NCBI GenBank assembly: GCA_963702005.1
Contig: OY969696.1
Location: 1,216,001 to 1,280,000 of the forward strand
Length of the DNA stretch: 64,000 bases
Source: Candidatus Aminicenantes bacterium
Lineage (GTDB): Bacteria; Acidobacteriota; Aminicenantia; Aminicenantales; JAFGBC01
Direction of reading: 5' to 3'
Shown here in pieces: positions 1 through 64,000 of the stretch (position 1 is the first letter of the stretch; each line of letters begins with the position of its first letter). Made by a program: the position numbers and the translations under genes. The notes beneath the pieces were generated by a model. The model searched no databases. It was not told where the DNA came from and worked only from the letters and a program-made list of their open reading frames with translations.

Positions 1-78
1 AACGACCCGGAACGATCGCAAGATCTTCTTAAGAAGCTCCCGGCGGCGCGGGGATTGGGAGGCAAGGATGATCTGCAT
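1..78 (-). CDS. maf: Maf-family nucleoside triphosphate pyrophosphatase, N-terminus (runs off window)
   Basis: Manual translation from ATG at 78: MQIILASQSPRRRELLKKILRSFRVV, the Maf ILASxSPRR signature; not in ORF track. Confidence 0.85.
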   Translation of the reverse strand, partial: MQIILASQSPRRRELLKKILRSFRVV

Positions 79-96
79 CGGCGTTTCCGGACAGAC

Positions 97-125
97 ACTA
101 TAGAAGGAGGGCCGCGGCCTGTCAA
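97..125 (-). promoter_or_regulatory. sigma70-type promoter for maf
   Basis: TTGACA-17 nt-TATAGT on minus strand, 18 nt before the ATG. Confidence 0.65.
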
Positions 126-215
126 ATCAGGCTCGACTTGCTCTTCTTTCTTGGGATCGTATATCATGAGGGACAAAAGGATCAACCGAGACGGAATGAC
201 CCGGGGAGCGAGGAC

Positions 216-1784
216 ATGTTCCTGAAGAGCCTGCTTGGGATTCTGAGCCTGGGCTGTCTTCTGTCCGCGGACTCTCCGGCCTCTCATCGTCCGGGGACGT
301 ACCCGGCGCCGGGCTTCGAGCCTATCGTCATGGCTCATTATGCCTCTTGGTATATGGGTCAGGAGTCAGGCTGGTTTAACTGGGTGGGAGAGAAGAAAAT
401 ACGGCCGGCTTATACTCCGCTCCTGGGGTTCTACGACGTCAGGCAGCCGGCCACTCTTTCCCAACATATCGCGTGGGCCGAGGCCTATGGAATCGACGCC
501 TTTATGATCACCTGGGATGGAAACCCCACCGAAACCTTCCCCTTGAGCAACGAGCAGACGGTAAAGCTTTTTCTCGAAAACCCCGATTTCAAGAAGATCG
601 AGTTTTTCTTCGTCTACGGGGTCAACACCTCGTTGAGAAAGAAGGGCGAGGTGATCGACAGTCCCGTCGACATCAACGATGACGCCAGGGTCCGCAAGTT
701 CATCGCCGACATGGAATTCGCGGCCTCGAAATATTTCCATCAGCCGAATCATCTGAAAATACAAGGAAAACCCGTGCTCTATGTCTGGGCCACCGGACTG
801 CTCCGGGGCGATATCAAGAAAGCCCTGACTCGGGTCCGGTCGGCCGTGAAAGCCCGGTGCGGGATCGATCTTTATATCATCGCCGATGAAGTCGGGTGGG
901 GAGCGACGCCCTTCTTTGACAGGACGACCGCCTGGGACGCGGTCATGCCGTACATCATGCTCAAACCCCAGAACCCCCTCCGCAACACCAAGCTCGAGGA
1001 CTCGATCCCCGAAATCATTTCCCAGTACCAAAACTGGATCAACGTCTGCGCCGATCTCGGGATCGGGTTCGTTCCGGAAGTCCTCGCCGGAGAAAACGCT
1101 CGCGGCGCCCCTTGGCTTTATGATAAAGACGGAAAACTGACGGTGCCGGTGATCATCCGGAGCCCCGCCGCCTTCAAAAAACTCGTCCTTGAAGCGAAGC
1201 CCCTGATCGACCCCGCTCTTCGGCTGTTCTTCATCACCTCCTGGAACGAATGGAACGAAGGGACGAATATCGAACCGTCGAAGGAATTCCAGTTCGATTA
1301 TCTGGACGTCGTCAAAAAGACCTTGAAAACATTCACCCCCGCCGACCCCCCCCGGGATATCTTAAAGTTCGCCTTCAAACGGGTCTGGAACCCGGGTGAA
1401 GGGGATCGGGTGCTGGCGGCCGCGTTTGATTGGATCAAGTTCCTGGATGCGAACGGAAAAACGTTGCTCACGCTGGATATCGGGACGCTGGGAGCTCGGC
1501 CCTGCCTGGGTATGGGCTGGTCCTATGATGAGAAGGGGATGGGGGATGCGAAAACCTACGCCTGGGCCGTCGATCGTCAGAAGTACGCGACGATTCACCT
1601 CAACCTCCCGCCCGGGACCAAGACCATCCGGTTCAGGGCCTTCCAAGTCGATCCGCCCCAGTCCATCACCGTGCTCCTCGATTCCAAGCGGATCGGCTCG
1701 TTTCCCGTCCAATCGCCCTTTCAATGGGTCGTCTACGATGTCGAGGTCCCGTCCTTTCCGACGACGCTCACGCTCGACCGATAA
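216..1784 (+). CDS. Secreted GH99/GH71-like glycoside hydrolase with C-terminal beta-sandwich domain
   Basis: Signal peptide from ATG 216 (RBS GAGG); HYASWY, PLLGFYD, HIAWAEAYGIDAF, FITSWNEWNEGTNIEP motifs. Confidence 0.75.
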   Translation: MFLKSLLGILSLGCLLSADSPASHRPGTYPAPGFEPIVMAHYASWYMGQESGWFNWVGEKKIRPAYTPLLGFYDVRQPATLSQHIAWAEAYGIDAFMITWDGNPTETFPLSNEQTVKLFLENPDFKKIEFFFVYGVNTSLRKKGEVIDSPVDINDDARVRKFIADMEFAASKYFHQPNHLKIQGKPVLYVWATGLLRGDIKKALTRVRSAVKARCGIDLYIIADEVGWGATPFFDRTTAWDAVMPYIMLKPQNPLRNTKLEDSIPEIISQYQNWINVCADLGIGFVPEVLAGENARGAPWLYDKDGKLTVPVIIRSPAAFKKLVLEAKPLIDPALRLFFITSWNEWNEGTNIEPSKEFQFDYLDVVKKTLKTFTPADPPRDILKFAFKRVWNPGEGDRVLAAAFDWIKFLDANGKTLLTLDIGTLGARPCLGMGWSYDEKGMGDAKTYAWAVDRQKYATIHLNLPPGTKTIRFRAFQVDPPQSITVLLDSKRIGSFPVQSPFQWVVYDVEVPSFPTTLTLDR

Positions 1785-1963
1785 GATCGGGGCGTTCCGC
1801 GATCCGGCTCATCCTTAGTAACCTCTATCGCCGAATCCCTAAGACCGTCTGGCATGATTTCAAGGACGGCGGCGACAATCCCGAGGAAGGCTCCATCCCT
1901 ATCAAGCTCGGAATCTGAATCCCGACCGCCGGCGGCGCGGCTTCGGTCTTTAATCGGGGGTCG

Positions 1964-2491
1964 TTATCCGTTCTTGAGGTACTTGCCGGGGATGGGATGA
2001 TCGGGGGTCTCATCCTGCCAGATAATGCTGACGATCCACCAGCGCCGGCCGTCATTGATGAGCTGAAGGCCATTGATCCCCCGGACGAACGCCTCGGGAC
2101 TCGTCGCGTCCAGGCCTTTGCGGTAGACGCTGAAAACCTGGGCGATCGATCCGAAGGCTTCCGTCCGCCGGGCGATTTCTTCCTCGACGAAGGTTTTAAC
2201 GATGCCCTTCTCAGAGCGATCCTTGAAAAAGGAAACGAATCCCTCCAGGTCCATCCGGTTGGGGCCGTCCTTGGTCATCCGGACCAGCCTGGCTTCGGGC
2301 AGGAACAGGAGGCGAAACGAATCCAGCCGGGGCGGCTTCCCTGGGCTGTAGCCGAGCGAGCCGTAGAAGGCCGCTAGAGCCCCGTCGATGGAGCCGTAAT
2401 CGGGCTCTTGCGTCTGGGCCTGAAGCCCGGCCGAGGCCGTCACAAGAAAGAGCGCTATCGCGCTTGTCGTCAAGATCCGTCGAATCATCAT
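1964..2491 (-). CDS. Secreted NTF2-like fold hypothetical protein
   Basis: Signal peptide MMIRRILTTSAIALFLVTASAGLQA; EEEIARRTEAFGSIAQVFS..RGINGLQL..WWIVSIIWQDE pattern. The longer ORF call reads through a repeat. Confidence 0.65.
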   Translation of the reverse strand: MMIRRILTTSAIALFLVTASAGLQAQTQEPDYGSIDGALAAFYGSLGYSPGKPPRLDSFRLLFLPEARLVRMTKDGPNRMDLEGFVSFFKDRSEKGIVKTFVEEEIARRTEAFGSIAQVFSVYRKGLDATSPEAFVRGINGLQLINDGRRWWIVSIIWQDETPDHPIPGKYLKNG

Positions 2492-2546
2492 GCTGGACCT
2501 CCGCTGGGATCCATTGTACCTTAAAAGGCCCGGCCGATCCTTCACC

Positions 2547-2759
2547 GGGTTGACCCGTTCGCCGACGCTACCCCGCCTTGAGAGGCGGGGATGAGAAGCG
2601 CCACTTTTGCACTCAGCCCTTTTAGAGGGGATGGGGCTGAGTGGGCTCAGGGTTAATCCTGAACAAGCCCCGCCCTTCATGCCGGGGAGCAGCCTTGCAG
2701 CACTCATACTAAGCCGTTTTCGGCTTAGTATGAGTGTCGAAGGGTTGACTCGCTCGCCG
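2547..2759 (+). repeat. Composite palindromic (REP/MITE-like) element, copy A
   Basis: TTGACCCGTTCGCCGACG start; hairpins CCCCGCCTTGAGAGGCGGGG, ACTCAGCCC..GGGCTGAGT, ACTCATACTAAGCCG-TTTT-CGGCTTAGTATGAGT; ends GTCGAAGGGTTGAC. Confidence 0.85.
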
Positions 2760-2792
2760 CAGATGATTAATGTATAGGCAAAGAGGGTTCCG

Positions 2793-5024
2793 TTGAGCGT
2801 CGCTTGCCCGAATTGCCGCGCCGAGAACGATCCCGGCTCCAGGTTCTGCCGGATGTGCGCGGCCTCGCTCGAGCCGGGAGGGGGCGTTCCCGCGGCCACC
2901 CAGTCCATTCACCCCCCGGCCCATGATCCCGCCCGGGGAACGCTGTTCGCCGGAAAATACGTCGTCGTCAAAGAGCTGGGGCGAGGCGGGATGGGGATCG
3001 TCTACGAGGCCGAGCAGCAGAATCCCAAGCGGGCGGTCGCCCTCAAGGTCATCCGGGGCGGGACCCTCGTCACCGAGACGACGGTCAAGATGTTCCAACG
3101 CGAGGCCCAGACGCTGGCCCGGCTCAAGCATCCCAACATCGCGGCCATCTATGAATCCGGCCGGACCAAGGACGGCCGCCATTATTTCGCGATGGAGCTC
3201 GTCCGCGGCGAGATCCTGACCGGATACCTGACTCGCCGGGGCGAATCCGGTAAGCTCTCGCCCGACGAGGTCCGCTTCCGGCTCCGGCTCTTCCGCAAGA
3301 TCTGCGACGCCGTGAACTACGCCCATCAGCGCAGTATCATCCACCGCGACCTCAAACCCTCCAACATCATCGTTCTTTCCTTGCCGGGCCCGGCCGGCGC
3401 CGGCCCCGGAGACGTTCCCGAGATCAAGGTCCTCGATTTCGGACTGGCCCGGATGACGGACACCGACCTGGCCGCGAGCGCCATGGTGACTGAGGCGGGC
3501 CAGGTGTTCGGAACGTTCCCCTACATGAGCCCCGAGCAGGTCCGCGGGAACCCGGACGAGATTGACGTCCGCTCCGACGTCTATTCGCTCGGCGTTGTCC
3601 TCTATGAAATGCTGACCGGCGTCCTGCCCTACGACCTGACCCGGGCGTCGCTGCCGACCATGGCCCGGACGATCGTCGAGGAGCCGCCCCGGTCGCTCGC
3701 CAAGAGCTGGCGGGGCGCCCGGAAACCGGACGACGACATCCAGACCATCGTCGCCAAGGCCCTCGAAAAGGAGCCGGCGCGCCGCTACCAGAGCGCGGGC
3801 GCCCTATCCGAGGACGTGGAACGCTATCTCCAAAAGCAGCCGATCTTGGCCCGACCGCCGAGCGGACTCTACCAGCTTCAGAAGCTCGTCTCGCGTCACA
3901 AGATCGGATTCGGGTTTGCGATTGCCTTCCTTGTCCTCCTGGCGGGTTTCGCCCTGACCATGACGGTCCTCGAGGCCAGGATCGCGAGGGAGCGGACCCG
4001 GGCTGAGAAGGAAGCCGCCAAAGCCAAAGCAATCAACGAATTTCTCCTGGAGACGATGGGCTCGGCCAACCCGGTTGAAGGCGCCGGCCGCGACACGACC
4101 GTCCTGGAGGCGCTCAAGACTGCGGCCGAGAAGATCGCGCCGGCCTTCCCCGGACAGCCCAAGGTCGAGGCCGACCTGAGGCACAGCATTGGCATGACTT
4201 ACCTGAGGCTGGGACGCTACCGAGAGGCGGAGGATCTCCTCCAATCCGCCTGCCGGATCCTGGAAGAGAAGTTCGGTCCCGAATTCCCGGACCTCGCCTC
4301 CCCGCTGACGACGCTCGGCGTCCTGAAGCACGAACGGGGCGAATATGCGGAGGCCGAGTCCCTGTACCGGAGGGCGCTGGCCATCGCGCGCCGAACCCGC
4401 AAAGACGAGGACCCGAACGTCCTGAGTATTCTCAACAACCTGGCCCTTGTCCTCCAGGACCAAGGCAAGCTTGACGAGGCGGAGCCTCTCGTCCGGCGGA
4501 TCCTGGAGATAGACCGTAAGCTCCTGGGCTCCGAGGACGTCAATGTCGGCGTGGACCTCAACAACCTGGGAAACCTTCTCCTCAAAAAAGGAGACTTCAA
4601 GGAAGCCGAACCGTTTCTGCGCGAGGGCGCGGGCGTTCTCGATAAAAAAGGACATCCCTGGCGGTCCTTCGCCCAAGGCAATCTGGCCGATCTCCTCAGC
4701 CGGAAGGGCGAGAACGAGGCGGCCGAAGCGATATTCGCCAAGGCCCTTCCGGCCGCCCTCAAGGACTTCGGCGAAGACAACCAGGACCTCGCGAAGTTCC
4801 GGACGAAATACGGCGCCTGCTTGATCAACCTCGGCCGGCACGGCGAGGCGGAAAAGCAATTGCTGGCCGCGCTCCCCGTCTTCGAGACGAGCCTGGGCGG
4901 CAAGGACGAATGGACCCAGCGGACGATCCGGGAACTCGTCCGCCTCTATAAGGCCTGGGGCAAGGATGGGGAAGCGCTTAAGTATAAGAACCTCTTGGAG
5001 CCGGCCTCAGGGCCGCCGAAATAA
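2793..5024 (+). CDS. Ser/Thr protein kinase (Hanks type) with zinc ribbon, TM helix and C-terminal TPRs
   Basis: CPNC..FCRMC, LGRGGMGIVY, VALK, HRDLKPSN, DFG, YMSPEQ, DVYSLG; TM near aa 372-395; TPR repeats. Confidence 0.92.
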   Translation: MSVACPNCRAENDPGSRFCRMCAASLEPGGGVPAATQSIHPPAHDPARGTLFAGKYVVVKELGRGGMGIVYEAEQQNPKRAVALKVIRGGTLVTETTVKMFQREAQTLARLKHPNIAAIYESGRTKDGRHYFAMELVRGEILTGYLTRRGESGKLSPDEVRFRLRLFRKICDAVNYAHQRSIIHRDLKPSNIIVLSLPGPAGAGPGDVPEIKVLDFGLARMTDTDLAASAMVTEAGQVFGTFPYMSPEQVRGNPDEIDVRSDVYSLGVVLYEMLTGVLPYDLTRASLPTMARTIVEEPPRSLAKSWRGARKPDDDIQTIVAKALEKEPARRYQSAGALSEDVERYLQKQPILARPPSGLYQLQKLVSRHKIGFGFAIAFLVLLAGFALTMTVLEARIARERTRAEKEAAKAKAINEFLLETMGSANPVEGAGRDTTVLEALKTAAEKIAPAFPGQPKVEADLRHSIGMTYLRLGRYREAEDLLQSACRILEEKFGPEFPDLASPLTTLGVLKHERGEYAEAESLYRRALAIARRTRKDEDPNVLSILNNLALVLQDQGKLDEAEPLVRRILEIDRKLLGSEDVNVGVDLNNLGNLLLKKGDFKEAEPFLREGAGVLDKKGHPWRSFAQGNLADLLSRKGENEAAEAIFAKALPAALKDFGEDNQDLAKFRTKYGACLINLGRHGEAEKQLLAALPVFETSLGGKDEWTQRTIRELVRLYKAWGKDGEALKYKNLLEPASGPPK

Positions 5025-5051
5025 ATCAACTTCAATCAGCCGGGAGCATCG

Positions 5052-7016
5052 GTGGTACGAGGTCAAACGGTTTCAAAATCGAGAGCGGGGCGGCTCCTGA
5101 TCATCGTCCTGGGCGTGATAGTCCTCGGCCCGGTTGCCGAGCGAATGATCGGCGCAGCTTCCCTCTGGACGCCGTCCGGTCCATACGGCGGCGACGTCCG
5201 GGGCCTGGCCGCCGGCCGCGACGGACGGGAGTTTTTTGCGATCACGGCAGGAATTCCCGGGCAGGTCTACCGGTCCTCAAGCCCCGCGGCCCCTTGGCGC
5301 CGCGCGGCCTACCTTCCCGAGGCGCTCTATGACATCGGCTGCGATCCGCTTCATCCGGCCGTCGTCTTCGTCCTCGGAACGACGGCCCTGTTCCGGTCCC
5401 GGGATCTGGGTTCGACCTGGATGCGATGCCCCCTGCCGGCCGGATGTTCGGCCGAGCAGGGCCGGCTCGCCGTCCATCCCGATAATCCCAAGGTTCTCTG
5501 GGCGGCCGGGCGGATGAAGAGAAACGACGGTAAGGAGTCCTTTATCGTCCTGAGATCGGCGGACACGGGCGGGACCTGGACGGCCGCGATTCTTCCGGCG
5601 TTCCTTACCGGACAGAAAACCTGCTGCCTGGCCGTCAGCCCGTCCGACCCGAATCTCCTTTTCGCCGGCGGCGATTTGGACGGTGTGGATCGCGAAAGCC
5701 GCCTGTTCCGGAGCGGGGACGGAGGCCGCCACTGGACCGACGTCACCGGACCGATCGCTTCTCCGCCCCTGGCCCTCGCCGTTCATCCTCTCGATTCCTA
5801 CCGGGCCTATATCGCGACGGCCAAAGGCATTTACCTGAGCCGTGACCAAGGGCGTAGCTGGCGTCAGGCCGGGGGGAAAGCCTTCGGGACCGCGCTGGCC
5901 ATGGATCCGGCCCGGCCGCGGACCATCCGCGCGGGCGCCGACAGGCGTGTCTTCACGAGCCTGGACGGCGGAGAGCGCTGGACGGAATGTTCCGCCGGCC
6001 TGTTCGGGACCTGCCGCCGGATCGTCCTTGCGGCGGACCGGATTTTCTTCGCCTCCTCGGCGGGTATCTTCCGCAGCGATGACGGCGGGGCGAGCTGGGA
6101 CGAGCGAAACAGCGGGTTGGCGGCGGCTCAAGTCATTTCGCTCGGGATGTCTCCTTCCCGGCCCCTTATCCTCTACGCCGGGATCAGGGGGAACGGTCTT
6201 TTCAAGACCGCCGACGGCGCCGCCTCTTGGGAACGGCTGCCGGGATTTTATCGCGCGGAGATCGTGATCCGGATTGTCGTCGACCCCGCGGATGCCGCCC
6301 GGCTCTTCGTCCTGACCGGAGGCTGAGGGCCGGACGACATCTACAGGTCTGTGGATGGAGGCCGTAGCTGGGACAAATTGTTTCACGGAAATATGGAGGA
6401 TCTGGTCTTGAATCCGGGCCGGCCCGGCCATCTTCTGGCCGCCGGCCAAATCCAGGAAAAAATAGTATTGGTCCCGGTCGTGTTCCAGTCCAAGGACGGC
6501 GGCGCGACCTGGTCCTGGCATCGGCTTTCGACCGAAGCCGGCGTCGCCAGCGCGGTGGCCTGCGATCCTTCGAACGACCGGATCCTGTTTGCGGGCGGCC
6601 TGGCGGGAGAAAAAACGGTCTTGGTCAGGTCCGGCGACGGCGGGGAGACCTGGACGGACATCACGGGCGGGGTGACCGGCCGAGTCCTTTTCTTGCGCGC
6701 GGACGAGAGGACGGCGGGGCGGATCTGGGCCGGCACGGATTCGGGATTATTCCGCAGCGATAATGCGGGCTCGACCTGGACCCGGCTGTCCTCGTTCGCG
6801 GCGAGATGCGTCCTGGTTGATCCCGCGAACTCGCGGCGCTTGTTCGCGGCGGGAGCGGCCGGCGTTTGGACGAGCCGCGACGGGGGAACGACCTGGCAGC
6901 GGATGAACGGGGGACTCTCGGTCCGGGACGTGAATTGCCTCGGCCGCGAAGTCCGTTCGGACACTCTCTACGCGGGAACGGAGGGCGGCGGCCTCTGCAA
7001 GCGTATTCACAATTAA
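5052..7016 (+). CDS. Secreted BNR/Asp-box beta-propeller protein (VPS10/Ycf48-like), probable selenoprotein with Sec at codon 425 (TGA 6324-6326)
   Basis: ORFs 5052-6326 and 6351-7016 are in the same frame; read-through gives ..LFVLTGG-U-GPDDIYRSVDGGRSW.., completing an SxDGGxxW repeat; SECIS-like hairpin follows the TGA. Confidence 0.8.
6328..6363 (+). promoter_or_regulatory. Putative bacterial SECIS element
   Basis: Upper stem CATCTACA-GGTC-TGTGGATG (6338-6357), lower GGCC/GGCC stem; CAGGTCTG begins after 17 nt following the TGA (16 nt in E. coli fdhF). Confidence 0.75.
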
Positions 7017-7060
7017 GCCCGATTTTTATATAATAAAGGTGACCTTGAAGGGAAGGGGAT

Positions 7061-7402
7061 ATGCAAATCGACTTCTATGCCTTCGGACGGATTGTCATCG
7101 AGGGCCGTGAGTTTACGACGGACGTCATCATCTTCCCCAAGCGGGTCGACTCCGCCTGGCGGCGGAAGGAAGGGCACCGTCTGTCCGTCGAAGATGTGCG
7201 GGGGGTCATCGAGGCCGACGCGGAAACGGTCGTCATCGGCACCGGCGCGGTCGGCGAGATGGCCGTCCCCCCCGATGTCATCGCTCATCTCGAAGCCCGG
7301 CGAATCCGGGTCATCGTCCTCCGAACCAAGGAGGCCGTCGAAACCTACAACCGGATTCTCGGCTCGGGCCGCGTCGTGGCCGCCCTCCATCTGACCTGTT
7401 GA
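7061..7402 (+). CDS. Mth938-like (DUF498) protein
   Basis: FGRIVIEG..DVIIFP, VVIGTG, T.EAVETYN, C-terminal AALHLTC. Confidence 0.85.
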   Translation: MQIDFYAFGRIVIEGREFTTDVIIFPKRVDSAWRRKEGHRLSVEDVRGVIEADAETVVIGTGAVGEMAVPPDVIAHLEARRIRVIVLRTKEAVETYNRILGSGRVVAALHLTC

Positions 7403-7421
7403 CGGGGGGCGCCCCGTCTTT
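7401..7421 (+). terminator. Probable intrinsic terminator between convergent genes
   Basis: GACGGGG-ggcg-CCCCGTC hairpin followed by T run. Confidence 0.5.
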
Positions 7422-8170
7422 CAGCCTTTGCTTCCCCCGGACTCCGGCGCCCGCGCCATAAGCTTCCGCTCGACCTGGGAGCAGAGACCGAAGATCATGT
7501 TGTATTCCCAATTCGTCAAGCCGGCCCGGCCGGTGACCTGCCTTATGTTGCGGAGAATCTCGGCCTCCAGGTCCCGGTCGCCTCGGGCGGCGTACTCGAG
7601 AAGCCGGATCGTTGATTGGATCTTGCGAAAGAGCAGCCGGAGTTCCGCCTGCGTCACGAACCTCGGATTTTCGCCCGGGGCGGGGAGCCGGCTCAGCTCG
7701 TAGGCCGCGAGGAGGACGCTCTGGGCCAGGTTCAGGGAAGGGGCGGCGGCGTCGGTCGGAATCGTCAGCAGAAACGCGCAGGAGGCGAGCTCGCGGTTCG
7801 TCAATCCGTTGTGCTCGTTTCCGAACAGGATGGCGACTTTATTCCCCGGGGCCGCCCGGACGATCCGCTCCGCCCCGTCCTTGAGGGGAAGGAAGAGGCC
7901 TCGACGGCGGCCGCGCCGCCGCGTCATCCCCACCACGAGGCTCGCGCCGGCGATCGCCTCTTCGAACGTGGCATGGACCGGGGCTCGTTCCAGAATGTCC
8001 TTGGCGCCGCAGGCCATGGCCTTGGCCATGGGGGAGTGGGGATCGGCCGGCTTGACGAGTTCGAGGCGCCGGAAACCCATGTTTTTGAGAGCCCGGGCGG
8101 CGGCCCCGATGTTCCCCGACTCGGTCGGCTCGACCAGGACGAAGGCGATGCGGTCTTTCCAGCCGCTCAT
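7421..8170 (-). CDS. trmJ: SPOUT tRNA 2'-O-methyltransferase, TrmJ/LasT family
   Basis: VLVEPTESGNIGAAARALKNMG, ILFGNEHNGLTNREL, SLNLAQSV. Confidence 0.88.
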   Translation of the reverse strand: MSGWKDRIAFVLVEPTESGNIGAAARALKNMGFRRLELVKPADPHSPMAKAMACGAKDILERAPVHATFEEAIAGASLVVGMTRRRGRRRGLFLPLKDGAERIVRAAPGNKVAILFGNEHNGLTNRELASCAFLLTIPTDAAAPSLNLAQSVLLAAYELSRLPAPGENPRFVTQAELRLLFRKIQSTIRLLEYAARGDRDLEAEILRNIRQVTGRAGLTNWEYNMIFGLCSQVERKLMARAPESGGSKG

Positions 8171-8191
8171 GGGCGTCCGGTCTTCGATCCT

Positions 8192-9061
8192 CTATCCGAA
8201 CACGATACCGGCGTAGCCGACGAAGCTGGCGTTCGGAGACACGTCGAAGCTCGTGTAATAATCCAGGACCTCCCCCCGAGTCGCGCCCAGAAGCTTGGCG
8301 AGATGGACGGCCGTCGAGGCCGCGCCCATGCAGCAAGCGTTGTGATGGCGGAGGGCTTCCTCGCGGACTCCGGTCGCGTCCAGGGCCGTCATGAAGTCGA
8401 CGGCCTTTTTATCGTTGACGTCCTTGACCCAGCGCACGGCGTCCGGGCCGAGGCCCTTGGGAGCCATCCCGTAGTTGGGGCCGTAATGGGTCAGGTCTGT
8501 CGACCCGATGACGATGAGATTGCGGCCTAGAGCCCGGGCCGCTTTGATAATCGCTTCGGCGATCGCGAACGAGACATCCTCGGGCGGGGCTCCGATCCCG
8601 ACGACCTTGGCGCCGGGGAGGTAGTGTTTGATGAAGGGCATTTGGAGCTCGATCGTGTTGTCGTGGTCGTGGTCCTCCGGCGTCTCTTCGATGAAGCGGA
8701 ATGCGGCGAGGAGGGGAGCGGCCAGCTCGGCGTCCACGGGGAGGTTGCCCAGCGGCGTCTCCCACTCGCCCGCGGCCATGATATTCGGCTTCATGCCCGG
8801 CCCCAGATGGCCGCCGAAGAGGACGACGGTGTCCGGACGGGATCGCTCGGAGAGAGCCTGAATGACGTTTGCGGCCAGGCGGCCCGAATAGCTCCAGCCG
8901 GCGTGGGGGACGATGCCTCCGACGAGGTCGTCCCGAAGGATTCGAGGCCGGGCCGAGGACGCCTCGAACGCCTTGATCGCCCTCAGAATCCCGGTCTTGT
9001 CTCCGGGATACCACGACCCCGCGAAATCCGGCCTTCTGGCTTTGCTCGTCTTGACTTTCAT
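8192..9061 (-). CDS. amrB: AmmeMemoRadiSam system protein B (MEMO1 family)
   Basis: AGSWYP, IVPHAGWSYSG, WETPLG, ELQMPF, STDLTHYG, SFVGYAGIVF. Confidence 0.88.
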   Translation of the reverse strand: MKVKTSKARRPDFAGSWYPGDKTGILRAIKAFEASSARPRILRDDLVGGIVPHAGWSYSGRLAANVIQALSERSRPDTVVLFGGHLGPGMKPNIMAAGEWETPLGNLPVDAELAAPLLAAFRFIEETPEDHDHDNTIELQMPFIKHYLPGAKVVGIGAPPEDVSFAIAEAIIKAARALGRNLIVIGSTDLTHYGPNYGMAPKGLGPDAVRWVKDVNDKKAVDFMTALDATGVREEALRHHNACCMGAASTAVHLAKLLGATRGEVLDYYTSFDVSPNASFVGYAGIVFG

Positions 9062-9137
9062 GTGAACAGCCCCTCCGTATCCGTCTTCATTGTAGGTACC
9101 GGCCCGAGCCTCGTCAACCTCATTCCCCGCGGACAAT

Positions 9138-9218
9138 AATTCTGGGGGCCACGACTTATCTCTATCTTTCCATTTTAGAGGTGAAGCAAAAAAAGATAAG
9201 TCGTGTGTCCCCAGAATT
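9138..9218. repeat. Inverted-repeat element with about 24-bp arms
   Basis: AATTCTGGGGGCCACGACTTATCT (9138-9161) and AGATAAGTCGTGTGTCCCCAGAATT (9194-9218). Confidence 0.7.
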
Positions 9219-9323
9219 TGACTTAGAATGGCGGCATCCGGCCAGGTCTTGCCCTTCGAGATCCTGGGCTCCGCGACGGCCGGCGGGGGAGTCTAGGGCA
9301 CGATCAGTATCTCAGTCCTTAAT

Positions 9324-9453
9324 CCCCTCGCGGGATTCCACGGACGTAAGTCCGTGGAGGGATAGCGAATCCCCGCTTCGGGGACAGGCGCTCCAACGCC
9401 TGCAATGGGCGGATCCCACAGAAGTAAATCCGTGGAGCTTCAGTCGCGAGGGA
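9324..9453. repeat. Palindromic IS200/IS605-end-like module, shared with copy C
   Basis: CCACGGACGTAAGTCCGTGG hairpin and GCGCTCCA.CGCCTGCAA.GGG..GATCCCAC recur at 45178-45227; bounded by CCCTCGCG/CGCGAGGG. Confidence 0.65.
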
Positions 9454-9454
9454 G

Positions 9455-10495
9455 CTATGCTGGGCTCGGCCGCCCGCCGAGATGGCGCTCCGACCGCAAA
9501 TAAGAGACGGCTTCGAACGAGACAAAGACGGCTGCCGTCGCCGCGGCGGATAGAAAAGGCGGATCGTCGACGGCAATCCGGACAAGGAGGAGGAGGGGAA
9601 GCAGCCGAAGGACGGCCTGGGTCAGGACGAGATATTCCCAGGGCAACTCGCGGATCAAGGGCGAGGCTATAGGGGACCGGCGGCGGCGCCTGATAGTGAG
9701 GGCCGTCGCGGAGATGAACGCGCCGATAAGGCCCAGGCTTGCGGCTCGCCATCCGCGGCCGAGAGCCATCCACGTATAGATGAAGACGGCCGAGAGCGCA
9801 AGGGAAGCGAACCCGGCCGCGATCCTTAGGGTCCGCCTTGCCCGCGCGAGTCCCATCCTGATGGCGTAGGTTCGCGTCCCGCTCCGGAGGTCTTCATCGA
9901 AGCCGGAAACTTGATGAAAATGGAGGTTCGTCCATTTGTCGAGGAAAACGGCCGGGGCCGCGATGAGCAGGACTGCTCCGGTCGAACCTAGCCAAGCCCA
10001 GGGGACGAGGATATAGCCGAGAACGCAGGAAAGGCCATAGACGGCGAATCCCCATAATCCCCGTTCCTTGAACCGCAGCGGCCGGAGAGAATAGGCGAAG
10101 CCCGCCGCCGAAGCGGCCAGCACGGACCATGTCGCGCCCCTGGGCGCTTTTAACAGGACAGGCACCGCGAGTCCCAGGCCGGCCCAGAAGACGATGAGCA
10201 GGATCCCCGCCGCCCCCGGCAGCCGGTTGACCCATCGGATTCTCCCCACGGCGCTGTCGTAAGGCCGGTCCGCGATATCGTTGGCGAGGATGACTGCCAA
10301 AAGCCAGAAGGCGGCGGCGCCGGTGATTCCGAAGAACGAGACGATCGAACTTCGGGGCGACTCCGATGAATGCAGGGTCAGAATCAAGGCCAGGGGAAGC
10401 CAGAGGCCGTTGAGCTTGGTCAATCCCCGGTTGCCGAGGACGGCTTCGTCGATGATGTGCTTCCAGAGGGGGCCCGGCGCCGCCGCGTTCATCAT
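9455..10495 (-). CDS. UbiA-superfamily integral membrane prenyltransferase
   Basis: NDIADRPYD (NDxxDxxxD), YSLRPLRFKERG, DEDLRSGTRT; multiple TM helices. Confidence 0.8.
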   Translation of the reverse strand: MMNAAAPGPLWKHIIDEAVLGNRGLTKLNGLWLPLALILTLHSSESPRSSIVSFFGITGAAAFWLLAVILANDIADRPYDSAVGRIRWVNRLPGAAGILLIVFWAGLGLAVPVLLKAPRGATWSVLAASAAGFAYSLRPLRFKERGLWGFAVYGLSCVLGYILVPWAWLGSTGAVLLIAAPAVFLDKWTNLHFHQVSGFDEDLRSGTRTYAIRMGLARARRTLRIAAGFASLALSAVFIYTWMALGRGWRAASLGLIGAFISATALTIRRRRRSPIASPLIRELPWEYLVLTQAVLRLLPLLLLVRIAVDDPPFLSAAATAAVFVSFEAVSYLRSERHLGGRPSPA

Positions 10496-11601
10496 ATCCG
10501 CGGGTTGTCCGCGTCCCGGCGCGCCAAGGCCTTACGGACCGGACAAGATGTGTCCAGCCCGTCGATCTTGCCGCTCAAGGACAGAGCGGCCGCCCGGCAG
10601 CCGCCCCCGCAGGCGGCGAGGTTCGGGCAGTCGAGACAGATCCCGTGTTCGCAGGGATTCCTGAACAGGCGGCAGACGGCCGCGTCCCGGAAGACGGCCT
10701 CCAGGTCATCGGTCCGGACGTTCCCGAGGCGGGCCTCGGCGACGTCCATACAAACGCAGGGCGAGAGCGTTCCATCCGGGTTGATGGTCAGCCGATCGCG
10801 GCCCGCCCGGCAGCCGCGGTGCAGGAAGCGGACGACCGGCTCCCAGCGGCGGACTGCGGGATGGTAGGAAGCCCAGGGGATGTAGGTCTCGATGAGCCAA
10901 TGTTCGGGGAGATTGCTGAAGTGATTGAAGACGGGGTCGAGCCGCTCCAACAGGTCGTCGTCCTGGGGATAAGCCTCTCCCACCCTCCGCAAATGGACCG
11001 GGAGATGGACGGTCACGGTCGGCCATCCCTCGCTCGAAGCCAGGTCCAGGAGGTTCGGAAGGCCGGGGAGCGTCGCCGGCGTCAGGCGGACAGCGACGGT
11101 CGTATGGAAGCCGTGAGCCTGGATCTTGGCCAGATTGGCTCTGGCGGTCTTCGCCGCTTCGGCCGATGTCCTGTGGACTTTGGCATAGAGGATCGGGTCG
11201 GTCGTCTCCAGACTCACCTGAAAGGATTTGACGAGGGTTTCGTCCTTGAGCCGGGCCACGGCCGTGTCGTTAAGAAGGGTCCCGTTGGTGGCGATCCGGA
11301 CGGCGATGTTGTGGCGGGCCATCCGCGCCAGGATTTCGATCAAGTCGGGCCGCAGGAACGGCTCTCCCCCCGAGATGAGGACGTCCCGGACGCCGGACCG
11401 CCCGATCTTATCCGCCACGTCGAGGGCTTCCGCGGCCGAAAGCTCGTCGTCTCCGCGCCGTCCCGCGTCCGTAAAGCAGGTCGGGCAGCCGAAGTTGCAG
11501 GCATAGGTCACGTTCCAGAAGAGCGTTTTGAGAGGGGAGGGCTCCATCCAGGCGCGTTCGCCGGTGTGCCCCGGCCTGATTTTCAATTTAACGTCCAGCA
11601 T
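10492..11601 (-). CDS. Radical SAM protein with full SPASM domain (PqqE/AhbC/NirJ-like fold)
   Basis: CNFGCPTC, SGGEP, CRAG..INPDGTLSPC..CLDCPNLAACGGGCRAAA..C. Confidence 0.88.
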   Translation of the reverse strand: MLDVKLKIRPGHTGERAWMEPSPLKTLFWNVTYACNFGCPTCFTDAGRRGDDELSAAEALDVADKIGRSGVRDVLISGGEPFLRPDLIEILARMARHNIAVRIATNGTLLNDTAVARLKDETLVKSFQVSLETTDPILYAKVHRTSAEAAKTARANLAKIQAHGFHTTVAVRLTPATLPGLPNLLDLASSEGWPTVTVHLPVHLRRVGEAYPQDDDLLERLDPVFNHFSNLPEHWLIETYIPWASYHPAVRRWEPVVRFLHRGCRAGRDRLTINPDGTLSPCVCMDVAEARLGNVRTDDLEAVFRDAAVCRLFRNPCEHGICLDCPNLAACGGGCRAAALSLSGKIDGLDTSCPVRKALARRDADNPRI

Positions 11602-11620
11602 ATCCTTGTCTTTATCCTAT

Positions 11621-12529
11621 TCAACGAAAAGGGTCCGAACCTTCGCAAGGGACTCCGCACTGGCAGAGAGCGCAGCCGAGAGGGTATCGCCAGGCTTTGC
11701 GGCCGTTCACGGATTGAAGCGTGGGGAGGAGGCGGGCGCGGTCCGGGCCGGAGGATAACGATTTTTCCTGAACGGCCTTTCTCATCTCGTTGCATTTTAC
11801 CTTATTGAGGCCGGTTTCCGAAATAGCCCCGACCGGGCAGCGCTCGACGCACCGGCCGCAGAGCCCGGCATCCTCCAGACAAGGCGCCCGATGACAGGCC
11901 CGGAGCGAGGGAGTCGCCGCTTCGAGCGGCAAATTCGTGATCAGGCTTCCCAGGCGGACATGGATGCCGAGCCGGGTGATGAGGGCTCCGCTCAGCCCAA
12001 ACCGGCCCAAGCCGGCCGCGTAGGCCGCATGGCGCTCGGACCAAGTCGAGCCGTAGACATGATTCGGTACGCGGAAGGTGTCATAATCTTCGGCCAAGGC
12101 CGGCGAGACGGCCGCGAAGCCGAGGCGCTCAATCGCTTGGGCCAGTCGCCGCCCCAGTTCGACGGTCAAGACGCCGCCGCGGTTGCGGGCCAGGGAGTAA
12201 AGCGGGGACGGCCAGTCGCCCGCCCGGTTCGAGCGCCGGACTTCATCCGTGTAAGGGAAGGCCCAGGTCACGACGCGGACGTGCGAAAGGTCGCTTCCGC
12301 TCGGAGCCTGGCGTTCAAGAAACGCGCGCGGCCGAAGGTGCCGGGGGCTCACGGCCGCGAGGAACAATTCAAACAGGGGATCGTCGCCGTCGGCGACTCC
12401 CAGGCCGGGCGAATCGAAAATGGGCCGGTCCTCGGCGTCCGGAAGGCGGTTTTCGGGAGCTTCGAGGAGGAGGCGGCCGAAGGTCCGCTCCAGCCAGTCC
12501 GCGTGTCCGGTCGTGCCAGCGGCGTTCAT
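11621..12529 (-). CDS. QueG/reductive-dehalogenase-like 4Fe-4S dicluster protein
   Basis: WSERHAAYAAGLGRFG..VRLGSLIT; CGRCVERCP and CALCQCGVPC. Confidence 0.8.
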   Translation of the reverse strand: MNAAGTTGHADWLERTFGRLLLEAPENRLPDAEDRPIFDSPGLGVADGDDPLFELFLAAVSPRHLRPRAFLERQAPSGSDLSHVRVVTWAFPYTDEVRRSNRAGDWPSPLYSLARNRGGVLTVELGRRLAQAIERLGFAAVSPALAEDYDTFRVPNHVYGSTWSERHAAYAAGLGRFGLSGALITRLGIHVRLGSLITNLPLEAATPSLRACHRAPCLEDAGLCGRCVERCPVGAISETGLNKVKCNEMRKAVQEKSLSSGPDRARLLPTLQSVNGRKAWRYPLGCALCQCGVPCEGSDPFR

Positions 12530-12534
12530 CCGTT

Positions 12535-13635
12535 TTACGATTTGCTTAAGCCGTCCGCGATGCCGGAAACGGTACGGCGGAACTCTTCCCTGCGCTCGAC
12601 GTCGTTCATGGGGCAGGCTCCGCGAAGGACGAGGTTCGTCCCCTTCGCGAAACGGTTCCAGATGAGTTCGATCGGCCTATCGCGCAGGTTCCCGATGGCG
12701 AAGGGGACGAAGGGACAGGGCGTGACGTCTCCCTGGGCGCCGATCGAGACGATGATCTTCCTGAAGGCGTCGCAGTTTTGCCGGGCCGAGGCCGATTCCA
12801 GGTGAAAAAAGGCCAGGTCCTGTTTTCGTCTCAACGCTTCCATATCGGAGGCGTCGAGGATCTGTTCGTGAGCGGACGCCCAACGACCCAAGGCAACCGC
12901 CGGAAGAACCAGAAAGCCGCGGGCCCTATGGGCTTTGGCCAGGGCGATCGTTTGATCCAGTCCGGAGGCCATCAGGCGCTTGGAAACAAAGGCGTTGACG
13001 ATCGTATAGATTCCCGCCTCCCGGAGGATGTCCAGGGCTTCCAGGGCTTTACGGTGCGCGCCGGGCAGTCCGCGCATCCCGTCATGGACGGCCGGGTCGG
13101 CGTCGTCGAGCGATACGGCGCAGCGGTTGAGTCCCGCTCTTTTCAGGCCCAGGGCGGCCGGCCGATCGATGAACCAGCCGTTGGTGTTGAGCTGCGTCTG
13201 ATATCCTTTTCGGTGCGCGTAGCGGATGATCTCGGGAAGGTCCGTCCGGAGCAGGGGCTCGCCGCCCGTGAAGATGGCTTGGTAGACGCCCATCCGGCGA
13301 GCCTGGTCGAGGACCGACAGGACCTCTGCCGTTGACAGCTCGGGACGGCCTGGCCTCTCATTTCCATACCGGTGGCAGTGGGCGCAGCGGCAAACGCAGC
13401 GATCGGTCAGGGAGATGCTGATGAAGAAAGGGACGGCCCTGCCCAGGACGTATCTTCTGAAGAAGTGCTCGAAATACCTGCCGGCCGTCCGGAAGGACCA
13501 GTTCGAAGCGAGCGACCCGACGAGCCGGATAAGGATGTTAGCGGCGGCCGTAAGCTCAACGATTCGGTCCCTGACGCGGTTCGTCTCCGGATCATGCGGC
13601 CGGGAGGTCCGATCTCTGAGCGCGGCCGCTTTCAT
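12535..13635 (-). CDS. Radical SAM protein with Twitch-type C-terminus
   Basis: CVCRCAHC, TGGEP, LNTNG, C..GDVTPCPFVP..C. Confidence 0.87.
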   Translation of the reverse strand: MKAAALRDRTSRPHDPETNRVRDRIVELTAAANILIRLVGSLASNWSFRTAGRYFEHFFRRYVLGRAVPFFISISLTDRCVCRCAHCHRYGNERPGRPELSTAEVLSVLDQARRMGVYQAIFTGGEPLLRTDLPEIIRYAHRKGYQTQLNTNGWFIDRPAALGLKRAGLNRCAVSLDDADPAVHDGMRGLPGAHRKALEALDILREAGIYTIVNAFVSKRLMASGLDQTIALAKAHRARGFLVLPAVALGRWASAHEQILDASDMEALRRKQDLAFFHLESASARQNCDAFRKIIVSIGAQGDVTPCPFVPFAIGNLRDRPIELIWNRFAKGTNLVLRGACPMNDVERREEFRRTVSGIADGLSKS

Positions 13636-14666
13636 CGGTCCGGACTCCCCGCCGCGGCATCAATGAAGGCTTTAAGCGCCTCCCGGTTCGCCACGTTATT
13701 CATCGCGCAGTCCCCTTTAAAGCGGAGCTTCAAGCCCGCGGCGAACGGGCGCCAGAATTCCTTTAAGGGTCGGCTGCGGACGTTTCCGATGACGTAGGGG
13801 ACGAAGGGACAGGGCGTCAGATCACCGTAGGGCGAGACGTTCATGACCGAGCGCGCGGACACGCGGCACAGGGAGCGCCGGGTGGCAAGCTCGACATGGA
13901 CGTACCTCACGTCGGCGAGCTCGCGCACGCGGGCTTTTTCCTCCTCGGTCAGCAGCTCGTTGAAGGCGCAGATCCAGGCGCCCGAAGCCGTGGGGAAGAA
14001 AAAGTAGATGTAAAAAACCCCCAGCTCCCTCCCCAGCGAGATGAGCCTCCTGAGTCCCTCCGGGATATTCTCCCGAGAAGCATAAGTCATGAGCTGGACC
14101 AGGATGCCCCGGCGCTGGAGGTTGCGGATGCCCTCCAGGGCCGTGTCGAAGGCTCCGGGAAGGCCGCGCAACCGGTCGTGGATCTCGGCGTCGGGTGAGT
14201 CGATCGAGACGCCCGCTTGGGTGAGACCGGCCTTTTTCAACAGGGCCACGAGCTCGGGCGTGAAGAGAAGGCCGTTTGTGTTGATCCGGCTGATGAGCCC
14301 GCGGCGATGGGCATGGCCGACGAGCTCGACGATATCCTTTCTCATCAAGGGCTCGCCGCCGGCAAAGACGACATAGATGGCCCCCAGCCGGCGGGCCTGG
14401 TCGATGAGCGATTTGACCTCCTCCGCCGTCAGCTCGGCCCGGTCGTCGCGGACGGCCTGGCGCTGACAGCAGTGGACGCAGCGGCACTGGCAGCGGTGGG
14501 TCAGGGACAGGACGAGGTAGGTGGGGACGGTCCGGTCGAAGGCTTTGCGAACAAGGTGAAGGGCGAGGACGCCCCAGGCCTTCAAGGACCGGTTGTGTCC
14601 ATAAACTCGCAAGGCCCGGTAGAGTCCGTTGAGGGCTTCGCTGATCCTTCGAGATAGGGCGGTCAC
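13632..14666 (-). CDS. Radical SAM protein with Twitch-type C-terminus (paralogue of neighbour)
   Basis: CQCRCVHC, AGGEP, INTNG, C..GDLTPCPFVP..C. Confidence 0.87.
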   Translation of the reverse strand: MTALSRRISEALNGLYRALRVYGHNRSLKAWGVLALHLVRKAFDRTVPTYLVLSLTHRCQCRCVHCCQRQAVRDDRAELTAEEVKSLIDQARRLGAIYVVFAGGEPLMRKDIVELVGHAHRRGLISRINTNGLLFTPELVALLKKAGLTQAGVSIDSPDAEIHDRLRGLPGAFDTALEGIRNLQRRGILVQLMTYASRENIPEGLRRLISLGRELGVFYIYFFFPTASGAWICAFNELLTEEEKARVRELADVRYVHVELATRRSLCRVSARSVMNVSPYGDLTPCPFVPYVIGNVRSRPLKEFWRPFAAGLKLRFKGDCAMNNVANREALKAFIDAAAGSPDR

Positions 14667-14669
14667 GGC

Positions 14670-15239
14670 TCAGGTCGCGGGAAAGAGCTTGACGTATTCC
14701 TGGAAGGCCGCTAAAAACCAGGGGGTCCAGGCGCCGGGCGCTGAAGCCGCCTCCGCCGCGAGATCCTTCATCCCCAGAAACCGAACCTGGGAGATTTCCC
14801 GTTCGTTAGGCCGGACATCCTCGGTCTTAATGCCCCGGGCGGCGAAGACGTCGCAGACTTCATTTTCGGAGCCGGCATCCCCGAACGAAGCGTGATAACG
14901 GAAGGTGAAGAGAGGATCGACCTCGCGGCCGCGGACGCCGAGCTCCTCCAGAATCCTGTTGCGGGCCCGGCCGGGCCGATCTTGGCCGGGCCGGTAGTGG
15001 CTGGCCAGCGTCCCGTCCCAGTGCTCGGGCCAGAGCGTCTTGCGGCCGCTCCTTCGGGCCAGCACAAGCTCCTTTCGCTCGTTGAAGACCATGACCAGGA
15101 AGGCCGCGTGGAGGATGCCCGTCCCGCTGTGACAGGCCTCTTTATCCTCTTCGCCCAGGGAGCGCCCTTGGGCGTCGCAGATGAGAATTCGTTCGGGTTT
15201 CTCCATACGTTTAGGAACCTTGGCCGGATCCATTCCCAC
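14670..15239 (-). CDS. idi: Isopentenyl-diphosphate delta-isomerase type I (NUDIX fold)
   Basis: KEACH..LHAAFLVMVFN..LARRS..K.LWP..WD..ASH, SENEVCDVF, WTPWF; the usual active-site Cys (CCSH) is not evident. Confidence 0.75.
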   Translation of the reverse strand: MGMDPAKVPKRMEKPERILICDAQGRSLGEEDKEACHSGTGILHAAFLVMVFNERKELVLARRSGRKTLWPEHWDGTLASHYRPGQDRPGRARNRILEELGVRGREVDPLFTFRYHASFGDAGSENEVCDVFAARGIKTEDVRPNEREISQVRFLGMKDLAAEAASAPGAWTPWFLAAFQEYVKLFPAT

Positions 15240-15251
15240 TCCTCTACCGCG

Positions 15252-15280
15252 CTTATACCATAGGCCGGGACCGGAGTCAA
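15252..15280 (-). promoter_or_regulatory. sigma70-type promoter ahead of the idi operon
   Basis: TTGACT-17 nt-TATAAG, then GAGGAG RBS. Confidence 0.55.
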
Positions 15281-15290
15281 AAAATTCGGG

Positions 15291-16676
15291 TCAGCGGCGG
15301 CGCCCGAGACGGAGGATCCTGGCCAGCCCCCGGACGTTGTAACGCCAGACGGTGGGGCTCAAGGTGAACAGCCGGGTTGCGATGAATCTTGGCCTGAAAA
15401 ACAGCGAACGATAGGCATATCTCAGCAGCCAGGCCAGGTCCTTGGGATCGACCCGGGCGGCCCGCATCGGAAGTTCATATTCCAGGTAGTCGGAGGCATC
15501 GAAGCCTTCCCGGAGCCAGCCGTTCTCGGCGGCCATGCGGTGGAGATCCGTCCCGGCATAGGGGACGACGTAGTTGAAATAGGAGAAATCCGGCTTGAGT
15601 TCCCTGGCCAGACGGATGGAGCGGAGCACGGCCCGGACATCCTCCCCAGGGTTACCGAACAGAAAATTAGCCTGGGTTTTCACGCCCGCGGCCCGGGCGG
15701 CCCGGAACGCCTCTCGGATTTGGTCGATGGTCGTGCCTTTCCGCAACGTGTTGAGAACGGCCTGGTCTCCCGACTCGACGCCGAGCCCGACCAGGAGGCA
15801 TCCGGCCCGCTTCATTTTTTTTAGAAGCTCTTGGTCGACCCGGCCGATCCGCACGTTACAGACCCAGCGGACGGGCGCGCCTTCTCGGATGAGCAAATCG
15901 CAAAGGGCTTTGATCCGCTCGCGGTCGTGGCTGAACTCGCTGTCCTTGAAGTGGATCTCCCGGATTCCGAACTCGCGGACGAGATAGCGGATCTCGGCCA
16001 TCGTTCTTTCCGGGCTATGGGCCCTGAACTCCCTTCCCATGACGACATGGGCGTCGCAGAAAATGCAGCGGAAACGGCAGCCGCGACTGGTGATCATTCC
16101 CGTGAACCGGGGATGAGACGTCTGGGGAGCCGAGTAACGGCCGATCGGCAGGAGGTCATAGGCGGGGAAGGGGAGACGGTCGAGGGGGCGGATGAGAGGA
16201 CGGGGCGGGTTGACCGCGATTCGGCCGTCCTTCCGGAAAGCAATGCCCAGGACGGTATCCGGATCGCGGCGTCCCGCCAGGACTTCCATGAGCTCGACGA
16301 TCGTATCCTCGCCCTCGCCGTGGACGGCGAAATCGACATCCGGCTCGGCGGCAACCTGGGCCGGATAGACCGTTGGGTGGGAGCCGCCGACGACGACCCG
16401 GATGTCTTTATCCCATTTTTTGGCCAGGGCGGCCAGATGGAGCGCTGTCCGGCGCAGCTGGGAGACGACGCTGATGCCGATGACGTCGGGCGCAAACGAT
16501 TTGAGCCGGCTTAGGAGGGCGAGGTCCTGGTTCCTTTCCAGGTTGGCGTCCAGGATCCGGACCGAATGGCCGGATTCGCGCAGGACGGCGGCGATATAGG
16601 CGATTCCGAGAGGAGGGAGCTTGATGTCCTCGAACAGCGGGTCGTGCCGCTTGGGGTGGACGAGAAGGACTCTCAT
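15291..16676 (-). CDS. Cobalamin-binding radical SAM protein (class B methyltransferase-like)
   Basis: PPLGIAYIAAVL, VGGSHPT, GEGE, TSRGCRFRCIFC, GVESG; start MRVLLVHP. Confidence 0.9.
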   Translation of the reverse strand: MRVLLVHPKRHDPLFEDIKLPPLGIAYIAAVLRESGHSVRILDANLERNQDLALLSRLKSFAPDVIGISVVSQLRRTALHLAALAKKWDKDIRVVVGGSHPTVYPAQVAAEPDVDFAVHGEGEDTIVELMEVLAGRRDPDTVLGIAFRKDGRIAVNPPRPLIRPLDRLPFPAYDLLPIGRYSAPQTSHPRFTGMITSRGCRFRCIFCDAHVVMGREFRAHSPERTMAEIRYLVREFGIREIHFKDSEFSHDRERIKALCDLLIREGAPVRWVCNVRIGRVDQELLKKMKRAGCLLVGLGVESGDQAVLNTLRKGTTIDQIREAFRAARAAGVKTQANFLFGNPGEDVRAVLRSIRLARELKPDFSYFNYVVPYAGTDLHRMAAENGWLREGFDASDYLEYELPMRAARVDPKDLAWLLRYAYRSLFFRPRFIATRLFTLSPTVWRYNVRGLARILRLGRRR

Positions 16677-16881
16677 GCGATACGCGATTGTAGCATGAAG
16701 GCGCCCCGAAGATAAAGCCGCTCGGCACCAACGTCCGGGGCCAGACGGCGGATCGAATCCGGCTTTCCCCGAACCCGGGATAGAGAGCGGGGCTCCCGAT
16801 TGCCGGAGCGGCCGTTCTGTGGTAATCTCGCCTGCGGGCATCATGTCTACGATAGCCAAATCACTCCGAGGGCGGTGACGC

Positions 16882-18564
16882 ATGTTCAAGGGACATCCCA
16901 AGGGACTCATCGTGGCCTTCTTCGCCAACATGGGCGAGCGGTTCGGCTTCTACACGATGGTCAGCATCTTCGTCCTGTTCATGCAGGCGAAGTACGGCCT
17001 GAGCGCCGGAGCTTCGAGCATCGTCTACAGTCTATTCATGTCCGGCGTTTATATATTTCCTCTTCTGGGCGGGGCCCTGGCCGACCGGGTCCTCGGCTAC
17101 GGCCGAACGATCAAACTGGGTATGATCGTCATGTTCGTCGGCTATGTCCTCCTCGCCCTCCCGACGCGGATGGCGACCGGGTTCGGGCTCGTCGTCGCCG
17201 CCCTGGCGACCATCGCCCTGGGAACGGGCCTGTTCAAGGGAAACCTCCAGGCGCTGGTCGGGAACCTCTATGACGATCCCCGCTACAGCCCGCTCCGAGA
17301 CCGGGCTTTCAACCTTTTTTACATGGGGATCAACATCGGTGCCATGTTCGCGCCCACGGCCTCGGAGAAAGTCAGCAACTGGGTGTTATCGGCGTCCCAT
17401 TACGTCTACGACGCCAGGATCCCGGCCTTGGCCAACGATTTCTTGAAAGGGCGGCTGGCCGACGCGGCCGGATTCCTTTCGATCGCCAAGCTCCAGGATC
17501 CGTCGGTGACGCTCGATTCGCTCAAGACCTTCTCGGAGAGCTACATCAACGCCCTGGGCAAATCCTACCATTTCGGGTTCGGCGTCGCCTGCATCAGCCT
17601 GATCATCTCCATGCTCGTCTTCTGGGGATTCCGGAAGCACTACGCCCAGGCCGACCTGACCGAAAAACAGAAGAAACTTTCCGACGCCCACAAGGCCCAG
17701 GTTGTCGAGTTGACCCCTCAACAGACCAAGGAGCGCTTGGTCGCCCTCGGCCTTGTCTTCTTTATCGTCATCTTCTTTTGGATGTCGTTCCAGCAGAGCG
17801 CCGCGACCATGACCTTTTTCGCCAGAGACTACACAGTTCCCAGCGTCGGTAAAATCACCAACCTTTGGTTGGACCTGGTCGGGCTTCTCTCGATCGCCCT
17901 GGCCGTCGGCGGCCTCGTCTTTCTCGTCAGGAAAGGGAGCGGGCGGACGAGCCGTCTTCTGGGCGGCGCGGCTTTCCTTGGTTTCGGTCTGCTGGCCGTT
18001 CTCCGCTATCGGAGCTACCAAGACCTCAATCCTTTTACGCCCCAGCGCTTCCAGCACTTCAACCCCTTCTTCATCGTGGCCTTGACGCCGATCGTGATCA
18101 TCCTGTTTGGCTACCTCAACCGAAAAGGGAAGGAGCCGTCCGCCCCCCGCAAGATCGCCATCGGGATGCTGCTGACGGCGCTGTCCTTTGCCGTTCTCGT
18201 CGTGGGCTCGCTGAAACTCCCCAGCCCTAAATCCCTGGGCGGTCTGGTCGCCCCGGCGTCCTCGCAGGTCTCCGTTTACTGGCTGATTTCGACCTACTTC
18301 ATGCTGACGATCGCCGAGCTTTTCCTGAGCCCCATCGGCATTTCATTCGTTTCCAAAGTGGCCCCTCCGAAGTATAAAGGCCTTATGCAAGGCGGCTGGT
18401 TCGCCGCCACCGCCATCGGCATGAACCTGATCGGCGTCGTCGGCTATCTCTGGATGCGGGTTCCCCTCTGGTCCCTGTGGATGATTTGTGTCACCGCCTG
18501 TATCCTCTCGGCGGGCTTCATGTTCGCCGTCCTCAAGCGGCTGGAGCGCGCGGCCGGAGCCTAA
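16882..18564 (+). CDS. POT/PTR family proton-dependent oligopeptide transporter
   Basis: GHPKGL, ERFGFY, GTGLFKGN, FYMGINIG, AELFLSPIG. Confidence 0.92.
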   Translation: MFKGHPKGLIVAFFANMGERFGFYTMVSIFVLFMQAKYGLSAGASSIVYSLFMSGVYIFPLLGGALADRVLGYGRTIKLGMIVMFVGYVLLALPTRMATGFGLVVAALATIALGTGLFKGNLQALVGNLYDDPRYSPLRDRAFNLFYMGINIGAMFAPTASEKVSNWVLSASHYVYDARIPALANDFLKGRLADAAGFLSIAKLQDPSVTLDSLKTFSESYINALGKSYHFGFGVACISLIISMLVFWGFRKHYAQADLTEKQKKLSDAHKAQVVELTPQQTKERLVALGLVFFIVIFFWMSFQQSAATMTFFARDYTVPSVGKITNLWLDLVGLLSIALAVGGLVFLVRKGSGRTSRLLGGAAFLGFGLLAVLRYRSYQDLNPFTPQRFQHFNPFFIVALTPIVIILFGYLNRKGKEPSAPRKIAIGMLLTALSFAVLVVGSLKLPSPKSLGGLVAPASSQVSVYWLISTYFMLTIAELFLSPIGISFVSKVAPPKYKGLMQGGWFAATAIGMNLIGVVGYLWMRVPLWSLWMICVTACILSAGFMFAVLKRLERAAGA

Positions 18565-18677
18565 CCCGTTCGCCGACGCTGCCCCGCCCTGAAAGGCGGG
18601 GACGAGAAGCGAGGCTCAGGGTTAACCCCGAACAAGCCCCGGCATTCATGCCGTAGAGTCGAGGGGTTGACTCGTTC
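18562..18677 (+). repeat. Composite palindromic element, copy B (simplest form)
   Basis: TAACCCGTTCGCCGACG-CCCCGCCCTGAAAGGCGGGG-GGCTCAGGGTTAACCCCGAAC-AAGCCCCGGCATTCATGCCG-GTCGAGGGGTTGAC. Confidence 0.85.
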
Positions 18678-20739
18678 CGAGGGGGCGGCCGCCGCCGTCG
18701 GAGGGACTGGGGCCGAGCTTTTTCTTGAGCTCGGATAAAAACTCGGAGTGGACGGCGAAACCCGCCGCTTCCGCTTTCCTCACGTACTCCCAGGACAGTC
18801 GGTAGGATTCCAGCCGGAAATAGACGACGGCGATGTTATTGAGGAGGGCGCCGTTCCGGGGGGCGAGGCGCTCCATCCGGAGGTAGAGGTCGAGGGCCCG
18901 GTCGAACCGCCCGGCCTGGAATTGGAGATTCCCCAAGTTCCAGAGAGCGTCCTGACAGTCCGGGTCCAGCGCGACGGCTTCCGCGAGCTCGTGGAAGGCG
19001 TTCTCGATTTGACCCTGCCTGGCGTAGGCGATCCCCAGGTTGTTGCGGGCGAGGGCCAGCTTTGGGTCGAGGTCCAGAGCACGCCGGGCCTCGGCGATCG
19101 CTTCGTCCGTCATCCCCTTCTCCAGGAAGGCGAAGCTGAGGTTGAGATGGGTTTTGGCGGAATGAAAGCCGAGCTCCTGGGCCAGGCGGATCTCCCCAAT
19201 CCCCTCGTCCACGCTCTTGCGGCGGAGGAGGCAGTATCCCAAACTGGCATGGGCCTCGCCGAACCGAGGTTTGAGCTCCACGGCCTTCCGAAAATGGGCC
19301 TCGGCCTCCTCGAGCCGGTCCTGGTCGAACAGACAGATTCCCAAATTGAAATAGGGCTTCTCGTAATTGGGATCGAAGGCAAGGGCTTTCCGGTACGAGG
19401 CGATGGCCTCCTCGGTCCGTCCCTGCTCATGGAGAATGTTGCCCAGGACGTTGTGAGCCGAGGGAAGGTCGGGAGCCAGCTCCAGAGCCTTTTGGACTTC
19501 GGCCAGGGCCCTATCTCCGTCCTTGTCCTGGAGATAGACCTCGGCCGCGTTGGCGTGAGTGAGGGCGAACGATGGACAAATTTCCATGGCCTTGACGAAC
19601 GAGGCTCGAGCCTCCTCCCGCCTGCCTTCCCGGAGAGCGAGCTCGCCGAGGTTGTTATAGGCCTCGGCGAAATTGGGCTTGAGGGTCAGGGCCCGCTCAT
19701 AGGCGGCGCGGGCCTCGACGAGGTCGCCCCGTTCGGCCAGGGCGATGCCCAGGTTGTAGACGACCTTGGATTGGCCGGGGTTCCCGCGCAGGATGTCCCC
19801 GTAGATTTCCACGGCCTCTCCGATCGCTCCCTGTCTCCGGCGGGCGATCCCGATCACGTTGCGCGTTTCGATGTTGTCCGGGTTGATCGAGAGGGCGGTC
19901 CGGCAGGCCTCGATCGTTTCCACGAACCGTTTCTGCTCGAGGCGAATCTGGGCCAGCATGAGGTAAGGGTCGTCGAGATGGAAGGGGTCCGGCTTGCCGT
20001 CCGGCCCGGCCGCGCCCCGGATGCCGGGCTTGAGCCGGTTCGCCCGGTCCTCGCCCCCCGGCGCGGCCCGGACCGCCGACCCGATGGATTCATAGATCGC
20101 AGCCAACGCTTCCCAGTTCTGACGGGGGAGGGGAAAATCGATGCCGTTGAATGTCCGCTCCCGGCACAAGCGAATGACTTCCGCGTTCCGGGCGTCGAAG
20201 TCGTCGCCTTGGACGAAACAGTCCATGACCGATTCGGGATCGGGAACATGGACGGCCCCGAACAGATGCCCCATTTCATGCTTGAGGGTTCGGGAGCTCA
20301 GGGGAAGCTGCCGGAGATCCAGGAAAATGATGATCCCCTCCTTGAATAGGGTGAATCCGGTATAGCCCGTCTCGATCCCAGCCTGACTTGTGAAAACGAC
20401 CAAGACCTCACAGCCTTCCTTATCGATGCGGGCGTCGACGGCGCGGCCTATATCTTCCAAGGTATGCAGGGAGGGCTCTGAGATCCAAGCGTCGATTTTG
20501 CGAACGACGACACGGAGGCCGAAGCCGCTTTCGAAATCGGCGGAAACCGACCGGACCAGAGACTCCGCCCTCGCCAGCCATCCCGGGGCGGACCGGAATT
20601 CCTCATCGGCCAGGAGTTTGACGCCGATCTCCCGAAGGCCGCCGGCCGGGGCGGACGCCGCCGTCCGCACGCATGCCATTAGAAGAGCCAGACAGACCGA
20701 TCGACGGATAGACTTTAAAGTCACGAAGTCCCTTTTCAT
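18646..20739 (-). CDS. Secreted metzincin zinc metallopeptidase fused to a long TPR array
   Basis: Signal peptide; HEMGHLFGAVH plus Met-turn SVMD; more than 10 TPRs. Confidence 0.8.
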   Translation of the reverse strand: MKRDFVTLKSIRRSVCLALLMACVRTAASAPAGGLREIGVKLLADEEFRSAPGWLARAESLVRSVSADFESGFGLRVVVRKIDAWISEPSLHTLEDIGRAVDARIDKEGCEVLVVFTSQAGIETGYTGFTLFKEGIIIFLDLRQLPLSSRTLKHEMGHLFGAVHVPDPESVMDCFVQGDDFDARNAEVIRLCRERTFNGIDFPLPRQNWEALAAIYESIGSAVRAAPGGEDRANRLKPGIRGAAGPDGKPDPFHLDDPYLMLAQIRLEQKRFVETIEACRTALSINPDNIETRNVIGIARRRQGAIGEAVEIYGDILRGNPGQSKVVYNLGIALAERGDLVEARAAYERALTLKPNFAEAYNNLGELALREGRREEARASFVKAMEICPSFALTHANAAEVYLQDKDGDRALAEVQKALELAPDLPSAHNVLGNILHEQGRTEEAIASYRKALAFDPNYEKPYFNLGICLFDQDRLEEAEAHFRKAVELKPRFGEAHASLGYCLLRRKSVDEGIGEIRLAQELGFHSAKTHLNLSFAFLEKGMTDEAIAEARRALDLDPKLALARNNLGIAYARQGQIENAFHELAEAVALDPDCQDALWNLGNLQFQAGRFDRALDLYLRMERLAPRNGALLNNIAVVYFRLESYRLSWEYVRKAEAAGFAVHSEFLSELKKKLGPSPSDGGGRPLGTSQPLDSTA

Positions 20740-20811
20740 TATAATCATAGCACAAGCTGTCCGAATGATTTATTACCTGCTATAATACCCCCCCAGTTGG
20801 AAGAGGAAGCG

Positions 20812-22983
20812 ATGCGTTTGCGAATAACCTTCTGCCTGATTTCGCTCTTAATTACGGCTCTCCCGGCTCTAAGCCAGGGGCGGGTCCTGAGGGCCTTCCG
20901 GGTCGAGAAGGGCCCGGCCGTCGACGGCCGGCTCGACGACGAAGTCTGGTCCCGGGCCGTTCCTTTCAGCGGGTTCCGGATGCTCTTCCCTTACCCCGAG
21001 AGCGACCCGACCGAACGGACCGAGCTCCGCGTCCTCTACGACGATGACAATCTCTATATCGGAGTCAGCTGCTTCGACCGTGATCCCTCCAAGATCGCGG
21101 CCAACAGCATGGCCCACGACGCGGATGAAGACTATCACGGCGGCGGAAGCGAGGACATCGTCCGCGTCTTGCTCGATCCGTTCCAGGACAAACGGAACGC
21201 CTATATCTTCTTCGTGAACGCGCGGGGCGCCCGGAGCGAGGGCCTCGCCTTCGGCGAACACTACAGCCTCAACTGGGACGGCATCTGGGACGCCCGAAGC
21301 CGGATCGGCCGGGACGGCTGGAGCGCCGAGCTGCGGATTCCCTTTAAAACGATCTCCTTCAAGCCGGGGCTGACTTCCTGGGGCATTAACGTCGAGCGCT
21401 ATATCCCCCGCAAGCAGGAGACGATCCGGCTGAGCGGGACGCGGCGCGACAGCTTGTTTTACAACCCCGCCGAAGCCGCGCCGCTCGAGGGGATCGCGGA
21501 CATCCGGCAGGGGAAGGGGATCACCTTCCGCCCCTACGGGACGGCGAGCGCCTACAAAGACCATACCAGGGCGGTGGCGACCGATCTATCCCTGGACGGC
21601 GGTTTCGACATTTACAAGAATTTCACGCCCAATTTCGTCGGCGCTTTCAGCTACAACACGGACTTTGCCGAGACCGAGGTCGATGAGCGGCGGATCAACC
21701 TGACCCGCTTCCCCATCTATTTTCCCGAGAAGCGGACTTTCTTCCTGGAGGGCTCTGAGATCTTCAACTTCGGGACGACCGATGAGGAGAGCTTCGTTCC
21801 CTTCTTCAGCCGAAGGATCGGACTATCCCAAGGCCGTCCCGTCCCGGTCGCTTTCGGGACCAAGCTGTTCGGGAAGCTGGGCGAGACCAACCTGGCCGTT
21901 CTCGATGTCCGGACCGAGGCCTTGAACGGCCTCCCGGCCGAGAACTTCCTGGCCGCCCGCGTCAGCCGGAACATCCTTGAGCAGAGCAAGGTCGGATTCA
22001 TCCTCACCAATGGGAGCCCGACCGGGGAACGGAACACGCTGGCCGGGTTCGACCTCGTTTATAAGACGTCCCGTTTCCGGAGCGACCGGAACTTCGGCGT
22101 CGGCGGTTGGTACGTCCACAACTGGAACGCGATCAAGTCCGGGCATCATCAGGGCTTCGGTTTCAAGATCGACTACCCCAACGACCTCTGGGATATCGCA
22201 GCGAGCTACTCGTATTATGGAGACGGGCTCGACCCCGGGCTCGGCTTCCTGGCCCGGCCCGGCGTCCAGTCCTTCAGCTTCGGGGTCGATTACCAACCCC
22301 GGCCCGAGAAAGGATTCGTAGGCCGGCTTGTCCGCCAGTTCTTCTACCAGCTCGAGTTTTCCTTGGTCTGGGACCTGGCCGGCCGGCTCGAAACGCGCCA
22401 ACTCTTCCTGGCCCCCCTCAACCTGACGACCGAGAGCGGAGAGCGGGTCGAGTTCAACATTATGCCCAACCGCGACGTCCTTCCCTTCGACTTCGAGGTC
22501 GCCGACGGCGTCGTCCTCCCTCGCGGCGCCTACGGCTTCACGAACTACCGGGTCGAATTGAGCACGGCCTCCTTCCGGCCCTGGTCCGGCGGGATCTTCT
22601 GGCATTTCGGCCCCTGGTACTCCGGGCGCTACCACGACGCCGAGTTTGAGCTGAGCCTCAAGTTCAAGGGCTACGCGACGTTGGGGTTTAACGCGAACTT
22701 CGTCCGGGGCCGGCTCCCCCAGGGGAACTTCAACCAGAACGTCTACCAGCTCAAGGCCGATGTGTTTCTGTCCCCCGACCTCGGCCTCATGAACTACATC
22801 CAATACGACGACGTTTCCAGGCTCCTCGGCGCGAGCGTCCGTTTCCGCTGGCGGATCTCGCCGGGGAACGAGATCTACATCGTCTACAATAAAAACTGGG
22901 AGCGGCGCTGGAACCCCCTGAGCCGTTTCGTGCCGCTCGAGGAGCGCGCCGTCTTCAAGATCACCCTCAGCGTCCGGCCTTGA
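20812..22983 (+). CDS. CBM9-like domain plus DUF5916 outer-membrane protein
   Basis: VDGRLDDEVW, VLYDDDNLY, WSAELRIPF, DFAETEVD..INLTRF..FPEKRTFFLEG, FFSRRIG. Confidence 0.8.
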   Translation: MRLRITFCLISLLITALPALSQGRVLRAFRVEKGPAVDGRLDDEVWSRAVPFSGFRMLFPYPESDPTERTELRVLYDDDNLYIGVSCFDRDPSKIAANSMAHDADEDYHGGGSEDIVRVLLDPFQDKRNAYIFFVNARGARSEGLAFGEHYSLNWDGIWDARSRIGRDGWSAELRIPFKTISFKPGLTSWGINVERYIPRKQETIRLSGTRRDSLFYNPAEAAPLEGIADIRQGKGITFRPYGTASAYKDHTRAVATDLSLDGGFDIYKNFTPNFVGAFSYNTDFAETEVDERRINLTRFPIYFPEKRTFFLEGSEIFNFGTTDEESFVPFFSRRIGLSQGRPVPVAFGTKLFGKLGETNLAVLDVRTEALNGLPAENFLAARVSRNILEQSKVGFILTNGSPTGERNTLAGFDLVYKTSRFRSDRNFGVGGWYVHNWNAIKSGHHQGFGFKIDYPNDLWDIAASYSYYGDGLDPGLGFLARPGVQSFSFGVDYQPRPEKGFVGRLVRQFFYQLEFSLVWDLAGRLETRQLFLAPLNLTTESGERVEFNIMPNRDVLPFDFEVADGVVLPRGAYGFTNYRVELSTASFRPWSGGIFWHFGPWYSGRYHDAEFELSLKFKGYATLGFNANFVRGRLPQGNFNQNVYQLKADVFLSPDLGLMNYIQYDDVSRLLGASVRFRWRISPGNEIYIVYNKNWERRWNPLSRFVPLEERAVFKITLSVRP

Positions 22984-23083
22984 TAATCGTGCGACTCGGA
23001 TCTTATGATCCAGGGGTTTAATGAGATAAACGGCCGCCTTGCTCGTCTTATCTACTGAAGGCCAAAGAGGGCCAAAAGATAAC

Positions 23084-23112
23084 TTGACTTTTCAGACTTT
23101 CGGGAGTAACAT
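23084..23112 (+). promoter_or_regulatory. sigma70 promoter upstream of the NYN leader
   Basis: TTGACT (23084-89)-17 nt-TAACAT (23107-12). Confidence 0.65.
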
Positions 23113-23124
23113 TAATTTAGAATT

Positions 23125-23171
23125 TAGTCCCCGTTGGATCAGTCGAGAGACCTCCGGCGGGGTTATTTTTT
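23125..23171 (+). ncRNA. Putative leader/small RNA hairpin with GAGA tetraloop and U-tract
   Basis: CCCCGTTGGA/TCCGGCGGGG stem, inner GTC-GAGA-GAC, then TTATTTTTT directly before the NYN RBS. Confidence 0.5.
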
Positions 23172-23181
23172 GGGGGGGATC

Positions 23182-23814
23182 TTGAAGGATGAACCAATCC
23201 TAAAGCGAACTTACGTTTTCTTTGACGGCCAGAATTTTTTCTATGCAGCGAAGGAAGCCTTTGGATACAGATATCCCAATTTCGCGCCCTGGCTTCTTTC
23301 GAAAAAGATTTGCACTATTCAAGGCTGGATTCTGGACAAGACCCATTTCTATACAGGAATTCCCTCCCGCCAGGACGATCCTTTCTGGTCCGGATTCTGG
23401 ACCAAAAAATTGACGGTCATGGGAACGCGAGGAGTCCGCGTCTATTCCCGAGAACTCCGTTATCGGAATAAATCCATTCGTTTGGAGGACGGAACCGAAA
23501 AAACCGTACTCGTCGGCCAAGAAAAGGGCATAGATATCCGTATTGCCCTTGATGTCATTCGTTTCGCTTGGGATGATCATTTTGACGTGGCGCTCATTAT
23601 TTCTCAAGATCAAGATCTCTCCGAGGTCGCTCAGGAAATCCGAAGGATCGCGGTTTGCCAGGGACGTTGGATAAAGATCGCATCGGCTTTTCCTTTTTCG
23701 CCCACTTGCGGAAACAAGCGAGGGATCGATAAAACTGATTGGATCAGGATCGAAAAGGATTTATATGACTCGTGTCTTGATCCGACCGATTATCGGCCGA
23801 AGGCGCCGCGATAA
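23182..23814 (+). CDS. NYN (LabA/DUF88, PIN-like) domain nuclease
   Basis: FFDGQNFF, EKGIDIRIALD, ISQDQDLSE acidic motifs; probable TTG start at 23182 after a G-rich RBS. Confidence 0.88.
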   Translation: MKDEPILKRTYVFFDGQNFFYAAKEAFGYRYPNFAPWLLSKKICTIQGWILDKTHFYTGIPSRQDDPFWSGFWTKKLTVMGTRGVRVYSRELRYRNKSIRLEDGTEKTVLVGQEKGIDIRIALDVIRFAWDDHFDVALIISQDQDLSEVAQEIRRIAVCQGRWIKIASAFPFSPTCGNKRGIDKTDWIRIEKDLYDSCLDPTDYRPKAPR

Positions 23815-23883
23815 ACGATTCTAGATTTTTGATCCCTATCCTGGAAATGATATCTGAAGCAGCAAAGGCGCGTCATATATTAT

Positions 23884-24201
23884 ATGAATCGGCGCCACAT
23901 TAGGAAGAAAAGCCCAGCCGGTTTCTTGATCCGGAGAAAGCTAAAGCGGCCAAGAATCGGAGAAACCTTACAAACGAGAGAGGGAGAGGCAAGGATCATC
24001 GCGGTTATGGGCTTTAAAGATGCTGTCGAGGAAATGAGAAGAAATGGTGTTAGCCTGGAGGATATTAAACGGTTCGATCTCAGGGTCGTGCATTTTCTCG
24101 GTTTGAGGAGCCGATATTTTGAATGCGAAGTGGAATTGCCTGACGGGGAAATACTGCGTCTCGATTGGAGCGAATATTTTTCGCTTTTCAACGAACCCTG
24201 A
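23884..24201 (+). CDS. Hypothetical protein
   Basis: 105-aa ORF in the low-GC islet, no recognisable motif. Confidence 0.45.
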   Translation: MNRRHIRKKSPAGFLIRRKLKRPRIGETLQTREGEARIIAVMGFKDAVEEMRRNGVSLEDIKRFDLRVVHFLGLRSRYFECEVELPDGEILRLDWSEYFSLFNEP

Positions 24202-24241
24202 AAAATAAAGTTGGGCGTTCGTACAGGAATCTGGATGTCGG

Positions 24242-27200
24242 TTAAGGTTTTGTTGTTTTTTTCCCTTGGATGTACCAACGTTCCAATACTTCGATGAGTT
24301 GAGTTCGGATTCGGTCATCGCTCGTCCGGCTTTCCGCAAGTTCGCTAAAAATCGCATTCGCCCTCTTTATCCTGTCTTTCATGCGGCCGAAAACGGCCCG
24401 GCACGCTTCTTTGTTGAGTGGGACCGTGACAGGGCCGCTTATCCCGTAGTTTGCCAGATGAAAGGCGAGCTCGGCTTGTTCCCGGGATCGATATTCCATG
24501 CGAATTTTACCCGCTTTGCCGAAGCAGACCGTATTCAATTCGAAAAGCGGATTATCAGGGAGGAATGCGGGCTTATCTTCGGGGATTTCGATTTCGGATT
24601 TGGCCTCGGGCTGCTTTGCCAACCATTCCCTCAAAGGCGTTTTGTCTTCGATTTCGGCCGCGTCCCAGATATCAAGCGCTAAATCTTCAACGCTCAGGCG
24701 CCGCCTTTCGGTTTTAGCACGTTGCTCCATTTTGCTAATTTCGACGATCCTAATTTCCCGAAAATGCCGGGCGGTCGTCTCATAAAGACTAGTAATAAGC
24801 TCCGCCCGTTCTTGGGCATCTGCTATTCCAAGGAGTTCGAGCACAGCATCGTCGAGAGCGCGACGGTCTCGGTGAGCTAGCTCTTTTGGAATAACAATCG
24901 GACCCGAATCGATTCGATGGGCAAGTTCCGGATCATGACATTCCATCAGTTGATCTTCGACCAACCGTCCGACTTCCCGGCGGGACATTTCACCCAAAGC
25001 GGAAACGAGTTTTTTGGCGAGCTTGACCGATATCCGGCGCGGGTCGGGTACCTCTATGAGCTTGACATCAACGACTTCAGTCTTTAGGTTGCCTTCCGTT
25101 CCTGCATATCGGCCATAAAATGTTTTAAATAGACCGACAAGGGTAGAGTTTAAAACGGCTACAAAAGCTTTTGCTTGCAAAGCGGACTTGTCGTTGGGAG
25201 TAATGTCAAATAGATTGTGATTGCATATGAGATGTTCCGGATTGGCGGCAATAATATGTCTATATTGTTGAGCCATAGGCCAGAAGGCGAAGCCGGGGCG
25301 GACGAGGCCGGTCAGGTCGTACCAAAGCCCCCGCGCGGCGCATGTCGAGCGTTTGGGCAATGGAACTGGTTTCGACTTCATGGAGGCGAATGTTGTGGTG
25401 CTTCCGTACCGGATGTATCGCCAGACCCAGGGGGCCTTGTTCTTGAGCTTGGAGAGAGGCTCACCGGCGAGAAGAACGACGCGGTCCAGGTCGGCCGCTA
25501 TAACAACCGGCCTGTCCACTTTCATCAGGCTGTGGACTTCGGGTGCAATGTATTCCGCTTCGATCGGATGAATGACGCCGTTGCCGTCCTTGATGATCTT
25601 GAGTTTCCCCGAGACGACTTCTTTAAGGGGAGCTCCGTTCGTGTTCTCGCAGAAGGCGCGATCGCTTGAATGCTTTTCCAACATTTCTTGGGTAACATCT
25701 CTGGGCATGAAAAAAGCGTCACAGCCGCTTTTTACGCCAAAACGAATATCCGCGATTTCTCCGAGCCGAATAAATTTGTTGCCGAACCGGCGCATGATTT
25801 CGAAATAGAAATCCGGCGCTCGAAGATAGCGGCCCCATTTTCCCGCAGCGTAAGCGCCTGCCGCAGAGGAAATAGTTGTAGAGCCGGCGCTCTTTGAAGC
25901 TAATTCATCTGAGGCCTCTAGTTCCTCATCATCCGATTCTTCGAATAGTCGGTTCTTATCTCCTAAGACGTCGCCGGCGCGGATCCCATCTTCCCATAAA
26001 AGTTTTTGATCTTTAATAATGATTCTAATATCTTCGTCGGCGAAATCGGCTTCCGCTTTAAGAATCCGGGTTCTCAGCTTTTCGAATGCGGCCTGACGCT
26101 TCGTTTCGTCGGACTCGGGCTGGATTCCGATGATGTCCGTGAGTTTTCGATTAAACCGGACGAAGCGGACCCGGTTGTTCATGCGAAGCGCTTCATTCGC
26201 GCATTCTTGAAGGATCGTGACGCAGGTTTTAACACGGGCGTCCTCAAACCAGGGTTCGGCCGCGCTTTCCATGATCGCTAAGATACGAAAATGACTAAGA
26301 ATCCATCCTTGAAGTGGGAATCCGTACTCGACGTCAAGCCAGGAGGAGCTTGTCAGGAAACCGAAATAGCCGCCATTCTCCAACCGGCGAGCGGCCGCCG
26401 GCCAGAAATAACAATGGAGATCGCTCCGTCCGCTCAATCCTATACCGGGATAAGCAGATTCGGCTAAAAGCCCATATCGGGTCTTTTCTTCCTTCTCAAT
26501 TTTTTCTTGGCGGACATAGGGAGGATTGCCAACGACTGCATCCAATGCGGGAAGTGAGATCCGAGCTTGACCTCCCGAAGAGTTAGGGATCGTACAAAAC
26601 GGTTTTTTCGGGGCCAAGTCGAAAAAATTGTTCCTCGTGATTCGGGGGTAGTTCGCTTCTTCATTGATTTCACGGGCGGCCAGATTCAGCGTGGCCAGAT
26701 GCGCGGGGTAAAGAGCGATATCGCAACCGAACAGCTCGCCGAGGAGGGCTAGATGAGAGCGGCGAGGATTCATATGTCTCTTGCGATAATAGGCGCGGAC
26801 CAGGAATGACCCTGATCCGCATGCCGGGTCGAGAATCTTCGCATCCGCTTTGCGAACGCAGAAGCAATTGATGAGATCGACGACATCATCCGCCGTAAAA
26901 TGCTGACCGAAGCGGTGGCGTTCTTCGGGACCGATGAGTTTTTGAAATATCCGGCCGACGACGTCGGAGGAAACCTCATGAAAATCGATCGGCTCAATGC
27001 CCTTAAGCAATCCGCGCCAGGCGTCTAAGGCGTTCGTCGATTGAAAGATCAAACCGGTCGCCCAATCTCGCTCCTTGGGCATCAAGAGAGGTTCGTAATC
27101 GCCGCTTCGCTCGACCGCTCGTTGAAAGAAACGGTTGAGCGCCTGGACGGCGTCCTCCGATGTCTTTATCGAAGGCTTAATGTCAAGACGGGGCAACTCC

Positions 27201-27988
27201 GGAAACCGAGCCCGTAAGGCTTTATAAAAGATCAATCTATTTGCCCATATGTAAGCGAGTGTCCTCGCCATGTTTTTTACCGATTTCTCCCATTCGTCAC
27301 GCGGGCTACGGACGAACGTCCTATCCTGATCGGACATCCACTGTTCGACGCGGGATGAAAAAACTTTGCTGCGATCGGCTTGCTCCAGAATATATGAAGA
27401 GACGAGCTCGATCGGCCAGTCGAGATGGCTGTTCAGGGATTGTATAAAAACGTCGTCCGCGGGAAGAGCCCATTCCCGCCTTCGGCCGCCGATGATATCC
27501 GCGATTTCCCGGAGGAGGCCGGGGATGAATCGGGTCTTGATATGATTAAGGTTGTCTTCGAGCGCGACTTCATATTGATCCCGCAGGGGCCGATCCAAAC
27601 GCCATTGTGCGACTCTTCGGTCTAAAAGGGGCTTGTCCCAGAGGCTTCTGTCCCAGAGCACGAATTCATTGACGTTCCAAGTGAAAAAGAATTGGGTCCC
27701 TAAGTTGTCTGACTTTCGAGCGGCGTCCTGGCAGAGCTCGGAGTCGAAAGGAGACCGTCCTTCGAGAGTCCCCGGGAGCTTGACCTCGCCGCAAAGAATC
27801 AGCGTTCCGTTCTTATCGAAAAAGCGAATATCGGAACGTTTTCGCGCGGAGGGGCCCCTTCCAAGGCCTTCCACCCTCGCAGATTGAATCGGGTTTATTG
27901 CCGGATCTTTCTCGGCGAGGGCTGTAACGGCGGTAGCGATCTGGCTGCAGAAATCGATTTCGTGGATGCCTGTCCTATTGGAATCCAC
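24242..27988 (-). CDS. Type IIG-like fused restriction endonuclease / N6-adenine methyltransferase
   Basis: N-terminal SD..GEVK (PD-(D/E)xK-like), GQHFT, DPACGSGSFL, GNPPYVRQE, C-terminal TRD-like region; RBS AGGAG. Confidence 0.85.
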   Translation of the reverse strand: MDSNRTGIHEIDFCSQIATAVTALAEKDPAINPIQSARVEGLGRGPSARKRSDIRFFDKNGTLILCGEVKLPGTLEGRSPFDSELCQDAARKSDNLGTQFFFTWNVNEFVLWDRSLWDKPLLDRRVAQWRLDRPLRDQYEVALEDNLNHIKTRFIPGLLREIADIIGGRRREWALPADDVFIQSLNSHLDWPIELVSSYILEQADRSKVFSSRVEQWMSDQDRTFVRSPRDEWEKSVKNMARTLAYIWANRLIFYKALRARFPELPRLDIKPSIKTSEDAVQALNRFFQRAVERSGDYEPLLMPKERDWATGLIFQSTNALDAWRGLLKGIEPIDFHEVSSDVVGRIFQKLIGPEERHRFGQHFTADDVVDLINCFCVRKADAKILDPACGSGSFLVRAYYRKRHMNPRRSHLALLGELFGCDIALYPAHLATLNLAAREINEEANYPRITRNNFFDLAPKKPFCTIPNSSGGQARISLPALDAVVGNPPYVRQEKIEKEEKTRYGLLAESAYPGIGLSGRSDLHCYFWPAAARRLENGGYFGFLTSSSWLDVEYGFPLQGWILSHFRILAIMESAAEPWFEDARVKTCVTILQECANEALRMNNRVRFVRFNRKLTDIIGIQPESDETKRQAAFEKLRTRILKAEADFADEDIRIIIKDQKLLWEDGIRAGDVLGDKNRLFEESDDEELEASDELASKSAGSTTISSAAGAYAAGKWGRYLRAPDFYFEIMRRFGNKFIRLGEIADIRFGVKSGCDAFFMPRDVTQEMLEKHSSDRAFCENTNGAPLKEVVSGKLKIIKDGNGVIHPIEAEYIAPEVHSLMKVDRPVVIAADLDRVVLLAGEPLSKLKNKAPWVWRYIRYGSTTTFASMKSKPVPLPKRSTCAARGLWYDLTGLVRPGFAFWPMAQQYRHIIAANPEHLICNHNLFDITPNDKSALQAKAFVAVLNSTLVGLFKTFYGRYAGTEGNLKTEVVDVKLIEVPDPRRISVKLAKKLVSALGEMSRREVGRLVEDQLMECHDPELAHRIDSGPIVIPKELAHRDRRALDDAVLELLGIADAQERAELITSLYETTARHFREIRIVEISKMEQRAKTERRRLSVEDLALDIWDAAEIEDKTPLREWLAKQPEAKSEIEIPEDKPAFLPDNPLFELNTVCFGKAGKIRMEYRSREQAELAFHLANYGISGPVTVPLNKEACRAVFGRMKDRIKRANAIFSELAESRTSDDRIRTQLIEVLERWYIQGKKTTKP

Positions 27989-28072
27989 CTATACTCCTTC
28001 TTGTTGAACCCATCATCAGGAACTATATTTCCAGTCGGTCTCGGAAGTCAAGAAAAGGACAATAAGCCGATA

Positions 28073-28771
28073 TCAGAGCATAAAGACCAGACCGATTTCC
28101 CAGCCGGGGCAGGGGACTTTAATGAAGCTGTGCCGCTTGGGTCCGAAACGGTCGACGTAGGTATTGGCGACGTCCCGGGCCTTGCCTCCCCCCTTGACGT
28201 AAAGAAGAGCGAGATAGCGGTAGTGGACGCCCGCGGTCAGGATGATTCGCGGGACCAGCTGAGCGGCCAACCCCGCTCCTGCTTTAATGCCCACCCCGAT
28301 GTATTGGGCGTCGTGCACCGTCGTCCCTTTGAGAGCGCCGTCCCTGACCGTCAGCCAGGGGATGCTGAACCCGGCCAGGAGGTAGGGGCGGACGGGCCTT
28401 CCCCGGATTAAAAATCCCTTCCCCTCGAGTTCCACGGCGTGTAAAGTCGCTGTCCGCTCCCAACTCTGGAAGTAAGCGGTGTGGCTCGATTGCAGATAAG
28501 CGACGCTCCAGATTCCCAGCTTGATGACGCCGCCCCCTTGCACGCTGAAGCCGGCGCTGGGATCGAGCCGGGGCAAGTAGAAGGCATAGAGCGAGTCTCC
28601 CAGGATGAGCTTGCCGTCGAGTTCGCCTCCGGGCGAGGCCCGGAAGGCGGAGAAGCCGAAAAAGAGGCGAGCTTTTTCGGCGGGCGGCCACGCTGCGGCC
28701 GGCTCCTGAGCGCGGGCCCTGAGCGGACTCAGGATGGCTAAAAGAAAGAGGGTGACCGCTGTGCGTCTCAT
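28073..28771 (-). CDS. Outer-membrane beta-barrel-like exported protein
   Basis: Signal peptide, alternating beta-strand pattern, VRPYLLAG; ATGA-coupled to glmS. Confidence 0.6.
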   Translation of the reverse strand: MRRTAVTLFLLAILSPLRARAQEPAAAWPPAEKARLFFGFSAFRASPGGELDGKLILGDSLYAFYLPRLDPSAGFSVQGGGVIKLGIWSVAYLQSSHTAYFQSWERTATLHAVELEGKGFLIRGRPVRPYLLAGFSIPWLTVRDGALKGTTVHDAQYIGVGIKAGAGLAAQLVPRIILTAGVHYRYLALLYVKGGGKARDVANTYVDRFGPKRHSFIKVPCPGWEIGLVFML

Positions 28772-30495
28772 TTCACGGTCACCGATTTAGCCAGGTTGCG
28801 CGGCTTATCGATAGGGCGTCCCAGGGCGGCGGCCGCGTAGTAGGCGATGAGCTGCCCGGCCACGGCGGCCAGGATCCCGAACTTGCCGTCGTTCCCGGTC
28901 CGGATGTGGACGGCGTCTTCGTTTCCGCCCAAGGTCGGATGATTGGTCAGGATGAAGATTTTGGCGCCGCGGGCCTCGACTTCCTTGGTGTTGGAGATGA
29001 TGTCCGGGTCGTTCGTGGCGATGAGGCTGACGACCGGCGTCCCCGATTCGATCAGGGCGATCGTCCCGTGCTTGAGCTCCCCGCCCATCATGCCCTCGGC
29101 GTGGATGTAGCTCGTCTCCTTGATCTTGAGGGCGATCTCCCGGGCGATCGGATAGGTCAGGCCGCGGCCGATTATGTAGGCGTCCCGGGAGCGGGCGATC
29201 CGTTCCGCGATGGCCCGGATCCTGGGCCTGGCCTTGAACAGCGTTTGGATCCGGTCCGGCAGGTTGTCGAGCTCGACCTCGAACCCGAACGTCCGGGCAA
29301 TCTTGAGGAGGAGGGCCGCCTGGTTGACGAAGGCCTTGGTGCTGGCAACGCAGACCTCGGGGCCGGCCAGGATGTTGAGGCTCAGCTCGCTCATCCGCTG
29401 GACCGTCGAATGGGGGACATTAACGATGCTCGCGATTCGCCCCCCGTTGTCGCGGGCGTACTTGAGGGCGTCGATGACGTCCATCGTCTCGCCGCTCTGG
29501 CTGACGGCGATGACGAGCGTGTCGCGGTCGACCTTGGCGAAGTGGCGGAACTCGGAGGCGATCAAGGTCTGCACTTCCATCCCGACCCGGTGAAGGTAAT
29601 AGGCTCCTAAGAGCGTCGCGTGGTAGGACGTCCCGCAGGAGGCGAAGATGACCTTCCGGGAGCGGCGGATGAGCCGGATGAGTTTTGCCAGGGCCGCCTT
29701 CTGGTCGTGGCCGAGCGAGAACAGCATCCGGCGGACGACGGACGGCTCTTCGAGGATCTCCTTGAGCATGTAATGCTTGGCCGTCCGCTTGGCGGTCCGC
29801 TCTTCCTCCCAGCGGAAGGTCCGCAGCGGCTTCCGGATCGGCCGGCCGGTCCGGTCGAAGAAGCGGGGACCGTCCGGACCGACCACGGCGAACTCGTCGT
29901 TCTCGAAGAAGGCGGCCCGGTCCGTCCAGTCGGAAAAAGCGTAGATGTCGGAGGCGAGGATGGTCCGCCCGTCGGCCGCGCCCAGGGCGAGCGGGGAATC
30001 CCGCTTGACGGCATAGATCTCGTCCCGCCCCTTGAGCATGATCAGGACGGCAAACGTTCCGGCCAGGGTGCGGAGCAAGACGGGGAGCGTCTCCTCGATC
30101 GAGCGCCGCCGCAGGTTGTCTTCGAGAAAATGGGCGATGACCTCAGAGTCCGTCTCGCTGGCGAAGACGTGCCCCTTGCGGACGAGATCTCGCTTGATCT
30201 CCTCGTAGTTCTCGATGATGCCGTTGTGGACGACGGCGATCCGCCCGTCGCAGGAGAGGTGGGGGTGAGCGTTCCGTTCGCTGACGCCGCCGTGGGTCGC
30301 CCAGCGGGTGTGGGCGATCCCGGCCCGGCAACGGCCGCGCCCCTCGACCCGGATGCCGCCGACGCGCTTCCGCAGCTCGCGGCCGTCGAAAACGCCGAAG
30401 GAATCGTAGCCGCGGTACTCGAGCCGCTTGAGCCGTTCGAGAAGCGTCCGGGACGGGAAGTCCGCCCGGGAGACGATGCCGACGATGCCGCACAT
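28768..30495 (-). CDS. glmS: Glutamine--fructose-6-phosphate aminotransferase
   Basis: MCGIVG, LEYRGYDS, HTRWATHG, HNGIIEN, SQSGET, GELKHG, PRNLAKSVTV. Confidence 0.96.
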   Translation of the reverse strand: MCGIVGIVSRADFPSRTLLERLKRLEYRGYDSFGVFDGRELRKRVGGIRVEGRGRCRAGIAHTRWATHGGVSERNAHPHLSCDGRIAVVHNGIIENYEEIKRDLVRKGHVFASETDSEVIAHFLEDNLRRRSIEETLPVLLRTLAGTFAVLIMLKGRDEIYAVKRDSPLALGAADGRTILASDIYAFSDWTDRAAFFENDEFAVVGPDGPRFFDRTGRPIRKPLRTFRWEEERTAKRTAKHYMLKEILEEPSVVRRMLFSLGHDQKAALAKLIRLIRRSRKVIFASCGTSYHATLLGAYYLHRVGMEVQTLIASEFRHFAKVDRDTLVIAVSQSGETMDVIDALKYARDNGGRIASIVNVPHSTVQRMSELSLNILAGPEVCVASTKAFVNQAALLLKIARTFGFEVELDNLPDRIQTLFKARPRIRAIAERIARSRDAYIIGRGLTYPIAREIALKIKETSYIHAEGMMGGELKHGTIALIESGTPVVSLIATNDPDIISNTKEVEARGAKIFILTNHPTLGGNEDAVHIRTGNDGKFGILAAVAGQLIAYYAAAALGRPIDKPRNLAKSVTVK

Positions 30496-30620
30496 CAAAG
30501 TCCTCGAAGTTCCCTCATCTTATAGTGCCCCATGCCGCGCCTGTCAAGCGAAATGCGGCCCAAAGACGACTTGACCTGAGGGGGAGCTTGGGATATCGTT
30601 AATCCTAAGGAGCCCCAGCC

Positions 30621-31631
30621 ATGAAGCCGGTCGTTGTCTATTTCGCTGACGGGCAGAGCAAGGCCGGCAAGGTCATGTTTTTCAACCTCGCGAAGACGAC
30701 CTTTCCCCTCCAGGTCGAGACCGGAGAGGGCAAGATCGAGACCCTGACCGTCCGCCTGGACGACGTCAAAAAGATACAATTCCTCAAGAAGGAAGCCGGC
30801 GCGGCGCCCGAGTCTTCCCTCCGCCGCGAGACTATCGAGCAATCGACCTTCGTCAGCTCGGTCTCCTTAAAGCTCGCCGTTGAGTTTAAAGACGGAGAGG
30901 TCCTGACCGGCTCGACGGTCAAGTACAGCCCCAACGACAAGGGATTCTTCCTAACGCCCCTCAACCCGGCCGAGCCGAGCGAACGGATTTACATCAACGG
31001 CCGTTTCGTCAAGAACATCGAGCAGCGGAAACTCCTGGGCCGGATCCTGGTCGATGAACGGAAAATCACCAACGGACAGCTCGAGAAGGCCGCAGGCGTC
31101 CAAGCCGAGATTCGGACGAAACGGATCGGGACGATCATGATCGAGCACGCCATGATCAGCCAGACCCAGCTTGAAGAATCCCTCAAGAGACAAGGCGAAC
31201 GGAACCTTAAAATCGGCGAGCTCCTGATCGAAGCCGGCTACATCTCCCAGGAACAGCTCGACACCGCTCTCCGCATCCAGAAGGAGTTCCGGAACAAGCG
31301 CCTGGGCCAGATCCTGGTTGAGCTCAAGTACGTGACTCCCAACGACATCTGCCTCGCCCTCGCCTCCCAGCTCGGCTGTCCCTGGGTCGATCTCTCGACG
31401 GTCACGATCCGGCCCGAGACGCTGGCCCTCCTGCCGTCCGAAATCGAGAGGCGGCTTGAGGTCGTCCCGTTCGAGAAAAGGGGAGGGGATATTCTCGTCG
31501 TCGCCTCCTCCCAGCCCCGGGACCCGGAGCTTCTCAAGGAGCTGAGCCGGCTGACGCCCTGGAAGCTCGAGCTCGTCATCGCCTATGACGGGTATATCTC
31601 GTCGGTCATCCAAAAGTATCTCTCCAATTGA
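30621..31631 (+). CDS. Stand-alone MshEN/GspE-N domain protein with N-terminal small beta domains
   Basis: Four RLG/KIG-xxL motif repeats (LLGRILV, RIGTIMI, KIGELLI, RLGQILV); no ATPase domain. Confidence 0.75.
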   Translation: MKPVVVYFADGQSKAGKVMFFNLAKTTFPLQVETGEGKIETLTVRLDDVKKIQFLKKEAGAAPESSLRRETIEQSTFVSSVSLKLAVEFKDGEVLTGSTVKYSPNDKGFFLTPLNPAEPSERIYINGRFVKNIEQRKLLGRILVDERKITNGQLEKAAGVQAEIRTKRIGTIMIEHAMISQTQLEESLKRQGERNLKIGELLIEAGYISQEQLDTALRIQKEFRNKRLGQILVELKYVTPNDICLALASQLGCPWVDLSTVTIRPETLALLPSEIERRLEVVPFEKRGGDILVVASSQPRDPELLKELSRLTPWKLELVIAYDGYISSVIQKYLSN

Positions 31632-31641
31632 GCGGGCGAGC

Positions 31642-31670
31642 TTGCCTCCCGATTTCATTCCCCGTATAAT
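31642..31670 (+). promoter_or_regulatory. sigma70 promoter for the AOR operon
   Basis: TTGCCT-17 nt-TATAAT. Confidence 0.65.
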
Positions 31671-31771
31671 GCCCCTGTGAATTCCGCCGTCGCGCGGTCG
31701 ACGCCGTCATCGAAAGCCTCGTCATCCGTCCCTTGTCCCCCTCATTAAACATCCTGAACCAAGGAGTCATC

Positions 31772-33739
31772 ATGCCTCCGTCCCAGAACGGATTTTTCGG
31801 TACCCGGGGCCGGATCGCCTTTGTGGACCTTGGCGGCCGGACGGTCCGCATTGAATCTCCCGATCCCGGTCTCTACCGGGACTACCTTGGAGGCCGGGGC
31901 GTCCAAGCCCGCCTCCTTTACGATCATCTCAAGCGGACCGGCCCGGTTCGCGATCCGCTCGACCCGCTGAATCGGATCATCCTCGGCAACGGACCCGTCA
32001 ACGATACCCATGTGGCTACGGCGGGCCGGGGCTCTTGCTCGTTTATCGGGACCATGACCCGGTCGCCCGAACCGCCCTCCCGGCTGCCGGCCCACGCCCC
32101 CTTGTTCGGCCTCCTGACCCACGCCAGCGCCGGCGGCGTTTTTCCCAACATGCTCAAGCGGGCCGGCCTGGACCACCTCGTCATCGACGGCCGGGCCGAG
32201 CGACCCGTACGCATCCTCGTTGCCGAGGGCCGGGTCGAGGTCCTCGACGCCGAGGACGAGTTGTTCGAGGTCAGCGGCGGGTCCAAGGTTCCCCGCGTCG
32301 CATCGGCGATCACCGACGTCCTGACCCGGCTCCATCCCGGCTCGTCGACGGTCTGCTTGGGGCCGGCCGGCTGGAACCGTGTCGCCTTCGCCTGCTTGAC
32401 CAACGATAAACATCGGAACTTCGGCCGGGGCGGCGCCGGCGCCGTGTTCGGTTCCAAGAACCTCGTCGCGGTCACGGCCTTCGGCCGGGAGCGGGCGGCC
32501 TACTCCGACCAGGGCCGTTTCCAAGCCCTAAGCAAGGAGCTTGACGCCCAGGTCAAGGCCCACGTCGGGGACTCCCATTGGACGGCCTCGTTCCGGCCCC
32601 AGGCGGGAACGACCTGGTGGCTGGACCGCGCCTTCGACGGCGGCTACCTGGGGAAGCAGGGAGGATATCTCCCCTGGCACAACTTCGATGAGGGCTCCTT
32701 CGACGCCCTCGATTTCGCCAAGGTCGGGACCAAAGCCTTCCTCGAGATCGCCGGTCCGCCCAAGGTCTGCAACCAGTGCCGCCACATCATGTGCACGAGG
32801 GCGGCCCGGGTCGACCGTCCCCCCTACGCCGGGAGCGGCGTCCGGCCCGAGTTCGAGACGATCGCCCTCTGGATCAACTGCTGCATCCTGGACCGGGACG
32901 CCATCTTCCACATCAACCATCTCTGCAACGAGTTCGGCCTGGACACGATGACGCTGGGGAGCGTAATGTCCGGCGCCATGGAACTCGCCGAGAAGGGATT
33001 CCTGGCCGGCTTCAAAGATGCCCCCGTCTTTGGGAATCCTTCCGATATGATCCGGACCCTCACGGATATTTCTTACCGGTCGACCCCGCTCGGCGAGCTT
33101 CTCGGCGGCTATTCGGACCGGGTCGTCGCCGGCGTCGCGGCCGGCCGACCGCCCGCCGACTGGGAGGGGATCGTCCGCTGCGTCACGACGGTTTTCGGGG
33201 GGCTCGGCTACGCGGGGATCGAGCCCAAGGTTTTCCCCGGCATGTTCACGGCCTACGCGACGTCCAACCGCGGCCGGGGCGATCACACCTACGCCTGGAC
33301 CATCCAGGCCGAGGAGGGCGGACTGGCGGGCGTCGAGGAACTGGCGTCCTACGTCGCGGCCGGCCAGGAAGGGAAGGCGATCGTGGACTCGCTCGGCCTG
33401 TGCGACTTCTTCACCGAGGATACGGCCTCGGACCTCTTCCTGGGCCTCTATAAAGCCTTGACCGGGATCGAGTACACGGCCGACGCTTTCAAAGCCTGCG
33501 GCCGGAGGATCTATACACTCGAGCGCCGGGCCAACAACATCCAAGGCCGGGGCCGCGTCTATGACGCGCATATCCCATCCAAGCTGACGGAGCCGCTGAC
33601 CCGGGGAGCCCACGCGGGGAAAGCCGTCGACCCGGCCCGCCACGGCGATGTCTTGGACGTGTACTACCGGAAGCAAGGTTGGACCCGGGACGGGATTGTC
33701 GAACCGGCCCTGCTCCGCGAATTGGGCATTGAGCCCTGA
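31772..33739 (+). CDS. aor: Tungsten aldehyde:ferredoxin oxidoreductase family protein
   Basis: YLGGRG, GRGGAGAVFGSKNL, CNQC..C, PEFET, CNEFGLDT, YATSNRG, DSLGLC, YYRKQGW. Confidence 0.85.
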   Translation: MPPSQNGFFGTRGRIAFVDLGGRTVRIESPDPGLYRDYLGGRGVQARLLYDHLKRTGPVRDPLDPLNRIILGNGPVNDTHVATAGRGSCSFIGTMTRSPEPPSRLPAHAPLFGLLTHASAGGVFPNMLKRAGLDHLVIDGRAERPVRILVAEGRVEVLDAEDELFEVSGGSKVPRVASAITDVLTRLHPGSSTVCLGPAGWNRVAFACLTNDKHRNFGRGGAGAVFGSKNLVAVTAFGRERAAYSDQGRFQALSKELDAQVKAHVGDSHWTASFRPQAGTTWWLDRAFDGGYLGKQGGYLPWHNFDEGSFDALDFAKVGTKAFLEIAGPPKVCNQCRHIMCTRAARVDRPPYAGSGVRPEFETIALWINCCILDRDAIFHINHLCNEFGLDTMTLGSVMSGAMELAEKGFLAGFKDAPVFGNPSDMIRTLTDISYRSTPLGELLGGYSDRVVAGVAAGRPPADWEGIVRCVTTVFGGLGYAGIEPKVFPGMFTAYATSNRGRGDHTYAWTIQAEEGGLAGVEELASYVAAGQEGKAIVDSLGLCDFFTEDTASDLFLGLYKALTGIEYTADAFKACGRRIYTLERRANNIQGRGRVYDAHIPSKLTEPLTRGAHAGKAVDPARHGDVLDVYYRKQGWTRDGIVEPALLRELGIEP

Positions 33740-33749
33740 AAGGGACGCT

Positions 33750-35042
33750 ATGCTGAGGAACCATCCGAAGGGGCTTCGCTATATCTTTTTAACCGAGATG
33801 TGGGAGCGGGTCGGCTTCTACACGCTCTACGCCATCCTCGTCCTCTATATGGACAAGGTCCTGGGCTGGTCGGACGCCCGCAAGGGGGATTTTTACGGAA
33901 TTTTTCTGGCGCTCTGCTATTTCGTCCCCCTTCTGGGGGGCTGGCTGGGCGACCGCGTCTTCGGCCGGCGGAAAACCGTCCGGGCCGGAGCGGTATTGAT
34001 GGCCTTGGGCTATGTGGGCCTGGCCTTGTCTTCGGCCGGACAGCTCGCCTCGTTCTACATCGGCTTGTTGCTGGTCGCGGTCGGCACCGGGATCTTCAAG
34101 GTCAACATGGCCGTCCTGGTCGGGAACCTCTACACCGACCGGCCCCAACTCAAGGACGCGGCCTTCAATATTTTTTACATGGGCGTCAACATCGGCGCCG
34201 CCGTCGCGCCGCTCGTGGCGACCTTCGTCAGCGTCTATCTCCACAGCTACAACATCTCCTTCTGGGTCTGCGCCGGGGGCCTCATCCTGGCCTTGATTAT
34301 CTTCCAGTCCGGCTCCCGCCATATCGCGCCGGCCGATGTCAAGATCGCTCGAGCGGAGTACGCCCCGGCGCCCTCGCCGGCGGCCGCGGCGATGCCGGTC
34401 CGCTTTCCTAAAGAGGAAGGTCAGCGGATCGCGACCCTCATCACCCTCTTCATCATCGTCATCTTCTTCTGGGTCGCCTTCTACCAGAACGGATTCGCCC
34501 TGACGCTGTTCGCCGAGCGCTCCACCCGGGTCTTCAAGTTCCTCCGGCCCGAGACCTACCAATTCTTCGAGCCGTTCTTCATCATCGTCCTGACGCCGCT
34601 TCTCCTCGCCTTGTTCGCCCGCCTCGGCCGCGCCCGGCGGGAACCTCCGACCCCCGTCAAGATCTTCCTGGGCATGCTCATCATGAGCGTCGCGATGATG
34701 ATCATGGTCGTCGCCTCCCTGGCCGGCGGCAACCGGGACGCCAACAACATGTTGCCCCTCTGGCTGGTCGGAACTTATTTCATCGTGACCATAGCCGAGA
34801 TCCTCATCTCGCCCATGGGCCAGTCCTTCGTCTCCAAGGTCGCGCCGCCCCGCCTCCAGGGCCTGATGATGGGCGGCTGGTTCGCCGCGACAGCCATCGG
34901 CTCCTACGCCTCGGGCTTCATGGGCAAGTTCTACAGCCGGTTCGCCCATCACGGATATTTCATCCTGCTCACCGGACTCCTGGCCGTGGCCGCGCTCCTG
35001 ATCCTGGTTTTTCTCAAGAGGCTCAAGCGCTTCGCCGGCTGA
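33750..35042 (+). CDS. POT/PTR family oligopeptide transporter
   Basis: NHPKGL, EMWERVGFY, GTGIFK, FYMGVNIG, AEILISPMG. Confidence 0.92.
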   Translation: MLRNHPKGLRYIFLTEMWERVGFYTLYAILVLYMDKVLGWSDARKGDFYGIFLALCYFVPLLGGWLGDRVFGRRKTVRAGAVLMALGYVGLALSSAGQLASFYIGLLLVAVGTGIFKVNMAVLVGNLYTDRPQLKDAAFNIFYMGVNIGAAVAPLVATFVSVYLHSYNISFWVCAGGLILALIIFQSGSRHIAPADVKIARAEYAPAPSPAAAAMPVRFPKEEGQRIATLITLFIIVIFFWVAFYQNGFALTLFAERSTRVFKFLRPETYQFFEPFFIIVLTPLLLALFARLGRARREPPTPVKIFLGMLIMSVAMMIMVVASLAGGNRDANNMLPLWLVGTYFIVTIAEILISPMGQSFVSKVAPPRLQGLMMGGWFAATAIGSYASGFMGKFYSRFAHHGYFILLTGLLAVAALLILVFLKRLKRFAG

Positions 35043-35060
35043 GGAAAAGGAGGTGCCGCT

Positions 35061-36242
35061 ATGTCCCTGATTCGGGAGAAAGTCAAACAGGCCGTCGAAC
35101 TGCTCAAGGAGTTCGGCGTCGACTGCTGGATCACGTTCACCCGGGAGAGCCAGGTCAACGGCGACCCGACCTTGGCCTTCTTGGCCCCGGCCGACGTGAC
35201 CTGGCATTCGGCCTTCATCATCAGCGCCGACGGGCGGGCCCGGGCCATCGTCGGCCGCTACGACCAGCGGGCGATCGCGGAGACGGGCGCCTACGACGAA
35301 GTCACCGCCTTCGTGACCGGCTTCCGGGAGCCCTTCCTCGAATATATGAAAGTCCTCGGCCCGGCGACGATCGCCGTCAATTACTCCAAAGGGAGCGAGA
35401 TCTGCGACGGACTGACCCACGGCATGTACCTGACCCTCGAGGAGCTCCTGGGCGATCTCGGCCTGGCCGGGCGGATGGTCTCGGCCGAACGGATCGTATC
35501 GGCCCTCAGGGAGCGGAAGACGGCTGCCGAGCTCGGCGCGATTAGGGAAGCCGTTCGGGAAACCGAGGCTATTTTCAAGGAGGTCGCCGGGTTCATCGCG
35601 CCCGGCCGGACCGAGAAGGACATCGCCGCCTACATGACGGCCCGGGTCGCGGCCCGCAAGCTCGCCCCGGCTTGGGCCGAGGCGACCTGCCCGGCCGTTT
35701 TCAGCGGACCCGACACGGCCGAAGCTCATTACGGGCCGACCGGAAAGGCGGTCGCGCCCGGCCACGTCCTCAATATGGATTTCGGCGTCAAGGTCGACGG
35801 CTACTGCTCGGACCTCCAGCGGACCTTCTATATCCGGGAGAGGGGAGAGGCGGCCCCGCCGGCCGAAGTCCGCCGAGGCTTCGAGACCATCGTCCGGGCC
35901 GTCGAGGAGTCCAAGCGGACGATCAAGCCGGGACGCACGGGCTTCGAGATCGACGCCGTGGCGCGGCAGATCGTCGTAGACGGCGGCTATGAAGAATTTC
36001 CCCACGCCCTTGGACACCAAGTCGGCCGATTCCCGCACGATGGGACGGCCCTGCTGGGGCCCAAGTGGGACAAGTACGCCCAGAAGCCTTTCCAGCGCCT
36101 GGAGGAGGGCATGGTCTTCACGATCGAACCGCGCCTGACCGTTCCGGGCCGGGGGATCGTCACCATCGAAGAAATGATCGTTGTCGCTAAAGACGGCGCC
36201 GAGTGGCTCTCGACTCCCCAGAAGGAGATCTGGCTGGCCTGA
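35061..36242 (+). CDS. Xaa-Pro aminopeptidase (M24B)
   Basis: DFGV..GYCSDLQRT, HALGHQVG..H, FTIEP, IEE. Confidence 0.9.
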   Translation: MSLIREKVKQAVELLKEFGVDCWITFTRESQVNGDPTLAFLAPADVTWHSAFIISADGRARAIVGRYDQRAIAETGAYDEVTAFVTGFREPFLEYMKVLGPATIAVNYSKGSEICDGLTHGMYLTLEELLGDLGLAGRMVSAERIVSALRERKTAAELGAIREAVRETEAIFKEVAGFIAPGRTEKDIAAYMTARVAARKLAPAWAEATCPAVFSGPDTAEAHYGPTGKAVAPGHVLNMDFGVKVDGYCSDLQRTFYIRERGEAAPPAEVRRGFETIVRAVEESKRTIKPGRTGFEIDAVARQIVVDGGYEEFPHALGHQVGRFPHDGTALLGPKWDKYAQKPFQRLEEGMVFTIEPRLTVPGRGIVTIEEMIVVAKDGAEWLSTPQKEIWLA

Positions 36243-36244
36243 TT

Positions 36245-36425
36245 TTAAAGGCCGGGGATCCGGGGGGGGGTTCCTCCGTGTTCGTTTCGGAGGCGGGGTA
36301 GGTCAGGACGCCGTCCTTGATCAGGGCAAACGGGGTGAGCTTATGGGGCGCCGTTTTCCCCGGGTCGAGGATATGGATGACCCGTCGAGGGTCCGAGTCG
36401 AATGCCCGATCGTATAGATCGTCAT
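36245..36425 (-). pseudogene. DUF488-family remnant with central deletion
   Basis: MTIYTIGHSTRTLD (DUF488 N-terminus) joined out of frame to RVIHILDPGKTAPHKLTPFA..LTYP (DUF488 C-terminus). Confidence 0.75.
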
Positions 36426-38623
36426 GACTGGACACCCCCTTTCGGATTCTGGACGGGCCGGGGATGCCCGCCGGCTTCCGAGTCCGGAACCGGCGCCTGA
36501 TCGACCCGGTAAAGCGTATAGAGTTCGTTGGCAAAGGCCGGCTTCAGATAGAACCTCCGTAGCAGACCCTCCCGATCTTCTCGTGGTCCGGGCGATGTGG
36601 AAACGAAGCCGCCGCCGGCGTCCTTGGGGACGTCGACCAGGTCACGGCTGGTAACGGCCCAGATATAGCCGACCCGATACTTGGCCAGGACGTCCCCGGA
36701 CCGGCGCGGGGCCCGGAAAAAGCGGCGGACGTCGGCCGTCCGTTTGTTGATCTCGGGCAGGGGCAGGTGACGGGATAGGTTGGAGTGGCCCGAGTTGTCG
36801 AGGACGACCCGCCGGTCTCCGAAATAACAGACGAATCTCGTGTCCAAGTTGTGAAGAACGACGGAGTTCCCTTCCGTATTCCGGCTGAGCCAATCGCAGG
36901 CGTCCAGGAAGGGCTTCTCGAAAACATGCCTGTCCGGGTAGCTGACCTTGCCCCACAGGAACTGGACCGTATTGGGAACGGAGATAAGAATAAGCAGGCC
37001 GGCGATGACCGCCCGGACGGCCGGCGTTCGCCGTTTTTCGAGGAACTGGTCCAGGCGTTCGGCCCAGAGGATCATGAGCGCGATCAGAGAATAATAATAA
37101 AAATAGATGTTGATCCAGGTCTCGGCGTGTCCCTCCAGGACCATGCCAGTGAAAAAGTAGAGCCCGAGGCCGGCCAGGAAAAAGGAGACCAGAAAAAACC
37201 TCATCGGGTTCTCCGGAGCGGCCCGGATAAAATCCCTGAGCGCGGAAGGCAGGGCCAGCGCGCCCGGGCCGAAGCTCGCCAGAAAAAATCCCGCCAGGAT
37301 GAGGAGGCAGAAAAAGGCGGCGGCGGGATCGGGCTCATGATGGATGAAGACCTTGCTCCACTCACCGGCCAGGAAGCCCAGCTTGAGATCGGCGAGGGGA
37401 AATCGAATCCAGTCGTTGGCCATGAGCTTAGGGACGTAGCGGATCCCGCCCAGGTTGTGGATGTAGGCGATGAGCGCCAGCGGGATCAGCCAGAGTCCCG
37501 TCGCGAGACCGGCCAGGAGCGGCCGCCTGTCCCGGTGGCGAAGTAGATAGACAAGAGCCGTCAGCCCCAGGGCCGGCAGGACTTGGGCGGGAATCGAGTT
37601 CTTATATTCGAACAGGACGGCCAGGAACCAGCCGGATAGGATGAGCCAGGCCGTTCCCCGTTCCCGGAAATAGCGCGAAAGGCAGAAGAAACCCGCCGCC
37701 GCTACGGGAATCGAAGGGAAGAACGAGTTGATGCTGAGGAGGTCCAGAAAATAGAAGGAGTAAAAGACCTTCCCCCAGTAGGGAGCGTAGCCGGTCAGGA
37801 GGGCCGCCAGGAATCCCAAGCCGCCCGTGCCGAAGACAGCCAGAAAAACTCCCCAGAGGGCGGCCCGCCGGGACCGGGCGAAATCACGGATTAAAATATA
37901 GAGCGCCAGGACGAGGAGCGCGAAATAGAAGGGCATCGTGAGCCGGTGGAGAAGGTCGAAGACCCCCAGGCCGAGGTGGCGATAGAGGAGGGCGGCGAAA
38001 AGCTCCATGGCGTAGTGGTAGCTGAGGGTGATCCCGGCCGCGAACGGCGCCTGGGGCGGGACCGAATGGGTCAGCTCGCGGATGAGGTTGTTTTTGGTGA
38101 AGCCGTCGTAGTAATGCCAGTTGACGACGACCGAGCCGTCCGGCCGGCGGAGGCCGTTCCGGAAGCTGTCGGCGCAGAGGACGCCGAGGATGAGCAGGAC
38201 CACCAAGCCGAAAACGAGCCCGTGTCGCGTCCAGGCGAAGGCAAAATCCTCGCGGCGCGGTGGGCGCCGGGCGATCCGGACGACGAAGACGACGCCCAGG
38301 GCCGCGACCCAGAGGAGGATGAGGGGAAGAAAACGCAGAAGGCGGGCGATCCGGTAGACCTGGGTCGTCGCCGTCAAGCCCAGGATGAGGGCGAGCGTGA
38401 CCGACTCGAGGCGGGAAATATGGAGTTTGGATAGCCAGACGAGAGATTGGCCGGGGAGGTAGACAAGGATGAAGAGCGCTGCCAGGAACAGGGCGTAGGT
38501 TCCGAGCGAGATCTGGAAAAAGCTGAGGACGAGGAAGAGAACGGCCAGACCCCCGCCCAGGAGCATGAAAAAATGGACGGCGTTGCCGCGCGGCGGCGCC
38601 GAGGATGAGGCCTGGACCGACAT
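36422..38623 (-). CDS. Polytopic membrane protein, GT-C-like glycosyltransferase
   Basis: More than 12 TM helices, YYDG..ELTH.VPP.P..G..LSYHY loop, C-terminal soluble domain. Confidence 0.6.
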   Translation of the reverse strand: MSVQASSSAPPRGNAVHFFMLLGGGLAVLFLVLSFFQISLGTYALFLAALFILVYLPGQSLVWLSKLHISRLESVTLALILGLTATTQVYRIARLLRFLPLILLWVAALGVVFVVRIARRPPRREDFAFAWTRHGLVFGLVVLLILGVLCADSFRNGLRRPDGSVVVNWHYYDGFTKNNLIRELTHSVPPQAPFAAGITLSYHYAMELFAALLYRHLGLGVFDLLHRLTMPFYFALLVLALYILIRDFARSRRAALWGVFLAVFGTGGLGFLAALLTGYAPYWGKVFYSFYFLDLLSINSFFPSIPVAAAGFFCLSRYFRERGTAWLILSGWFLAVLFEYKNSIPAQVLPALGLTALVYLLRHRDRRPLLAGLATGLWLIPLALIAYIHNLGGIRYVPKLMANDWIRFPLADLKLGFLAGEWSKVFIHHEPDPAAAFFCLLILAGFFLASFGPGALALPSALRDFIRAAPENPMRFFLVSFFLAGLGLYFFTGMVLEGHAETWINIYFYYYSLIALMILWAERLDQFLEKRRTPAVRAVIAGLLILISVPNTVQFLWGKVSYPDRHVFEKPFLDACDWLSRNTEGNSVVLHNLDTRFVCYFGDRRVVLDNSGHSNLSRHLPLPEINKRTADVRRFFRAPRRSGDVLAKYRVGYIWAVTSRDLVDVPKDAGGGFVSTSPGPREDREGLLRRFYLKPAFANELYTLYRVDQAPVPDSEAGGHPRPVQNPKGGVQS

Positions 38624-38733
38624 CGCCCGAGCTTCCTGTTCAGAGTTCGCGCCGACTATAAAGAACTTTGGCGGGAATGTCAATCCGGCGGCGGGCATTG
38701 CCTTAGCCCCGCCCCTCTGACATAATGTCCGGC

Positions 38734-39216
38734 ATGAACCCAAGAACAATCATCGTTTACGCCTCGCGTCACGGCTGCGCCGAAAAGTGCGTCCGGGACT
38801 TGGTCGGCCGGCTCCGGGGATCCGTCGAGATCGTCGAGCTGGGGAAGGCCAAGCCGGGGGACTTAGCCGCCTATGACGCCGTCGTCGTGGGCGGATCCAT
38901 CCACGCCGGCAAGATCCAGAAATCCGTCCGCGCCTTCTGCGATGGCCATCTCGAAACGCTCAAGGGGAAGCGCCTCGGCTTGTTCCTGTGTTGCATGGAG
39001 GAGGGCGAAAAAGCCGATCGTCAGTTCGCGGACGCCTTCCCGGCCGAGCTCATCGCCCGGACGGCGGCCAGGGGCCTGTTCGGGGGGGAGTTCGATCTGG
39101 CAAAGATGAGCTGGTTTGAGCGGGCCATCGTCCGCAAGGTCGCCAAGATCGACGCCAGCGTCTCGAAGATTAAAAGCGAAGCCGTTGCCGCCTTCGCGGC
39201 CGCGCTGAACGGATAG
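38734..39216 (+). CDS. Flavodoxin-domain protein (HemG-like)
   Basis: IVYASRHGCAEK, YDAVVVGGSIHAG, GLFLCC, FGG. Confidence 0.85.
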   Translation: MNPRTIIVYASRHGCAEKCVRDLVGRLRGSVEIVELGKAKPGDLAAYDAVVVGGSIHAGKIQKSVRAFCDGHLETLKGKRLGLFLCCMEEGEKADRQFADAFPAELIARTAARGLFGGEFDLAKMSWFERAIVRKVAKIDASVSKIKSEAVAAFAAALNG

Positions 39217-39229
39217 CGGAAGAGTCCCG

Positions 39230-40111
39230 CTATTTCGCCTCGGTCTTCCCCGGCAGGGGAACGATGCCGGCCATCTCTCCGATGATGTTGACGAGCTGAG
39301 TCCCGGTCGGGACGACGATCTTGGCGTTCTGGGCGAGCGACTTCTCGACCGTCTCCAGCCGGCGCAGGAGCTGGGCGTTCCCGACGAAATACTGATTGGC
39401 GGCCTCGTTGACGAGCTTGATGGCTTGGGCCTCGCCCTCGGCCTCGAGGACGCGGGCCTGCTTGATGCCCTCGGCCTTCTTGATTTCGGCCCGGCGGGCG
39501 CCGTCGGCCACCGTCTCGGTCGCCGTGGCGAAATCAACGGCGGCGATCTTCTCGTTCTCGGCCTTGACGACCTTGTTCATCGTCTCCTGGACGTCCTTGG
39601 GCGGGTCGATCTCCTTGAGCTCGGTCCGGACGATTTCGATCCCCCAGCTACCGGTCTCTTCCCGGAGCGTCCTCTGCAGCTCGGAGTTGATCTTACCCCG
39701 TTCGGAGTTGGCCGATTTCAGGGTCAGGGTGCCGATGATATTGCGGAGGGTTGTCCGGGCCAGGTTGACGATCTGCCACTGGTAATTATAGACGTTGTAC
39801 GTGCAGTGCTTGACGCTCTCCTCGTCGTCCTTGACCTTGAAGTAGACCTGGGCGTCGACCCGAGCGTTCAGGTTGTCGTTGGTGATAATCTCCTGGGGCT
39901 GGGCGTCGACCATGACCTCGGTGATGTTGATCCGGTACATCTTCTCGATGATGGGGATGATCCAGTGGAAGCCGGCGCGGCCGAAGCGATTATATTTGCC
40001 CAGCCGCTCGATTAAACCGCGGTGGGTCGGCCGCACGATCCGGATGCCGCTGAAAAAGAGCAGGACGACCAAAATGGCGGCCAGATAAAACCAGTTGAAT
40101 GTCTGTTCCAT
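39230..40111 (-). CDS. SPFH/band 7 (stomatin-like) membrane protein
   Basis: N-terminal TM, ERLGKY, ITNDN..VDA, TTLRNIIG, WGI, IDPP. Confidence 0.92.
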   Translation of the reverse strand: MEQTFNWFYLAAILVVLLFFSGIRIVRPTHRGLIERLGKYNRFGRAGFHWIIPIIEKMYRINITEVMVDAQPQEIITNDNLNARVDAQVYFKVKDDEESVKHCTYNVYNYQWQIVNLARTTLRNIIGTLTLKSANSERGKINSELQRTLREETGSWGIEIVRTELKEIDPPKDVQETMNKVVKAENEKIAAVDFATATETVADGARRAEIKKAEGIKQARVLEAEGEAQAIKLVNEAANQYFVGNAQLLRRLETVEKSLAQNAKIVVPTGTQLVNIIGEMAGIVPLPGKTEAK

Positions 40112-40451
40112 GTTAATCCTCCCTCGATTTCGTTCGTCTTTCTATTATACGGCGGCCCGCCGTTTTGGTTACTAAGCCGGGCGGAATATAGTTGACTCAA
40201 TATTTCTTTATCGCCCGGCTAGTACTCGGGGAGCAGCAAGGATTATGCAAAATATATACTGCTCCCCGTAGTAATGGGGAATTCCGGGGGGAAATCCCCG
40301 AACGACGCGCGTCGGCGGGGACGGCATCGGTGCCGCTCTCGAGCCGAACGATGTTCCGAGTCTTTAGAAGGTCAAAATCATCGTTGATGCGGCCGAAGCC
40401 GGGGGTGCGGTTGACTTCCCAAAACCGGCGTGCTAAGAATGGGCCGGAACC

Positions 40452-41417
40452 ATGGAGAGCATTCCGAGCTACCTCGGCCTGGCCGTTGTCGCGGGCGTGA
40501 TGATCTGGCTGGCGAACCGCCTCTTTCTGAAGTTTCCCCAGCGGATGCTTTTGTTCTTTGTCAACGCTTTGGCCTTCTCCTACGCGTTCGGGATCGTGGA
40601 TATCGTCGGCCGTTTCCTGGCCCTGCAGCTCCTGGCCAGGTTGGGCCCTTCGCCCGCGGTCACGGCGACGGTCGCCTTCGTCTTCCGCCTTCTGGCTTTT
40701 CCCTGTCTCGTCCTATCCTGGTACTTCTTCATCCGGATGATCTTCGAGATCCGGGGCCGCAAGTTCTCCCTCCCGCTCCAGGCCGCTTTTTTTATCCTCC
40801 AGGCCGGGGCCTTGGCCGCTTATTTCCTGAAGGCCGACGACGCCCTGCTCCTTTCGCCGGTCAAAGGGCTTCCCCTTTACGACCTGATCATGCTCGTCTT
40901 CAATGTCGTCAACCGGGGGGCGATCTTTGTCCTCTTTGTCTGGGCGACCTTCGCTCCGAACGGGAGGAATGACCTTGAACGGAGACGCGGCCTCAAGGCC
41001 TTCACCGGGATTTACGCTGCCGCCTGCCTCGTGTACGGGATCGCCGCGCTCTTCATGAAGAGCCGAGGCTTCCTTTGCTACACATACCCGGTCCTCGAAT
41101 TCTTCATGCACGTTCCGCCTCTTCTCTACCTGTGGGCCTTTCTCCGGTCTTATTACGCCCGCCATCCCCTCGAGCCCGTCCGAGAGGGCGCCCTGGCCGG
41201 TTTTTTCGCCCGTCATCAGATCTCGAGTCGGGAGCAGGAGATTATCCGGCTCCTCCTCGAGGGCAAGAGCGGACGGGATATGGCCGAAGAGCTCTACGTC
41301 TCGCTCAAGACCGTCAAGGCCCATATCTCCAACATCTACCGGAAGCTCGGGGTCAAGAGCCGCTGGCAGCTCATCACGCTGATCAGGAACTCCCAGGAGC
41401 ACTACCAGGAGTTCTGA
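40452..41417 (+). CDS. Membrane-anchored LuxR-family transcriptional regulator
   Basis: About 7 TM helices plus ISSREQEII..SLKTVKAHISNIYRKLGV HTH. Confidence 0.88.
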   Translation: MESIPSYLGLAVVAGVMIWLANRLFLKFPQRMLLFFVNALAFSYAFGIVDIVGRFLALQLLARLGPSPAVTATVAFVFRLLAFPCLVLSWYFFIRMIFEIRGRKFSLPLQAAFFILQAGALAAYFLKADDALLLSPVKGLPLYDLIMLVFNVVNRGAIFVLFVWATFAPNGRNDLERRRGLKAFTGIYAAACLVYGIAALFMKSRGFLCYTYPVLEFFMHVPPLLYLWAFLRSYYARHPLEPVREGALAGFFARHQISSREQEIIRLLLEGKSGRDMAEELYVSLKTVKAHISNIYRKLGVKSRWQLITLIRNSQEHYQEF

Positions 41418-41493
41418 GGCGACGCCGTTTCTTTCTCCCCTCAAAACATTATAATATGATCGGGTCAGACCCCGTCGAAAAGGAGAGACGACC

Positions 41494-42045
41494 GTGATCT
41501 GGAAAATCTTCGCCCTGTTCAGCCGAGTGGCCCTGTTTTCCTGGGGCGGCGGGCCGGCTTCTCTCGCCCTCATGCAGCGGGAAGTGACGACGGCCGGCTG
41601 GACGACTCCGGCCGAGTTCGCCGACGCGGTGGCCGCCGGGAACGCCCTCCCCGGGCCGATCGCGCCCCAGGTCTCGGCCTTCGTCGGCTACAAACTGGCC
41701 GGAATCCCGGGCGCGATCGCCGCCGTGACCGGCACCGTCCTTCCCACGACCGTCCTGATGCTCCTCATGATCATCTATTTCTTCAACGTCAAGGACAGCC
41801 CGGCCGTCAAGTCGATGCTCCGGGCCGTGCGTCCGGTCGTGGTCGGGCTTCTCCTCTGGACTGCCTACGATATGGCCGGGAGCGTCTTCGCGGCCAAGCC
41901 GCTCGGCTGGAGCGCCGCCCTGGCCGGCGGCTGGGACAAGATCCTGATCGTGGCCGCGACCTTCGTCCTCCTTACCGCGACCCGCGTCAACCCCGCCTTC
42001 GTCATCCTGGGCGCCGCCCTCCTCGGCTTCGCCGCCTACCGGTAA
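41494..42045 (+). CDS. Short-chain chromate transporter (CHR family)
   Basis: FSWGGG, WTTPAEFADAVA, LPGP, VGY; no partner gene adjacent. Confidence 0.85.
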   Translation: MIWKIFALFSRVALFSWGGGPASLALMQREVTTAGWTTPAEFADAVAAGNALPGPIAPQVSAFVGYKLAGIPGAIAAVTGTVLPTTVLMLLMIIYFFNVKDSPAVKSMLRAVRPVVVGLLLWTAYDMAGSVFAAKPLGWSAALAGGWDKILIVAATFVLLTATRVNPAFVILGAALLGFAAYR

Positions 42046-42091
42046 GAAGCCGCCGCCTTTCGGGATTGCGATTCCGTCTCCGCGTCCGCGA

Positions 42092-42116
42092 CCCCGCATC
42101 CTACTAGGATGCGGGG
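42092..42116. terminator. Hairpin between convergent genes
   Basis: CCCCGCATCCT-act-AGGATGCGGGG. Confidence 0.55.
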
Positions 42117-42119
42117 CTA

Positions 42120-43746
42120 TCAATTGATGGCGAGGTTCGTGAAGGGCCGGAGATACGCCTGGAGCGTCACCAGAAGCCCGACCAGCGAGGCCAGGACGAG
42201 GCTGTGTACAAAGACGGATTTCAGAATCTCGCCCTCGTGCCCGTACCAGCGGGTCGCCGTGCTGGCCACGACGATGCTCTGAGCGTCGATCATCTTGCCC
42301 ATGACCCCGCCGCAGCTGTTGGCCGCCGCCATCAGCGTGGGGCTGAGGCCGATCCGCTCGGCCGAGATGCGCTGGAGGCTCCCGAACAAGACGTTCGAGG
42401 AAGTGTCCGATCCGGTCAGGGCGACGCCCAGCCAGCCTAAGAGCGTCCCGAAGAAGGGAAAGAGGACTCCCGTCCGGGCGAAGGCCAGGCCCATGGTCGC
42501 ATCCATTCCCGCGTAGCGCGTCACGAAACCCAGTCCGAGCATGGCCGCCACGGTCAGGAGCGAGAAGCGGACGCGGCGGAGAGTGGTCGCCCAGGTTTTA
42601 AAAAGCGCCCGGGGGCCGTATCTCATCGCAAACCCCGCCAGGACGGCGGCGACCAGGATCCCGGTTCCGGTGAAGGACAGAATATTAAAGCCGAACACAG
42701 CGGGTTCGAGAGTCGGGCCGGGAACGACCGGAGGCATCCGGACGACCGCGCGGTCCAGCAAGGGGACGGCGATCTTGACGGACAAGAGCCGGTCGAGAAC
42801 GGTCTTGACCTCGGGAATGCCCCAGAGGAAAACGACGGCGCTGAGGATGAGCCACGGCATCCAGGCCTTGGCCACTTCCCGGCGCTCCGGACGATGCTCG
42901 GGGCCGGCCGCCGTCGTGAGGCGGTCGATCCGCTTGGGACGCCAAACGAGCAGGAAGAGGACGAGGGCAGCCATCGAGGAAAGAGACGAAACGACATCCA
43001 CCAGCCAAGGGCCGTGGAAATTCGAGATGAGATATTGGGGGACGGCGAAGAAGACTCCCGCCACGAGAAGGGCGGGCCAGAACCTCGATCATCCCCCCCA
43101 GGCCGGCGAACGCGGCGACCAGCCAGAAAGGGACGACGATCGAGAAGAAGGGGAGGATGCGGCCGGCCTGGGCGCTCAAGGCACGAAGCGGCAGTCCGGT
43201 GACCCCTTGGAGGGCGACGATGGGAGTTCCCAATGCGCCGTAGGCGACGGGGGCCGTGTTGGCGATGAGAGAAAATCTTGAAGCGGCGAGCGGGCTGAAA
43301 CCGAGGCCGATCAGAATGGCGGCCGTCACCGCGACCGGGGTCCCGAACCCGGCCGCCCCCTCGAAAAAAGCGCCGAACGAGAAGGCCACGAGAAGCAGCT
43401 GGAGACGGCGGTCCCGGGTCACGGACGTCAGGCTCATCTGAAGAATCTTGAACAATCCCCGCTCGGTCGTAAGATTATAAAGGAAAATGACGTTGATGAT
43501 TATCCATCCGATCGGGAAGAGGCCGTAGGCCGCGCCGAAGAGGGCGGCGGCGGACGCTCGGGCGGCCGGCATGCCGAAGACGCCGACGGCGATGGCTAGG
43601 GCGGCGGCGAGGCCCAGCAGGGCGGCCCGATGGGCCTTCACGCGGAAGAACGCCAGCGAGCCGAGCAGGACCAGGATCGGGACCGCGGCGACCAGGGTCG
43701 AAATGAACCAACGGCCCAGTGGATCGTAAACTTGTTGCCAGGCCAT
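42120..43746 (-). pseudogene. lctP: L-lactate permease with a +1 frameshift near 43081
   Basis: WQQVYDP, FFEGAAGFGTP, GSDTSSN, GKMIDAQS; removing one base restores MIEVWPALLVAG. Confidence 0.85.
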
Positions 43747-43834
43747 CCGCGCCTTATCCCGAACCGCTTATATCATGTCAATTCGGTCGGGGTCAAACCT
43801 ACACTTTGTCACAAAGTGCAAAGAGTCAATTTGC

Positions 43835-44442
43835 ACGAAAGCTTTACAGGCTGCCCCGTGGCTTGCCACGGGGTGGAATGTATGCCTTGCCGAGGGGGTG
43901 ATAAGGGGGACCGGAAAGTCCCCCTTATCCACAAAGGCCCTTGCTCGGGAGTGTGGTAAAGTATATGGGTGACGCTGAAACGGACGAATCATTCGGTCTA
44001 CGACACGTCCTACCATCTGGTCTGGTGTCCGAAGTACCGGAAGAAGATTTTCGAGCGGGTGGAAGTCCGGGAACGAGCGAAACAGATCGTGGGAGAGATT
44101 TGCGAATCGTACGATATTGAAATCATCGAGATGGAAATTACCGAAGATCATATTCATTTGCTAGTATCATTTCCGCCATCGCGATCGATCGGGGAGGTCG
44201 TCAGGATCATAAAGAGCATGAGTGGGAGGGGGTTGTTTCGCGAGTTTGCGGGCTTGAAAAAGAAGCTATGGGGCGGAGAAGTGTGGGAGGACGGATATTT
44301 CGCAAGGACGGTCGGAGACCGGATGACGAGGGATGTGATCGCGAAGTACATCGTCAGTCACCGAGAACTGGAGCAAGGGCCTGCGCAGCTGGCCTTGAAG
44401 CTGCGCTCCTAATGCCCCGCGGCTTGCCGCGGGGATCTTTAC
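43835..44442 (+). mobile_element. IS200-type element (tnpA only); ends approximate
   Basis: Subterminal hairpins CCCCGTGGC-TT-GCCACGGGG (43854-73) and CCCCGCGGC-TT-GCCGCGGGG (44415-34). Confidence 0.85.
43969..44412 (+). CDS. tnpA: IS200/IS605 Y1 HUH transposase
   Basis: YHLVWCPKYR, DHIHLL, W.DGYF..TVG, KYI. Confidence 0.95.
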   Translation: MTLKRTNHSVYDTSYHLVWCPKYRKKIFERVEVRERAKQIVGEICESYDIEIIEMEITEDHIHLLVSFPPSRSIGEVVRIIKSMSGRGLFREFAGLKKKLWGGEVWEDGYFARTVGDRMTRDVIAKYIVSHRELEQGPAQLALKLRS

Positions 44443-44471
44443 TAAAGGCAAAAGTGTAGGTTTGACCCCAA

Positions 44472-45050
44472 TCACTTGGGGACGGCGATAAGGCCGTATT
44501 CCTCGGCGTTGACCCGCCAAGCCCGCTCCGTCCGGAAGCCCGCCTTTCGGATGAGCGAGACGGCCTTCTTGAGAGGGATCCTATCTTTAAGAGGGGGGCC
44601 GTGTTCCGTTTTCTTCCTGTAATAATCGATGATGACGAGTTTCGATCGGCGGTTCCCGCTCCTGAGGATGGCGCCGAGAAGGGCGCGTTTATCCGGGACC
44701 TCGTGAAGGACGTTGGCGAGGAAGTAGAATGTTGCGCCGCGCGGGAGGCGCGGTTTTCCGGCCGGCGCGAGAATCGCTTGAACATTGGCCAGCTTCTTTT
44801 GGGAGGCGGATACGACGAGGTCGGCGATCATCTCGGGAGCGATATCCAAGCCGTAAACTCTTCCCAGGCGTCCGACCCGTCCGGCGGCCGGAATCGTGAA
44901 AAATCCCGTCCCGCAGCCGATGTCCACGAAGACATCGCCCGGCCCGAGCCCGATCTCCACCAGAATTTTCTCCGCGGGAAGCCGCCGACGGCGCCCCGCC
45001 GAGGAAAGGCGTTTCCGGCGGGCGGGGTCGAAGACGCGGGGTTTGTCCAT
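44472..45050 (-). CDS. Class I SAM-dependent methyltransferase
   Basis: VDIGCGTGFF, GLDIAPEM, NVLHE, EHGPP; start MDKPRVFDP. Confidence 0.85.
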   Translation of the reverse strand: MDKPRVFDPARRKRLSSAGRRRRLPAEKILVEIGLGPGDVFVDIGCGTGFFTIPAAGRVGRLGRVYGLDIAPEMIADLVVSASQKKLANVQAILAPAGKPRLPRGATFYFLANVLHEVPDKRALLGAILRSGNRRSKLVIIDYYRKKTEHGPPLKDRIPLKKAVSLIRKAGFRTERAWRVNAEEYGLIAVPK

Positions 45051-45115
45051 GCCTAGCCAGGCAACTATTCTATACCTCTCGACTTCGGCTTTCCAGCCCT
45101 CCGCGTTCTCCGACG

Positions 45116-45461
45116 ATTGACCCGTTCGCCGACGGCGGCTTCCGCCAGTACTCATAAGCCGGAAACGGCTTATGAGTGCGCTCCACCGCCTGCAAAGGGT
45201 AGATCCCACGGACGTAAGTCCGTTGAGATTCTGTCCTGGCCAAGCCCCGGCGTTCATGCACTCATGAACCGGAAACGGTTCATGAGTACTGGCGCTCCAA
45301 TGAGCATTAGTCCGTGGAGCTTCGGCCGGGGAGCAGTCTTGCAGCACTCATGGCTTTCATGAGTGTCGAAGGGTTGACCCGTTCGCGGCCGCCACCCTAC
45401 TTTGAAAAGTAAGGCTCAGGGTTAACACTCATGAGCCGGAAACGCCTCATGAGTGTTGACT
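45116..45461 (+). repeat. Composite palindromic element, copy C (largest, tandem)
   Basis: Two TTGACCCGTTCGC starts; three ACTCATRAGCCGGAAACGGYTYATGAGT-type hairpins; ends GTTGAC. Confidence 0.85.
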
Positions 45462-45528
45462 CATTCCGGCTTCGGCTATAAAATAACCGTACCTTGGAGA
45501 GATGGCGAGGGATCGGACGAGGGCGACC

Positions 45529-46470
45529 ATGAAGCGGATCCTGATCACGGGCGGCGCGGGTTTCCTGGGCAGCCACCTCTGCGACACGCTCATCGATCGC
45601 GGCGCCGACGTCGTCTGCATCGACAATTTCTTCTCGGGCTCCAAGGACAACATCCGCCACCTATTCGCCCATCCCTACTTCGAGCTCATCCGCCACGACG
45701 TCATCCATTCGCTGTTCATCGAGGTCGACGAGATCTACCATCTCGCCTGCCCGGCTTCGCCCATCCATTACCAGGAGAACTCGATCAAGACCGTCAAGAC
45801 CAACGTGATGGGGACGATCAACATGCTCGGCCTGGCCAAGCGGATTCGGGCCCGCATCCTCCTTTCCTCTTCGTCCGAGGTCTACGGCAACGCCCAGGTC
45901 CACCCCCAGCCCGAGGCCTACTGGGGAAACGTCAACCCGATCGGGATTCGCTCCTGCTACGACGAGGGCAAGCGGGTCGCCGAGACGCTCATGATGGACT
46001 ACCACCGCCAGAACCGGGTCGACGTCCGGATCGTCCGCATTTTCAACACCTACGGCCCGCGGATGGCCGTCGACGACGGACGGGTCGTCTCCAACTTCAT
46101 CGTCCAGGCCCTCCGCGGAGATCCGTTGACTGTTTACGGGGACGGGCGCCAGACCCGGTCCTTCTGTTATGTCTCCGACCTCGTCGACGGCCTGACCCGG
46201 ATGATGGAGACGGAGGGGACGATCGGGCCGCTGAACCTGGGGAATCCGGCCGAGTTCACCATTCTCGAGCTGGCCGAGCTCGTCCTCAAGCTGACCAAGA
46301 GCCCATCCAAGATTGAGCGCCGGCCGCTCCCCTCAGATGATCCGGTCCGGCGCTGCCCCGATATTCGCCTGGCCGAGAGCAAGCTCGGCTGGAAGCCCCG
46401 CATCGGCCTCGAGGAGGGGCTGGCCAGGACGATCGATTATTTCCGCGAGACTCTGGGCCGGAGCGGCTGA
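45529..46470 (+). CDS. uxs: UDP-glucuronate decarboxylase (UDP-xylose synthase)
   Basis: [51 protein letters not shown]. Confidence 0.9.
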
Positions 46471-46476
46471 GGCCCT

Positions 46477-47163
46477 ATGAAGCTCTCCATCGTGATTCCC
46501 GTCTACAACGAGAAAGAGACTATCCGGGAGATTCTACGCCGGGTCCAAGCCGTCAAGCTTCCGGTCCGGAAGGAAATCATCATCGTCGACGATTGCTCGC
46601 GGGACGGAACGCGGGATATCCTTAATCGTCTGGCCGGCCGGAATGTTCGGGTTCTGTTTCATGACCAGAACCGGGGGAAGGGAGCGGCCCTGCGGACCGG
46701 GTTCGCCCGGGCGACCGGTGACATCGTCCTCGTCCAGGATGCCGATCTCGAATACAATCCCGACGAATACCCGCGGCTCCTCGCCCCCATCCTGGACGGA
46801 CGGGCCGACGTCGTTTACGGCTCCCGTTTCCTGGGAGGGCCTCACCGCGTCCTTTTCTTTTGGCACTTCGTCGGGAACCGGGTCCTGACCACGCTCTCGA
46901 ACATGGTGACGAACCTCAACCTGACCGACATGGAAACCTGCTATAAGGTCTTCCGGGGCGAGACGCTCAAGAAGGTCCATCTGCGCTCGAGCCGGTTCGG
47001 GTTCGAGCCCGAGATCACGATCAAGCTGGCCAAGCTGCGCTCACGCATCTACGAGGTTCCGATCTCCTACTCGGGACGGGACTATACCGAGGGCAAAAAG
47101 ATCGGCTGGAAGGACGGCCTGGCCGCCCTTTTCCACATCCTCCGCTACAGATTCTTCGACTGA
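46477..47163 (+). CDS. GT2 polyprenyl-phosphate glycosyltransferase (DPM-synthase-like)
   Basis: [39 protein letters not shown]. Confidence 0.9.
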
Positions 47164-47164
47164 G

Positions 47165-49549
47165 TTGGACGCGGCATTGAAGAAGCGCCTCCCCGCTCTC
47201 CTGAGAGCCCTGACCTGGCTTTTTTACATCCTGTTCTCCTTTTATTGGTTTAAGGACAATATTCCGGCTTTGAAGTCCGTGCCGGGACGGCCGCTCGTCC
47301 CGTTCCTGCTTCTGGTAGCGGTTATTTTAGCCCGCCTCGTCCCGGCCCTGCGGACGAAGAAAATCCGGCTCCGGCCCGGCCGAGACGCCGTCCTCCTCCT
47401 CGCCTTGATTCTCCTGGCGGTGGCCGTCCGCGTTCCCTATTTTGTCCAGGGGGGCGGCATCCTGACCAGCGACGACGCCATTCCGGCCTTGATGGGGAAG
47501 CACATCGCCGACGGCAAGATCGCGCCCATCTCCTACTACGGACAGCTCTACATGGGTTCGCTCTCGAGCCACGTCTTCGCCCTGTTCTTCAAATGTTTCG
47601 GATATTCCCTGTTCATGCTCCAGCTTACGACCCTCCTCTTCTATCTGGGGTTCATGGCCGTCGAGTTCGTTTTCCTCAAAGAGCTCTTCTCCCGCGAGTT
47701 CGCCGCCCTCGTCGTCCTGTTTTTCGCCCTGCCGATCGGCGAGCTCGTTCGAGTCAGTTTCGACGACACTTCGGCCTACCCCCTCGTTCTCCTTTTCGGA
47801 GCGCTCCTTCTTTTCCTGTCCTACAGGATCGCTTGGAAAGGGGAGGACCGCTGGCTGTCTCTGTTCGGGTTCCTGACCGGGCTCGCCTTCTGGACGCATC
47901 AGGTCACGGCCGGCTTCATCCTGACCGCCTGGCTGGCCGTCCTCGTCCGCACCAAACCGAATTTCAAACGATACGCGGTTCTCGCCTCGACGACGCTGGC
48001 CGGGCTGTTTCCCCTCTTGATCCAGGAAGCCTATGACCGTCTTCACATGCTCAGGTTTCTGGTCGCGGGCAAGAAGGAGCCGATGAGCGCGGCCAAGCTT
48101 TCGATGACGGCCGGCTTCCTTCGAAAGCTCCTATCCACGACGGACCATCCTCTCGGAATTCTATTCCTCGGCCTCGTCCTCCTCGGATTCGGCGTCATGG
48201 CCGTCCGGGCCGTCCGCCATCGGGACGCTCGTCCCCAGGCGCTGTTCGCCCTGTTCTTCGGGCTTTTCTTCGGCGTCTTCATCTTTTCCGGATTCAGCGC
48301 CAAAGGAGTCATCCGTTACCTCTTCCCGTCCTATGCCTGTCTTCCGGTCCTCTTCCTGGCCGGGCCCTGGTTCCTTGTCCGCCGTCGCAGGATCGCCGCT
48401 TCCCTGGCCGCCCTCGCCGTCCTGCTCGCTTTCAACTTGGGGGGAGCCTTCTCCGCCTTTCAGGCGACTCGGACCCGCAGCCTCCACCTTCGCGCGGTCG
48501 TCGCGGCCATGGAAGCGACGGGTGTCAAGTATTGGCAGGCCGAGTACTGGACCGCTTATAAAATTACGGCCGTAGCCGGGGAGAGGGTCGTCGTTGATGC
48601 CTATACCATGGATCGCTATTTCCCTTTCCGTTTGGATTATTTCAACCGGGCCCGGCGCGGGGCTTTCGTTTTCATGAAGGATTCGACCGAAGCTTCCAAG
48701 ACTCCGGTCATGGTCGGCCTTTTGAAAAAATTGGGCGTTCCCTTTCACTATAAGGATGTCGGCGGGACAGGGCTCATCTTCGGCCTCGAAAGCCAGGTTT
48801 TCACCCCCCTTCTCTTCGGCGGCATCATCAAGGACTCTCCTCCCGGCCTGCCCGCGCTCCGGCTGGAAGAAGCCGCGACGGCCAAAGGCTATCTCCGCCT
48901 TTCGTTCCGGACGGACGCCGGAGGCGAACCGCCTCCCGGTTTTCAAGTTCAAGCCGAGATCCCCCCTTATTGTTCCCAAACCAGGAACTTGAGCCCGAAA
49001 CCCGAAGACAACCGGTTCAAGCTCGCGCTCCCGAAAAAAGCCGCGGTCAGGGCGGACTATTTTCTGGACTACTGCGGGCTTAAGATCCCCTCGTCGGTCC
49101 GGACCGTATCCCTGAGCCTTGCGGCGCCGGGCGCGGCCCGAAGGAAGGAGCGAATCGTTTTTCTGTCGGGCCTCGGCCCTAAAACGACGTTTTTCGGCCC
49201 GGAGATGAGGGTTCTCGAAAAGGAGGTTCGGGTCGAGCTCAACCGCCTCAAAAAAAGGAAAACGCGCCTCCGGCTAACGCTCTATTCTCCCTTCGAGTTC
49301 GAGCACACCTTCTGGTACGGCGACTATAAGCAACGGCTTGCGATCCTTATCAACGGGAAGCCCTGCGCCGAAAGGACGCTTCGCGACAAAGACAATGCCC
49401 TCGAAATCGAGATCGATCCCGTTCGGATCCAGCGAGGCCGGAATCTCGTTGCCCTGAAGTTCGAATATCATCTCCCTTTGATCTTCGCTCCCTTCAACTT
49501 GACGGCCTGCCTCCTCGAGACGATCGCCGTCGAGCAGGATCCTTCTTAG
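47165..49549 (+). CDS. GT-C (ArnT/PMT-like) membrane glycosyltransferase with C-terminal periplasmic domains
   Basis: TSDDA..LM..HI..G..YYGQ.YMG loop after the first TMs; many TMs; RYL, EYW. Confidence 0.7.
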   Translation: MDAALKKRLPALLRALTWLFYILFSFYWFKDNIPALKSVPGRPLVPFLLLVAVILARLVPALRTKKIRLRPGRDAVLLLALILLAVAVRVPYFVQGGGILTSDDAIPALMGKHIADGKIAPISYYGQLYMGSLSSHVFALFFKCFGYSLFMLQLTTLLFYLGFMAVEFVFLKELFSREFAALVVLFFALPIGELVRVSFDDTSAYPLVLLFGALLLFLSYRIAWKGEDRWLSLFGFLTGLAFWTHQVTAGFILTAWLAVLVRTKPNFKRYAVLASTTLAGLFPLLIQEAYDRLHMLRFLVAGKKEPMSAAKLSMTAGFLRKLLSTTDHPLGILFLGLVLLGFGVMAVRAVRHRDARPQALFALFFGLFFGVFIFSGFSAKGVIRYLFPSYACLPVLFLAGPWFLVRRRRIAASLAALAVLLAFNLGGAFSAFQATRTRSLHLRAVVAAMEATGVKYWQAEYWTAYKITAVAGERVVVDAYTMDRYFPFRLDYFNRARRGAFVFMKDSTEASKTPVMVGLLKKLGVPFHYKDVGGTGLIFGLESQVFTPLLFGGIIKDSPPGLPALRLEEAATAKGYLRLSFRTDAGGEPPPGFQVQAEIPPYCSQTRNLSPKPEDNRFKLALPKKAAVRADYFLDYCGLKIPSSVRTVSLSLAAPGAARRKERIVFLSGLGPKTTFFGPEMRVLEKEVRVELNRLKKRKTRLRLTLYSPFEFEHTFWYGDYKQRLAILINGKPCAERTLRDKDNALEIEIDPVRIQRGRNLVALKFEYHLPLIFAPFNLTACLLETIAVEQDPS

Positions 49550-49568
49550 GCGGAAGGACGGCCCGAGC

Positions 49569-49823
49569 ATGCCGAAACCGCGGCCGCCCGAGCGCTGGGA
49601 AGCCCTTCTTGTCTTGGGCCCCACCGGCTCGGGAAAGACTCCTTTGAGGCGCTATCTGGAAAAAACCGGATTCCGCCGCAAGCTCGAGATCTTCAGAGCG
49701 AGGACGTTCCCCCTCTTGGAATATTATCGGGACGCGGGGACTCCCGTTGTCTCCATCCCCGTTGGCGCCGGAACGAGGCCCGAGGAAATCCTGGCTCGGA
49801 TCGGTTCCGGAGGAAACAGGTGA
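49569..49823 (+). pseudogene. Nucleoside-monophosphate/adenylate-kinase-like gene with in-frame central deletion
   Basis: GPTGSGKT P-loop joined directly to RRKLEIFRARTFPLLEYY (AK C-terminal helix); only 84 aa. Confidence 0.65.
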
Positions 49824-51637
49824 AGATGCCGATGGCCCGACGATGCCACGGACTTTTCCGAACGGGATTCGCACTGCTGTCGGCCGTGATTTCCGCCGGG
49901 GCGGCGAGACCGGCCGATTCCAGCGCCGTCCTCGTCTCGCCCCGCGTCATCGGCCTGGACGGCACGGTCCGCGTCCTGGCCGCCGCCGAAAGCCCGCATC
50001 CCGAGGCCGCTTGGGAGCTGCGCGGTCCCGGGTTCGTCCTGCCCGGCTCGATGGCGAGGAGCGGGGGCGGGCCTCCGTTCTGGTGGTCCGCCGAGTTCAG
50101 GATCAGCCGGCCCGGCCCTTATACGGTCACCTTGATAAGCCGCGGCGGGCCCGTGGCGAGCCGCTCTCTCTCGATCCCCTTCGCCGAGCCGCGGCCGGCG
50201 GGGGGGCCGGGCGTCTGGCCGATCGAACGGGGCTGGGATAAGGAGATGGAGGATCTCTATGCGGCCTGGATCGACGCCCTGTTTCACGACGGCGATGAGC
50301 GGTCTTCCTGGGAAGCCCTCCACGACGTCCTCCGCGACCCCAAGCTGAACCTCCTCTACGATCATCTAGGTCTCGGCGAAGACGATCCGGACGCCCGCGA
50401 TGCGCTAATGATGCGTCCGGATTGCGCCGACAATCCCTTTTTTCTCCGCGCTTATTTCTCCTGGAAGCTGGGGCTTCCCTTCGGGTTCCGCGAATGCTCG
50501 CGAGGGACGCTGAGCCGGCCGCCGATCTGCGGCCGCTGGGTCTCGAACCAAGACGTGCCGTCTTCCAGCGGGGGCGTCCGCGCCTTCCGGTCGTTCCTGG
50601 GGCGGATCATGAACGCCATCCACTCGGCGAGCGGCCGGACCGCCCTCGATGACGACGAGACCGACCTCTATCCGGTCGCCCTCGACCGGTCGAGCCTGCG
50701 GCCCGGGGCCGTCTTCGCCGATCCCTACGGCCACACGCTCGTCCTGGTCCGTTGGCTGGACCAGACTCGCGACCGGCCGGGGGAGCTCCTGGCCGTCGAC
50801 GCCCAGCCCGACGGCACGGTCGGCCTCAAGCGCTTCTGGAGAGGGAACTTCCTTTTCGCGACCTCGGGCGTCGTCGGCGGGCCGGGGTTCAAGGCCTTCC
50901 GGCCGATCGTCCTCGAAGCCGGCCGGCCGCGTCCGCTCCGGAACGAGGAGCTCGCCGGGAGCGGTGTCGCCGCCCCGTTCTCGCTCGAGCAGAGGGCGAT
51001 GGAGAGCGACCTCTTCTACGACCGGATGGACCGCCTTATCAACCCCGAGCCCCTCGACCCGGCTGGCGCCTTCCGCGACCTGCTGACGGGACTTTATGAA
51101 CAGCTGTTGGTCCGGGTCACGTCCGTCGCCAACGGCGAAGAGTATCTGAAAGCCCATCCGGGAGTCGTGATACCGATGCCTTCGACGGGGCCGGCCGTTT
51201 TCCTGACCGTCGGACCGTGGGAGGACTTCGCGACTCCGAACCGGGACATGCGGCTCCTGATCGCCATAGACGAGGTCCTCGGCTTTCCGGACCGATTCCG
51301 GCGGACGCCGGAACGCTTCCGCCGGCCCGCGGGGAAGGACCCGGACGAGATCCGGGGCGAGCTCCTGGCTCTCCTCAAGAAGGACTCCCGCGATATAACC
51401 ATCCGTTATTCCGGATCGGACGGCGGCGAGCGCGTCCTGACGCTGGAGGAGATCCTGAACAGACGAGAGGCCTTCGAGATGGCCTATAACCCGAACGATT
51501 GCATTGAGGTCCGCTGGGGCGAGATGGAGGGGAGTCCCGGATACGCGGCCTGCCGGCGCCGGGCGCCTTCGAATCAGCGGGAGCGGATGAAGGCGTTGAG
51601 GCCCTTATTCGCCAAGCGGATTCACCCCGCCGGATAA
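49820..51637 (+). CDS. Exported hypothetical protein, possible papain/NlpC-like Cys-His-Asp enzyme
   Basis: Signal peptide; RPDCAD..LRAYFSWKLGLPF, PYGHTLVL, VDAQPDG. Confidence 0.55.
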   Translation: MKMPMARRCHGLFRTGFALLSAVISAGAARPADSSAVLVSPRVIGLDGTVRVLAAAESPHPEAAWELRGPGFVLPGSMARSGGGPPFWWSAEFRISRPGPYTVTLISRGGPVASRSLSIPFAEPRPAGGPGVWPIERGWDKEMEDLYAAWIDALFHDGDERSSWEALHDVLRDPKLNLLYDHLGLGEDDPDARDALMMRPDCADNPFFLRAYFSWKLGLPFGFRECSRGTLSRPPICGRWVSNQDVPSSSGGVRAFRSFLGRIMNAIHSASGRTALDDDETDLYPVALDRSSLRPGAVFADPYGHTLVLVRWLDQTRDRPGELLAVDAQPDGTVGLKRFWRGNFLFATSGVVGGPGFKAFRPIVLEAGRPRPLRNEELAGSGVAAPFSLEQRAMESDLFYDRMDRLINPEPLDPAGAFRDLLTGLYEQLLVRVTSVANGEEYLKAHPGVVIPMPSTGPAVFLTVGPWEDFATPNRDMRLLIAIDEVLGFPDRFRRTPERFRRPAGKDPDEIRGELLALLKKDSRDITIRYSGSDGGERVLTLEEILNRREAFEMAYNPNDCIEVRWGEMEGSPGYAACRRRAPSNQRERMKALRPLFAKRIHPAG

Positions 51638-51639
51638 GA

Positions 51640-52569
51640 TCAAACGATCATCCGCAAGGCGCCGGGCAAGACCCTCACGGTCAGGCGTTCGAAGGCGCGG
51701 CGGCCGTCTGCTGCCTGGAGGGTTTGTCCGTCGGCCTGGACCTCGATGGGCGTTTTCGAAACGACCTCGAAGACGGGCGATCTCAGAGTTTCGACCTCGG
51801 GCTTCAGAATATGCCTGCCCCGCCGAGCCAGAGCAAAGAGCAGGACGAAGCGCGGCAGCGAGCAGCGTCGGACAGTGAGAAGATCGAGGACGCCGTCATC
51901 GGGACTGGCGGCGGGAATGGACCTGAATCCGGCGGCCGTATAGCTGATATTACCGATGAGAGCCATGAAGAACTCTCCGTGCCGCTCCTCATTGTCCGTA
52001 CGGACGGTCAAGCGCAGCGGGAGGTCCGGAGAAGAGAAGATCCGGGTCAGGCCGACGGCGCCGGCCAGGGTTTGATGGCGTCCCAGGAAGCTCCGGCGCG
52101 CCTTGCGGGCCTCTACATAGCGGTTGAGGAGGACGCCCACTCCCATCTGGACTTGTCCCAGAAAGTGACCCAGGATGCGCCCCTCCGCTTCGACCCGCCC
52201 CGCGTCCCAAGTCCGGATCGTCCCGTCCCGGATGCGTCGCACGGCGTCCTCGAGGTTTTTAATGCCGAGCTCGCGCGCCACGTCGTTGCAGGAACCGAGG
52301 CCGATGACGGCCAACGGCGCGGAGATGCCGCGCCGCAGCCACTCGTCGATGATGAGGAGGAAGGTCGTATCTCCCCCGGCCGCCGCCACCCTCGAATATC
52401 GTCCGGGAAGTTCGGCGGCCAGCTTGAGGAGGTGCCCCTCATCCTTGCTGGTAAATAGGTCGTAAGGAACGGCGCATCGTCGCAGGGCGCGTTCCAGGCG
52501 GGCCAGTTCCTTCGCAGCCCGGCCCTGCCGAGCGCCGGGGTTGAAGAGGACGGCGATAATTTCCGGCAT
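51640..52569 (-). CDS. Diacylglycerol/lipid kinase family (YegS/DgkB-like)
   Basis: FNPGA, AGGDTT, LGSCNDVAR, DDGVLD, QADGQ. Confidence 0.85.
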   Translation of the reverse strand: MPEIIAVLFNPGARQGRAAKELARLERALRRCAVPYDLFTSKDEGHLLKLAAELPGRYSRVAAAGGDTTFLLIIDEWLRRGISAPLAVIGLGSCNDVARELGIKNLEDAVRRIRDGTIRTWDAGRVEAEGRILGHFLGQVQMGVGVLLNRYVEARKARRSFLGRHQTLAGAVGLTRIFSSPDLPLRLTVRTDNEERHGEFFMALIGNISYTAAGFRSIPAASPDDGVLDLLTVRRCSLPRFVLLFALARRGRHILKPEVETLRSPVFEVVSKTPIEVQADGQTLQAADGRRAFERLTVRVLPGALRMIV

Positions 52570-52599
52570 GGAAATTTGTATATAACGCCCCTTCTGGGA

Positions 52600-52710
52600 A
52601 GTCAACCTCTCGACACCCATACTAAGCCGTTTCCGGCTTATGAGTACTGGCGGAAGCCGCACTCATGGAAGCCACGAGTACTGCAAGGCTGCCGTCGGCG
52701 AACGGGTCAA
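52600..52710 (-). repeat. Composite palindromic element, copy D
   Basis: Reverse-strand TTGACCCGTTCGCCGACG..GTACTCATAAGCCGGAAACGGCTTA..GTCGAGAGGTTGAC. Confidence 0.85.
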
Positions 52711-52720
52711 GGAGAGGCAG

Positions 52721-52752
52721 TTTTTGTCAAAGCAGCCTGACAAAAAATGTCA
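52721..52752. promoter_or_regulatory. Possible enhancer-binding-protein sites (TGTCA/TGACA inverted repeats)
   Basis: TTTTTGTCA..TGACAAAAA and TGACA-N5-TGTCA about 70-100 nt upstream of a sigma54 box, with an AT-rich spacer. Confidence 0.45.
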
Positions 52753-52823
52753 TTTTTGCTTGGAAATTCAGGTGCTATTAAATTTATTTTTATTGTTATT
52801 AATAAGTTAACAATTTATTTTTC

Positions 52824-52839
52824 TGGTATGAATATTGCA
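52824..52839 (+). promoter_or_regulatory. sigma54 (-24/-12) promoter
   Basis: TGGTATGAATATTGCA, GG-N10-GC. Confidence 0.65.
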
Positions 52840-52912
52840 AAATAGTAGAGCCGATAGAGGTGCCAGGGTCCGAAAGACCATCATTAATAAAACCGAGGTA
52901 GGAAGATCAGCC

Positions 52913-53476
52913 ATGAGAAGAAGGCAAAAAGGCTTTACGCTCATCGAGCTTCTTATCGTTGTCGCCATAATCGGAATTTTATCCTCCCTCCTCATTCCTA
53001 ACATTATGGTCGCCATCCAAAAAACGAAACAGAAGAGCTGTATGAGCAACATCATGTTCTTGGCAACGGGCTGTACCGATTACACCATCGACCACGGGAA
53101 TTGGGACGGGATCGAACAGAACGGCGCCCTTCAGAATCAGGGAGATTTCATGAGAGCCCTCTATCCCTACCGGCTCAAGGGGTTTCCCACCAACGATTCC
53201 TGGGGGACGCCGTTCAACGTTTTCATCGGCGCCCAAGCGGTCGCGGGGGCCATATCGGGCATCCCGGCCGCTGAGTGCGGGGATGACGATTACCTCCTTT
53301 CCTCCTACGGGCGGAACGGGGAAGCGGGCCCCGTCTATACGACCTTTGACCCGGCGGATCCGGAGGCCGGAATCTATATGGTCACGGTTTTGGCGGACTT
53401 CGACGAGGATCTCGTCAACTGGAGCGGTTCCTGGATCATCGGTCCCCGCGTCGCCAAGGTCCAGGCGGGCACCTGA
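52913..53476 (+). CDS. Type IV pilin / T2SS pseudopilin (GspG-like)
   Basis: KG-FTLIELLIVVAIIGIL prepilin site; D.WGTPF, SYGRNG. Confidence 0.9.
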   Translation: MRRRQKGFTLIELLIVVAIIGILSSLLIPNIMVAIQKTKQKSCMSNIMFLATGCTDYTIDHGNWDGIEQNGALQNQGDFMRALYPYRLKGFPTNDSWGTPFNVFIGAQAVAGAISGIPAAECGDDDYLLSSYGRNGEAGPVYTTFDPADPEAGIYMVTVLADFDEDLVNWSGSWIIGPRVAKVQAGT

Positions 53477-53558
53477 CCGTCCCAGCCCCGATCATTCCTT
53501 CCTTCCTCGGTTGCCAGGGTCCGTTCGCTCTGGCATAATAATAATGAGCCTTTGAGTC

Positions 53559-55343
53559 ATGAATAAAAAAACGTTCTTTTTTATGGCGGCCTTGCTGGGA
53601 TCCGCCCTTTGGACCTTTACCGGAAATGTCCGTCCGGCCGCCCGGGCCGGCATCGGATGGACCTCGGAAGCCAAGATTGCCTGCGCTTATTTTTTCTATT
53701 GGTACGACGTCTATTCCGGGGCCCATTTCAAGAATCCGGACGGGTCGGACGCGTTGACCGACCATCCGCCCCTGGACGCCTACTCCCGCTACACCTTTAC
53801 CGATCCGGCCTGGTGCCGAGGGCAGCTCCTGGATATGATGGCGGCCCGGATCGACGTCGTCCTGCCGGTCTACTGGGGGGACCACCAGAGCGTCGCCTGG
53901 AGCAAGCCGGGCCTCCAAAACCTCGTCTCGGCCGCCCTGCAACTCAGCGCGGAGGGGGTCGTGCCGCCCCGGTTCGGTCTCTTCCTGGATACGGCGTCCT
54001 TCCGGCTTCAGCTCGGCGGTCGAAAACCCGACCTGACTAAGCCCAACGAGCGGGCCATGGTCTATAAGATGATCTCCGATTATTGGAGGCTCGTGCCCAG
54101 GGACTTCTGGGCCCTCGTCGATGGCAAGCCCTTGGTCTTTTTTTATACGGCCGATGCCGTATCGGATTACAACCAGCGGACGTTCGATACGATCAACCTC
54201 TTTTTCCAGCGGGACTTCGGTACGACTCCGTTCATCATTCGGGAGTCGAGCTGGGATAAAGTCCGCACCGACGGCGCCTACGTCTGGGGTGTCGCTTTCG
54301 GCGGCCCCCGGACCATGAACCAGGTCGGAAGCCTGGGACCCGGCTACAACGACCGGGCCGTCGCCAACCGTCCCATCAAACAGTTTCGCGATCGGGAGTG
54401 CGGCGACGTCTATAATGCCGCCTGGGATGAGATAGCCACGTCGGGCGTCCGGATCGCGGCCATCGAGACTTGGAACGAATGGCACGAGGCGACCGAGGTC
54501 GCCCCCAGCTACGAGTATAGCCGCCATTTCCTGGACATGACCGCCGTGGGCGTCCGCCGCTGGAAAGACGCCGACTTTTCCACGGCGCCTTATGTCTGGA
54601 TGGACTTCGGACGTTATCCTTACGTCAAGGGGCTCCGGCCCGCCCTGCGGACCCAGGACGGCTCATGGAAGGTCCGAAACCTCGGCAACCGGGAGGGCGC
54701 TTATCCCGACCACGCGTCCAAGCCCCCCTCTTCGTTCCTCTACCTTGACGTCGGCAACGATTTCATTTATGCCCAGGCAAGCGAGGTCTGGGTTACGGTT
54801 GAATACTATAACAAAGGGACGGACGGATGGTCTCTCGAATACGACGGCGTCTCCGGTCCTTACACGAAGACGGAAACGGTCAAGCTGACGGACAGCAAAA
54901 AATGGAAACGGAAGACGCTTCGCCTCCCCGACGCTTATTTCGGCGGGCGGCAGAACTACGCGGCGGACCTCCGGATCGGAGACGACTACGCCGTCGACCA
55001 GAAGGTCAACTTCTTCGGCAGGGTTTGGATCTCAAAAGCGGCGCCCTCCAACAAACCGCCCGCCCTGATCCGGTTCGAAGACGTCGAGCTCATCCCCCAT
55101 AAAATCGTCGAGATCCCGCTTATCACGAGCGATCCGGACGGACAAGCCCTGACGCTGAACGTGGACCCGCCCGTCCCCTTCGCGGAGATCATGGCCACGC
55201 CCGCCGGGGCCATTGTTCTTCAACTCCATCCCGACGAGAATGACCGTCGAGGCTGTCCCTACCGAATCACGGTTCTGGTTACCGATAACGGCACGCCGCC
55301 CCTCAGCGACGCGGTCACCTTCCTGGCCAAAGTCAAATATTGA
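53559..55343 (+). CDS. Secreted GH99-like (DUF5010-type) glycoside hydrolase with C-terminal CBM/Ig-like domains
   Basis: YFFYWY, IDVVLPVYWG, GPGYND, IETWNEWHEATEV; SDPDG..VTDNGTP Ig-like tail. Confidence 0.7.
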   Translation: MNKKTFFFMAALLGSALWTFTGNVRPAARAGIGWTSEAKIACAYFFYWYDVYSGAHFKNPDGSDALTDHPPLDAYSRYTFTDPAWCRGQLLDMMAARIDVVLPVYWGDHQSVAWSKPGLQNLVSAALQLSAEGVVPPRFGLFLDTASFRLQLGGRKPDLTKPNERAMVYKMISDYWRLVPRDFWALVDGKPLVFFYTADAVSDYNQRTFDTINLFFQRDFGTTPFIIRESSWDKVRTDGAYVWGVAFGGPRTMNQVGSLGPGYNDRAVANRPIKQFRDRECGDVYNAAWDEIATSGVRIAAIETWNEWHEATEVAPSYEYSRHFLDMTAVGVRRWKDADFSTAPYVWMDFGRYPYVKGLRPALRTQDGSWKVRNLGNREGAYPDHASKPPSSFLYLDVGNDFIYAQASEVWVTVEYYNKGTDGWSLEYDGVSGPYTKTETVKLTDSKKWKRKTLRLPDAYFGGRQNYAADLRIGDDYAVDQKVNFFGRVWISKAAPSNKPPALIRFEDVELIPHKIVEIPLITSDPDGQALTLNVDPPVPFAEIMATPAGAIVLQLHPDENDRRGCPYRITVLVTDNGTPPLSDAVTFLAKVKY

Positions 55344-55428
55344 CGACATCAGTTTATCGCCGATAATGTTAATGCCCGCGCTGTCCTCTTCCGAGGACAA
55401 GATAATGAGCGTCGCCCCTGGTTGGATC

Positions 55429-55444
55429 TGGCATGGATATTGCA
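55429..55444 (+). promoter_or_regulatory. sigma54 promoter with upstream inverted repeat
   Basis: TGGCATGGATATTGCA; TGTCCTC-ttcc-GAGGACA at 55382-55399. Confidence 0.7.
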
Positions 55445-55499
55445 ATTATTTAAAGGCGATAGCCCTAAGGATGTTTGAGATATTGACCAGGAGGACAGG

Positions 55500-56213
55500 A
55501 TGAGAATGAAGTTAGCGGCTTTAACGGCCGTGGCCGCGCTCGGGCTCGGCTTTTCTGGGCCCGTCTGCGCCCAGGAAAAGTTCGAAACGGGGCTTCGTTT
55601 CCTGCTCGGATTCCCCACGGGCGAATTCAGGCACAACTTGGACAGGACCGGGATCGGAGCGGACTTCAGCTTCGCCTATCATATCCCCCGCTCGATCGTC
55701 TCGGCCGGCATCTCGTTCGGATTCCTGATCTACGGAAGCGAATCAAGGGAAGAACCGCTTTCCCCGGCCATCCCCGAGTTCGTTGTCAAGGTCACGACGA
55801 CGAACGCCATCCTGCTCGGGCATCTCTTTATCCGGGTCCAGCCCCGCTCGGGAACGATCCGTCCCTATCTCGAGGGCCTGGCCGGTTTTCATTATCTGAC
55901 CACGGACACCTCGATTCGCGGCCATGACGACTGGGGCGATTCCCTCAGCTCCAATAACTTCAACGATCTGGCTTTCAGCGGCGGGCTGGGGGGCGGCGCG
56001 AGACTGGAGCTTCTCCAGATCCGACGCCGGAACCGGGACGACCGAGCCTTCTCGCTCGACCTGGACCTCGGCGTCCGATGGCTCAAGGGCGGGAGGGCCG
56101 AGTACCTGAAAAAAGGTTCCATCCATCGCGAAAACGGCGTCGTCAGCTATGATGTCTACGAATCCCGAACCGACCTCTGGCTGGCCGGCCTCGGGCTGAC
56201 TTTTTCATTCTGA
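55500..56213 (+). CDS. Outer-membrane beta-barrel protein
   Basis: Signal peptide, PTGEF, IRPYLEG, C-terminal LTFSF. Confidence 0.75.
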   Translation: MRMKLAALTAVAALGLGFSGPVCAQEKFETGLRFLLGFPTGEFRHNLDRTGIGADFSFAYHIPRSIVSAGISFGFLIYGSESREEPLSPAIPEFVVKVTTTNAILLGHLFIRVQPRSGTIRPYLEGLAGFHYLTTDTSIRGHDDWGDSLSSNNFNDLAFSGGLGGGARLELLQIRRRNRDDRAFSLDLDLGVRWLKGGRAEYLKKGSIHRENGVVSYDVYESRTDLWLAGLGLTFSF

Positions 56214-56500
56214 CCCGTTCGCCGACGCCACCCCGCCTTGCAGTACTCACGAACCGGGAACGGTTCGTGTGTGCCGCCCTAGAAGGCGGGGCTAAAAATC
56301 GGAGCCCCGCCTTTCAACACTCATAAGCCGTTTCCGGCTTTTGAGTGCAGTCGCTCCAAGGAGCTCCGGGCGGGGATAGGAAGCGACACTTTTGTACTCA
56401 GCCCTTTTAGAAGGAATGGGGCTGAGTAGGCTCAGGGTTAATCATAAACAAGCCCAGCCTTGCAGCACTTATGGCTTCCATGAGTGTCGATGATTTGACC
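56211..56500 (+). repeat. Composite palindromic element, copy E
   Basis: Colinear with copy A, with extra hairpins inserted in the CCCCGCC..GGCGGGG loop. Confidence 0.85.
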
Positions 56501-58150
56501 TCAGAGCCCCTGCTTGTTGTTCGTGTACTTAGTGATGAGCAGGGCGCGGAGGTCCGTGTACATCTTGACCAGGGCTTCCACGTGGCGTCGGGCCTGCTCG
56601 GTCAGAAAAGCGGCGGCCTTGGCCGGGTCCTTGCGGAGGAGCGCGACGGCCTCGGCTTCGACGGCCGGCTGTTTCTCGAAGTAAGCCGCTTCGTAAGGAT
56701 CGCGGACGGCCCGGACATCCCGGATGGCTTCCTGCCACTTGAGGTAGAGGAGGTTCTCGACGAAGTCATAGACCCAGCGGGCCGATCCCTCGCTGAACGC
56801 GTCCGGGTCGTAGGTGCTGTAGAGCGGCGAGATTTCCTTGACGCCGGCGTAGATCGGGACATAGGGGCTGACGTAGACGTTGTCGAGATACACCCAGTAG
56901 ATCCCGCCGACCGGATCGGGAAGCCAATCCCGGAGCTGGGCGATCATCCCGTAGTTTCCGCGCGGGATCATCCGCCGGTAGGTCAGCTTGAGGAGTTCCC
57001 GCATGTCGCGGGTGGGGAAGGGCGTCGTGAGAGGGCTGGGCAGCCATCGCCCGTCGGGGCCGGGCACGTACCAGCTCTTATCGGTCGTCATGTCGTAGAT
57101 TGTGCCCTCAAAGACGGAGCGCTGGAAGGCCATGATGTCCTGGACCGAGACTTTCCGCTCGGGCTTAACCGCGAACGGGTAGAGCGAGAGCGGCTCGACG
57201 AACTGGTGGTAGGCGTCTTGACCCTGGAAGAAGGCCATCAGCTTTCGCTCCGGCCATTGAGCGAGAGTCGGCGCAAACCGGCTATAGAAGAGCCAGAAGC
57301 GGCCCGTCGCCCACTCCCGAGGCAGCGGGGCGTAGACCTCCTGCCAGACGAAGGGCTTGCCGATCTTCGGGTCGTACCAGCCGCGGTCGACGGCCGCTTG
57401 AAGGTAGTTGGGGGAGACCATGAATGAGTCGGGACGGCCCGGGTCGATGGTTTTGATGATGCTCCAGTTGGGGATGATCGTGACCTGGTCGTCGGGAAGG
57501 CGCTGGGCCGCCCAGATGGCGCCCGGCTCATCCTTCCCGGGCTCCCAGAGCGGGCCGACGCTGAAAATTTCCATGATCCAGACTTCCTGGGTATCGCCGA
57601 TGGCCAGACCTTCGGATTCCGGCCCGGTCGAGGGAAGGAATCCGTAAGTCTCCATCAGGAAACCGATCAGCCTGACGGCCTCCCGGGCGGTCCGGCAGCG
57701 CTGAAGGGCGAAGGCCATGGCCTGCTCGACGGTCATGATCTGTTTCACGCCCAAGCTGCGATCAACTTGAAGCTCCTGACGTTGGCTGAGCGTGCTCTCG
57801 CCGATGGCGAGCTGATGCTCGTTAATGTGGGGATAGCCGGAGTGGAAGTAGGCGTAGGTCTGTTCGACCTGGGGGATATGGCCGATGACCTCCCCGAACT
57901 GGCCGAGAGGGAGTCTTGGGTCCTGGATGCCGTAATAAACGGGGGCGAGTTCACCCTTGCGGAAGGTCCGAGCCGGGACGACCAGGATCCGGCTGTTATT
58001 GCAGGTGTCGGTATGGGAGACGATGACCGAGCCGTCGGCCGAGGCCTTCTTTCCTACGGCGATGACCGTGCAGGAAAAGGCCGGGCCGGCCCCAACCGAC
58101 CCGCAGGCGACGAGGACAGCAAGCCATCCGATGAGCCGAACGCGCGCCAT
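56501..58150 (-). CDS. C69-family dipeptidase (Ntn hydrolase), exported
   Basis: Signal peptide then CTVIAVGKKASADGS; INEHQLAIGEST, ALQRCRTAREA. Confidence 0.88.
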   Translation of the reverse strand: MARVRLIGWLAVLVACGSVGAGPAFSCTVIAVGKKASADGSVIVSHTDTCNNSRILVVPARTFRKGELAPVYYGIQDPRLPLGQFGEVIGHIPQVEQTYAYFHSGYPHINEHQLAIGESTLSQRQELQVDRSLGVKQIMTVEQAMAFALQRCRTAREAVRLIGFLMETYGFLPSTGPESEGLAIGDTQEVWIMEIFSVGPLWEPGKDEPGAIWAAQRLPDDQVTIIPNWSIIKTIDPGRPDSFMVSPNYLQAAVDRGWYDPKIGKPFVWQEVYAPLPREWATGRFWLFYSRFAPTLAQWPERKLMAFFQGQDAYHQFVEPLSLYPFAVKPERKVSVQDIMAFQRSVFEGTIYDMTTDKSWYVPGPDGRWLPSPLTTPFPTRDMRELLKLTYRRMIPRGNYGMIAQLRDWLPDPVGGIYWVYLDNVYVSPYVPIYAGVKEISPLYSTYDPDAFSEGSARWVYDFVENLLYLKWQEAIRDVRAVRDPYEAAYFEKQPAVEAEAVALLRKDPAKAAAFLTEQARRHVEALVKMYTDLRALLITKYTNNKQGL

Positions 58151-58428
58151 GTTTGTTCCTCCTTGGCGGGATTCCCGGGGTGCCGGGCGTTAGGGAATTC
58201 TAGGGGAGGCGGCCGCGGATGTCAAACCGGGCGCCTTAAGGCGAGATTATAGGCGGGAAGGGTCTCCCCGGGGGTCACCCCTGGGAGTGAAAGATAGGGG
58301 GGATATATCACCTCCTGTTTCATCTGTAAGGGTTATTGATGGAGACGGAGTCCCGTGCCATACTAATGGATGGCCGGATACTTTTTTGTCGAGGACAAAG
58401 AGGCGGTCCTGAACACTTTCTAAACGCC

Positions 58429-61400
58429 ATGACGGCACAAAGAAAAATCCTGTCTGTTCTCCTCCTCGCGGCCTTGGTGCCTGGGCTACAATCCCAGGAA
58501 ACCGGCCCGAGGTTCCGCCGCTACGGGAGCGAGACCGGCATTTCCCAGAACGATATCAACACCATCCTCCAGGATCGTCGGGGATTTATCTGGCTGGGAA
58601 CCCAGGACGGGTTGAACCGGTTCGACGGGATTCAATTCAAAATCTTCAGACCCCTGGCCGGCGATTCTTTCAGTTTGAGCAGCCAATACATCCAGTCGGC
58701 CGTCGAAGGCCGCGAAGGCCGCCTTTGGCTCGGGACGGACGGCGGCGGGCTCAACGTGTATGATCCGGCCACGGAGAGGTTCAGCTGCTATCGGCATGAC
58801 CCCCGCTCTCCGGCGAGTCTGGCGGCGGACAGAATCAATACGCTCTTCGTGGATAGGCAAGGGCGCCTTTGGGTAGGGACGTCGAACGGTCTCGATCTGT
58901 TCCTGCCGGCTTCGGGAACGTTCATCCACTACAAGAACAATCCCCGGGACACGTCAAGCCTCGGCAGTGACGTCGTGACCTGTCTCCACGAGGACTCCTC
59001 GGGCACCCTTTGGGTTGGAACCGATAACGGCGGCCTGAACAGGCTCGATCCCCGGAGCGGGCGTTTCGTCCGTTCATTCGAACGGATGACCGTGAACGCC
59101 GTCCTAAGTCAGGGCGATACGGGCCTTTGGGTCGGGACGGACGACGGCCTGATCTGGATGGATCGCGCCTCCGGCCGGATCGTCACCTACCGCAACGATC
59201 CCGAAAGGCCCGACAGTCTCGAGCGCGGCGCCGTCTCGAGCCTCGTCAGGGATCGCGCCGGCAACCTCTGGATCGGGACGGACAACGGCTTGGATCGGAT
59301 GGACCCCAAAACGGCCGCATTCATCCATTATCGGAATGACCCCTCGTATCCGACCAGCCTGAGCAGCAATCTGGTCCATTCCATTCTCGAGGACGGGGCG
59401 GGCGGGATTTGGGTGGGGACCGGAAGCGGCTTGAATTATTTTGACCCGGGGGCTCCGGCTTTCGCCGTCATCAGGGACAGGTCGAACGATCCCAACAGCC
59501 GAGGCATGAACAACGTCTGGTCGTTCTGGGAGGACGAACCCGGCGTCATGTGGATAGGCACGGACGCCGGACTTATTAGCCTGGATCGTCGGACCGGCCT
59601 CCGCACCTTGCTTTCTTATGACCCGCGGAATCCCGGCAGCCTGAGCGACGGCGCCGTGCGCGTCATCTTCAAGGACCGCGCCGGCGTCCTTTGGGCGGGG
59701 ACGAATGGCGGAGGGCTGAACCGCTTCGATCCGGCCCGCCGGCGGTTCGTCCATTTCCGCCATGACGCCGCCGATCCCGGGAGCTTGTCGAACGATACGC
59801 TCCGTTCCATCCTCGAGGACCGCCGCGGAAATCTTTGGATCGCCACCTTCGGAGGCCTGGACCGGCTCGACCGGTCCTCCAACCGGTTTGAACACTTCCG
59901 GCACGATCCGGCCGATCCGGGCAGCCTGAGCGATGATCGTGTTTACACCCTGTTCGAGGACCGCGCGGGCACTCTCTGGGTCGGAACCTGGGGGGGCGGT
60001 CTGGATCGCTTCGACCCGGCCTCGAACCGGTTCGATCATTTTCGCCACGAACCGGATAATACGGCCAGCCTTGGAGATAATTTCATCATGTCGATCCGGG
60101 AAGACGCCTCCGGCGTCCTTTGGGTGGGGACGCGGGGCGGCGGCTTGTGTCGGATGGATCCCGGTCGGAAGACCTTTAAAACCTACGGCATCGGGGAGGG
60201 ACTTCCCAACAACGTCATCTACGCCATCCTTTGCGACGGCGCCGGGAATCTGTGGATGAGCCACAACCGGGGATTGTCACGATTCACCCCGAAGAGCGGC
60301 GCCGTCAAGACCTACGGCGTGAGCGACGGTCTCCAGAGCCTCGAATTCAACGCCAACGCCTGTTTCAAGACCCGGAGCGGGGAAATGTTTTTCGGCGGTA
60401 TCAACGGCAGCAACGCTTTTGTCCCCGACGCGATCAAGACCAACACCATCCTTCCTCAGATCGTCATCAGCGGACTCCAGGTTTTCAACAAACCCGTCCC
60501 GATCGGACCCGACCCGGAAGGCCGGACCATCCTGGACCGGAGCATCGTCGAGGCGGACACGATTCGTCTTTCCTACAAGGACCACGTCGTCACCTTCGAA
60601 TTCGCCGCCCTTCACTTCGCGGCGCCCGATAAGAACGAGTACGCCTACAGGCTGGAAGAGCTCGAAACGAACTGGAACCAGGCCGGAAACCGACGTTTCG
60701 CGACCTACGCCAACCTGCCGTCGGGGCGCTACGTCTTCCATGTCATCGGGTCCAACAACGACGGCCTCTGGAACGAACGGGGGGCCTCGTTGGCCGTATG
60801 GATATCGCCGCCCTTCTGGAAACGCCGCTTGGTCCAGGGCCTTGCCCTCGCGATTGTCCTGGGCGCCTTGGCCGCGGCCGTCCGTACCCGGACCCGGCGT
60901 CTCGTCGAATCGAAGAAGCGGCTCGAAGCCAAGGTCGAAGTGCGGACGGCCGAGCTCAAGGCGACGACCGTTAAGATCCAGGAAGAGGCCGCCGAACGCC
61001 GGCGGGCCGAGGACGCGCTCCGCAGGGAGAAGCTCTACCTGGACCTCTTGATCGAGAACGCGCCCGAGGCCATCGTCATCACCGGCGAAGGGCACAAGAT
61101 CGTCCGGATCAACCGGGAGTTCACCCGCATGTTCGGATACGAGCCCGAGGAAGCCATCGGCCGCAACATCGACGACGTCGTGTCCACGGAGGAGTCGAAG
61201 CAGGAAGCCCAAAACTTTACGCGGGAGCTCTCCCGGGGGCGGAGGATCGCTTTCGAGAGCGTCCGGAGGAGGAAGGACGGCGCGCCCTTCCACGTCTCCG
61301 CCATCGGCGCTCCGATCTGTTCCGAGGAGCGGACCTTCGGCTATTTCGCCATGTACCGCGACATCACCGACCGGAAACGGGCCGAGGAGGCCCTCCGCAA

Positions 61401-63015
61401 GGAGAAACTCCGTCTCGACCTGCTGATCGAAAACGCGCCGGAGGCCATCGCCGTCGTCGACCGGAACCATGTCATCACCCGCGTCAATGACGAGTTCGTC
61501 CGCATGTTCGGGTGTACGGCAGAGGAAACGGTCGGCCACAATATCGACGAGGTTGTTTCCTCGAAGGAGACGAGGAGCGAGGCCCAAGGCTATTCGATGG
61601 AACTCTCTCAAGGGAAGGCCGTCGCCTTCGAAGGCTTCCGAACCCGGAAGGACGGGACGTCCTTCGCCGTCTCCGGCATCGGCGCCCCGATTCGAGTCGA
61701 AGGACAAATCCTGGGCTATTTCGCGATCTATCGGGACATCACGGACCGGAAGAAGGCCGAGGAGGCCCTGCAGCGCCGGGCGGCCCAGGCGGCTCTTATC
61801 AACCGGGTCGGCCAGCGGGTCGGCCGCACGCTCGAGATCGGCCCCCTCTTCCAGGAGACCGTGGATGCCGTCCACGAGGCGTTCCAATACCAGGGCGTTC
61901 ATCTTTTCCTGCTGGACGCTTCCCGACCGAAGTTGAATCTTCAGGCCGTCGCCGGGGCCTACCGCGCCCTGTTCCGCGACGCGGACGGGTTGGCGGTCGG
62001 AGAAGGGATTATCGGGACCGCCTTTTCCCAGAGCCGGTCGATCAACTCCGGCGACGTGAGCCGAGACCCGCACTACGTGCGCGTGGCGACGGAAAACACG
62101 CATTCCGAATTGGCCGTCCCGATCCGGAGCAGGGACAGCATCATCGGCGTTTTGGACCTTCAGAGCGCGACCCCGGACGCCTTCGACGAGACCGATGTCT
62201 CGGCCATGGAGACGTTGAGCGCCCAGATCGGGTCGGCCATCGCCAACGCCCGCCTCTACGCGGAGGTCCAGCAGGAGCTGGCCGAGCGGACGCGGATGGA
62301 GAAGATGCTCAAGGGCCTTACCGACGACCTGGCCCGGTCCAACAAAGAGCTGGAGCAATTCGCCTATGTCGCCTCCCACGACCTCCAGGAGCCGCTCCGG
62401 ATGGTCGGAAGCTACGTCCAGCTCCTGGCCCGCCGCTACAAGGGGAAGATCGATCAGGACGCCGACGATTTCATCAACTTCGCAGTCGACGGCGCGGCCC
62501 GGATGCAGAATATGATCAACGACCTGCTGGCCTACTCGCGGGTCGGGACCCGGAGCAAGCCGTTTGTCCAGGCCGACCTGGAGAAAGTCCTCAACCGGGC
62601 CCTGATGAACCTCCAGGTCGCCATCGCCGAGAAAAGCGCCGTCGTCAACCACGACCCGCTCCCGAGCCTGACCGGGGACGAGACGCAGCTCATCCAGCTC
62701 TTCCAGAATCTCGTCGGAAACGCCATCAAATTCCAGGACAAGTCCAAGGGCGCTCCGGTCGTTCATATCGGAGCCGTCTCGCGCGACGGGGAATGGGTCT
62801 TCTCGGTCCGGGACAACGGGATCGGCATCGAGCCTCAGTATCTGGAGAGGATCTTTCATATTTTCGAGCGTCTTCACCGGGACAGCGAATACGCCGGGAC
62901 CGGCATCGGCCTGGCCCTCTGCAAGAGGATCGTCGAGCGCCACGGCGGCCGGATCTGGGTCGAATCGGAGCCCGGGCGGGGATCGACGTTTCTGTTTACG
63001 ATACCCAATCGCTAA
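58429..63015 (+). CDS. Sensor histidine kinase: periplasmic two-component regulator propeller, Y_Y_Y, TM, 2 PAS, GAF, HisKA/HATPase
   Basis: LWxGT..GL repeats, [42 protein letters not shown]. Confidence 0.93.
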
Positions 63016-63029
63016 GGGGAAGGAGGACT

Positions 63030-63476
63030 ATGCTGGACTCAACGCAAGGGAAGCCGGTAGAGATTCTTCTCGTCGAGGACAATCCGGGGGACGCGCGCCT
63101 GGCCCTGGAAGCCCTCAAGGAATGCAAGATGAGGAATAGCGTCCATATCATCCACGACGGCCTCGAGGCCCTGCGCTTCCTCCTCCAAGAAGGGAGCTAC
63201 GCCGAGGCCCCCCGGCCCGACCTCATCCTGCTCGACTTGAACCTGCCCAAGATGGACGGGCGGGAGGTCCTGAGCCGGATCAAGGCCGACTCCCGCTTCC
63301 GCCGCATCCCGGTCGTCATCCTGACGACCTCCAAGGCCGAAGAGGACATCATGAGGACCTACGACCTCCACGCCAACTGCTACATCACCAAGCCGGTCGA
63401 CATCGACCAGTTCATCCAGGTCGTCAAAAAGATCGAGGACTTCTGGTTCACGATCGTCAAGCTTCCGTCCGAATAG
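63030..63476 (+). CDS. Single-domain response regulator (Rcp1-like)
   Basis: [28 protein letters not shown]; RBS AGGAGG. Confidence 0.92.
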
Positions 63477-63484
63477 GATTCGCC

Positions 63485-64000
63485 ATGAATAGCAAACCCA
63501 TCAAGCTTTTTCTTGTCGAAGACAATCCCGGCGACGCCCGGCTGATCCGGGAGATGCTGGCCGAGATCCCCAACATCCGGTTCACGCTCGAGCAGGTCGA
63601 ACGTCTCGAGGAAGCCCTCAAGAGGCTGACCGGCGGCGAGGAGGTCGACGTCGTCCTGCTCGACCTGTCCCTCCCCGACAGCCGGGGCCTCGAGACTTTC
63701 AACCGTTTTCATGACGCCTTCAAGGAGCCGCCCCCGATCATCGTCCTGACCGGGCTCGACGACGAGACGGTCGGCGTCAGCGCCGTTCAGGGCGGGGCCC
63801 AGGACTACCTCGTCAAGGGACGGGTTGACGGGAATCTGCTGGCCCGCTCGGTCCGCTTCGCGATCGAACGGCAGCGGATGGTCAAGGAGCTCAAGCTCCT
63901 GTCCGTCACGGACGAGCTGACCGGGCTCTACAATCGCCGCGGATTCGTGACCTTCGGCGGGGAGCTCCTCAAGCTGGGGCGGCGGATCAGCACCCAGGTC
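63485..64000 (+). CDS. REC plus GGDEF diguanylate cyclase, 5' part (runs off window)
   Basis: Manual translation [45 protein letters not shown]; the GGDEF motif itself lies beyond the window. Confidence 0.85.
   Translation, partial: MNSKPIKLFLVEDNPGDARLIREMLAEIPNIRFTLEQVERLEEALKRLTGGEEVDVVLLDLSLPDSRGLETFNRFHDAFKEPPPIIVLTGLDDETVGVSAVQGGAQDYLVKGRVDGNLLARSVRFAIERQRMVKELKLLSVTDELTGLYNRRGFVTFGGELLKLGRRISTQV

Follow-up and report, generated by a model that had tools for sequence, protein, structure and literature searches.

A probable selenocysteine codon and its hairpin in a predicted exported double propeller from a Candidatus Aminicenantes bacterium

Within the 64,000-nucleotide stretch of DNA analyzed here (the window), two open reading frames lie in the same frame, 5052–6326 (424 aa, GTG start) and 6351–7016 (221 aa, GTG start), and the TGA at 6324–6326 is the sole stop that separates them. 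The locus raises the question of whether this TGA ends a protein or is read through and, if so, as which residue. The reading favored here is that 5052–7016 is one gene in which UGA is decoded as selenocysteine (Sec), and that it encodes an exported double propeller; this is considered very likely (probability about 0.86), with no selenium incorporation or expression data available. Decoding would be carried out by the organism's SelB/tRNA-Sec system and guided by a coding-region SECIS hairpin at 6338–6357, with a GGUC apical loop and a CAGGUCUG core as in E. coli fdhF. The product would be a 654-aa exported protein composed of two seven-bladed BNR/Asp-box propellers with a GH74-like fold. The conserved UGA-plus-hairpin unit, selection at the RNA level, the presence of the Sec machinery, and the fold are established by the data below; the function of the Sec residue, be it extracytoplasmic redox chemistry or binding, is inference only. 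The features referred to in the text are as follows.

5042–5046, + strand: Shine-Dalgarno-like GGGAG, 5 nt ahead of the GTG start at 5052 (sequence read directly)
5052–7016, + strand: single gene of 654 codons plus a TAA stop (frame listing, Pfam, AF2, fold search)
5052–5165, + strand: N-terminal residues 1–38 with hydrophobic core LLIIVLGVIVLG (sequence, low pLDDT, paralogue N-termini)
6324–6326, + strand: in-frame UGA, putative selenocysteine 425, motif T-G-G-U-G (frame, paralogue column, metagenome sites)
6328–6363, + strand: lower GGCC/GGCC stem, 6328–6331 with 6360–6363, enclosing the upper hairpin (RNA folding)
6338–6357, + strand: bacterial SECIS upper stem-loop CAUCUACA-GGUC-UGUGGAUG (RNA folding, family conservation and covariation, frozen codons)
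6342–6371, + strand: blade 9 Asp-box Y-R-S-V-D-G-G-R-S-W, the codons of which make up the hairpin (sequence and translation)

Translation of the TGA as U yields 654 residues that include ...LFVLTGGUGPDDIYRSVDGGRSW.... The GTG at 6351 is the codon of V434, which lies within an Asp-box (S433-x-D435-G-G-x-x-W440) and also in the 3′ arm of the hairpin; direct reading of the sequence revealed no GGAGG-like run in the 13 bases preceding it. A first-pass annotation, made from the sequence alone, had claimed that the two ORFs share a frame and are separated only by the TGA, that read-through completes an Asp-box cut by the second ORF's GTG, and that this ORF lacks a ribosome-binding site, and all three claims held. 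Its further proposal of a 654-aa exported Sec propeller is supported, with export inferred from the N-terminal sequence. Residues 14–26 form a hydrophobic stretch that follows K/R residues, pLDDT is below 50 over residues 1–35 of the AF2 model, and the N-termini of paralogues show a clear MKK...hydrophobic pattern. Residues 1–38 are likely to be a signal peptide or membrane anchor, an inference from sequence alone for which no predictor was run.

The joined chain was modeled by AF2 as one tandem propeller (pLDDT 88.7, pTM 0.86), and 13 Asp-boxes plus a closing blade can be counted in the protein sequence. Pfam matches are to Sortilin-Vps10 (1.6e-31), PSII_BNR, and BNR. The top 20 Foldseek hits are all chains of GH74 enzymes (xyloglucanases; for example PDB 2cn2, 5fkt, 6mgl, and 1sqj), with E values of 1e-28 to 1e-24, TM scores of 0.62–0.67, and 16–20% identity, and a profile search against GH74 gave an E value of 1.8e-40. 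The fold, as predicted by the model, is that of a GH74-like tandem seven-bladed propeller, in which Sec425 is predicted to sit in the loop joining strands 2 and 3 of blade 9. The strand 2–3 loop face of propellers usually binds ligands or carries active sites. By inspection, the catalytic Asp of GH74 enzymes resides in a strand 2–3 loop (YARTDIGGAYRW), the same loop class as the target Sec; GH74 enzymes lack Sec, in contrast to the target family. The catalytic Asp residues of GH74 form a pair, one per propeller, and no invariant acidic residue (Asp) was found outside the Asp-box and DP motifs in 19 paralogues. HMMER alignments to GH74 PDB chains were shifted by whole blades, and the residue-level register with GH74 is not fixed.

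Among curated families, NCBIfam NF045728 (F510_1955 family glycosylhydrolase) scored 194.1 bits, above its cut-off of 175; this score adds up 6 stretches of a profile with 246 positions, such that the repeats are matched rather than a full-length architecture. The Ycf48/HCF136 photosystem II assembly factor was considered as an identity and rejected, with 56.8 bits against an NCBIfam equivalog cut-off of 326 and with two propellers present in the target. About 6860 of 8000 scored database proteins had E ≤ 1e-10, and these are single chains of ~650 aa. Unsplit proteins from Acidobacteriota and other groups, named "photosystem II stability/assembly factor-like" or "WD40/YVTN/BNR-like repeat", share the target's length and architecture.

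The upper stem of the target hairpin comprises 8 bp, including one G.U pair, and is capped by the 4-nt loop GGUC, which is separated from the UGA by 19 nt; the 20-nt hairpin alone folds with −7.9 kcal/mol. Bacterial SECIS (bSECIS) elements have been described by an apical loop of 3–9 nt, an upper stem of 4–16 bp, a G in the first two loop positions, a distance of 16–37 nt from UGA to apical loop, and an MFE ≤ −7.5 kcal/mol (PMC13188914), and the target satisfies each of these. No Rfam SECIS family was matched in 6200–6500 in a scan at E ≤ 10, which returned only a chance miRNA match. Folding of 6318–6385 gave −25.1 kcal/mol (z = −2.4), and 6 of 200 shuffled sequences were equally stable. Taken singly, the target hairpin is only modestly better than chance, and the comparative evidence is decisive. 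The GGUC-loop hairpin with a lower GGCC/GGCC stem, as described in the first-pass annotation, held on folding; the lower stem is probably incidental, because it is not conserved among paralogues.

The TGA and the hairpin recur together well beyond this gene. Fourteen paralogues in the genome, the target among them and 30–38% identical, each contain one TGA at the same alignment column in the motif G-U, and all 14 TGAs are followed, 19 or 22 nt downstream, by the hairpin (G/A)UCUACA-GGUC-UGUAGA(C/U) or a near variant. The 21 paralogue rows consist of these 14 with a single TGA, 6 that are unsplit, and 1 broken by TAG/TAA; neither the partial paralogue 756159 nor the broken one, 1976698, is included in the paralogue alignment (A1). 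Independent retrieval used a 20-mer taken from the hairpin that does not include the TGA. An in-frame TGA was present at 8 of the 10 genome loci that it recovered and, within 12 codons, at 75 of the 77 metagenome matches; Gly precedes the TGA at every one of these 75 sites, with spacings of 19, 22, or 25 nt. The 82 distinct family sites were restricted to TGA–hairpin spacings divisible by three and to positions no closer than 150 nt to a contig end; at all of them the frame stays open for 50 aa to either side of the TGA. Beyond this genome, the family is seen in many metagenome contigs from wetlands and sediments, in MAGs labeled Candidatus Aminicenantes, and in a single Zixiibacteriota MAG. 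A match in one relative (G016) with two TGAs was not counted; its TGAs lie outside the Sec column, in a region that seems to be frame-shifted.

These data bear on the simplest alternative, that the TGA is a true stop, with the propeller halves made separately or only the first made, and with the hairpin acting as a terminator or coupling element. In its favor, standard gene callers split the gene here and the 424-aa piece is on record as a protein. Against it, the start of the second ORF falls inside both the Asp-box and the hairpin without a ribosome-binding site, the in-frame TGA recurs at defined spacings in 75 of 77 independent retrievals, the thousands of homologues are single chains of similar length, the joined chain is modeled as one tandem propeller, and no run of U follows the hairpin (sequence read directly). 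This alternative is regarded as very unlikely.

The codons that form the hairpin show selection at the RNA level. Arg-Ser is encoded as AGG-TCT in 12 of 12 post-TGA [YF]RSx[DN][GA] boxes, compared with 1 of 32 other boxes in the same genes; the broken paralogue was left out of this count, and the restriction to [YF]RSx[DN][GA] boxes excludes two Sec sites with YSSVDGG. Across 22 sites, 98.9% of stem cells pair, versus 14–54% when the partner column is slid. Two stem pairs covary (G-C at 17 sites and A-U at 5; A-U at 21 and U-A at 1), and none of 500 shuffles reached the observed covariation score. In the U-A variant, Tyr→Phe and Val→Glu changed together. Counts across paralogues do not represent independent events, because the paralogues are related to one another. 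The frozen synonymous sites in the hairpin demonstrate RNA-level selection on the UGA-plus-hairpin unit. Only G424, U425, and V434 are conserved specifically in the Sec forms, and V434 belongs to the hairpin; no catalytic constellation is apparent.

A different view is that the hairpin sequence, a conserved 18-nt inverted repeat, is a DNA element, for example a recombinase site that shuffles C-terminal halves among paralogues. The repeat has a 4-nt spacer, its exact 16-mer occurs 10 times in the genome and in each case marks the point where the two halves meet, and the paralogues are often arranged in tandem. However, this view leaves the obligatory in-frame TGA 19–25 nt upstream unexplained. 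The target carries a G.U pair at a stem position where 21 of 22 sites have U-A, and such a pair is tolerated in RNA, not in a DNA duplex. Apart from one case of paralogue cross-mapping, no joint at the repeat was seen in contigs from sequencing runs, and the paralogue halves co-diverge, with identities of 30–38% over the whole length. A DNA element is all but excluded.

If UGA is decoded as Sec, as favored here, the genome should encode the corresponding machinery, the presence of which the first-pass annotation had proposed to check. selA (561.7 bits), selD (364.6 bits), selB (255–288 bits), and tRNA-Sec (73.8 bits) were all found, all above cut-offs, as neighboring genes in a selA-selD-selB-tRNA-Sec operon at C1:765451–770102. 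Several Sec-propeller paralogues flank the operon, a DsbD_N protein is encoded upstream of selA, and three exported AhpC-TSA/Redoxin proteins and a Fer4_5 polyferredoxin are encoded between two Sec-propeller genes. Two exported Thioredoxin_7-TPR proteins in the genome have a TGA at the first Cys of a redox motif (U-G-S-C), followed in both genes by a hairpin with an apex that likewise contains GGUC. Sec is the textbook reading of UGA in U-G-S-C thioredoxin-fold genes, and these genes serve as a positive control within the target genome. None of the five common selenoprotein families checked in the genome, the only ones checked, contains a TGA, and the Sec machinery therefore needs clients. A homology-free selenoprotein screen of the genome was lax, returning 111 mostly chance-like candidates; follow-up was limited to the propellers and the two U-G-S-C genes, and the screen does not amount to a census of the selenoproteome. 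TGA also keeps its normal role as a stop codon in the genome; several paralogues, for example, end with it.

Comparison with E. coli fdhF supports the assignment of the hairpin. Common to both are a coding-region hairpin after an in-frame UGA, the apex CAGGUCUG, and the loop GGUC, and the fdhF-type closure of this loop by CA/UG is present in the target. The first-pass annotation had placed the shared octamer 16 nt past the UGA in fdhF and 17 nt past it in the target; this held, with CAGGTCTG beginning at these distances in E. coli K-12 and in the target, respectively. The stems differ by inspection, in that the fdhF sequence GGTTGCAGGTCTGCACC leaves one T unpaired, whereas the target stem is a perfect 8 bp without a bulged U. 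The bulged U of the fdhF upper stem is important for SelB binding. The fdhF system depends on selA, selB, selC, and selD, all of which are present in the target genome. The products are unrelated, fdhF encoding a molybdopterin enzyme and the target a propeller, and Sec-type FdhA is absent from the target genome (best score 59 bits, cut-off 814). A search of open-access full text and bioRxiv returned nothing on fdhF together with CAGGUCUG. Because the two apices are identical, read-through could be assayed directly in E. coli.

It could still be argued that the UGA is read through or recoded without selenocysteine, for example by near-cognate Trp, Cys, or Gly insertion, with the hairpin serving solely as a read-through stimulator. 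In support of this possibility, direct selenium evidence is lacking, the loop of distant homologues carries Gly or Ser, and the bulged U of the E. coli element is missing. Against it stand the complete sel operon, physically flanked by Sec-propeller genes; the apical core shared with the fdhF element; the GGUC apex after the UGA of the two thioredoxin-fold genes; and the need of the sel machinery for clients, given the lack of TGA in the five families checked. Recoding to a standard amino acid is very improbable on this evidence.

Selenocysteine thus remains the preferred reading, although homologues substantiate it only in part. At the Sec site, the loop of most distant unsplit homologues is a shorter Gly/Ser one, with neither TGA nor hairpin; the closest unsplit homologue (P0002, 34% identical) reads FVLA-TSGLQYVLRSADGG there. 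At the Sec column of a MAFFT alignment of 120 database homologues and the query, Cys appears in 2 rows, one of which is the query with its U entered as C, and 104 rows are gapped. One paralogue carries Cys (GQCG) at the Sec position; a quick tree with SH-aLRT supports places it as the sister of two Sec forms (support 100), and some unsplit homologues fall within the clade containing Sec forms. The classic Sec/Cys criterion is weakly met. Three checks proposed in the first-pass annotation can be settled at this point: TGA and hairpin are conserved together in the paralogues, genome loci, and metagenome matches described above; compensatory changes in the hairpin exist, in the form of the two covarying pairs; and the residue in homologues is a partial exception, Gly/Ser in a shorter loop without hairpin being most common and Cys rare.

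A further check from that annotation concerned a sense codon in place of the TGA. Contigs from 4 wetland runs (3 studies) span 6324–6357, and none of the 40 differences examined falls in the TGA or hairpin, though a TGA change in a minor contig is not fully excluded. Synonymous differences number 28 of 40 in the gene frame versus 7 and 8 of 40 in the other frames; past the TGA, the count in the gene frame is 4 of 5. A 1-nt deletion at 6187 occurs in a single contig, from run X5 at a depth of about 5. No close orthologue of the target was found in 40 relatives, the best outside match being 38% identical and fitting another paralogue.

These observations are relevant to the possibility that the family is real but the target copy is decaying or non-functional, its partner Cys lost and its stem weakened. 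An upstream Cys is present at 73 of 82 family sites, in most members 23 or 29 residues before Sec, and the target is among the 9 without a Cys 18–34 residues upstream. The G.U pair in its stem, the lack of a close orthologue, and the deletion in one contig point in the same direction. On the other side, the frame is open through 654 codons with a Shine-Dalgarno-like run ahead of the start, strain variants are mostly synonymous both overall and past the TGA, the G.U pair still leaves an 8-bp stem at −7.9 kcal/mol, and the AF2 model is confident throughout. Decay of the target copy is considered unlikely.

For a functional Sec protein, two roles can be envisioned, both inferred and neither reaching even odds. 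In one, the selenol and the Cys 23 or 29 residues upstream would form a redox-active selenylsulfide in most members, which would be recycled by exported TlpA-like thioredoxins encoded beside the sel operon; this option is tentative. In the other, held with similar reserve, the selenol would bind a soft metal or chalcogen substrate. Without an upstream Cys, the target would have to act as a lone selenol. The metal-binding, redox-sensing, or Se-S bridging role suggested in the first-pass annotation remains speculative. The question that this raises is how a lone selenol at the protein surface would be used by an anaerobic sediment bacterium outside its cytoplasm.

With few exceptions, the bacterial selenoproteins known so far are oxidoreductases, either thioredoxin-like or with a metal cofactor, in which Sec is part of a short redox motif. 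The family described here is missing from the latest bacterial selenoprotein catalogue, dated 2026: no BNR/Asp-box propeller or GH74-like protein is among the 119 families of its Table 1 (PMC13188914), which bears on the first-pass annotation's doubt on this point. A term search of that paper found no mention of propeller, glycosyl, sialidase, Ycf48, sortilin, or Aminicenantes, although supplementary tables of selenoproteome surveys may list the family. Term searching of PMC12013277 likewise gave no mention of the family, and open-access full text and bioRxiv contained nothing relevant on BNR or beta-propeller selenoproteins or Aminicenantes selenocysteine. Catalogued families (PMC13188914) and the target family share a single Sec encoded by UGA, a coding-region bSECIS, and a partner Cys in most members. 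They differ in that catalogued families are mostly thioredoxin-like or UxxC/CxxU, whereas the Cys of the target family is 23 or 29 residues off, and in that the target family has 14 copies in one genome. If the reading is correct, a selenoprotein family with a wholly different fold surrounds the sel operon of a 4.3-Mb genome.

A bolder reading is possible, in which the lineage keeps its Sec machinery mainly for an exported set, the 14 propellers and the two U-G-S-C thioredoxin-TPR proteins, as an extracytoplasmic selenium-based system. Each propeller would bear a surface selenol, usually paired with a Cys, and the set would work with the TlpA-like reductases and polyferredoxin around the sel operon in extracytoplasmic redox chemistry or in the capture of sulfur, selenium, or metal substrates. 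If true, Sec would have a role beyond the cytoplasmic oxidoreductases in which it is usually found, and in a fold with no known link to selenium.

As a separate observation on annotation, standard gene callers split the 5052–7016 gene in two, and its 424-aa N-terminal piece is recorded in databases as a protein (P0006); the family is invisible in protein databases because standard gene calling splits these genes.

The UGA at 6324-6326 of the propeller gene spanning 5052-7016 is very likely decoded as selenocysteine (Sec, U; probability about 0.86). The reading builds on the established mechanism of SelB-dependent decoding, and it is drawn from the combination of a conserved UGA–hairpin unit under RNA-level selection, the presence of Sec machinery, and purifying selection on the full-length propeller.

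ORFs 5052-6326 and 6351-7016 share one frame in the ORF listing of the window, with TGA 6324-6326 as their sole separator; reading the TGA as U yields a 654-residue protein (...LFVLTGGUGPDDIYRSVDGGRSW...). The GTG at 6351, the would-be start of the second ORF, is a Val codon within the Asp-box S-V-D-G-G-R-S-W and also lies within the 3' arm of a hairpin. Inspection of the sequence upstream of this GTG found no Shine-Dalgarno-like run; GTG 5052 is preceded 5 nt upstream by GGGAG. RNA folding of 6318-6385 gave the following element, enclosed by a GGCC/GGCC stem:

6338-6357, plus strand: hairpin CAUCUACA-GGUC-UGUGGAUG

The fold's energy, -25.1 kcal/mol, was equalled by 6 of 200 shuffles; the target hairpin by itself is unusual only to a modest degree. 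In Escherichia coli K-12 fdhF, the TGA is followed after 16 nt by CAGGTCTG, whereas the spacer in the target is 17 nt. The first-pass annotation had claimed the shared frame, the Asp-box cut by a second start lacking a ribosome-binding site, the GGUC hairpin with its GGCC/GGCC stem, and the fdhF spacing. All four held, the hairpin with the reservation imposed by the shuffles.

The bacterial SECIS model (section 5 of PMC13188914, a 2026 review) specifies a 3-9 nt loop with a G within loop positions 1-2, a 4-16 bp stem, a UGA–loop distance of 16-37 nt, and a minimum free energy of at most -7.5 kcal/mol. The target meets these criteria with a 4-nt GGUC loop, an 8-bp stem, and 19-nt spacing, the bare hairpin folding at -7.9 kcal/mol. 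An Rfam scan of window 6200-6500 matched no SECIS family. Since TGA also terminates ordinary genes in this genome (G000), its genetic code is not reassigned.

A six-frame search of the genome with the joined protein as query retrieved about 20 full-length paralogues, 30-38% identical to the target, many with one TGA. Among 21 aligned rows, 14 carry a single TGA at one column in a G-U motif, 5-7 residues ahead of Y-R-S-V-D-G-G; six have an uninterrupted frame, the residue on or close to the Sec column being S, P, S, E, D, or C, and one is broken by TAG/TAA. All 14 TGAs are followed, after 19 or 22 nt, by (G/A)UCUACA-GGUC-UGUAGA(C/U) or a close variant; the proteins are about one-third identical, and the hairpin nucleotides are almost invariant. 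Arg-Ser is encoded by AGG-TCT in 12/12 post-TGA Asp-boxes versus 1/32 other boxes of the same genes (counting only boxes that match [YF]RSx[DN][GA]), where CGG/CGC and AGC/TCC are the usual Arg and Ser codons. Across 22 aligned sites (14 in this genome and 8 elsewhere), standard pairs fill 98.9% of stem cells, compared to 14-54% after the 3' partner column is shifted. At two pairs both bases change (G-C 17/A-U 5; A-U 21/U-A 1), the U-A variant altering two residues at once, Tyr to Phe and Val to Glu. None of 500 shuffles reached the observed covariation score, which is not a probability because the rows are related. In the target, the stem is preserved via a G.U pair, which fits RNA pairing, not DNA pairing. 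Selection thus acts on the hairpin at the RNA level. Alternatively, the hairpin could be a DNA recombination site, but this is all but excluded, as it would leave both the TGA and the G.U pair unexplained.

A 20-mer of the hairpin, excluding the TGA, was also run against public collections. Ten loci were found among 185,579 species genomes; eight have an in-frame TGA in G-U context and come from MAGs carrying the label Candidatus Aminicenantes plus a single Candidatus Zixiibacteriota MAG, the others being one unrelated protein and one BNR protein without TGA. Metagenome contigs contained the 20-mer at 77 places on 71 contigs. At 75 of these, an in-frame TGA lies at most 12 codons upstream, preceded by Gly in every case, with a spacing of 19 nt (50), 22 nt (22), or 25 nt (3). 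Overall, 82 distinct sites were obtained, all open for 50 aa on either side; a Cys lies 18-34 residues upstream of Sec at 73 of them (at -23 in 48, at -29 in 25), and the target is one of the nine without it. The 16-mer core occurs 10 times in the target's genome and was absent from 400 other genomes sampled evenly from the phylum. Together with the few genome loci, this points to a Sec form restricted to a small number of lineages. The exact 20-mer, encoding (I/V)YRSVDGG with no upstream TGA, was seen in BNR proteins at extracted loci L065:7718-7737 (minus strand) and L135:2518-2537 (plus strand), from one Roseivirgaceae MAG and one metagenome contig; chance codon identity or descent from Sec forms are both possible.

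About 6860 database proteins (of 8000 scored) match residues 330-654 at E ≤ 1e-10. The majority are unsplit and about 650 aa long, and most are named 'photosystem II stability/assembly factor-like' or 'WD40/YVTN/BNR-like'. Unlike the Sec forms, they mostly have a shorter Gly-rich loop at the Sec column: a MAFFT alignment of 121 rows shows 104 gaps and two Cys there, one being the query's own U entered as C, and the closest unsplit homologue (34% identical) reads FVLA-TSGLQYVLRSADGG. The proposed check for a conserved TGA or Cys gave a mixed picture, with TGA common among the paralogues and Cys rare among homologues. That the TGA is a true stop yielding two separate products is very unlikely, given the missing start signals of the second ORF, the strict in-frame TGA–hairpin spacing, and the single-chain homologues.

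In a quick maximum-likelihood tree, all 13 Sec forms used fall in one clade with six non-Sec forms (SH-aLRT 94); one of these six, the Cys paralogue, forms the sister branch of two Sec forms with support 100. The tree forces at least three changes between Sec and non-Sec states. Because one hairpin is shared, the more parsimonious history would be one gain and several later losses, though this is inferred.

No close orthologue of the target was present among 40 relatives, but strain variants occur on contigs of four wetland-metagenome runs (three studies). One contig covers the entire gene with 42 differences; three others include 6324-6357. None of 40 differences examined (52 further ones lie outside this count) alters the TGA or hairpin, the nearest being at 6212 and 6365. 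In the target's frame 28/40 are synonymous, versus 7 and 8 of 40 in the other frames, and 3' of the TGA 4/5 are synonymous. Purifying selection thus covers the full-length propeller, 5' and 3' of the UGA alike. In one contig (run X5, depth ~5) a single base is missing at 6187, which would shift the frame upstream of the TGA; this deletion was unseen in the three remaining runs. Decay of the target copy alone is unlikely, though still possible: the missing partner Cys and the wobble pair in the stem speak for it, the bias of strain variation to synonymous sites against it.

The window lies within a single 4.31-Mb contig (C1), in which profile searches located the Sec machinery (selA, 561.7 bits; selD, 364.6 bits, without internal stop; selB, 255-288 bits; tRNA-Sec, 73.8 bits):

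C1:765451-770102, strand not given: adjacent selA, selD, selB, and tRNA-Sec, by profile scores
C1:756150-782771, outside the window: cluster around the sel operon (loci L046, L009, L140, L043)

The check for Sec machinery proposed in the first-pass annotation was thus passed for all four components. Four Sec-propeller genes lie directly upstream of the operon (C1:756150-764679) and two shortly downstream (C1:772368-774833 and C1:780279-782771). A DsbD_N-domain protein precedes selA, and the stretch between two Sec-propeller genes encodes three exported AhpC-TSA/Redoxin proteins with WCxPC motifs, a Fer4_5 polyferredoxin, and an outer-membrane barrel. Read-through of the UGA without Sec is very unlikely, since the sel operon is embedded among Sec-propeller genes and the hairpin apex is identical to that of fdhF. 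Five families checked in this genome (FdhA, SelD, AhpC-TSA, FlpD, Rdx) contain no internal TGA, and no Sec-type FdhA was found. The cluster also includes an FAD amine oxidase and a PIN protein, and the SelD frame (C1:766858-768063) opens with a Cys-rich extension (…HCICNPKDPCPCDLFKRKNVCLCAG…). The target's own neighbours (2793-5024, 7061-7402, 7421-8170, and 8192-9136) are a zinc-ribbon Ser/Thr protein kinase with TPR repeats, DUF498, a SpoU-type methylase, and a Memo-like protein, with no evident functional link to the propeller.

In the same genome, a permissive screen that did not rely on homology identified two exported proteins in which TGA replaces the first redox-motif Cys:

L141:150-1859, plus strand: Thioredoxin_7-plus-TPR protein, 569 aa, U-G-S-C, TGA and GGUC-apex hairpin
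L142:170-1693, minus strand: Thioredoxin_7-plus-TPR protein, 507 aa, U-G-S-C, TGA and GGUC-apex hairpin

In each gene the hairpin follows the TGA. Both are likely further selenoproteins and give this SECIS type a positive control from within the genome; they fell under the cut-off for all NCBIfam selenoprotein models matched.

Pfam assigned Sortilin-Vps10 (1.6e-31), PSII_BNR, and BNR to the joined protein; NCBIfam assigned F510_1955 family glycosylhydrolase (194 bits summed across six repeat stretches) and no selenoprotein model. An AF2 model with 19 paralogues as input (pLDDT 88.7, pTM 0.86; residues 1-35 disordered) best matches GH74 xyloglucanases (E 1e-28 to 1e-24, TM 0.62-0.67, 16-20% identity), whose fold consists of two seven-bladed propellers in tandem; searching PDB sequences by profile led to the same result. 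Asp-box counting gives 14 blades. Sequence and model place Sec425 between strands 2 and 3 of blade 9, by inspection the same loop class as the GH74 catalytic Asp (YARTDIGGAYRW), with residue register unfixed. Only G424, U425, and V434 are Sec-form-specific columns among the 19 paralogues. By inspection without a predictor, paralogue N-termini resemble typical signal peptides, and that of the target has a hydrophobic stretch following basic residues.

The exported selenol would sit on the second propeller's ligand-binding face. In proteins that have the upstream Cys, it may bond with that Cys as a selenylsulfide and be recycled by neighbouring TlpA-like proteins, or it may hold soft metal or chalcogen substrates. 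Metal-binding, redox, and Se-S bridging roles had all been suggested at first pass, and nothing in the evidence discriminates redox from binding.

No BNR/Asp-box, propeller, or GH74-like family appears in the table of 119 prokaryotic selenoprotein families in PMC13188914, and term searches for propellers and related protein types in its text and in the deep-Sep paper (PMC12013277) gave no hit. The open-access full text searched held nothing relevant; supplementary tables and subscription papers were outside its scope, and prior mention is not excluded. Within this literature, the Sec propellers likely constitute a new family of UGA/SECIS selenoproteins, unusual in fold, export, copy number, and placement around the sel operon.

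One paralogue at C1:1976698-1978576 has TAG and TAA interruptions near the Sec-loop region, and another beside the sel operon (C1:756150-758184) matches in two pieces in separate ORFs; either may be a pseudogene or a frameshift. The Sec-propeller paralogues at L047/L140 (C1:772368-774833) and L043 (C1:780279-782771) carry C-terminal extensions of ~170-200 aa past the propeller's GGG(L/V) end, with a GW(S/T)G-type repeat and FN3-like sequence, reaching 821 aa in one fully read-out protein.
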